From Candidatus Omnitrophota bacterium (GTDB taxonomy: Bacteria > Omnitrophota > Gorgyraeia > Zapsychrales > JANLHA01), in the NCBI GenBank assembly GCA_963662715.1, contig OY759724.1, positions 2,250,001 to 2,282,000 of the forward strand: a stretch of DNA of 32,000 nt, read 5' to 3'. The notes beneath the pieces were generated by a model that saw nothing but the letters and a program-made list of their open reading frames with translations, ran no database searches and was not told where the DNA came from. Below, piece after piece: positions 1-32,000 of the stretch (within the stretch, counting starts at the first letter, position 1; every line of letters starts with the position of its first letter). The position numbers were made by a program, and so were the translations under genes.

Positions 1-1236
1 CGTTATCTGATTCAGAAGACGGATTTTTTAAAAGTCAAAGATACAATGAATGAAGATCAGCTCCGTGTTTATGTGGATAAGTCTATTACGGATGTCTGTT
101 ACGAAGAACAGATGGAAATCACCATGGAGCAGCGCATCCGCCTGATTCGGGAGATGGTGGGTGCGGTTGTGGCTTTAGGGCCGCTCCGTCCCTTGATGGA
201 GGATAAGGAGATTACCGAAATTATGGTCAATGGGGCGCATCAGATTTATATTCAACGAAAAGGTCGGATTGACTTGTCGGATGTTAAATTTGAACATAAC
301 GAGCATCTCACGCATACGATACAGAAGTTGCTCAACAGTTCGGGAACCAACCGGCGTGTCGATGAGTCGAACCCTTACGTGGACTTTCCCCTGCCGGACG
401 GGACCCGCTGTAATGTTATCCTGCCTCCGTGTTCTTTGGTCGGCCCGGTCATGACAATACGAAAATTTGCCGATATTTCTACGATTGATGACGTATTAAG
501 ACTTAAAATGCTCGATCAAGATATTGCAACGTTTTTGTGCGGAACGATGTTGGCGAAACATAATATCGTTTTCTGCGGGGCGACGGGTACCGGTAAAACG
601 ACATTGCTTAACGTTTTGTCCCGGCATATCGATGATGAAGAGCGTATTATCACCATTGAGGATACCCCGGAATTGCGTCTTAAGCAGGACCACGTCGTGA
701 CCCTGCAGGCCAAAATGGCGAACGTAGAAGGAAAAGGCGCGATCTCGATCCGGGACCTTTTCGTCAACTCGCTGCGTATGCGTCCCGACCGGCTGATCAT
801 CGGGGAAGTCCGTTCCGATGAAATGCTCGACTTGATTGAATCTATCGCCTCCGGACACTCCGGTTCCTTGGCGATCGTCCACGCTGAATCCCCGGAGGAC
901 TGTTTCTCCCGTATGACCACGATGATGCTCATGACGGGTATTAAGCTGGATACCAGGATTATTGAAAAGCAGATCGGGCGGGCGATTGACCTGATCGTTC
1001 ATATTATTCTGTATCCGGACGGTGTGCGCCGGGTTACAAACGTGACCGATGTTTCCTGGGATGATGAGAGAGAAAAACCTGTCATGAAGGATATTTTTAC
1101 TTTTAAACAGGACAGCATATCCGCGGAGGGGAAGATTTCCGGGCATTGGGAATTCAACAGGGAAACTCCGGCAGCTTATGAGAAATTCAAGAAGAAGAAC
1201 ATTAAGCTGCCGGAAGGCTTTTTTAATAAGATGTAG
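1..1236 (+). CDS. cpaF: CpaF/TadA-family type II/IV secretion (Tad/Flp pilus assembly) ATPase, probably 5'-truncated by the window edge
   Basis: Family motifs are present: ALGPLRPLMEDKEITEIMVNG, Walker A GATGTGKTT, Walker B-like PDRLIIGEVRSDE and His-box GHSGSLAIVHA. Frame 1 has no stop from nt 1 to the first ATG at 46. The upstream residues (RYLIQKTDFLKVKDT) resemble the usual N-terminal helical bundle, so the gene likely starts upstream of the window. Confidence 0.85.
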   Translation, partial: RYLIQKTDFLKVKDTMNEDQLRVYVDKSITDVCYEEQMEITMEQRIRLIREMVGAVVALGPLRPLMEDKEITEIMVNGAHQIYIQRKGRIDLSDVKFEHNEHLTHTIQKLLNSSGTNRRVDESNPYVDFPLPDGTRCNVILPPCSLVGPVMTIRKFADISTIDDVLRLKMLDQDIATFLCGTMLAKHNIVFCGATGTGKTTLLNVLSRHIDDEERIITIEDTPELRLKQDHVVTLQAKMANVEGKGAISIRDLFVNSLRMRPDRLIIGEVRSDEMLDLIESIASGHSGSLAIVHAESPEDCFSRMTTMMLMTGIKLDTRIIEKQIGRAIDLIVHIILYPDGVRRVTNVTDVSWDDEREKPVMKDIFTFKQDSISAEGKISGHWEFNRETPAAYEKFKKKNIKLPEGFFNKM

Positions 1237-1269
1237 GTTAAGATGAATGAGACCGAATTGAGGAATATT

Positions 1270-2538
1270 ATGCGCTGGTCGCAATATTTTATACCCACTT
1301 TGAAAGAAACCCCTGTCGGGACAGAGGCTGTGAGTCATCAGCTGCTGTTAAGGGCCGGGCTGGTGAATATGCTGACTTCGGGGGTGTACTCTTATCTTCC
1401 GTTGGGCTTACGGGTGCTTCGCCGTATCGAAAGTATTATCCGTGAAGAGATGGATGCCGCCGGGGCTCAGGAGCTTTTTTTGCCTTGCTTGCAGCCCAGG
1501 GATTTGTGGAAAAAAACCGGGCGGGATCAGGTTTTAAATGAGATTATGATCCGCTTTACGGATAACCGCGGCAGAGAAATGTGTCTGGGCCCGACACATG
1601 AAGAAGTTATTACGGAATTAGTTAGGAATTATGTCCAGTCGTATCGTCAGCTTCCGGTGACGCTGTATCAGATTCAGACAAAATTCCGCGATGAACTGCG
1701 TACGCGTTTTGGGATCGTTCGGGCTTGTGAATTTATTATGAAGGACGCCTACAGTTTTGACCGCGACTGGGAAGGACTGAAACAAACGTATCAACGGATG
1801 CATGCCGCTTATCAGAATGTCTTTCGCCGGTGTGGTGTTGATGTTTACATTATTGCCGCAGATTCGGGCGCCATGGGGGGCGATGTCTCTCATGAGTTTT
1901 TGGCGCCGGCCCCGATCGGGGAAGACGAAGTCGCTCTTTGTGAAAGCTGCGGTTTTGTCGGTGCGGGAGCCATGCTCACAGAGACAAAGGGGGCGTGCCC
2001 GTCATGCCAGCAGGCGTTGACGAGACAGGTGGCGATCGAACTCGGACATATTTTTCAGTTGGGAACAAAATACAGCCAGTCGTTGGAAGCCTTGTTTCTT
2101 GATGAGGATGGTCAATTAAAGCCGATTATCATGGGCTGTTACGGAATCGGCGTGAGCCGTCTGATTGCGGCGGTCATTGAAAGGAATTATGACGATAAAG
2201 GCATTCTTTGGCCCCGGGAGGTGGCCCCTTTTGATGTCGAGATATTGCCTTTGCAGATGGAAGATCCTCAGGTGCAGACGGTTGCTCAGGATTTGGCACA
2301 GGTGTTGGAAGCCCGGGGCCTTAAAGTTCTGGTTGACGACCGTTCGGAAAGTCCGGGAAGAAAGTTCCACGATGCTGATTTGATCGGTCTCCCGTACCGG
2401 ATTGTGATAGGAACAAGGGGGCTGAAAGAGGGAATGCTTGAAATTAAGGAACGCCGGAGCGGGGAGGTCCTTAAAGTCAGGAAAGAAGACGCAGCTTCTA
2501 AATTTATGGACGTGCTTCATAAAGGGATGGGCCGTTGA
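1270..2538 (+). CDS. proS: Prolyl-tRNA synthetase, short bacterial-like form without the INS editing domain
   Basis: The N-terminus MRWSQYFIPTLKETP...SHQLLLRAG is typical of ProRS. Class II motifs are present (TKFRDELRTRFGIVRACEF, GCYGIGVSRLI) together with a C-terminal anticodon-binding region. GAGGA lies 5 nt upstream of ATG 1270; the ORF-track start at 1243 is an alternative. Confidence 0.9.
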   Translation: MRWSQYFIPTLKETPVGTEAVSHQLLLRAGLVNMLTSGVYSYLPLGLRVLRRIESIIREEMDAAGAQELFLPCLQPRDLWKKTGRDQVLNEIMIRFTDNRGREMCLGPTHEEVITELVRNYVQSYRQLPVTLYQIQTKFRDELRTRFGIVRACEFIMKDAYSFDRDWEGLKQTYQRMHAAYQNVFRRCGVDVYIIAADSGAMGGDVSHEFLAPAPIGEDEVALCESCGFVGAGAMLTETKGACPSCQQALTRQVAIELGHIFQLGTKYSQSLEALFLDEDGQLKPIIMGCYGIGVSRLIAAVIERNYDDKGILWPREVAPFDVEILPLQMEDPQVQTVAQDLAQVLEARGLKVLVDDRSESPGRKFHDADLIGLPYRIVIGTRGLKEGMLEIKERRSGEVLKVRKEDAASKFMDVLHKGMGR

Positions 2539-2539
2539 C

Positions 2540-2995
2540 GTGCTGGATGGGTATTGTGATCGTATTCGTGAATTCCTGGGGCCTATTTTGGAGGAGCAGG
2601 GGGCGGATCTGGTTGATTTAGAAGTTAAACGGGTGCAGAGAAAGATCCTTGTGAGGATTCTTATAGATTTGCCACAGGGCGGAATAACGATCGGACAATG
2701 CACGAAAGTGAATAAAGCGTTGTCCCGTATCCTCGATGAGCAAAATGTGATCGGAAGTGATTTCTTCCTGGAGGTTTGTTCTCCGGGCATTGACTGGCCT
2801 CTGAAGAGTGCGAAGGATTTTTTAAGGGTTGTGGGACGGCCGGTTCGCATGACTCTGTCGGAACCGCTCAATCAGAAAAGGGAATATTCGGGCAAGGTGG
2901 AAACTGTCAAAGAAGATCAGGTGATCATTGAAAGCGCAGGCGCGTCTTGTGCGATACCGTTGAACCAAATTAAAAATGCAACTCAAATGATTTAG
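2540..2995 (+). CDS. rimP: Ribosome maturation factor RimP
   Basis: The gene sits directly upstream of nusA. The length of about 150 aa and the sequence LGPILEEQGADLVDLEV...LEVCSPGIDWPL are typical of RimP. I chose GTG 2540 because the ORF-track ATG at 2438 would overlap proS by 100 nt. Confidence 0.8.
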   Translation: MLDGYCDRIREFLGPILEEQGADLVDLEVKRVQRKILVRILIDLPQGGITIGQCTKVNKALSRILDEQNVIGSDFFLEVCSPGIDWPLKSAKDFLRVVGRPVRMTLSEPLNQKREYSGKVETVKEDQVIIESAGASCAIPLNQIKNATQMI

Positions 2996-3008
2996 GAAGG
3001 GACAAGAA

Positions 3009-4241
3009 ATGGACAATAGAGAATTGCTAGCCATTTTAGATCAATTAGAACGGGATAAGGGCATTAATAAAGATGTTCTGATCGAGGCGGTGGAAGCGGC
3101 CGTGGCCTCCGCGGCCAAGAAGGTCTGGACCGTTGATAGCAATGAGGAAATCAATGTTGTTTTAAACCGCAAGACCGGGAAGCTTACGGCTTATGCCGGT
3201 GAACATGAAATTCGTTCGAGCGAGTTCGGCCGGATCGCCGCCCAGACGGCCAAGCAAGTTGTTATACAGAAAATCCGGGAGGCAGAGAAGGATGTTGTTT
3301 ACCAGGAATACTACAACAGAATCGGACAAATTATTTCCGGGGGGGTTTACCGTTTTGAAAAAGGGAATATTATTGTTGATTTGGGCAAGTCGGAAGGATA
3401 TCTGCCAAAGACGGAAATATCAAGTAAAGAGGAATTTAAACAGGGGGACCGTATCAGGGCTTATGTCCTGGATGTTACCCGGGAGGCTAAAGGCCCGCAG
3501 ATCATTTTGTCCCGAGCCAACCCGAATTTTGTCAAAAGACTTTTTGAACTGGAGGTCCCGGAGATATATGAAGGCATCGTGGAAATCAAATCGATTTCCC
3601 GAACGGTGGGAGAAAGAACCAAAATCGCTGTTTATTCAAAAGATGACAAGGTCGATTGCGTCGGGGCTTGTGTCGGTATGCGGGGAGCCAGGGTGAAAAA
3701 TATTGTCACGGAGCTCCAGGGGGAGAAGATTGATATTGTCCGTTATTCGAGCGATATTAAGGAATATATTCAGGCCGCTTTGTCTCCGGCGGAAATTTCG
3801 CAAATACAGATTAATGCCGAAGATAAAAAGGCGAATTTGATTGTTGCGGACGATCAGTTGTCGCTTGCGATCGGCAAGAGGGGACAAAATGTGCGCCTGG
3901 CCAGTGAACTCGTAGGGTGGGAATTAAATATCTTTACCGCAGAACAATGGGCTCAGCAGCAGGAACCCCCTGTTCCGGAAGAGCCTTCACTGGAAGGTGT
4001 TGTAGAAGAAACGGCCGCTTTTTCAACGGCGGAGAACAAGGATTCTCTGGATTCGGAACTATCCAAATTATCAAGCGTGGGCACGAAAACCATTGAAGCT
4101 TTACAGGAAGCCGGTTTTCAGACAATAGAGAGTATTGCCGCGGCGAGTATCGAGGATTTGACACGCATTAAAGGTTTGGGTACAATCAAGGCTGAAAAAT
4201 TAATCGAAGAAGCCGAATCTATGACAGGGAAGAAAGAATAA
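3009..4241 (+). CDS. nusA: Transcription termination/antitermination factor NusA
   Basis: The N-terminal LAILDQLERDKGINKDVLIEAVEAAV is followed by an S1 region, KH repeats (GACVGMRGARVKNI, AIGKRGQNVRLAS) and a C-terminal HhH region. It occupies the expected position in rimP-nusA-infB order. Confidence 0.95.
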   Translation: MDNRELLAILDQLERDKGINKDVLIEAVEAAVASAAKKVWTVDSNEEINVVLNRKTGKLTAYAGEHEIRSSEFGRIAAQTAKQVVIQKIREAEKDVVYQEYYNRIGQIISGGVYRFEKGNIIVDLGKSEGYLPKTEISSKEEFKQGDRIRAYVLDVTREAKGPQIILSRANPNFVKRLFELEVPEIYEGIVEIKSISRTVGERTKIAVYSKDDKVDCVGACVGMRGARVKNIVTELQGEKIDIVRYSSDIKEYIQAALSPAEISQIQINAEDKKANLIVADDQLSLAIGKRGQNVRLASELVGWELNIFTAEQWAQQQEPPVPEEPSLEGVVEETAAFSTAENKDSLDSELSKLSSVGTKTIEALQEAGFQTIESIAAASIEDLTRIKGLGTIKAEKLIEEAESMTGKKE

Positions 4242-4269
4242 TTTTTGAAAAAGGGATTAGGGATATTAT

Positions 4270-4896
4270 ATGCATGTTTATGAACTAGCAGATGAATTAC
4301 ATATCAGTATAGAAGCTGTCCTGAAAAAGCTGAAATCTTTGAAGCTCAAGGCCAAGGACGGGGATCAGGTCCTCAATAAGGCTGTTATTATCGTTTTGCG
4401 CAGTGAACTTAAAAAGGATATGCAGGATCCCCAAAAGATGCAGCTCATGCAGAAGCAAAGGGCCCGGGAGAAAGAAAAGAAAAGTCTTGTTCGGAAATCC
4501 CCTGAGACAGCTGTCCCTGCGGAGGAACCCGCTTCGGACACAGAATCGAAGGCGGCTAAGAAGGGAACGACTGTCAAGAAAAAGACGGTTCGCGGCCGGA
4601 AGCCGGCGGCAAAAACCAAAGCAGAGGGGAATAAAGCCAAGGTCGCCAGCCCAGATAAGAAGGCACAAGCGAAACCGGAACCTGAACCAGAAGAGAAGCC
4701 GAAGAAAATTAAAACAAAAAAAATCGAAGCTCCTTTCGTCCCGCTTAAACCGTTGGCCAAAAAGAAACGTAAAACAGCCGGAGGAAAAACGGCCCGGGAT
4801 TCCTCCGATTCCAAGAGCTCTTCGGGGAGAAGACGATCTTCCTCCGATGCCTCCTTTGCCCCCGGCGAAGGAACAGACAATGACTCGCGTCGGTAA
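4270..4896 (+). CDS. IF-2 N-terminal domain plus Lys/Glu/Pro-rich linker ORF, detached from the infB core (either a frameshifted 5' part of infB or a genuinely separate ORF)
   Basis: It starts with an IF2_N-like segment (VYELADELHISIEAVLKKLKSL) followed by a low-complexity K/E/P/A linker of the kind seen in long IF-2 N-termini. It ends at TAA 4894-4896, 30 nt before the infB core ORF, which is in a different frame. Confidence 0.6.
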   Translation: MHVYELADELHISIEAVLKKLKSLKLKAKDGDQVLNKAVIIVLRSELKKDMQDPQKMQLMQKQRAREKEKKSLVRKSPETAVPAEEPASDTESKAAKKGTTVKKKTVRGRKPAAKTKAEGNKAKVASPDKKAQAKPEPEPEEKPKKIKTKKIEAPFVPLKPLAKKKRKTAGGKTARDSSDSKSSSGRRRSSSDASFAPGEGTDNDSRR

Positions 4897-4925
4897 CACA
4901 GCCGCCGATTGAGAAAACAAAGGAC

Positions 4926-6686
4926 ATGGTCGAGCTGGAATTGAAGATCCCTATTTCCGTAAAAGATTTTTCCGTCCGTATTCAGCAAAAGACCAGTTTG
5001 GTCCTGAAGAAGCTCATGCAGATGGGGGTGATGTGTAATATTAATCAGAATCTTGATGAGGATGTCGTTAAACGTCTAGCTGTGGACTTTGGTTATTTTA
5101 TCATAAAAATGAAAACCCAGGAACAACAGCTCATTGAGACCCATCAAAAAGAAGAAGAAGACCCTTCTACCCTGGAATTCCGGGCTCCGGTGGTTACTTT
5201 TATGGGCCATGTTGATCACGGGAAAACCTCTTTGCTGGACAGGATACGGAAAAGTCAGATTGTTGACAGCGAACACGGCGGTATCACACAACATATCGGC
5301 GCTTATTCTGTCAGACTGCCTAAAGGGAAGATAACATTTTTAGATACTCCGGGTCACGAGGCTTTTACAGCCATGCGGGCGCGCGGGGCCCATATCACCG
5401 ATCTCGTTGTTTTGGTTGTTGCCGCGGATGAAGGGGTGATGCCGCAGACGGAAGAGGCCATTGATCATGCGCGTGCGGCCGACGTGCCTCTTGTTGTGGC
5501 TATGAACAAGATTGATCGCCGCAATGCCGATCCCGACCGGATCAAAAAGGAATTATCCGAGCACGGGTTGAATCCTGAGGACTGGGGCGGAAAGACAATC
5601 GTCGTGGGCGTTTCGGCCGTCACGGGAGAGGGTATTGACCAGTTGCTTGAAATGATTTTACTGGAAGCGGAAATGCTGGAACTTAAAGCCAACAGGAATA
5701 AAGCTGCCTCGGGGATCGTGGTTGAGGCCCATTTGAGCCGTGGAAAAGGGGCCGTTGCAAGTTTAATCGTGCAAAGCGGAACCCTCTACGTCAATGATAT
5801 CATTGTTGTGGGGTCATATTACGGGAAGATTAAAGCCATGTTTGATGACCAGGAACGCCCTGTCAGGGAAGCCGGTCCGTCGACTCCCGTTGAAATTTTA
5901 GGCCTTCCGGGAGTGCCGGAAGCAGGAGAGCAGTTCTACGTTATTCAGGATGAAAAACAGGCCAGAGAAATCGCGCTTATGCGTTCAGAACAGCTGAAGA
6001 AGGAAAAATTAATGGCCTCCTCTAAACGTGTGACTTTAGAGGATTTATATTCCCAGATACAAGAAGGCAGTATCAAAGAGTTAAATGTCATCCTGAAGGC
6101 TGATGTGCAGGGTTCGGTTGAGGCTTTACGCGATTCTCTGGAAAAAATCCCCAGCAATGAAGTTAAAGTGAAGTTTATCCATACCGGGGTAGGAGATGTT
6201 AATGCTTCGGATGTTATTTTGGCGGTAGCTTCAAATGCCATTATCATTGCTTTTCATGTCGGGATCGGGCCCAAGGCCGCCGATGACCTGGAAAAACAGC
6301 CTGTGGATGTGCGGCAGTACCGGATCATCTATGATGCGGTGAACGATGTCCGCAAAGCTTTAGAAGGTATGCTGGCGCCCAAAATGAAGCGGCGGGATTT
6401 GAGTCAGATTGATGTCCGGCAGGTTTTTAAACTCAGTAAGTCCGGGATTATTGCCGGCTGTTATGTGACGAAAGGGAAGGTCACCCGCAAGTCGAATATT
6501 GAAGTGATTCGTAACGGAGAAGTCATTTTCTCCGGAACGATCAGCACTTTAAAGCGTTTTAAAGATGATGTGCGGGAAGTCGCCGAAGGCTATGAATGCG
6601 GTGTTTCTATTAACGGATTTACCGATTTCCAGCCGGGAGATAAACTGGTGACTTTTGAAATTGAGACAATTGCCAGGACATTATAA
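4926..6686 (+). CDS. infB: Translation initiation factor IF-2 (second IF2_N domain, GTPase and C-terminal domains)
   Basis: IF2_N ([32 protein letters not shown]) is followed by G1 [13 protein letters not shown]3 DTPGHEAF and G4 NKID, then the conserved domains II-IV. It follows nusA. Confidence 0.92.
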
Positions 6687-6772
6687 GGGCCCAGAAACCT
6701 CCTCTATGGACTTATGAACACGGCACTGTCGCATCACGATAATCACAATTTTTTAATCATCAGATAACGTTT

Positions 6773-7756
6773 ATGAAAAAAATAATTTTTAGCGGAATGC
6801 GCCCTACGGGGAAATTGCACTTAGGCCATCTTGTCGGCGCATTGCAGAACTGGATTCAGCTGCAGGAGTCCTATGCGAGTATCTTTTGTATTGTCGACTG
6901 GCATGCTTACATGGGGGAATATGAGCAGAGCGGGAATATCAAAGATAATATTCTTGATATGGCTGTGGACTGGATCGCCTGCGGGATAGACCCGGTCAAA
7001 TCAACGGTCTATGTTCAATCTCATGTCCCGGAGCATACGGAACTGCATATGGTCCTTTCCTGCATCACCCCGTTAGGCTGGTTGGAGCGGAATCCGACCT
7101 ATAAAGAACAACTGCGGGAGATCACAACGCGGGATCTTCAAACGTATGGTTTTTTGGGGTACCCGGTTCTCCAGGCCGCGGATATCTTACTGTATAAAGC
7201 GAACGCTGTTCCTATCGGGGAGGATCAGCTCCCACATATTGAACTGACACGGGAAATTTCCCGGCGGTTCAATTTCCTTTGCAAGAGAGATGTTTTTTCT
7301 GACTGCGAAGCTATTTTAACCCAGACACCGCGCTTGCTCGGTATTGACGGACGGAAAATGAGCAAAAGTTATAATAATGCGATTAACTTGTCTGATACGG
7401 CAGAGGAGGTCAAAGAAAAAGTCCGCCAAATGTTTACGGATCCTCAACGCATCAGACGTTCGGACCCCGGGCGTCCCGATCAATGCAATGTCTACAGCTA
7501 TTATCAGGTTTTTGCCCCGCAGAGCACGGAGGAGGTCTGCCGGTGGTGTACAAAGGCCGAGAAAGGATGCACGGATTGTAAACGGACTTTATCCGAATGC
7601 CTCTTGAAGCATCTTGCGCCGATTCAGGAGAAGAGGCAGGCGCTTCTTAGTGAAAGGAATAAGATTTTTGATGTTTTAGAAGAGGGGAAGCAAAAAGCTC
7701 AGGCGATAGCCCGTCGGACTTTGAATGAAGTGAAGGAGGTGATTTTTCGATCATGA
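6773..7756 (+). CDS. trpS: Tryptophanyl-tRNA synthetase
   Basis: The class I signatures are present: a HIGH-like GKLHLGHLVG and KMSKS. The size (327 aa) and GYPVLQAADIL are typical of TrpRS. Confidence 0.92.
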   Translation: MKKIIFSGMRPTGKLHLGHLVGALQNWIQLQESYASIFCIVDWHAYMGEYEQSGNIKDNILDMAVDWIACGIDPVKSTVYVQSHVPEHTELHMVLSCITPLGWLERNPTYKEQLREITTRDLQTYGFLGYPVLQAADILLYKANAVPIGEDQLPHIELTREISRRFNFLCKRDVFSDCEAILTQTPRLLGIDGRKMSKSYNNAINLSDTAEEVKEKVRQMFTDPQRIRRSDPGRPDQCNVYSYYQVFAPQSTEEVCRWCTKAEKGCTDCKRTLSECLLKHLAPIQEKRQALLSERNKIFDVLEEGKQKAQAIARRTLNEVKEVIFRS

Positions 7757-8529
7757 GCTATAAACTCAAATTAGATATTTTTGAGGGGCCGTTGGATTTA
7801 TTGCTTTATTTGATTAAGAAAAATGATATTGATATTTGTGATATCCCCATCACTCAGATCACGGATCAATATATGGAATATATTGAAATGATGCGGCTTT
7901 TGGACCTGGAGTTTGTGGGGGATTTCCTCGTTATGGCGGCGACGCTGATGCAGATAAAATCAAGGATGCTGCTGCCTCCGGACCCGTCGCAGGAAGAAGA
8001 GGAAGAAGACCCCCGAGACGAATTGGTCAGAAAATTGCAGGAATATAAAATATTTAAGGAAATAGCCGACCACCTGAAAATAAAAGAGACGGAGCGTCAG
8101 AAGCTGTTCCCCCGAAAACTGGATGAGGAGCTTCGCAAGGAGATAGAGGATGAAAGCAAGGAAGTCTATTTTGAAGCGAATCTGTTTGATTTGATTGACG
8201 CTTTTACAAAAGCCCTGAACCGTTTTAAAGAAGCGCCGGTTTATGAAGTGGCCAAAGAGGAATTCACCGTTGAACAGAAAGTCCATGATGTCCTGCATGC
8301 CTTGCTTAAAAACCCGACGATCCTTTTAACGGAATTTTTTGTCCGTTCTTCCAGCAAAATGGAAGTGATTGTGACTTTCATGGCTATCCTGGAATTGATC
8401 CGGTTGCGGGAAATCCGGGTCGTGCAGAAACGCCTTTTTGCTGATATTGAAGTGATACGGAACAGGGAAAAAGAAACCCCGCCTCAGCCGGAGAGGCCGG
8501 AGACGGGAGAGGTGGAGACGGATACTTAA
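7753..8529 (+). CDS. scpA: Segregation and condensation protein A (kleisin ScpA)
   Basis: The N-terminal [27 protein letters not shown] is followed by an acidic linker and the C-terminal [11 protein letters not shown]. The start overlaps the trpS stop (ATGA). Confidence 0.9.
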
Positions 8530-8533
8530 GGTT

Positions 8534-9580
8534 ATGACAGAGGACAGGCAGGCAAGAAAAAAACTGGTGCTTAATCAGGAGACCGAAGAGGACAAGATCG
8601 TCAGTTTATCCCTGCGTCCGGCAAAATTTTCTGAATTTGTGGGGCAGCAGGATGTGATTCACAATCTGCAGGTGACTCTTTCCGCCGCAAAACAGCGGGG
8701 CGACTGCCTGGAACACATGCTTTTTTCCGGTCCTCCGGGGTTGGGAAAGACGTCGCTGTCTTACATCATTGCGCATGAGATGGGCTCCCGGATCACGGTA
8801 ACGTCCGGTCCGGCGATTGACCGTGCCGGGGATTTGATCGGCATTTTAACGAATCTGGAACGCGGGGATATTTTATTTATTGATGAAATTCACCGGCTGT
8901 CAAAAGTCGTTGAAGAATTCCTTTATCCGGCTATGGAAAATTTTAAAATTGATTTTATTGTGGATAAAGGCCCTTATGCGAGGACGATTAATTTCCATTT
9001 AAAGCCGTTCACATTGGTCGGCGCAACAACACGAAGCGGGCTGCTGGCATCACCCTTAAGAGACAGGTTCGGGATTTTCCATCATCTGGACTTTTATTCG
9101 GAAGAGGATTTAAGCGTTATTATTGTCAATTCAGCCCGAAAGCTGAACGTTTCTGTTGAACAGCCGGCGGCTTATGAAATTGCCCGCAGGGCCAGGGGGA
9201 CCCCCCGTATTGCCAACCGTTTGCTCCGTCGGGTCAGGGATTTTGCCCAGGTTAAAACGGAGTCAGGCGTTATTTCCCCGGCTGTCGTTCTTGAGTCCAT
9301 GAAATTTTTAGGCATTGATCCTCTGGGCTTGGACGATGTTGACAGACGGCTGCTGAAAGTGATCGATCAACATTATAATGGCGGCCCGGTTGGTATTGAA
9401 GCTTTGGCGGCGACGTTAAACGAGGAGATAGATACTATCGTGGATGTGATTGAACCGTATCTGCTTAAGACAGGGTTTTTGCGCCGGACCCCCCGTGGCC
9501 GTGAATTGACACCGCAGGCTATTCAGCATATTAACGGTTCATCCTTCCAGAAAGTGAACCTTCAACAAGAGTTCCTGTAA
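8534..9580 (+). CDS. ruvB: Holliday junction branch migration helicase RuvB
   Basis: [12 protein letters not shown], Walker [10 protein letters not shown], Walker [18 protein letters not shown] and the arginine-rich [16 protein letters not shown] are all present. Confidence 0.95.
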
Positions 9581-9591
9581 ACTCACCTTTG

Positions 9592-9810
9592 ATGGATCAT
9601 ACTATGTCTAAATGGCTGTTTTTATGTGCGGCTTGCTTTTTTATAGCAGGTCTTTTTGTATTTATATTTGAGAGAATCCCCGGGGCAGGCCGCCTGCCGG
9701 GAGATTTGCTTTTTAAAAAACCAGCTTTTACCGTTTATATCCCTTTGACGACATGTCTGGTCCTCAGCATTCTGTTAACCCTGATTTTGAACTTTTTTGG
9801 AAAGAAATAA
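9592..9810 (+). CDS. Small membrane protein, DUF2905-like
   Basis: It has two hydrophobic helices flanking the GRLPGDLLFKK motif typical of DUF2905, which commonly follows ruvB. ATG 9592 and ATG 9604 are both possible starts; the ORF-track start at 9589 is a TTG. Confidence 0.7.
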   Translation: MDHTMSKWLFLCAACFFIAGLFVFIFERIPGAGRLPGDLLFKKPAFTVYIPLTTCLVLSILLTLILNFFGKK

Positions 9811-9811
9811 A

Positions 9812-11035
9812 ATGCCGTTAGGAATAAAATCCTTTTTAGACCAAACAAGGCAACGGACTCTTTCACGAACCGTTATGGTTTTGTTTGTTATGTCCCTCCT
9901 GGGGGGCGGATGTCCTCATCCGGCTTCGGCCCGGGACGATGATACGACGGTCCGTATTGCGATTTTAAAAGATGTGAAACAGGCGGACATGAAGATCCCC
10001 CGGGGCTATGAAATTATCGATCCGCTGACGTCGCAACAATTGGAAGAGGGCCGCCGCGGGTTGTCCCGGACAGAAATTTCCGCAGGCCCGGACGGGATAC
10101 GGCTGGGGGCCAGGCTTTTTAAAGTCAAGAGGATCCGTTTCATCCCGCGCCAGTATTTTTCATTGTTTGCGGATAGGAAAGAACGAAAGTATCGCGGGGC
10201 GGTTGACGTTCTTTTGACCGAAACCCAGCAGCTTTTATTTGTTAATGTTATCAGTATAGAGAGTTATATTAAAGGGGTTCTTTATCACGAGGTTTCTCAC
10301 CGCTGGCCCCTGGAGGCGATAAAGGCCCAGGCCGTTGCCGCCAGGACCTATGCGGCTTTTCAGATACAGCAGAACAAGAAAAAAGATTATGATATGACAA
10401 ACGATATCTATTCCCAGGTTTATGGAGGAAAGACGTCTGAACGGTATCGGACAAATCTGGCAGTGCAAAGGACCCAGGGGGATATCCTCGTCTTTGACGG
10501 AAAGATTCTTCCGGCGTATTACCATGCTACCTGCGGCGGCCGCACCGAGGATGTCCAGGAGGTCTGGAAACATAATCTGTACCCTTTGAAGGGAGTCCGC
10601 TGCGTTTTTTGTTCCCATTCGCCGCATTATTTCTGGAAAAAAAATATTCAGCTGCAGGAGATCCAGGAAAAGCTGAATCAACACGGACACAAGATAGGTC
10701 TTATAAAAAGTATAGAAATCCGCGAGCATACGTCTTCCGGCCGGGTTAAAACTCTGGAGATCGTGGGCCGCAAGGGTGAGAAACTGACATTGTCTGGGAA
10801 AGATTTCCGGGAGATCATGGGCCCTAATGTGCTTCGTAGCAACGATTACCGCGTATTTATGAAAGGATATTATTGTGATTTTATCGGGAAAGGATGGGGG
10901 CACGGTGTCGGCATGTGTCAGTGGGGTGCGATGGGGATGGCCCGGCAGCAGTACAGTTACGACGCCATATTGACCTATTATTATCCCGGGTCTGAGCTGA
11001 AAACGTTGTCAGAGGTTAAACACTTATTAAAGTGA
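9812..11035 (+). CDS. SpoIID/LytB-domain protein (cell-wall amidase enhancer / lytic transglycosylase family), secreted
   Basis: An N-terminal hydrophobic signal-like segment is followed by SpoIID hallmarks: EAIKAQAVAARTYA, YHATCGGRTE and GHGVGMCQWGA. I chose ATG 9812 because the TTG at 9797 overlaps the preceding ORF. Confidence 0.85.
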   Translation: MPLGIKSFLDQTRQRTLSRTVMVLFVMSLLGGGCPHPASARDDDTTVRIAILKDVKQADMKIPRGYEIIDPLTSQQLEEGRRGLSRTEISAGPDGIRLGARLFKVKRIRFIPRQYFSLFADRKERKYRGAVDVLLTETQQLLFVNVISIESYIKGVLYHEVSHRWPLEAIKAQAVAARTYAAFQIQQNKKKDYDMTNDIYSQVYGGKTSERYRTNLAVQRTQGDILVFDGKILPAYYHATCGGRTEDVQEVWKHNLYPLKGVRCVFCSHSPHYFWKKNIQLQEIQEKLNQHGHKIGLIKSIEIREHTSSGRVKTLEIVGRKGEKLTLSGKDFREIMGPNVLRSNDYRVFMKGYYCDFIGKGWGHGVGMCQWGAMGMARQQYSYDAILTYYYPGSELKTLSEVKHLLK

Positions 11036-11129
11036 TTTGTGTGTCCCGGAGTCTTGGGCGGTCGCAAGAAGATCCGGGAGCCTTCCTCCGTAATCCTTCA
11101 ATGATGTTTTTGTTTTTCAGGTGACGTTC

Positions 11130-12140
11130 ATGCAGTTAAAACATTTTATTTATGATTTGCCGGAAAACCTGATCGCTCAGCAGCCGCTTCCGGACCGGAC
11201 GCAAGCGAGACTTATGGTCGTGGATCGAGAAAGAAGGACATTGATTCATGACCGCTTTGAAAATATCGGCCATTTTCTGCCGGATCAGGCTGTCTTGGTC
11301 CTGAATAACAGCAAAGTTGTTCCGGCCCGATTAAAAGGCATCAAACAGCGGTCCGGTGGCCAGGTGGAGCTGTTTCTTTTGCGGAAGTTGTCCGACGGGT
11401 TTTCCTTCGAAGTTCTTATGCGGCCGACCCGGCGCATCAAAACAGGGGATGTCATCCTGTTTCCCGGCACGCGTTTAAAAGCGGTCATTATAGACGTTCC
11501 CGGGAGGATTGTCCGCTTTTCCAGCCGTGCCGTTCAGCAACAGCTTTTTCGTGTCGGGCATATGCCTTTACCCCCGTATATCAAGCGCATGGACACGGCG
11601 GAGGACAAGGTCTATTATCAGACCGTTTATGCCAGGCACGCGGGTTCGGTTGCCGCCCCGACGGCAGGGTTGCATTTTAGCAAAGAACTGCTGGCAGATT
11701 TAAAAGGACAGGGGCATGATACCGCAGAAGTGACCCTGCATATTAATTATGCAACGTTCAAGCCTGTTGAGGAAAAGGATATCACTCAGCATGAGATGCA
11801 CCAGGAAACTTATTCTGTTTCAAAAGTGAATTATGAAAAGGTCGAGCTGGCTAGAAAAGAGCGTCGTCCCGTTTGCGCTGTCGGAACAACGAGCTGCCGC
11901 GTCCTGGAATCCGTCGCCATAACGCAACGCTTAAGGGGAACAACAAACCTGTTCCTTTATCCGGGCTGTTCCTTTAAAATGGTTGACCATCTGCTGACGA
12001 ATTTCCATCTGCCGCAGAGTTCGCTGCTTATGCTTGTGTATGCTTTCGGCGGAATGACATTAATGAAAAGAGCTTACCGGGAAGCTATCCGGCGGCAGTA
12101 CCGCTTTTACAGTTATGGGGATGCCATGCTTATTTTATGA
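11130..12140 (+). CDS. queA: S-adenosylmethionine:tRNA ribosyltransferase-isomerase QueA
   Basis: FIYDLPENLIAQQPLPDRTQARLMV, TAGLHF, GTTSCRVLES and the C-terminal FYSYGDAMLI are present. AGGTGA lies 6 nt upstream of ATG 11130; GTG 11121 is an alternative start. Confidence 0.93.
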   Translation: MQLKHFIYDLPENLIAQQPLPDRTQARLMVVDRERRTLIHDRFENIGHFLPDQAVLVLNNSKVVPARLKGIKQRSGGQVELFLLRKLSDGFSFEVLMRPTRRIKTGDVILFPGTRLKAVIIDVPGRIVRFSSRAVQQQLFRVGHMPLPPYIKRMDTAEDKVYYQTVYARHAGSVAAPTAGLHFSKELLADLKGQGHDTAEVTLHINYATFKPVEEKDITQHEMHQETYSVSKVNYEKVELARKERRPVCAVGTTSCRVLESVAITQRLRGTTNLFLYPGCSFKMVDHLLTNFHLPQSSLLMLVYAFGGMTLMKRAYREAIRRQYRFYSYGDAMLIL

Positions 12141-12312
12141 CGGGGGCACAAGATGCCTTTATATGCAGAATAACCGGGGACCCCATTCCGGCGGTCCAGA
12201 TGCTTGAGAGGGTGGATGCCTTGGCCAACCGGCCGTTACCTTTTTTGGCTTTGGGACACGCAGCATAAAATTTTTAACGAGATACCATGCACAAGAGGCG
12301 TATTTTACAAAT

Positions 12313-13449
12313 ATGGAATTCCAGGTTTTAAAAACAGATTCTCAGACACCGGCGAGGCGTGGCTGTCTGAAGACGCCCCACGGCATCATCCAGTCGCCTT
12401 TTTTCATGCCGGTCGGGACGAACGCAACGGTCAAAGGTATTTCCGCCGAAGAGTTGATTGGAATGGGTTCCCAACTGATGCTGTCAAACACATACCATTT
12501 ATTCTTAAGGCCCGGGATGGATATTATCAGGTCTTTTGGCGGTTTGCACGGGTTTATGAATTGGCCGAAGCCCTTATTGACCGACAGCGGAGGATATCAG
12601 GTCTTTAGCCTGGCACAGTTCCGGAAAATTACGGATGAAGGCGTGAAATTTCAGTCGCACATTGACGGGAGAAAACATTTCCTGTCCCCGGAAGATGTTT
12701 TGGCCATTGAACAGGTTTTAGGGTCTGATATGATTATGCCGCTTGATGAATGCGCACCCTATCCTTGTGAGTATCATGAAGCGAAGCGTTCTGTGACAAG
12801 AACGTCGCTTTGGGCCGAACGCTCCCGGGCTTATTATCAGACTCATATGGCGTCCGAGCAGCGGCAATGGCTTTTCGGCATTATTCAGGGAGCCGTGTAT
12901 GAGGACTTAAGACGAAAATCCGCGCAAGATATACTGGACATCGGGTTTGACGGCTACGCCATCGGAGGGGTCAGCGTTGGAGAGCCGATTCATCTTATGT
13001 TTGAAACCGTGGACTGGGTCGCGCCTCTTTTGCCGGCGGAGAAGCCCCGTTACTTGATGGGGATCGGGATGCCGGACCAGATCGTTCACGCCGTATCCAA
13101 AGGCATTGATATGTTTGACACCTGTATCCCGACCCGGTACGGCCGGCACGGATCAGTTTTTACCCGGAAAGGCCGCAAAATACTTTTAAATGCCGAGTAT
13201 GCCGATGATCAAAGACCCATTGATGAAGACTGCGACTGTTTTGTGTGCCGGACATATTCCCGGAGTTATCTTAGACATCTGATGAAAGCCGGGGAGATGC
13301 TAGGGTTGCGCCTGCTTTCCTACCACAATCTGTTTTTTTATATTCACCTGATGCAGGATATCCGTCAAGCCATCGAAAAGGAGTCTTTCGCGGAATTTCA
13401 CCGGTCGTTCTTGCGTGAATACGGCTCGGAATTGTATAATGAACTCTAA
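12313..13449 (+). CDS. tgt: Queuine tRNA-ribosyltransferase Tgt
   Basis: TPHGIIQSPFFMPVGT, LTDSGGYQVFSL, PLDEC and the zinc motif CDCFVC...H are present. It is adjacent to queA. Confidence 0.95.
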   Translation: MEFQVLKTDSQTPARRGCLKTPHGIIQSPFFMPVGTNATVKGISAEELIGMGSQLMLSNTYHLFLRPGMDIIRSFGGLHGFMNWPKPLLTDSGGYQVFSLAQFRKITDEGVKFQSHIDGRKHFLSPEDVLAIEQVLGSDMIMPLDECAPYPCEYHEAKRSVTRTSLWAERSRAYYQTHMASEQRQWLFGIIQGAVYEDLRRKSAQDILDIGFDGYAIGGVSVGEPIHLMFETVDWVAPLLPAEKPRYLMGIGMPDQIVHAVSKGIDMFDTCIPTRYGRHGSVFTRKGRKILLNAEYADDQRPIDEDCDCFVCRTYSRSYLRHLMKAGEMLGLRLLSYHNLFFYIHLMQDIRQAIEKESFAEFHRSFLREYGSELYNEL

Positions 13450-13467
13450 CAGAATCATGAGGCGGGT

Positions 13468-14154
13468 ATGATTAATTTTGATGTCATCACGATTTTTCCG
13501 GAGATATTTGCGCCGGTCTTAAATGAGTCGATCATGAAGAGGGCGCAAGCCAAGAAAAAAGTGCGTATAAGGGTTCATGATTTAAGGGCGTATTCTCAGG
13601 ATAAACATAAAAAGGTTGACGACCGTCCTTTCGGCGGAGGGCCCGGGATGGTGATGACGCCGCAGCCCTTCTATGATGCCGTGAAAAAGGTTAAGGGCCG
13701 GCGTAAAGCTGAAGTCCTGTTAATGTGTCCGGGGGGAACTCCGTTCAGTCAAAGAAAAGCACGGCAGTTGGTTAAGCAAAGAAATATCATTATCCTTTGC
13801 GGTCACTATGAAGGTATTGATGAGCGTGTCCGCCAGACGGTCGTTGACGAAAGTCTATCTATCGGGGACTATATTTTGACCGGAGGAGAGCTGCCGGCCA
13901 TGATCGTTATCGATGCTGTCACGCGGCTTATCCCGGGAGTCCTGGGGAAGGAAGCCTCTTTGCAGGACGAGTCTTTTGAAAGAGGTCTTATCGAATATCC
14001 TCAATATACACGGCCGGCTGATTTCAGGGGGTTGAAAGTGCCTGATATCCTGCTGTCCGGGCATCACCGCCAGATCAGTCAATGGCGGCAGGCGCAGTCT
14101 TTAAAAAGAACGAAAAAGGTCCGTCCGGACCTTTTAAAAGATGAAGCCCCTTAA
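13468..14154 (+). CDS. trmD: tRNA (guanine37-N1)-methyltransferase TrmD
   Basis: [50 protein letters not shown] and LLSGHH are present. Confidence 0.95.
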
Positions 14155-14222
14155 CAGAAACCTTCCCGAGGCTGTTTGAACGGCTTAAGTTTGCTGAACC
14201 ACGGATTTATTTCGCAAATTAT

Positions 14223-15134
14223 ATGAACAGACGCATGGCCCAGAAAACAAAATCAGTTGATCATCAGGCCTGGAATGTGTCCCGGAGTCTTATGGACGTT
14301 GTGGATTATCTCCCGGACCCGTGTTTTGTCATTGACCGGGAAAAGAAAGTGATCGCCTGGAACCGGGGCATGGAACAGTTAACGGGCGTCCCCCGTCATC
14401 AGATGCTGGGAAAAGGGCAGTATGAATATGCGGTTCCTTTTTATGGCGAACGCCGGCCGATTCTCATTGATCTTGTCCTAGAAAGCCAGGAGGAGATTGA
14501 GCGGCAGTATCATATTGTTCAAAAGAGCCCGGGTGTTTTGGAGGCGGAAACAACGGCCGCGCGCATAAAAGGAAAAAATGTCTTTATCTGGGGCCGGGCC
14601 AGTATATTGCGCGACGCAAGGGGCCATATTGTCGGGGCGATAGAAACGATTCGTGATATTACCGATATTAAAAAAATAGAGGCGGCTCTTAAGGAATCGG
14701 AAGGGCGTTTATTGCAACAGAAATCAGCTTTAGAACAGAAAAATGTTGATTTGAAAGATATTCTCGAACAGGTTGAACAGGAAAAAAGAAAAATTAAAGA
14801 AGACGTGATGGATAATGTTGAGCATATTTTGCTCCCCTTGGTCAAGAAGATCAAGCTTAAAGGGGCATCTCAAAAGTATGCCAAATTGCTGCAGCAGGCC
14901 CTTGAACACATTACCTCGTCTTTCGGCAAAGAACTTTCCCGTCCGGTCTATGGCCTGACAAACCGGGAGATTGAAATTTGTCACATGATCAAAAACGGGT
15001 TGAGCGGCAAAGAAATAGCTGTTTTATTAAACCTGTCTTTTAACACTGTAGAGATGCACCGGAAGAATATTCGGCGTAAACTTGGCCTTTCTCATCAAAA
15101 GATTAATTTAATGACTTTTTTGCAGCAAGTGTAG
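14223..15134 (+). CDS. PAS-domain, coiled-coil, LuxR/GerE-type HTH transcriptional regulator
   Basis: The N-terminal PAS-like fold (FVIDREKKVIAWNRGMEQLTG...GAIETIRDITD) is followed by a heptad-rich linker. The C-terminal LTNREIEICHMIKNGLSGKEIAVLLNLSFNTVEMHRKNIRRKLG is a LuxR-family HTH. Confidence 0.8.
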   Translation: MNRRMAQKTKSVDHQAWNVSRSLMDVVDYLPDPCFVIDREKKVIAWNRGMEQLTGVPRHQMLGKGQYEYAVPFYGERRPILIDLVLESQEEIERQYHIVQKSPGVLEAETTAARIKGKNVFIWGRASILRDARGHIVGAIETIRDITDIKKIEAALKESEGRLLQQKSALEQKNVDLKDILEQVEQEKRKIKEDVMDNVEHILLPLVKKIKLKGASQKYAKLLQQALEHITSSFGKELSRPVYGLTNREIEICHMIKNGLSGKEIAVLLNLSFNTVEMHRKNIRRKLGLSHQKINLMTFLQQV

Positions 15135-15140
15135 GCCTTA

Positions 15141-15172
15141 TCAGTTATATTTACTAACCGAAATATAACTGA
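15141..15172 (+). terminator. Perfect 12-bp stem, 8-nt loop hairpin directly after the PAS-LuxR gene (possible intrinsic terminator or palindromic binding site)
   Basis: The sequence is TCAGTTATATTT-actaaccg-AAATATAACTGA followed by TTT. The stem is AT-rich and the T-tract is short, so terminator function is uncertain. Confidence 0.4.
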
Positions 15173-15191
15173 TTTACCCCTGTTGCAATAT

Positions 15192-15254
15192 CCTTTAAAT
15201 GCGGTATCCTGTATACTCAAAACGTGGAGTTTTTTTATCTGTCGCATTTAAAGG
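15192..15254. repeat. 12-bp perfect inverted repeat pair separated by 39 nt in the rex upstream region
   Basis: CCTTTAAATGCG (15192-15203) and CGCATTTAAAGG (15243-15254) are exact reverse complements. The right arm overlaps an AAAGGAGG Shine-Dalgarno-like string that has no credible ORF behind it. Confidence 0.5.
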
Positions 15255-15278
15255 AGGCGAATATTTTTTTGCGTTTTT

Positions 15279-15296
15279 ATGTGACGATTTTCACAA
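15279..15296. promoter_or_regulatory. Rex operator (ROP box) upstream of rex
   Basis: ATGTGACGATTTTCACAA matches the published Rex consensus TTGTGAA-N4-TTCACAA at 12 of 14 specified positions with the correct half-site spacing. It lies 17 nt upstream of the rex ATG. Confidence 0.7.
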
Positions 15297-15312
15297 AAAA
15301 TGAGACAATATA

Positions 15313-15969
15313 ATGAATTTACCGCAAAGAATATCAGGGGTTAATAAAAACAGTATCCCGCGTTTGGTTCAATATAGACACGTGCTCAAGAGAATATCAG
15401 ATTCCGGAAGAATACGGGTTTATTCAAACGATTTAGCGGAGGCGATCGGAATTACCGCAGCGCAAGTACGAAAGGATTTTTCGCTTTTCGGTATTATTGG
15501 TAAAAAAAGAGGCGGTTATGATGTCCACGATCTTCTGGTGGTTATTCAGAAAATTCTCGGTTTTCAGCAAGGACAGGATGTCGTTATCGTAGGCATGGGG
15601 CATTTAGGCACGGCGCTTAGCAATTATAAAGGTTTCGGGGAAGAGGGCATTTGTATCAAGGCTGGTTTTGATACGGATGCGGATAAATGCGGCACCCGGG
15701 GACATATCCCGGTGTATCCTTTCTCAGAGTGTCTTAAATATATTACGGACCATCATATTAAGGTGGGAATCATTGCCGTCCCTGCAGGAGCGGCTCAAAA
15801 GGTTCTGAATGTTATGTTGCTCGGAGGAATTGAGGGAGTCTTAAATTTTGCTCCGGTCCACCTGTTTGCCGACCAGCCCTGTGTGATTCATGATGTGAAT
15901 TTAATGGTGGAACTGGAATCTTTGCTGTATTTTGTCAACGCTTTAAATACCCGGGAGCACAATCCATGA
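15313..15969 (+). CDS. rex: Redox-sensing transcriptional repressor Rex
   Basis: An N-terminal winged helix (IPRLVQYRHVLKRI...SNDLAEAIGITAAQVRKDFS) is followed by the Rossmann motif VVIVGMGHLGTAL. The size (218 aa) is typical. Confidence 0.9.
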   Translation: MNLPQRISGVNKNSIPRLVQYRHVLKRISDSGRIRVYSNDLAEAIGITAAQVRKDFSLFGIIGKKRGGYDVHDLLVVIQKILGFQQGQDVVIVGMGHLGTALSNYKGFGEEGICIKAGFDTDADKCGTRGHIPVYPFSECLKYITDHHIKVGIIAVPAGAAQKVLNVMLLGGIEGVLNFAPVHLFADQPCVIHDVNLMVELESLLYFVNALNTREHNP

Positions 15970-17798
15970 ATATGATTATACGTCTGAGGACATATATTGT
16001 GTTGCTTTTACTGGCGTTGATTCTTTTTTGGGGCCTCTGCATGTCTTTGTACAGTTTCTTTGTGCTGAAGACTTTTATTATCGGTGAGGCGCAGAAAGAA
16101 GTTCAGCTAAAACTTAAAACGGTCCGGACGGTTTATCAGGATTATTTGAAGTCTATGGCTTTGAATTTCACTTTAATCGAGAAAGATGATGATATTCAGG
16201 CTTTAAAAAATAATTTGAAACTGGATTACCTTCGCTGGATTGCCCTTCCCGAAGCTTCCTCGTCATCCAGTGAAATCGTGCAAGCTGTTTTCCGTGAGGG
16301 CCGGGCCTTTGGAGCAACACGGGTGTTGTCGGCAGAGGAATTGGCGGCACAGCCGCAGGATTTTCTCATTCGGATTAGAGAAACCCCGAAAGCCCTCCAG
16401 TCTGACCGGAAGGTTTTAGATACCGCGTTGAGTCTTGAATATGTGCGGCCGTTTTTTGACGAACAGGGCCGGGTCGATAAAGTGCTTTGCGGGGGATGGA
16501 TTATTAATAAGAATTTTAACTTAATCGACCGGATCAAAAATTCAGTTTTCCGAAAGGAATTATACGAAGACAAACCGGTGGGAACAGTGACGATTTTTCA
16601 GGACGACGTCCGCGTCGCCACGAATGTTTTGGATAAAGAGGGACGCCGCGCGATCGGCACGCGGGTGTCTGCGGAAGTGTATCACAAAGTCATCGAAGAA
16701 AAAGGCACCTGGATTGACCGGGCTTTTGTTGTCACGGACTGGTATCTTACAGCGTATGAGCCGATCAAGGATATCCGGGGCAAGATTATCGGGATCCTTT
16801 ATGTCGGTATTTTGGAAAAACCTTTTCTTGCGATTCAGCAGCGGATGTTTTTAAGTCTTGTGACGATTATTCTTTTGACGGCATTGCCGACCCTGGGGGT
16901 CGCGTTTCTGCTGTCGAATGTCATGATCCGTCCCTTGACCGCTTTGGCGAAAAAAAGCAAAAAGATCGCCCAGGGAGATATGAAAACTTCGGTCAGCGTT
17001 GACTCTCTTATCAGGGAAATAAAGACACTGACCGTGACTTTTGATGATATGATCGAAAAACTTTCCGAACGGGAACAGACGCTCGCAGTCACCAATGACA
17101 AACTGGCGGTATTGAATAAACGTTATCTGGACCTGATCGGATTCGTGTCACATGAATTGAAAGGTATTTTATCGTCGATTGTGCTTAATACCTATTTGCT
17201 GCAAAAAGGCATCCCGGGGCCGGTAAACGCAAAGCAGCAACGGGTCTTAACGTCGATGGCCCGGAATCTGGACTACCTTGCCGTGACAGTTAAGAATTTT
17301 TTGAACCTCAGCCGCATTGAGAAAGATGAAATGCGGGTCGATAAACAGGATATCCTGTTCAAGGAGCATGTCCTGGACACCGCCCTGGATACGTTCCAAC
17401 AGCAAATTGAAGAAAAAAAGATGCGGATGGTCTGTGACGTTCCCGACAATCTGGTTATTCACGCTGATCCCGGACTTATGCAAATCGTCGTTAACAATTT
17501 GCTGAGCAATGCCTTAAAATACGGTAAGGAAGGCGGAGAAATCCGCATACGGGCGCAGGGCGGTGATAAAGGGGTGGAGGCTACAGTCTATAACGACGGA
17601 ATACCTATCGCCGAAGTCGACAGACAGAAGCTTTTTAAGAAATTTTCGCGCATCGTGTACCGGGGGATGGAAAAAGTCAAAGGGACTGGAATCGGGCTGT
17701 TTATCACGAAAGAAATTATTCAACGACACGGCGGGACTTTGACCGTAGAACCGGGGCTGGAAGGGAATCAGTTCCGGTTTACGATCCCTCCGGCATAA
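15966..17798 (+). CDS. Sensor histidine kinase with N-terminal TM, extracytoplasmic Cache-type sensor, second TM, HAMP, HisKA and HATPase_c domains
   Basis: Two hydrophobic segments bracket about 270 aa that carry Cache-like signatures (GTVTIFQDDVRVATNV, GTRVS, AYEPIKDIRGKIIGILYVG). The H-box is FVSHELKGIL, the N-box is NLLSNALKYG and the G-boxes include GTGIGLFITKEI. The start overlaps the rex stop (ATGA). Confidence 0.88.
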   Translation: MNMIIRLRTYIVLLLLALILFWGLCMSLYSFFVLKTFIIGEAQKEVQLKLKTVRTVYQDYLKSMALNFTLIEKDDDIQALKNNLKLDYLRWIALPEASSSSSEIVQAVFREGRAFGATRVLSAEELAAQPQDFLIRIRETPKALQSDRKVLDTALSLEYVRPFFDEQGRVDKVLCGGWIINKNFNLIDRIKNSVFRKELYEDKPVGTVTIFQDDVRVATNVLDKEGRRAIGTRVSAEVYHKVIEEKGTWIDRAFVVTDWYLTAYEPIKDIRGKIIGILYVGILEKPFLAIQQRMFLSLVTIILLTALPTLGVAFLLSNVMIRPLTALAKKSKKIAQGDMKTSVSVDSLIREIKTLTVTFDDMIEKLSEREQTLAVTNDKLAVLNKRYLDLIGFVSHELKGILSSIVLNTYLLQKGIPGPVNAKQQRVLTSMARNLDYLAVTVKNFLNLSRIEKDEMRVDKQDILFKEHVLDTALDTFQQQIEEKKMRMVCDVPDNLVIHADPGLMQIVVNNLLSNALKYGKEGGEIRIRAQGGDKGVEATVYNDGIPIAEVDRQKLFKKFSRIVYRGMEKVKGTGIGLFITKEIIQRHGGTLTVEPGLEGNQFRFTIPPA

Positions 17799-17819
17799 AA
17801 AACATGGATGAGGATTGTT

Positions 17820-18701
17820 ATGAAAAACAAAATTTTGCTTATTGATGACGATCAGGATTTTCTTGAAGCGACGACGTTGCTTTTAGATGCTAGCGGTTAC
17901 GAGGTGATCTCGGCGACAAACGGGCTGGAAGGGTTTAAGAAGGTCAAAAATGACTCTCCGGACCTTATCCTGCTGGACATGATGATGACCTATGAAACCG
18001 AAGGCGCAGAGACGGCCAAGGCTTTTGCCGAGGACGCGACGCTTCATGATATACCGGTGGTTATGATTACCGGAGCAAAGCGCGATAAAAGCTTTCCGGT
18101 GGAATTAAGGCCGGACCAGAAGAATTTGCCGGTAAAAATGGTGTTGGAAAAACCCGTGAACCCCGAGCGTCTGCTGAAAGTCGTGCAGATGTTTATCCGC
18201 CGTTCCGGCAATGAACACCGTCAGTTCGTAGGGGGGATTTCCGACATTGCTGCCAAATGGAAAGAGATGGACGGGAATCTTATTATGATCCTGCATGAAA
18301 TTCAGAACACGTACGGTTATGTCCCCCGGGATGTTTCCTTTGAATTGAGCCGTATCCTGGATGTGCCCCTGGCCCGGATTTATGAGGTGATCACTTTTTA
18401 TAATTATTTTAAGTTAGAGCCTCCGGGGAAACATATGATCTCCGTATGCATGGGGACGGCCTGTTATCTTAAGGGCGGGGCCGAGATCCTGGAGGAGCTG
18501 AAAAATGTCCTGCATGTCGAGGAAGGCGAAACAACAAAAGACGGGTTTTTCCTCGTGCAGTCTGTCCGCTGCCTGGGGTGTTGCGGACTGGCTCCGGTGA
18601 TGATGATTGACGAAAAGATATACGGGAAAGTTCAAAAGAAAGATATCGTCGATATCTTGTCACAATATACGAATAAGGCTGATGTTCCAGCAGAAAGGTA
18701 A
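17820..18701 (+). CDS. Response-regulator receiver domain fused to the NuoE-like [2Fe-2S] hydrogenase subunit (REC-HydC)
   Basis: The N-terminal REC domain carries IDDDQD, the phosphoacceptor context PDLILLDMMM, VMITG and EKP. The C-terminal half is NuoE/HydC (ILHEIQNTYGYVP, YEVITFYNYF) with the cluster ligands CMGTAC and CLGCCGLAP. GAGGA lies 5 nt upstream of ATG 17820; ATG 17808 is an alternative start. Confidence 0.85.
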   Translation: MKNKILLIDDDQDFLEATTLLLDASGYEVISATNGLEGFKKVKNDSPDLILLDMMMTYETEGAETAKAFAEDATLHDIPVVMITGAKRDKSFPVELRPDQKNLPVKMVLEKPVNPERLLKVVQMFIRRSGNEHRQFVGGISDIAAKWKEMDGNLIMILHEIQNTYGYVPRDVSFELSRILDVPLARIYEVITFYNYFKLEPPGKHMISVCMGTACYLKGGAEILEELKNVLHVEEGETTKDGFFLVQSVRCLGCCGLAPVMMIDEKIYGKVQKKDIVDILSQYTNKADVPAER

Positions 18702-18706
18702 ATGAT

Positions 18707-20506
18707 ATGAAATTTTCTGTCCGTTCTGCGGGTTTGCAAACCGCAAAGAACAAAAAAATAAACCGCATTGCCGTCGGCCTGAGTTCCTGCGGGATTGCCG
18801 CGGGAGCCAGAGAGGTGTTCCAGGCCCTGGAGCAAGAGGTTGCCTCGAAAGGTCTCGAGGTTTCTTTGACGCAATGCGGATGTGTCGGGATGTGTTATGC
18901 TGAACCGCTCATGGAAGTTTTTACCGCAGACGGTGCAAGCGTGTTATACGGGGGGGTCAATGCGGCGGCGGCCCGGGAGATTTTACAGAGGCATATTGTC
19001 GAAGCAAATCCCTCTCACGAGGCGATCAAAAAATATGTCATAGAAATTCCTTCTAAACAGGTGCGTATCGTTCTACGAAATTGCGGGGTGATCGATCCGG
19101 AAGATATCACGGATTATATGGATCACAACGGTTATGCCGCGATTAAGAAGATATTGAAAGATTATTCTCCCGATAAGGTTATTGAAGAATTGAAAATAAG
19201 CGGCTTGCGGGGGCGGGGAGGCGGCGGGTTCCCGACATGGATGAAATGGAATTTTGCCAGACAGGTCTCATCAGACCAGAAGTATGTTATCTGTAACGGC
19301 GATGAAGGCGATCCGGGTGCTTATATGGACCGTAGTGTTCTTGAGGGGGATCCGCATTCCGTTTTGGAAGGCATGATGATTGCCGGATATACCATCGGAG
19401 CCAGCAAGGGGTTTCTTTATATCCGGGCGGAATATCCCCTGGCGATTGAACGCATTAATAAAGCCATCGACCAGGCCCGGCAGAGCCATTTGCTGGGAGA
19501 GAACATTATGGGAACAGATTTTTCCTTTGATCTGGAAGTCCGTCTGGGCGCGGGAGCTTTTGTCTGCGGGGAAGAGACGGCGCTTATTGCTTCGATTGAG
19601 GGCAGACGGGGATGTCCGGTTCCCCGCCCTCCGTATCCGTCGGTCAAGGGGCTGTGGGGAAAACCGACCGTTATCAATAACGTTGAGACGCTGGCCAATA
19701 TTCCGGCTATTCTTGATCAGGGCGGGAACTGGTTTTCCTCCATCGGAACCGAACAGTCCAAAGGGACAAAGGTTTTCGCCCTGACCGGCAAAGTCAAGAA
19801 TACCGGTCTTATTGAAGTGCCTATGGGGACGACTTTGAGAGAAATTGTTTATGATATCGGCGGAGGAATTTTGAATGACAGGAAAATCAAGGCGGTGCAG
19901 ACCGGAGGTCCTTCGGGAGGCGTGATCCCGCAGGATTTCTTGGATACCCCGGTGGATTACGAAAATCTCCAAAAGCTTGGTTCCATTATGGGGTCCGGCG
20001 GGATGATCGTTATGGATGAAGATGACTGTATGATCGATATCGCGAAATTTTATTTGGGTTTTTGTGTCGATGAGTCCTGCGGGAAGTGCGCCCCTTGCCG
20101 CATCGGGGGCACACAGATGCTCAGGATACTTACAGAAATTTCTGAAGGAAAAGCTGACGAGGAAGATATCGCTAAGCTGCGCCAGCTTTCTTTGGCCATG
20201 CAGAAGGCCTCGCTTTGCGGGCTCGGCCAGACAGCCGCCAATCCTGTCTTATCGACTCTGAAGTATTTTAAAGACGAGTATGACCGTCATGTGCATGATA
20301 AAACCTGTCCGGCCGGTAAATGCCGGGGACTTTATCATTACGTTATATCCCAGGAGCGTTGCAAGCGCTGCGGGTTATGTTTGCGTCATTGTCCGACACA
20401 GGCGATCACGGGGAGCCGGGATGAGCCGTATTTGATTCACCAGGAAAAATGTATCCAATGCGGGCAGTGTTTTGAGGTTTGTAAATTTAAAGCGATTGAT
20501 CGATAA
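18707..20506 (+). CDS. hydB: NuoF-like NAD(P)H/FMN-binding subunit HydB of a multimeric (bifurcating-type) [FeFe] hydrogenase
   Basis: An N-terminal thioredoxin-like 2Fe-2S region (SSCGIAAGA...CGCVGMCYAEP) is followed by GLRGRGGGGFPT, the FMN/NADH motifs CNGDEGDPGAYMDR and GAGAFVCGEETAL, the 4Fe-4S motif ESCGKCAPCR...LCGLG, and a C-terminal 2x[4Fe-4S] ferredoxin (CKRCGLCLRHCP, CIQCGQCFEVC). Confidence 0.92.
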   Translation: MKFSVRSAGLQTAKNKKINRIAVGLSSCGIAAGAREVFQALEQEVASKGLEVSLTQCGCVGMCYAEPLMEVFTADGASVLYGGVNAAAAREILQRHIVEANPSHEAIKKYVIEIPSKQVRIVLRNCGVIDPEDITDYMDHNGYAAIKKILKDYSPDKVIEELKISGLRGRGGGGFPTWMKWNFARQVSSDQKYVICNGDEGDPGAYMDRSVLEGDPHSVLEGMMIAGYTIGASKGFLYIRAEYPLAIERINKAIDQARQSHLLGENIMGTDFSFDLEVRLGAGAFVCGEETALIASIEGRRGCPVPRPPYPSVKGLWGKPTVINNVETLANIPAILDQGGNWFSSIGTEQSKGTKVFALTGKVKNTGLIEVPMGTTLREIVYDIGGGILNDRKIKAVQTGGPSGGVIPQDFLDTPVDYENLQKLGSIMGSGGMIVMDEDDCMIDIAKFYLGFCVDESCGKCAPCRIGGTQMLRILTEISEGKADEEDIAKLRQLSLAMQKASLCGLGQTAANPVLSTLKYFKDEYDRHVHDKTCPAGKCRGLYHYVISQERCKRCGLCLRHCPTQAITGSRDEPYLIHQEKCIQCGQCFEVCKFKAIDR

Positions 20507-20522
20507 ACCTGAAACTTCAGGT
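20507..20522. repeat. 7-bp inverted repeat with 2-nt centre in the hydB-hydA spacer
   Basis: The sequence is ACCTGAA-AC-TTCAGGT, immediately after the hydB stop and upstream of the hydA GAAGGAG ribosome-binding site. Its function is unknown. Confidence 0.3.
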
Positions 20523-20535
20523 AGAAGGAGTTATT

Positions 20536-22281
20536 ATGGGAAAAGCAATTATTAACGATATTCCGGTTGAGTTTGATCCGGGGATGACAATCCTGGAGGC
20601 CGCCGAGAAAGTACAGGTTAAGATCCCGAGGTTATGCTATCATCCTGACGTCAAGCCGACGGCCGCCTGCGGTATTTGTATTGTCAAATTGAAGGGGTCA
20701 TCCAAGATGTTGCGGTCGTGTTGCACGCCTATTGAAGAAGGGATGGATATCATCACCCATGATCCGCAGATCGTCGCCGTGCGCCGCACGGTGGTTGAAA
20801 TGATCCTGTCCAATCATCCTAACGACTGTCTGACCTGCGGACGTAACAATAACTGTGAATTGCAGACGATCATGGCGGATTTCGGGATCCGGGAGGAAAC
20901 GTTTGATAAAATTGTCCGTGATCTGCCCAAAGATACCAGCACCGGCACCATCGTCTTGGAGCCGAGTAAATGTATTAAATGCGGGCGTTGTGTCACCGTC
21001 TGCCAGGAGACCCAGAACGTCTGGGCTTTATCGTTTTTAGAGCGGGGGGTCAACACCCGTTTTGCCCCGGCCGGGGATATTTCGCTCGGTGACTCGCCGT
21101 GTGTCCGGTGCGGACAATGTTCCGCTCATTGTCCGACCGGCGCCATATTTGAATATGACCAGACACCCCGGGTCTGGGATGCTCTGCAGGACCCGGATAA
21201 AATCTGCATCGTCCAGATTGCCCCTTCGGTTCGGGTGGCCCTGGGAGAAGGTTTTGGTTTCCCTCCCGGCACAAATCTGACAAAGAAAATTTATGCCCTC
21301 CTGCGGCGTATGGGCTTCCAGGCGGTCTTTGACACCAATTTTTCCGCGGATGTCACGATTATGGAAGAGGCGAGTGAATTTGTGGAAAGGTTTATTTACA
21401 AGAAAGGGCCTTTGCCGCTTATCACCACCTGTTGCCCGTCGTGGGTGGATTTTATGGAAAAATTCCAGACCGACATGATCGAGCATTTCTCTTCGGCCAA
21501 ATCGCCTCAGGCCATGCTGGGGGCCCTGGCTAAAACGTATTATCCGCAGAAGGAAGGCCTTGATGCGTCCAAGATTTTTATGGTCTCCATTATGCCGTGC
21601 ACGGCTAAAAAATATGAAATCAACCGCAGCGACGATATGTTCTCTTCCGGGTTTCAGGATACGGATATGGTTTTAACCACCCGGGAATTAATCCGTATGA
21701 TTAAGCAGATGGGGATTGATTTTAACGAGCTGCCGGAAGAAGAACCGGACCATTTGATGGGAGACTACTCCGGAGCCGGGGTGATTTTCGGGGCTACCGG
21801 CGGGGTGATGGAAGCGGCTTTGCGCACCGCCTATTATCTGGTGACCAAAGAGAATTTGAAAGATGTGAACTTCCGTAATGTCCGGGGGTTAAAAGGGGTG
21901 AAGGAAACCTCCGTGACCATTCACGGGACGGAAATCAGAATCGCCGTGGCTCATGGACTGGTTAATGTGGAATACGTTTTGCAGAAAGTTAGAACGGCCA
22001 AAGAGAACGGAGAGCCGCTCCCTTATCATTTTATTGAAGTTATGGCCTGCCCCGGGGGATGTGTCGGCGGCGGCGGTCAGCCGTATGGCGTTAATGATGA
22101 TGTGCGCAGGGCAAGAGCTCAGGGGTTGTATGAGGATGACGAGCAGAATACGGTGCGTTACAGCCATGAAAATCCCTATATTAAGACGCTGTATGCGGAG
22201 TTCCTGGAAGAGCCTTTGAGTGAGAAGGCTCACCATCTGCTGCACACCAAATATATTCCGAGGCCAGAATATAAAAAGTAA
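20536..22281 (+). CDS. hydA: [FeFe]-hydrogenase catalytic subunit HydA (N-terminal 2Fe-2S plus 4Fe-4S accessory clusters, H-cluster domain)
   Basis: All three H-cluster signatures are present: L1 TTCCPSW, L2 MPCTAKKYE and L3 EVMACPGGCVGGGGQP. The N-terminal NuoG-like region carries CYHP...CGICIV, HPNDCLTCGRNNNCELQ, CIKCGRCVTVC and CVRCGQCSAHCP. Confidence 0.95.
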   Translation: MGKAIINDIPVEFDPGMTILEAAEKVQVKIPRLCYHPDVKPTAACGICIVKLKGSSKMLRSCCTPIEEGMDIITHDPQIVAVRRTVVEMILSNHPNDCLTCGRNNNCELQTIMADFGIREETFDKIVRDLPKDTSTGTIVLEPSKCIKCGRCVTVCQETQNVWALSFLERGVNTRFAPAGDISLGDSPCVRCGQCSAHCPTGAIFEYDQTPRVWDALQDPDKICIVQIAPSVRVALGEGFGFPPGTNLTKKIYALLRRMGFQAVFDTNFSADVTIMEEASEFVERFIYKKGPLPLITTCCPSWVDFMEKFQTDMIEHFSSAKSPQAMLGALAKTYYPQKEGLDASKIFMVSIMPCTAKKYEINRSDDMFSSGFQDTDMVLTTRELIRMIKQMGIDFNELPEEEPDHLMGDYSGAGVIFGATGGVMEAALRTAYYLVTKENLKDVNFRNVRGLKGVKETSVTIHGTEIRIAVAHGLVNVEYVLQKVRTAKENGEPLPYHFIEVMACPGGCVGGGGQPYGVNDDVRRARAQGLYEDDEQNTVRYSHENPYIKTLYAEFLEEPLSEKAHHLLHTKYIPRPEYKK

Positions 22282-22300
22282 CCATAAGAAGGAGGGGGTA

Positions 22301-22684
22301 ATGACAAAGAAAATATTAATGGTGGATGATGATCAGGATTTTGCCCAGGCTGTAACCGATTTGGTCGAGACTCAAGGATACACGCTGGTGTATGCGATAA
22401 ACGGTGAGTCAGGTTTTCAGAAAGCAAAAGAGGACAAGCCGGACCTCATTCTTCTGGACGTTATGATGACCCATGAAACAGAAGGTTTTGATATTTCGCG
22501 CAAACTGCATGAAGAAGAAACGACGAAGAATATCCCTGTGATTGTGGTCACCGGAATCCGCAAGGAAACGGGGGTGCCGTTTAAGTATGAACCGGATGAA
22601 GTCTGGCTGCCGGTCAAGGCCGTGATTGAGAAGCCCATTGACCCGGAGAAATTTTTAAAAGTTATTGAAGAACAGCTGAAATAG
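22301..22684 (+). CDS. Stand-alone response-regulator receiver protein (no output domain), paralog of the REC domain of REC-HydC
   Basis: The motifs are MTKKILMVDDDQDF, PDLILLDVMMTHETEG, IPVIVVTG and LPVKAVIEKP. AAGGAGGGGG lies just upstream of ATG 22301; the ORF-track start at 22220 lies inside hydA. Confidence 0.88.
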   Translation: MTKKILMVDDDQDFAQAVTDLVETQGYTLVYAINGESGFQKAKEDKPDLILLDVMMTHETEGFDISRKLHEEETTKNIPVIVVTGIRKETGVPFKYEPDEVWLPVKAVIEKPIDPEKFLKVIEEQLK

Positions 22685-22806
22685 GCTAAAAGCCGCCTGT
22701 TTCGATATCTGTCAAAAGGACAAAGCCATGAAAGGGACACCGAAATCTTTAAGATTGCCGTTGAGGTTATTTGGCCGGACAAACGCCGGGAAGTCCAGTT
22801 GATGTC

Positions 22807-23802
22807 ATGAAACAACCGGATATTTATAAAATATTATCGGCTGAAGACCCCTTGCCGGAAATCCTGCACCGTGCAGACGCTGAACGCCAGCAACATTGCG
22901 GAGAGGATATCGTGATCCGGGGGCTTGTGGAGTTTTCCAGCCATTGTTGTTGGCAATGCCAGTACTGCGGGCTTCGGAAAGATAATTCTGACCTGGCCCG
23001 TTACCGGATGAGCTTGACAGAAATGATTGCCGCGTCACAGCAGGTTTTGGATGAGGGGATAGAAACAGTTGTTCTGCAGTCAGGGGATGATTTCGCGTTT
23101 ACGCGTGAAGACGTCGGGCTGGTTATCCGGTCGATAAAGAAAAGAATGCCGAATGTGGCGGTGACGCTTTGTCTCGGGGAACGTCCGCTGGATGATTATC
23201 AGTCTTTTTTTGACAGCGGCGCCGACCGTTATCTGCTGAAATTTGAAACAGCCAATCCTTTATTGTATCGTAAAATTCACCCTGGGCAGAATTTGATAAA
23301 ACGGCTTGCGCTGTTGGAACATCTCCGCAAGATCGGATACCAGGTCGGAACAGGCGACATTGTGGGGTTGCCGGGACAAACTATAGCGGATATTGTCCAG
23401 GATCTGGAATATTTGCGGGATTTTCAGCCGGAAATGATCGGTTTGGGACCTTTTATCCCTCAGCAGCAAACTCCTTTTGCGGACTATCCTGCGCCGCCTT
23501 CGGAATTGGTCTTAAAAGTTTTGGCCCTGGCCAGGATTTTTGTCCCTAACGCGCATGTCCCTGCCACAACAGCTTTGGCGACGCTGGGAGGCGATGATCT
23601 GCAGGCCCGGGCGCTGCAAGCGGGGGCTAATGTTCTGATGGTGAATTTTTCTCCCGGCGTGCATAAAGGGCTTTACCGTTTGTATGACAATAAGGCCAGC
23701 GTTGACTTCAGCACAGCGAAGAAAATTGCTGTTTCATTGAACCGGCCATTGTCTCTGGCGCGAAATGATGCCTTGTGCCGCATGGCCGGCCAGTCTTTTT
23801 AA
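22807..23802 (+). CDS. hydE: Radical-SAM [FeFe]-hydrogenase maturase HydE (BioB-like)
   Basis: The CX3CX2C motif occurs in the HydE context VEFSSHCCWQCQYCGLRKDN. A BioB/HydE-like TIM-barrel core is present (VVLQSGDD, TLCLGE, YLLKFET, GTGDIVGLPGQT). The gene sits in the hydrogenase operon. I chose ATG 22807; the track start at 22771 is a TTG. Confidence 0.75.
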   Translation: MKQPDIYKILSAEDPLPEILHRADAERQQHCGEDIVIRGLVEFSSHCCWQCQYCGLRKDNSDLARYRMSLTEMIAASQQVLDEGIETVVLQSGDDFAFTREDVGLVIRSIKKRMPNVAVTLCLGERPLDDYQSFFDSGADRYLLKFETANPLLYRKIHPGQNLIKRLALLEHLRKIGYQVGTGDIVGLPGQTIADIVQDLEYLRDFQPEMIGLGPFIPQQQTPFADYPAPPSELVLKVLALARIFVPNAHVPATTALATLGGDDLQARALQAGANVLMVNFSPGVHKGLYRLYDNKASVDFSTAKKIAVSLNRPLSLARNDALCRMAGQSF

Positions 23803-23862
23803 GCGCTTCTCCCGATACTGTGGAGAAAGCTTGTCAGGGTTGGTGTCTAAGTATTTTCTTGG

Positions 23863-23891
23863 TTGACAGGGGAGATGATTTAAGGTAAAAT
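23863..23891 (+). promoter_or_regulatory. Sigma70-type promoter for rplS
   Basis: TTGACA (23863-23868), an exact 17-nt spacer, then TAAAAT (23886-23891). This lies about 120 nt upstream of rplS. Confidence 0.65.
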
Positions 23892-23978
23892 TTCTCTTTA
23901 CTATTCTATTGTTTTATATCATGGGAACACAATAAGTTATTGATGCGTGGGAACGCACGGGAAGCCTGGTTGAATATC

Positions 23979-23996
23979 TGTCCTCCAGCGAGGACA
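23979..23996 (+). promoter_or_regulatory. Leader hairpin carrying a CCUCC anti-Shine-Dalgarno string just upstream of the rplS ribosome-binding site
   Basis: TGTCCTC-cagc-GAGGACA forms a 7-bp stem with a 4-nt loop and ends 4 nt before AAGGAGG (24001-24007). Its 5' arm CCTCC could alternatively pair with the SD sequence. Confidence 0.4.
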
Positions 23997-24014
23997 TTAT
24001 AAGGAGGGATGAAG

Positions 24015-24365
24015 GTGAATAAAGGAGAAATTATTGCTCAAATTGAAAAGAAATATTTAAGATCGGATCTGCCTAAGCTGGAAGTGGGAGATACGATCAA
24101 GATGCGGATAAAGGTCGTCGAAGCCGATAAGGAACGCATTCATCCTTTCGAAGGTTTTATTATCCGCAAGACAGGCAGAGGGTTAAAAGGGACGTTTACT
24201 GTCCGTAAGATTTCTTATGGCGAAGGGATCGAAAGGACATTTCCCATCCATTCCCCGGTCATTGAAAGTATTAAGGTCATAGCTAAAGGCGACGTACGGA
24301 GAGCAAAATTATACTACCTCCGTGACCGTATCGGTAAGAAAGCGCGAGTGAAAAAGAAAGTATAA
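24015..24365 (+). CDS. rplS: 50S ribosomal protein L19
   Basis: GDTIKMRIKVVEADKERIHPFEGFIIRK, FTVRKISYGEGIERTFPIHSP and RRAKLYYLRDRIGKKARV are present. GTG 24015 lies 7 nt after GGAGG, whereas the ORF-track ATG at 24009 is only 1 nt from the SD sequence. Confidence 0.93.
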   Translation: MNKGEIIAQIEKKYLRSDLPKLEVGDTIKMRIKVVEADKERIHPFEGFIIRKTGRGLKGTFTVRKISYGEGIERTFPIHSPVIESIKVIAKGDVRRAKLYYLRDRIGKKARVKKKV

Positions 24366-24397
24366 TATTATTTTGCCGAAGATACGATCCTGTATTT

Positions 24398-25054
24398 ATG
24401 AAATTTTCTGATATCTGCACGGCAGATATGTTCCAATTCGAAAACGAGGCTAAACACAAAGGGTTTAGCCTCGTTTTGGGTTTAGATGAAGCCGGACGCG
24501 GGCCGCTGGCCGGCCCGGTTGTCGCGGCGGCCGTGGCATTAAAATTTTTCCGGTTTACGCAAGTCATTCGTGATTCCAAGAAAATGACCCCCTTGCAACG
24601 AACACGCGCCTTTCACGACATTTATGAGAATGGATATGTCGGGGTGGGGATTGTCAGCAAGGCCGTGATCGATACGATCAATATTTCCCAGGCAACGTTC
24701 TGCGCTATGGCGAACGCGGTTTATCAATTGATTTCTTATCTCCCTGCCCCTTTGGCCCGTCCGGCTGCGCTGAAAAAGAATATGTGTCTGCTCGTTGACG
24801 GGAACCGTTTTCAGACAGATTTGCCGTATGCCTATCGGACAATTGTTTCCGGAGACGCCCGCAGCATTTCTATCGCCTGTGCTTCCGTTGTGGCCAAAGT
24901 TGTCAGAGACCGGATTCTCCTGACCTATGACCGGATTTATCCCCAGTACGGATTTAAGCAGCATAAAGGCTACCCCACGGAACAACACCGGAAAGCGCTT
25001 AAGCGTCATGGCCCTTCCCCGATCCATCGCTTGACCTATCAGAGTGGTCTATGA
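24398..25054 (+). CDS. rnhB: Ribonuclease HII
   Basis: GLDEAGRGPLAGPVVAAAV, DSKKMT and HKGYPT are present. It occupies the classic position after rplS. Confidence 0.92.
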   Translation: MKFSDICTADMFQFENEAKHKGFSLVLGLDEAGRGPLAGPVVAAAVALKFFRFTQVIRDSKKMTPLQRTRAFHDIYENGYVGVGIVSKAVIDTINISQATFCAMANAVYQLISYLPAPLARPAALKKNMCLLVDGNRFQTDLPYAYRTIVSGDARSISIACASVVAKVVRDRILLTYDRIYPQYGFKQHKGYPTEQHRKALKRHGPSPIHRLTYQSGL

Positions 25055-25431
25055 AACGAATGAAATCTTCATCGCATTTAGGAGCCTGGGGGGAAACCCT
25101 GGCTGCGGAGTATCTTCAGGAACAGGGGTATCGTATCCTGTGCCGCAATTACCGGACAAAATTAGGGGAGATCGATCTTGTCGCCCGGGAGAGGAACGTT
25201 ATCTGCTTTGTAGAGGTGAAGACGCGTGCCAGCCGTATGTACGGAAGCCCGATGGAATCTGTCTCCCGCGCGAAGCAGAGGAAGCTGACGCAGATGGCCC
25301 AATGCTATTTAGGCGCGTTTAATTTGGAGAAAGCCGTATGCCGGTTTGATGTCGTAGCCATTATGAAGCAGCCGGACGGAGGCCATTCGCTTGAACTGCT
25401 GCGGGATGCTTTTGAAGCGTCCGGAAATTAA
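25051..25431 (+). CDS. yraN: YraN-family (UPF0102) predicted endonuclease
   Basis: GAWGETLAAEYLQEQGYRIL, GEIDLVA, FVEVKTR and RFDVVA are present. The start overlaps the rnhB stop (ATGA), and rnhB-yraN is the usual pairing. Confidence 0.88.
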   Translation: MKRMKSSSHLGAWGETLAAEYLQEQGYRILCRNYRTKLGEIDLVARERNVICFVEVKTRASRMYGSPMESVSRAKQRKLTQMAQCYLGAFNLEKAVCRFDVVAIMKQPDGGHSLELLRDAFEASGN

Positions 25432-25454
25432 GAATGAAAAAAGCATTTCATGTA

Positions 25455-25483
25455 TTGCAAAAAAAAATTGTTTACGTTATGAT
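25455..25483 (+). promoter_or_regulatory. Sigma70-type promoter upstream of the fchA-like/folD pair
   Basis: TTGCAA (25455-25460), a 17-nt spacer, then TATGAT (25478-25483). This would give a leader of about 170 nt before ATG 25662. Confidence 0.5.
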
Positions 25484-25661
25484 AATTCCGTAATACATAA
25501 ACTTCGGAGTCGTCCCGTCCAAATTAGTAGATTGTTTCATGAGTAAATAGTCAAACATATTTATTAAGGAACAATCACTTATGCCGCATTTAACTCGTCA
25601 TTCATTTTAAAAGTGCGGTATTAGGCGAACCTCAAGACTATCAATTCATTATTTTAGAACC

Positions 25662-26153
25662 ATGGAAAAAAAATATATCGGTCAAAGTCTCAAAGCATAT
25701 TTAGAACAACTGTCTGCCCGGACGCCTGTTCCCGGAGGGGGCTCGGCGGCAGCCTTAACGGCGGCCTTGGGGGCCGCTCTTATTTCCATGGCGGCGCGTT
25801 ATGCTTTACGGAAAGATTTGCCGAAAGCCGATGAAAGACTTTTGAAAGAGGTTTTAAAACAGAGTGAGCGCATCAGAAAAAGGCTGCAGGTTTTGGTCGA
25901 CCTGGATGCTCAGGCTTATGCCCGGGTTGTTGCCACCCGTAAATCCCGGGCCTCTGCCCAAAAAGCGGCGTTGCGGCGGGCCCGCAGGGTCCCTTTGGAA
26001 GTCGCACAATTGTGCTACGCAGCTCTGGATTTGACCCCGCCTTTGGTGGAAAAAGGCAGCCCGTATTTATTGAGTGATGTAGCCGTGGCTGCTGAATTCC
26101 TGTTCGCCGCTTTCAAGTCGGCCATGATGAACGTGCAGGTCAATCAGGAATGA
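25662..26153 (+). CDS. Cyclodeaminase/cyclohydrolase-family protein (FTCD C-terminal domain; FchA-like methenyl-THF cyclohydrolase candidate)
   Basis: The signature TPVPGGGSAAALTAALGAALISMAARY, the VDLDAQAY and VPLEVA segments and the all-helical character match the family. The gene is adjacent to folD. Confidence 0.75.
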   Translation: MEKKYIGQSLKAYLEQLSARTPVPGGGSAAALTAALGAALISMAARYALRKDLPKADERLLKEVLKQSERIRKRLQVLVDLDAQAYARVVATRKSRASAQKAALRRARRVPLEVAQLCYAALDLTPPLVEKGSPYLLSDVAVAAEFLFAAFKSAMMNVQVNQE

Positions 26154-26157
26154 CGGA

Positions 26158-27036
26158 ATGGATCCTATGACGACAGAAGCGAAAATGCTGGATGGCCGGT
26201 TGCTGGCCCAAAAGATCGGGGGGCAGATTCAGGCGGAAGTTCAAGCGCTCCGGCAGTCAAACGGGAAAGTCCCGCGGTTGATCAATATTATGTTGGGTGA
26301 TGATCCCGGATCCTGCGCTTATGCGCGGTCTCAGAACAGGGTCGCGCAACAGGTCGGTATCCAGTATGACCTGTTGACTTTGCCCAGGGAGACGAGCCAG
26401 GAAGAGCTGGAAGCCCGGATCAAACAACTCAATGACGATGTTCAAGTCAACGGGGTCATGATCCATAAGCCGCTGCCGGAACATATCAATTATCAGAAAG
26501 CCGCCAATTGTCTGAGCGTCATGAAAGATCTCGAGGGCATCAATGTCGCGAATATCGGGAAGATGCTGCTCGGAGAGACCCGTTTGATCCCTTGTACGCC
26601 GGCCGCGGTCATGGAGCATTTAAAAGCTACGGGCGAGGATCTCCGAGGCAAGGAAGCCGTGGTTGTCGGGGCTTCTCATATCGTTGGCAAGCCTTTGAGT
26701 CTTTTGTTGCTTGAAGAGATGGCGACGGTCACTATTTGCCATATCGCTACCAGCGAAGCCGGCCATCTTCCGGAGCACGTCAGCCGCGCGGAAATACTTA
26801 TTGTGGCCGTCGGCAAGGCCGGGGTTATCAAGGGCGACTGGATCAGAGAGGGCGCCATTGTTATTGATGTGGGGATCAATCAGGTCGGCTCTCAGATTGT
26901 CGGAGATGTGGAGTTCTCCCGCGCCAGAAACAGGGCGGCTTTTATTACTCCCGTGCCCGGCGGCGTCGGTCCGGTAACGGTTATGATGCTTATGCGCAAT
27001 GGATTAGAAGCTTTTAAACTGCAAATGAAATTATAG
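26158..27036 (+). CDS. folD: FolD-family methylenetetrahydrofolate dehydrogenase (divergent at cyclohydrolase residues)
   Basis: LDGRLLAQKI, GDDPGS..Y, the PLP motif, CTPAAVMEHL, GKEAVVVGASHIVGKPLSLLL, IVIDVGIN and ITPVPGGVGPVTVMML are present. Confidence 0.88.
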   Translation: MDPMTTEAKMLDGRLLAQKIGGQIQAEVQALRQSNGKVPRLINIMLGDDPGSCAYARSQNRVAQQVGIQYDLLTLPRETSQEELEARIKQLNDDVQVNGVMIHKPLPEHINYQKAANCLSVMKDLEGINVANIGKMLLGETRLIPCTPAAVMEHLKATGEDLRGKEAVVVGASHIVGKPLSLLLLEEMATVTICHIATSEAGHLPEHVSRAEILIVAVGKAGVIKGDWIREGAIVIDVGINQVGSQIVGDVEFSRARNRAAFITPVPGGVGPVTVMMLMRNGLEAFKLQMKL

Positions 27037-27049
27037 ACAGGTTATTTTC

Positions 27050-28336
27050 ATGCAAGAGAAACAAATCGTTATATTGGGGAATTCACCGGCGGCATTTCAA
27101 TGCGTCGAGACTTTGCGTCAAGAAGGTTTCTCCGGGGACATTGTTATGCTGGTAAGCGACGGGGAATATCCCTATTGCCGGGTGTGTCTGCCGGATGTTT
27201 TGTCGAAGGACATCCCTTTGGGGAAGATGTTTTGTGCTTCGGCCGAGGATTTTGAAAAGAGACATAAAATCCGGCTGGTGACACAGAAAATTTCCCGAAT
27301 AAATTTTAAAAGACGTCGCGTGACGACGGAAGACAAACAAGTTATCCCTTTTGATTATTGCTTGCTCGATGAATACGGATGGCTCTACCCGGAAAACAGC
27401 AAAGGGACGAATAAAAGCGGTGCGTATCTCTTGAACCGCATGGATCACATGAAGGCTGCCTTGAAAGAACTCCTTTTTGCCGAAACGGTCATTGTGCAGT
27501 CCGATAGTTTTTCCGGGCTAAGAGCGGTTTATGCCCTGGCACAGGAGAAGAGGGAAGTGATTTGGATCTGCCCGGGGAAGTATCTTTTGTCTTCCGTCCT
27601 GGACCGGGAAATATCCGGTCGCATTCAAGCAGAGTTGGAGCGAAAAGGGATCCGGGTTATTTTTGAGAATACCGTTACGGAACTTTTAGGGGACAACACT
27701 GTCAAGGCTGTCAGGTTAAGCTCCGGGAAGGTTATCGCCGGCCAGATGGTGTTTTTTGAGGCCGGTCAGCCCGACTTCCGTATATTTAAAGAAACCGATC
27801 TCCAGATAGACGGTAAGATTGTGACCCGTGAGAGGCATGTGACAGCTTATGGATATGTTTTTGCCGTGGGTGGCGTCAGCCAGGCGACGGATACAAATTT
27901 GGCATCTTATGCTTGTTATGATGATGTCTTAAGGAGACAAGGCCAGTCCGTTGCGCTGGATATCCTTCAGAAAAGTTCCGGTCAGCAAACTTTTGTGCCG
28001 TATGCGGATTTTAAATGGCCTGATTTTCAATTGACAGTGCTCGGCCGGACACAGCCGGGTTGTTTCGATACGGTTTATGAAAAAAGTCATGCTGATAGCC
28101 GGTCACTGCAAAAACTCTATATCCGTAAGGGGGGTGCTGTAGGAGCCGTACTTGTTAATTCCGAAACGTTTCGGGAAAATATACTTTCTTTTATTCATCT
28201 TCGAAAGGCCCTTTCAGAAGAGGAGTTGTCTTCCCTGGGGTTCCATCTGCAAACGTCCCCTGTCCAGCCTTTTACGGAAGGCGATGCCCCTGAAACCGCC
28301 TTTTGTGGGGCGGGCCAGCCGTCTGAAAGTGTCTGA
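27050..28336 (+). CDS. Homolog of class-I pyridine-nucleotide-disulfide oxidoreductases (NirB/rubredoxin-reductase-like fold) with degenerate FAD and NAD(P) binding motifs
   Basis: The overall collinearity fits the family: an N-terminal beta-alpha-beta, YPYCRVCLPDVL corresponding to pY.R..Ls, a central second Rossmann region, and a C-terminal dimerisation-like domain. However, GxGxxG reads GNSPAA, the second motif reads QSDSFSGL, and the usual A.GD reads AVGG. Confidence 0.6.
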   Translation: MQEKQIVILGNSPAAFQCVETLRQEGFSGDIVMLVSDGEYPYCRVCLPDVLSKDIPLGKMFCASAEDFEKRHKIRLVTQKISRINFKRRRVTTEDKQVIPFDYCLLDEYGWLYPENSKGTNKSGAYLLNRMDHMKAALKELLFAETVIVQSDSFSGLRAVYALAQEKREVIWICPGKYLLSSVLDREISGRIQAELERKGIRVIFENTVTELLGDNTVKAVRLSSGKVIAGQMVFFEAGQPDFRIFKETDLQIDGKIVTRERHVTAYGYVFAVGGVSQATDTNLASYACYDDVLRRQGQSVALDILQKSSGQQTFVPYADFKWPDFQLTVLGRTQPGCFDTVYEKSHADSRSLQKLYIRKGGAVGAVLVNSETFRENILSFIHLRKALSEEELSSLGFHLQTSPVQPFTEGDAPETAFCGAGQPSESV

Positions 28337-28351
28337 AATCCTTAAGAGGCG

Positions 28352-28380
28352 CTGATTTCCGGCCCGGACAGTTTTTTTTT
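28352..28380 (+). terminator. Candidate intrinsic terminator after the oxidoreductase-like gene
   Basis: A GC-rich imperfect hairpin (CTGATTTCCGGCCCGGACAG) is followed directly by a run of nine T (28372-28380), 16 nt after the stop codon. Confidence 0.45.
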
Positions 28381-28413
28381 GAATGTAATATTTTACTTGC
28401 AAAAAGACAGAAT

Positions 28414-29262
28414 ATGTATTATCCTTACCCTAAGAAAGCGTTAGGAAAAGCCAGTTGGAGATTATCCGCACTTCTTCTCATATCCTTATTAACCTTTCAA
28501 ACACGTATTTTCGCCAATAATAGAGAATTCTCCGCACAAGACTACCGTGCTCAAGGATACGATGAACAGAAGAAAGGCAATCTTGACAAAGCTTTAGCGT
28601 TTTATTCTGAAGCCTTGTCCCTCGGATTAGAAAGTGAAGTCCTTTATAATGATATTGGGGTTGTGTATGAACAGCAGGGTGATTGGCAAAAGGCAAGAAT
28701 ATATTATCTGAAGGCCATAAGGTATAATCCTGATTATTTACCCCCTTATACGAATCTAGCATATCTGTATCAAACACTAGGCGATATTCAGAACGCGGAA
28801 CACTATTTTCAAGAGCGTTACTGGCGGGCCAAGGACGGAGATCCTTGGAAAGAAGCCGTCAGAGAAGAATTGGTTAAAATTAACCCTCGTTTTAAAAAGA
28901 AACTTCTTCAGGAGAAAGTCGAAGACTTTACCGAAGAGTTGGTCCGACAGGCCCGGGAAGAGTTCTCCCTGCAGATACAGCGTTCAGAGAATCATTATCA
29001 AAAAGGGAGCCAATACCTCCAGGAGAAAAAATATAAAGAGGCGCTTCAGGAATTTGATCGGGCTCTCCTGCTGACACCCGATAATCCTAAGATGATGAAG
29101 GCAAAACAACAGGTTCTTTTCTCACAGAAGATAGATATGGTTAAAGAAAAGGTTTATGTTGCGGTGAAACATTTGGACGCGGGGGATGTCCAATCTGCCA
29201 ACGACATGTTTCAGGAAATACTCACCTTGCTCCCTGAACAACCAGTTCAAAATTTTGAATAA
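28414..29262 (+). CDS. Secreted tetratricopeptide-repeat (TPR) protein
   Basis: An N-terminal signal-like hydrophobic segment (WRLSALLLISLLTFQTRIFA) is followed by TPR-like repeats (GNLDKALAFYSEAL, GDWQKARIYYLKAIRYNPDY, GDIQNAEHYFQ, KKYKEALQEFDRALLLTPDN). Confidence 0.7.
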   Translation: MYYPYPKKALGKASWRLSALLLISLLTFQTRIFANNREFSAQDYRAQGYDEQKKGNLDKALAFYSEALSLGLESEVLYNDIGVVYEQQGDWQKARIYYLKAIRYNPDYLPPYTNLAYLYQTLGDIQNAEHYFQERYWRAKDGDPWKEAVREELVKINPRFKKKLLQEKVEDFTEELVRQAREEFSLQIQRSENHYQKGSQYLQEKKYKEALQEFDRALLLTPDNPKMMKAKQQVLFSQKIDMVKEKVYVAVKHLDAGDVQSANDMFQEILTLLPEQPVQNFE

Positions 29263-29305
29263 ATATTTCATAGAATGCAATCGACACGAGACAACTGATT
29301 AACCC

Positions 29306-31903
29306 ATGGTTACGACGGAACTTTTTTTGATTGATGCGCATGCGCTTTGCTATAGGTCTTTTTATGCTATTAAAGGGTTAGCAAACAGCCAGGGCCAGAA
29401 GACAAACGCTGTGTTCGGTTTTGTCAATACGTTGCGGAAGTTGCTCCGGGAATACCGTCCCTTATATATGGCTGTTTGTTTTGACTCCCCGGCGAAGACG
29501 CACCGGCAGAAGAAATTTGCTGATTACAAGATACAACGGCCGAGCATGCCGGACGATTTGATCTCGCAAATTCCGATCATCAAAGAAATCGTAGGTTGTT
29601 ACCGCGTGCCCTCTTTGGAATTTGAGGGCTATGAAGCGGATGATATCATTGCCAGCATCACCCGGAAGTTTGCATCACCTCAACTGAAGGTGATTATCGT
29701 CAGCGATGACAAAGACATGTTTCAGCTTGTCGGGCATAATGTCCGCGTGTTAAGCCTTAGAAAAGACAAGCTGATTGACCCGGAAGGGGTGAGGGAGATT
29801 ATGGGCCTGGCGCCGGATTATATGACGGATTTTATCGCTTTAGCCGGAGACAGTGTGGACAATATCCCGGGGGTCAAGGGGATTGGCGAAGTTTCGGCCC
29901 GGCAGTTGATTTCCCGATACGGGCCTATCGAGGAGATTTTCCGTCATTTGGATGATATCCAGCCGGTTTCTATTAAGAATCGCTTGGCATCACAGAGGGA
30001 AGAAGCTTTCCTGTCCAAGGAACTGGCTGTTTTAAATGAAGATATCCCTTTGGATTTTTGTGTCGAAGATATGAAAGTGACAGCCCCGGATCATGAAATG
30101 CTGATCAAAATTTTTTCTGATCTGGAATTTAAACGGCTCGTGTTTGAGCTTATGGAACAGCATCCTTCCAAGGCCGTTACGAATATTCAGAAGATTCAGG
30201 CGGAAGAGGAGTTGAAAGATGTCCTGGCCGCTATTGAGACGGCCGGAGAGTTTTCCTTTTTGTTTGATGAAAATGTGGAAGCAGACATCTGGCTGGCCGG
30301 GACTTTGGTCGTTACCTGTCAGGAAAATCCTGTCTGGCAGATTCCGCAGGAATTTATCCCGGGGATGAAAGACGTTTTTGGGCAGAAGGATATCCGCAAG
30401 AACACCTATGATTACAAGCATGCTTTAAAGCATCTTGACAGATTCGGCCTGACATTAAAAGGAGAGGTTTTTGATGTTAAGCTGGCGGCGTATCTTTTGT
30501 CTCCTGCCCGGACAGCCGCGCAGATTTTTGATTTGGGCTGGCAGTATTTAAAAATTCCGCCGCAGAACACGCAGGAAGCTTCCGGACAGATCCGGATCGT
30601 TCACCGGCTGTCTGAATGCCTGAGGACGGAACTTCGGACGTTTGACCTGCTGTCCCTTTGTTCGGAGGTGGAAATCCCCTTATCCATGGTTTTGTGGGCC
30701 ATGGAACGGGAGGGGGTCAGTATAGACGTGGGCCTTTTGAAGAATTTATCGAAAGAGTGTGAAGCGAAGATCACTCAGCTTCATGCGGAATTGTTTGAAC
30801 TGGCCGGGGAAGAATTCAATTTGAATTCTCCGAAACAGCTCAGCCGGGTGTTATTTGACAAACTTAATCTGCCGGTCATTAAGCGGACGAAAACCGGGTT
30901 TTCCACGAATGAAGAGGTTTTAACGCGCCTGGCAAGCTTGCATCCGCTCCCGGCTTTGATTCTTGATTACCGGCAGCTGGCTAAGCTGAAATCCACATAT
31001 ATTGATGCTTTGCCGAAACTGGTGGACCCGCAGACACAAAGGATCCATGCAACGTTTAACCAGACGGGAACGGAAACGGGCCGTTTGAGTTCTTATAACC
31101 CCAATCTGCAGAATATCCCGATACGGACAGAGATGGGCCGGCGCATTCGCAAGGCCTTTGTCCCGTCTGCGCAAGACCGGATCATTATCTCTGCGGATTA
31201 TTCCCAGATTGAGCTCCGTATCTTGGCTCATTTGTCAAAAGACGAAAACCTGCTTTTTGCGTTTCAGAAAGACGAAGATATTCATACGTTTACAGCCGCG
31301 CAAGTTTTTGATGTCCCGGAGAAAGACGTTACGCAAGAAATGCGGATTTCGGCCAAAAGGGTGAATTTCGGTATTATTTACGGGATGAGCGCCTTTGGGT
31401 TGGCTAAAGATTTGAATATCTCGCAGGGAGAGGCCGCTGAATTTATTGACAGGTATTTTTTAAGATATCCCCGCGTGAAAGATTTTATGGATGCGCAGAT
31501 TAAAGAATGCGAAGCCAACGGATATGTGACCACGCTTCTTCACCGCAGGCGCTATATCCCTGATATCCAAAGCAGCAGTTTGTCGATCAGGCAGTTCGCT
31601 CAAAGGCAGGCGATCAACACTCCGGTTCAGGGGACCGCCGCGGACCTTATTAAGCTGGCCATGATCCGGATTTATGAGGCCATAAATAAAAATGATTTGC
31701 GTTCAAAGATGATTATCACCGTTCATGATGAGCTTGTCTTTGATGCGCTGCAGGATGAAAAGGACAGGCTTATCTCCCTGATTAAAGACCATATGGAGCA
31801 TACCTTGACCCTGGACGTGCCTATCAAAGTCAGTATTAAGACGGGGAAAAACTGGTTAGAGACCAAGAAAGTCAACGAAGCAGAGATCCCTTTGAAAAGC
31901 TGA
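29306..31903 (+). CDS. polA: DNA polymerase I
   Basis: A 5'-nuclease domain (LIDAHALCYRSFYA, GYEADDIIAS, GDSVDNIPGVKGIGE) is followed by a vestigial exonuclease-like middle domain. The polymerase motifs are A (DYSQIELRILAHLS), B (RISAKRVNFGIIYG) and C (VHDELVF). Confidence 0.95.
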   Translation: MVTTELFLIDAHALCYRSFYAIKGLANSQGQKTNAVFGFVNTLRKLLREYRPLYMAVCFDSPAKTHRQKKFADYKIQRPSMPDDLISQIPIIKEIVGCYRVPSLEFEGYEADDIIASITRKFASPQLKVIIVSDDKDMFQLVGHNVRVLSLRKDKLIDPEGVREIMGLAPDYMTDFIALAGDSVDNIPGVKGIGEVSARQLISRYGPIEEIFRHLDDIQPVSIKNRLASQREEAFLSKELAVLNEDIPLDFCVEDMKVTAPDHEMLIKIFSDLEFKRLVFELMEQHPSKAVTNIQKIQAEEELKDVLAAIETAGEFSFLFDENVEADIWLAGTLVVTCQENPVWQIPQEFIPGMKDVFGQKDIRKNTYDYKHALKHLDRFGLTLKGEVFDVKLAAYLLSPARTAAQIFDLGWQYLKIPPQNTQEASGQIRIVHRLSECLRTELRTFDLLSLCSEVEIPLSMVLWAMEREGVSIDVGLLKNLSKECEAKITQLHAELFELAGEEFNLNSPKQLSRVLFDKLNLPVIKRTKTGFSTNEEVLTRLASLHPLPALILDYRQLAKLKSTYIDALPKLVDPQTQRIHATFNQTGTETGRLSSYNPNLQNIPIRTEMGRRIRKAFVPSAQDRIIISADYSQIELRILAHLSKDENLLFAFQKDEDIHTFTAAQVFDVPEKDVTQEMRISAKRVNFGIIYGMSAFGLAKDLNISQGEAAEFIDRYFLRYPRVKDFMDAQIKECEANGYVTTLLHRRRYIPDIQSSSLSIRQFAQRQAINTPVQGTAADLIKLAMIRIYEAINKNDLRSKMIITVHDELVFDALQDEKDRLISLIKDHMEHTLTLDVPIKVSIKTGKNWLETKKVNEAEIPLKS

Positions 31904-31976
31904 AGATATGACGGGGAAATTTTTCCCTGAATTGTTTCGTCCAGGCTGTTTAAAATATGCTCGGATAAAGGAAAAA

Positions 31977-32000
31977 ATGATTTTGATCGGCGTTACAGGG
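31977..32000 (+). CDS. coaE: Probable start of dephospho-CoA kinase (only 8 codons are in the window)
   Basis: ATG 31977 encodes MILIGVTG, the typical lead-in to the CoaE P-loop (IGLTGGIGSGKS). polA-coaE adjacency is common. There is too little sequence for certainty. Confidence 0.35.

Follow-up and report, generated by a model that had tools for sequence, protein, structure and literature searches.

A 32-kb window, the whole stretch of DNA analysed here, from a Candidatus Omnitrophota bacterium carries a hydABC operon of an electron-bifurcating-type [FeFe] hydrogenase, which we read, with about even confidence, as being under two layers of control, one acting on transcription through the repressor Rex and the other acting at the protein level through a response-regulator receiver (REC) joined to the HydC subunit. 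A sensor histidine kinase and a second, free receiver (REC2) are encoded in the same operon. The organisation of the locus, the conservation of the fusion in related genomes and its association with the kinase are discussed below.

Organisation of the locus

The seven open reading frames of the preliminary description, from rex to hydE, were all found on the forward strand (Table 1). The operon-like packing proposed for the order rex, kinase, REC::HydC, HydB, HydA, REC, HydE holds, with successive spacers of -4, 21, 5, 29 and 19 nt and a longer one of 86 or 122 nt before hydE; the negative value reflects an overlap of 4 nt between the rex stop codon and the kinase start. HydE was assigned with the NCBIfam equivalog TIGR03956 (307.6 bits, cutoff 254.6). 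Neither receiver possesses a DNA-binding output, as had been stated, since Pfam shows no additional output domain on REC2 and the fused receiver carries HydC only. It is uncertain whether the PAS-LuxR regulator gene upstream of rex belongs to the system; among the related loci compared, only the closest relative (L001) has it at the corresponding place.

Table 1. Features of the hydrogenase locus in the window
Feature	Position	Strand	Domains or basis of assignment
PAS-LuxR (GerE) regulator gene, upstream of rex	14223-15134	+	Pfam PAS_4 and GerE
Rex operator core TGTGA-N6-TCACA (predicted)	15280-15295	+	Exact motif match
rex, redox-sensing (NADH/NAD+) transcriptional repressor	15313-15969	+	Pfam Put_DNA-bind_N and CoA_binding
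Sensor histidine kinase	15966-17798	+	Pfam sCache_3_3, HAMP, HisKA, HATPase_c
REC::HydC fusion	17820-18701	+	Pfam Response_reg and 2Fe-2S_thioredx
hydB, FMN/NADH-binding subunit	18707-20506	+	Pfam Complex1_51K, SLBB, NADH_4Fe-4S, two Fer4
hydA, [FeFe] hydrogenase catalytic subunit	20536-22281	+	Pfam Fe_hyd_lg_C, Fe_hyd_SSU, Fer2_4, NADH-G_4Fe-4S_3, Fer4
REC2, free single-domain receiver	22301-22684	+	Pfam Response_reg only
hydE, radical-SAM H-cluster maturase	22771 (TTG) or 22807 (ATG) to 23802	+	Pfam Radical_SAM

The hydrogenase and its predicted type

HydB aligns end to end with the BfuB subunits 8oh5_B, 7t2r_B, 7q4v_B and 7p5h_B, has an N-terminal [2Fe-2S] and two C-terminal [4Fe-4S] domains, and carries the motifs GAYMDR, GAGAFVCGEE and GGPSG, which are diagnostic for bifurcating beta subunits. 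According to Losey et al. 2020 (PMC7311640), bifurcating HydB proteins are distinguished from the non-bifurcating NADH-dependent type by an Ala/Glu...Met motif at the NADH site, a Phe instead of a Tyr near the FMN and the GGPSG of the SLBB domain; the present HydB agrees with the bifurcating type on these sequence features, the positions having been assigned by motif and not by direct alignment to the Thermotoga maritima numbering. The BfuABC enzymes were defined by Schut et al. 2022 (PMC9304861) by Nuo51 FMN, SLBB, NuoF 4Fe-4S and ferredoxin-type 4Fe-4S domains in BfuB, a NuoE domain in BfuC, and 2Fe-2S and 4Fe-4S ferredoxin domains in BfuA, and Pfam equivalents of all of these are present in HydB, HydC and HydA. 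HydA belongs to group A6 (NCBIfam NF040763, FeFe_hydrog_A6; 794 bits, cutoff 765). The earlier assignment to the bifurcating type, a prediction from sequence, is thus supported by both the HydB motifs and the BfuABC domain set.

The order hydC-hydB-hydA is shared with the HydABC enzymes of T. maritima, Acetobacterium woodii and Thermoanaerobacter kivui (7P5H, 7Q4V, 8A6T), and the alignment of the HydC half with their solved HydC chains covers its whole length (E 1e-31 to 1e-38). The window protein differs from them in an extra N-terminal part of about 135 residues, made up of a receiver and a helical linker and found in none of the solved chains, and the operon differs in the histidine kinase gene directly upstream of hydABC; bifurcation is here sequence-predicted.

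The REC::HydC protein

The domain scan suggested for the product of this gene placed both domains above their Pfam cutoffs, Response_reg at residues 5-122 (62.9 bits, cutoff 30.2) and 2Fe-2S_thioredx at residues 141-283 (164.9 bits, cutoff 24.8). The coding sequence consists of a receiver (approximately nt 17832-18185), a helical linker and a NuoE-like [2Fe-2S] domain (approximately nt 18240-18668). The reading frame opens at 17808; the ATG at 17820 is favoured as the start because a GAGGA Shine-Dalgarno sequence lies 6 nt before it and the homologues have MKNK N-termini.

As judged from these sequences, REC::HydC is the structural HydC of the hydrogenase. Its residues 138-285 find their best solved-structure matches in the HydC/BfuC chains 7t2r_C, 8a6t_C, 7q4v_C and 7p5h_C, it is the only NuoE-like gene product of the operon, and in tblastn searches the HydC region is about 55-73% identical to unfused HydC genes of related genomes, all of which are followed by hydB and hydA. 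The acidic pocket, phosphoacceptor Asp, Thr, Lys and Cys ligands listed in the preliminary description are all present and are kept in 108-120 of 120 fusion homologues: the Cys ligands C210, C215, C251 and C255 and the receiver Lys K111 in every one, D9 in 117, D11 in 113, T84 in 112, D53 in 109 and D10 in 108.

In the AlphaFold2 (AF2) model of REC::HydC (pLDDT 81.5), helix alpha5 of the receiver runs on as a helix of residues 115-147 into the HydC domain; the monomer pTM is 0.54, which leaves the orientation of the two domains undefined. The models of the fused receiver and of REC2 both contain beta1-5, alpha1-3 and alpha5. In the model the fused receiver lacks alpha4, residues 85-106 forming a loop.

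Distribution and origin of the fusion

The REC::HydC architecture is not rare; by sequence comparison it constitutes a family within a wider module of kinases and free receivers. The REC and HydC domains occur together in at least 120 clusters of proteins (90% identity), which come from independent NCBI, ENA, JGI and Logan assemblies; those with a name are nearly all from the Omnitrophota. Both Pfam domains were detected in 120/120 of the best database clusters, in proteins of 274-317 residues. Split REC and hydC gene pairs occur in some relatives and would lend colour to an assembly error near 18180-18260 that had merged two adjacent genes, one of the circumstances under which the preliminary description would have failed. 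The reading frame is, however, unbroken through REC::HydC, and the same single-frame architecture with an alignable linker is shared by 120 or more independent clusters drawn from four data sources; such an artefact is extremely improbable and is effectively refuted. The literature search found no paper describing the REC::HydC architecture, in agreement with the earlier remark that it was not recognised as characterised. The concern that the fusion might prove both widespread and already functionally assigned is borne out in its first part and, in the literature searched, not in its second.

Many related Omnitrophota have the same hydrogenase without a receiver or kinase, which marks the signalling layer as accessory. 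Unfused forms with the REC gene immediately upstream of hydC were found in the loci L020, L032 and L033 and in the second clusters of L005, L009 and L010. In addition, unrelated NtrC-like receivers are fused to NuoE-like subunits in P0248, P0257, P0259, P0341 (Thermodesulfovibrionales) and P0262, of which all but P0341 are metagenomic; P0262 is a tandem (REC::NuoE)x2 protein adjoining a molybdopterin subunit of the formate-dehydrogenase type. These fusions have the same domain order as REC::HydC and are followed by a NuoF/HydB-like gene; one such locus (L086) also includes a hydA-like gene and a homologous sCache_3_3 kinase. Their receivers differ from that of REC::HydC in being canonical, with a normal alpha4, and in falling outside the Omnitrophota clade in the tree, and this difference in receiver type and tree position indicates an independent origin of the fusion. 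Other phyla, too, have free receivers of the same subfamily as that in REC::HydC, and homologous kinases, next to genes for [FeFe] hydrogenases or their maturases.

The sensor kinase and its probable pairing with the fused receiver

The kinase consists of a first transmembrane segment, an extracytoplasmic loop of about 260 residues with the sCache_3_3 domain (Pfam, 1e-34), a second transmembrane segment, HAMP, HisKA with His396, and HATPase_c. The hydrophobic segments lie at about residues 8-35 and 294-320, the H-box reads SHELKG at residue 396, and the G1 box is atypical (NDGIPI against DxGxG). Full-length homologues immediately precede REC::hydC in related loci and are also present in hydrogenase loci of Lentisphaerae, Acidobacteriota and one unassigned metagenome contig.

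A homologous kinase is encoded directly upstream in 13/15 fused loci of species-representative genomes. Wherever the kinase is directly upstream (14/14 loci), the fused receiver retains Asp53, Thr/Ser84 and Lys111, and in all five fused loci without an adjacent kinase either Asp53 or the acidic pocket is mutated (D53E in L007 and L089, D53N in L088, D53H in L090, D9V/D10N in L014). The exact 2x2 probability of this distribution is 1/11628, a count that overstates independence, as the loci are phylogenetically related and three of the five kinase-less loci were picked for their mutated site; the absence of the kinase was scored by adjacency, and a kinase may lie elsewhere in those genomes. Among about 60 unfused loci, the homologous kinase lies directly upstream of hydC in L070 and L017 only, and L017 contains a decayed receiver remnant.

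The proposed wiring of the kinase to the fused receiver is therefore well supported at the level of sequence comparison, by the co-variation of kinase adjacency with an intact phosphorylation site, by the split-gene forms and by the independent fusions. The extracytoplasmic Cache input claimed along with it is predicted for the window kinase and is not universal, as the L010-L012 clade has lost the sensor part while a soluble kinase core of 230 residues stays beside REC::hydC. The persistence of mutated receivers in loci without an adjacent kinase indicates that the receiver also has a role independent of phosphorylation.

The free receiver

REC2 (Response_reg 62.3 bits, Pfam cutoff 30.2) and the fused receiver are paralogues, 49% identical over 123 residues without gaps. 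The AF2 model of REC2 (pLDDT 92.2) has T. maritima RR468 as the top structural match (TM 0.84, 35% identity) and an alpha4 reduced to residues 86-90. The residues D9, D10, D11, D53 and K111 are invariant in 44 members of the REC2 family; a more distant member of the family (46% identical) is not located beside hydrogenase genes. Both window receivers score below the 160-bit cutoff of the DVU0259/DivK family NF045717 (62 bits for the fused receiver and 80.6 bits for REC2).

Predicted transcriptional control

Rex was identified with the equivalog NF003996 (NCBIfam; 211 bits, cutoff 138). The predicted operator TGTGA-N6-TCACA ends 17 nt before the start codon of rex, is the single exact match in the window and did not appear in 100 shuffles; in 14 related loci the same core is found shortly before rex or hydC. 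By sequence, the locus thus has both a Rex protein and a predicted promoter-region operator, as a Rex regulon would. The preliminary description had placed control after translation "rather than" at transcription, and this exclusion has to be given up, as the predicted operator upstream of rex points to a transcriptional layer as well.

Alternative interpretations

The receiver might serve mainly as a module for structure, assembly or localisation, by oligomerisation or as a tether to the membrane kinase, with phosphorylation secondary or dispensable. Consistent with this are the fused receivers with E, N or H at position 53 or a degenerate acidic pocket that are retained where the adjacent kinase is missing, the conservation of K111 and of the receiver fold in all 120 homologues, and the conserved, non-helical alpha4 region of the models, which could be a fixed docking surface. 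Against it, D53 is kept in 109/120 clusters and in every kinase-bearing locus, a pattern that argues for selection on phosphorylation; a D to E change may mimic the phosphorylated state instead of ending signalling; and the nearest unfused HydC proteins work with no receiver at all. We regard this interpretation as unlikely.

Signal flow could also run in the reverse direction, with the redox or turnover state of HydC tuning the gain or loss of phosphate by the fused receiver, so that the hydrogenase would be an input or sink and REC2 the real output. Besides the fused receiver the locus does encode a free one from the same subfamily, related loci contain up to three or four free receivers with the same kinase family in a manner resembling sinks or branched pathways, and branched outputs exist, as in L086, where the kinase is followed by a sigma54-type regulator, REC-REC and REC::NuoE. 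Roughly half of the kinase-bearing fused loci nevertheless have no REC2, which indicates that it is not an obligatory output, and the independent fusions of another receiver type to NuoE are explained more simply with NuoE as the regulated target; we consider reverse flow quite unlikely. That the two-component system acts on transcription through a DNA-binding partner, for example by phosphorylated REC2 binding to Rex or the PAS-LuxR protein, with the fused receiver a bystander, appears very unlikely. A PAS-LuxR regulator without a receiver does lie just upstream, and Rex and its predicted operator belong to the locus, but the former is conserved in the closest relative only, and such a scheme explains neither why the kinase co-varies with the phosphorylation site of the fused receiver, and not with REC2, nor why REC::NuoE fusions recur.

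Proposed mechanism

In the two-layer model that we prefer, Rex would bind TGTGA-N6-TCACA upstream of rex and tie transcription to the NADH/NAD+ ratio. The membrane kinase would sense an extracytoplasmic ligand through sCache_3_3, autophosphorylate on His396 and pass the phosphoryl group to Asp53 of the HydC N-terminal receiver and probably also to its free paralogue REC2. The output face of the receiver is predicted to be unusual, with a conserved loop in place of alpha4 and alpha5 forming one long helix into HydC. Phosphorylation is therefore expected either to alter where the HydC [2Fe-2S] domain sits or how freely it moves, or to promote contacts of the receiver with another receiver or with HydB. 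Each of these effects would turn electron transfer at the NADH/FMN/C1 site of HydABC on or off. For REC2 we envisage an action in trans on this target or a part as a competing phosphate sink. We infer from these features that phosphorylation of the receiver affects enzyme activity.

Cryo-EM work gives the C1 cluster of HydC an important role in bifurcation, a movement of the BfuC C-terminal domain has been proposed as a gate between the low- and mid-potential branches, and the HydB-HydC lobes lie at the periphery of the complex; HydC is thus a plausible control point. In current structural models the C1 domain is treated as the switch between these branches, and a more tentative and doubtful proposal is that receiver phosphorylation directly gates flavin-based electron bifurcation by restraining or releasing this mobile [2Fe-2S] domain. 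If this is true, the enzyme could respond to an environmental signal in a matter of seconds, changing for instance from H2 evolution to standby, or from a coupled to an uncoupled mode, and back; Bfu-type enzymes, both hydrogenases and formate dehydrogenases, would then have acquired this kind of control in evolution on at least two occasions.

Comparison with known systems and significance

As modelled, the window receivers resemble in overall fold T. maritima RR468, the partner in RR468/HK853, and Caulobacter DivK, the latter being among the top structural matches. As in RR468/HK853, they retain an intact D-D-D...D...T...K phosphorylation site and have a HisKA/HATPase kinase gene as a neighbour; unlike in RR468 and DivK, a conserved extended segment (free-receiver consensus EPDExWLPVKxVLEKP) takes the place of most of alpha4, and one receiver is covalently fused to an Fe-S subunit. 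In CheB, PleD/WspR and RpfG an N-terminal receiver precedes an effector that does not bind DNA, which implies control at the protein level. The effector in the window differs from these; it is not an enzyme in its own right but the [2Fe-2S] subunit of a redox complex with several subunits, and no description of such a subunit as a receiver output was found in the literature search.

Sensory group C hydrogenases (HydS) with PAS or kinase domains are encoded beside hydABC in Ruminococcus, Thermoanaerobacterium and Hydrogenedentota, and the present locus resembles theirs in encoding signal-transduction proteins alongside a bifurcating hydrogenase. A Pfam search of the locus found no HydS-like protein; the sole H-cluster protein is the group A HydA, and the PAS protein upstream of rex has a LuxR helix-turn-helix and no hydrogenase domain. 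In contrast to HydS, the signalling domain here is a receiver on the working enzyme, and a Cache kinase takes the part of sensor instead of an H-cluster protein. In the reviews and structural papers on hydrogenases that were consulted, HydS-type sensing is the only regulation described for [FeFe] hydrogenases, and two-component control is not mentioned.

The receiver on HydC would be the first indication of a two-component system acting directly on an electron-bifurcating enzyme. Competing models of bifurcation give HydC and its C1 cluster a central place, and a phospho-switch at this position would provide a built-in handle on the question of whether HydC movement gates electron flow. The module is frequent among Omnitrophota and is found again in further uncultured lineages of anaerobes, and it may shape how these organisms control the release of H2 in sediments and groundwater.

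Locus organisation and gene assignment

A receiver domain (REC) joined to a NuoE-like [2Fe-2S] subunit, HydC, is encoded by a single 293-aa reading frame within a block of regulator and hydrogenase genes in the window. A Pfam scan, answering to the HMM domain scan proposed in the preliminary description, identified both domains in its product, Response_reg at residues 5-122 and 2Fe-2S_thioredx at residues 141-283. On sequence grounds ATG 17820 is the most probable start codon, since GAGGA lies 6 nt upstream and the homologues begin with MKNK.

Features of the regulator and hydrogenase block of the window
Feature	Position	Strand	Remark
trmD	13468-14154	+	left flank of block
PAS-LuxR	14223-15134	+	
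Candidate Rex operator	15280-15295		TGTGA-N6-TCACA core
rex	15313-15969	+	
histidine kinase	15966-17798	+	
REC::hydC	17820-18701	+	293 aa
hydB	18707-20506	+	
hydA	20536-22281	+	
free receiver (REC2)	22301-22684	+	
hydE	22771 or 22807 to 23802	+	
rplS	24009-24365	+	right flank of block

The spacers from rex through hydE measure -4, 21, 5, 29, 19 and then 86 or 122 nt, in agreement with the tight spacing reported earlier, and promoter and terminator scans inside the operon gave no signal above background. The kinase has the Pfam domain order sCache_3_3, HAMP, HisKA and HATPase_c, with two hydrophobic segments (approximately residues 8-35 and 294-320) that enclose an extracytoplasmic loop some 260 residues long; its H-box His is residue 396, and its G1 box (NDGIPI) departs slightly from the typical form. 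HydB comprises Complex1_51K, SLBB, NADH_4Fe-4S and two Fer4 domains, and its N-terminus weakly matches a thioredoxin-like [2Fe-2S] domain. HydA belongs to the H-cluster proteins, and REC2 consists of a receiver domain alone; Rex, HydE and the "group A6" HydA all exceed curated NCBIfam cutoffs. The maturase genes hydF and hydG are absent from the window.

The TGTGA-N6-TCACA core occurs once in the window, ending 17 nt 5' of the rex start (0 in 100 shuffles), and is likewise present shortly 5' of rex or hydC in 14 related loci; the operon is thus predicted to be under conventional redox-responsive transcriptional control through this candidate Rex operator.

Several other features of the region were recorded. 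The block from PAS-LuxR to hydE (about 9.8 kb; 13468-24365 with its flanks) lies between trmD and rplS, which are neighbours in one ribosomal-protein operon in many bacteria. Every called gene in the window lies on the + strand, the GC skew is positive throughout, and a 208-aa ORF between nusA and infB (4270-4896) is without a Pfam match at E <= 1e-5. In the window, HydB is a single 599-aa protein that includes its N-terminal [2Fe-2S] domain; most relatives (the loci L088, L089, L090 and many others) encode this domain separately, in a gene of 113-116 aa that intervenes between hydC and hydB.

Type of hydrogenase

The full length of HydB can be aligned with the B subunits of the solved bifurcating Bfu (HydABC-type) enzymes 8oh5, 7t2r, 7q4v and 7p5h. 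It carries all three beta-subunit motifs by which Losey et al. (PMC7311640) tell bifurcating from non-bifurcating enzymes, namely A-x-M in GAYMDR, the Phe in GAGAFVCGEE, and GGPSG. HydA, HydB and HydC together possess the domain set of three subunits by which the BfuABC family is defined in Schut et al. (PMC9304861). The alignment, the motifs and the domain set all support the label "bifurcating-type", as proposed initially, and there is strong support for the fusion being the structural HydC of a HydABC complex of this type.

Authenticity and distribution of the fusion

A homologue search covering 5.8 billion proteins, clustered at 90% identity, yielded at least 120 fusion clusters of 274-317 aa, 52-100% identical to the window protein and all, among those listed, containing both Pfam domains. 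They derive from NCBI, ENA, JGI and Logan assemblies, and the named ones among the matches listed are almost all from Omnitrophota. A relative of the window organism is represented by the metagenome-assembled genome JAKQKX01 (locus L001). An assembly or frameshift artefact is ruled out by the continuous single ORF and by the recurrence of both domains across the four assembly sources, and the fusion is therefore strongly supported as real. Database entries annotate these proteins as "NAD(P)H-dependent oxidoreductase subunit E" or "response regulator". The architecture is common, which is one half of a refuting condition named in the preliminary description; for the other half, an existing functional assignment, no description was found in the searchable literature.

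Among the 120 listed clusters, K111 of the receiver and the four [2Fe-2S] cysteines are invariant (120/120), T84 is conserved in 112 and the phospho-acceptor D53 in 109, the others having H (6), N (3) or E (2). Fifteen of the best 80 HydC loci in species-representative genomes carry the fusion. About 60 have an unfused HydC (tblastn identity over the HydC region about 55-73%) and, downstream of it, the same hydB and hydA; the receiver is therefore regarded as an accessory on an otherwise ordinary HydC.

Structural models of the receivers

The fusion as modelled by AlphaFold2 (AF2; pLDDT 81.5, pTM 0.54) contains receiver strands beta1-5 and helices alpha1-3. Alpha4 is missing, residues 85-106 being extended and of lower confidence, and alpha5 extends without a break, as one helix spanning residues 115-147, into the helical bundle of HydC. 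The REC2 model (pLDDT 92.2) has a short helix at residues 86-90 in place of alpha4, and among solved structures it comes closest to RR468 and DivK. Receivers usually use the alpha4-beta5-alpha5 face for output; in the fused REC this face is predicted to be remodelled, conserved and rigidly joined to HydC. The interdomain arrangement is left undefined by the monomer model (pTM 0.54), and Foldseek matched the two domains separately only.

Evolution of the receiver-HydC association

REC2 and the fused REC are 49% identical without gaps. In a neighbour-joining tree the Omnitrophota fused RECs all group in a single clade, nested within free RECs adjoining hydrogenase genes, and both kinds have the unusual alpha4 region in common (free-REC consensus EPDExWLPVKxVLEKP). 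The two halves also occur as separate genes, an arrangement read as gene fission, with a 127-aa REC gene lying immediately 5' of hydC in L020, L032 and L033. L005, L009 and L010 possess a second, different hydrogenase cluster in which rex, REC, nuoE-like, hydB and hydA are all separate; these genomes thus have two REC-associated hydrogenases in tandem. The second cluster lies immediately upstream (L005 3147-7778, likewise in L009 and L010), with a short hydB of 407 aa and a long hydA of 653 aa.

Four close relatives of REC2 (52-56% identical) were examined for their neighbours, which in 4/4 are hydrogenase or maturase genes or a homologous kinase: L081 from Planctomycetes (hydB, hydA, hydG, nuoE-like, hydE, REC, hydF), L082 from Lentisphaerae (rex, sCache_3_3 kinase, nuoE-like, hydB-gltD, hydA and three RECs), L083 from WOR-3 (radical-SAM gene, hydF, REC) and L084 from Acidobacteriota (radical-SAM gene, three RECs, sCache_3_3 kinase, REC). 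The kinases of L082 and L084 are 33% and 39% identical to the window kinase, aligning over nearly its full length and from residue 162 on, respectively, with the Cache region included in both.

An exclusive linkage of the free RECs to hydrogenases was considered and rejected: the association is not absolute, because a REC 46% identical to REC2 (L091 9001-9393; L091/L092) adjoins a six-gene Nqr/Rnf-type NADH:quinone oxidoreductase cluster. This proximity to another NADH-linked redox complex may be a chance association.

An exhaustive HMMER search over 1.8 billion cluster representatives detected additional REC::NuoE fusions at 27-37% identity, whose receivers are canonical and NtrC-like, have a normal alpha4 and fall outside the Omnitrophota clade. 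One such family belongs to Thermodesulfovibrionales. L086 encodes an sCache_3_3 kinase, a sigma54 regulator, REC-REC, REC::NuoE, hydB and a hydA-like gene. In L087 (8001-9737) the whole unit is duplicated into a 578-aa tandem (REC::NuoE)x2, P0262, with a NuoF-like gene and then a molybdopterin formate-dehydrogenase-type gene downstream. Three REC-AraC regulators precede this tandem, and its first NuoE copy is apparently without cysteine motifs. This convergent attachment of two unrelated receivers to the same kind of subunit argues for the NuoE-like subunit as the probable target of regulation.

Pairing of the kinase and the fused receiver

Of the 15 fused loci, 13 have a homologous kinase immediately 5' of REC::hydC; among the approximately 60 unfused loci such a kinase is immediately 5' of hydC only in L070 and L017. 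Between the full-length kinase and the unfused hydC of L017 is a 71-aa ORF (1837-2052) with the beta5-alpha5 end of a receiver at its C-terminus (VLEKPLKPSSLLKIVEKLF) and a middle part similar to the HydB N-terminus (GMSTCEIAAGSKVV), which resembles a REC that has decayed or been rearranged.

D53, T/S84 and K111 are intact in all 14 kinase-adjacent cases (the window and 13 loci). Of the two fused loci that lack the kinase, L007 carries D53E and L014 has a degenerate acidic pocket (D9V/D10N), and three further fusions, selected for their replaced D53 (P0117, N; P0042, E; P0109, H), have no kinase adjoining the fusion gene. An intact phospho-site was thus observed in 14/14 cases with an adjacent kinase vs 0/5 without. 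The exact 2x2 probability of 1/11628 overstates independence, because of the relatedness of the loci and the selection of three of them on one margin; the substitutions are nevertheless of three or four kinds at least. The adjacent kinase is strongly supported as the cognate partner of REC::HydC.

In the L010-L012 clade the gene directly before REC::hydC encodes a 230-aa soluble HisKA/HATPase core without a sensor domain, and the REC phospho-site is intact although the sensor part is lost. Before this kinase core comes the gene for a 113-aa protein bearing a CPVC (CxxC) motif (L010 8949-9979, also L011 and L012), and this arrangement may provide a cytoplasmic redox input in place of the Cache sensor. 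The constant pairing is that of the kinase core with REC::HydC. Input sensed by Cache, as originally suggested, is the commonest arrangement but not a universal one, since the L010-L012 core lacks this domain.

Probable mechanism and significance

We infer that phosphorylation of D53 would alter the hydrogenase itself. The choice of HydC as a control point is reasonable, because structural papers assign its [2Fe-2S] cluster C1 an important role in bifurcation and one model, in Schut et al. (PMC9304861), treats movement of a BfuC domain as the gate between the branches.

A rival reading, suggested by the persistence of phospho-dead RECs, is a mainly structural or localising role for the receiver; the receivers paired with a kinase are those with an intact phospho-site. 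Signalling could also run in reverse, REC2 providing the output while the hydrogenase serves as the input or a phosphate sink. Alternatively, the two-component system could act on transcription, for which a partner would be needed: the locus contains no DNA-binding receiver, as the preliminary description had observed of both its receivers.

Receivers with enzymatic outputs are already known, and a receiver carried on an Fe-S subunit within a bifurcating redox complex adds a new variation to them. Neither a receiver-NuoE/HydC fusion nor two-component control of HydABC was found in the searchable full-text literature, which excludes most subscription journals, consistent with the earlier impression of an uncharacterised architecture. 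A "BfuD" subunit is named for an Omnitrophota genome in PMC11406978, the text of which gives no REC identity for it. As the fusion recurs widely and is closely tied to an open mechanistic question, it merits experiments.
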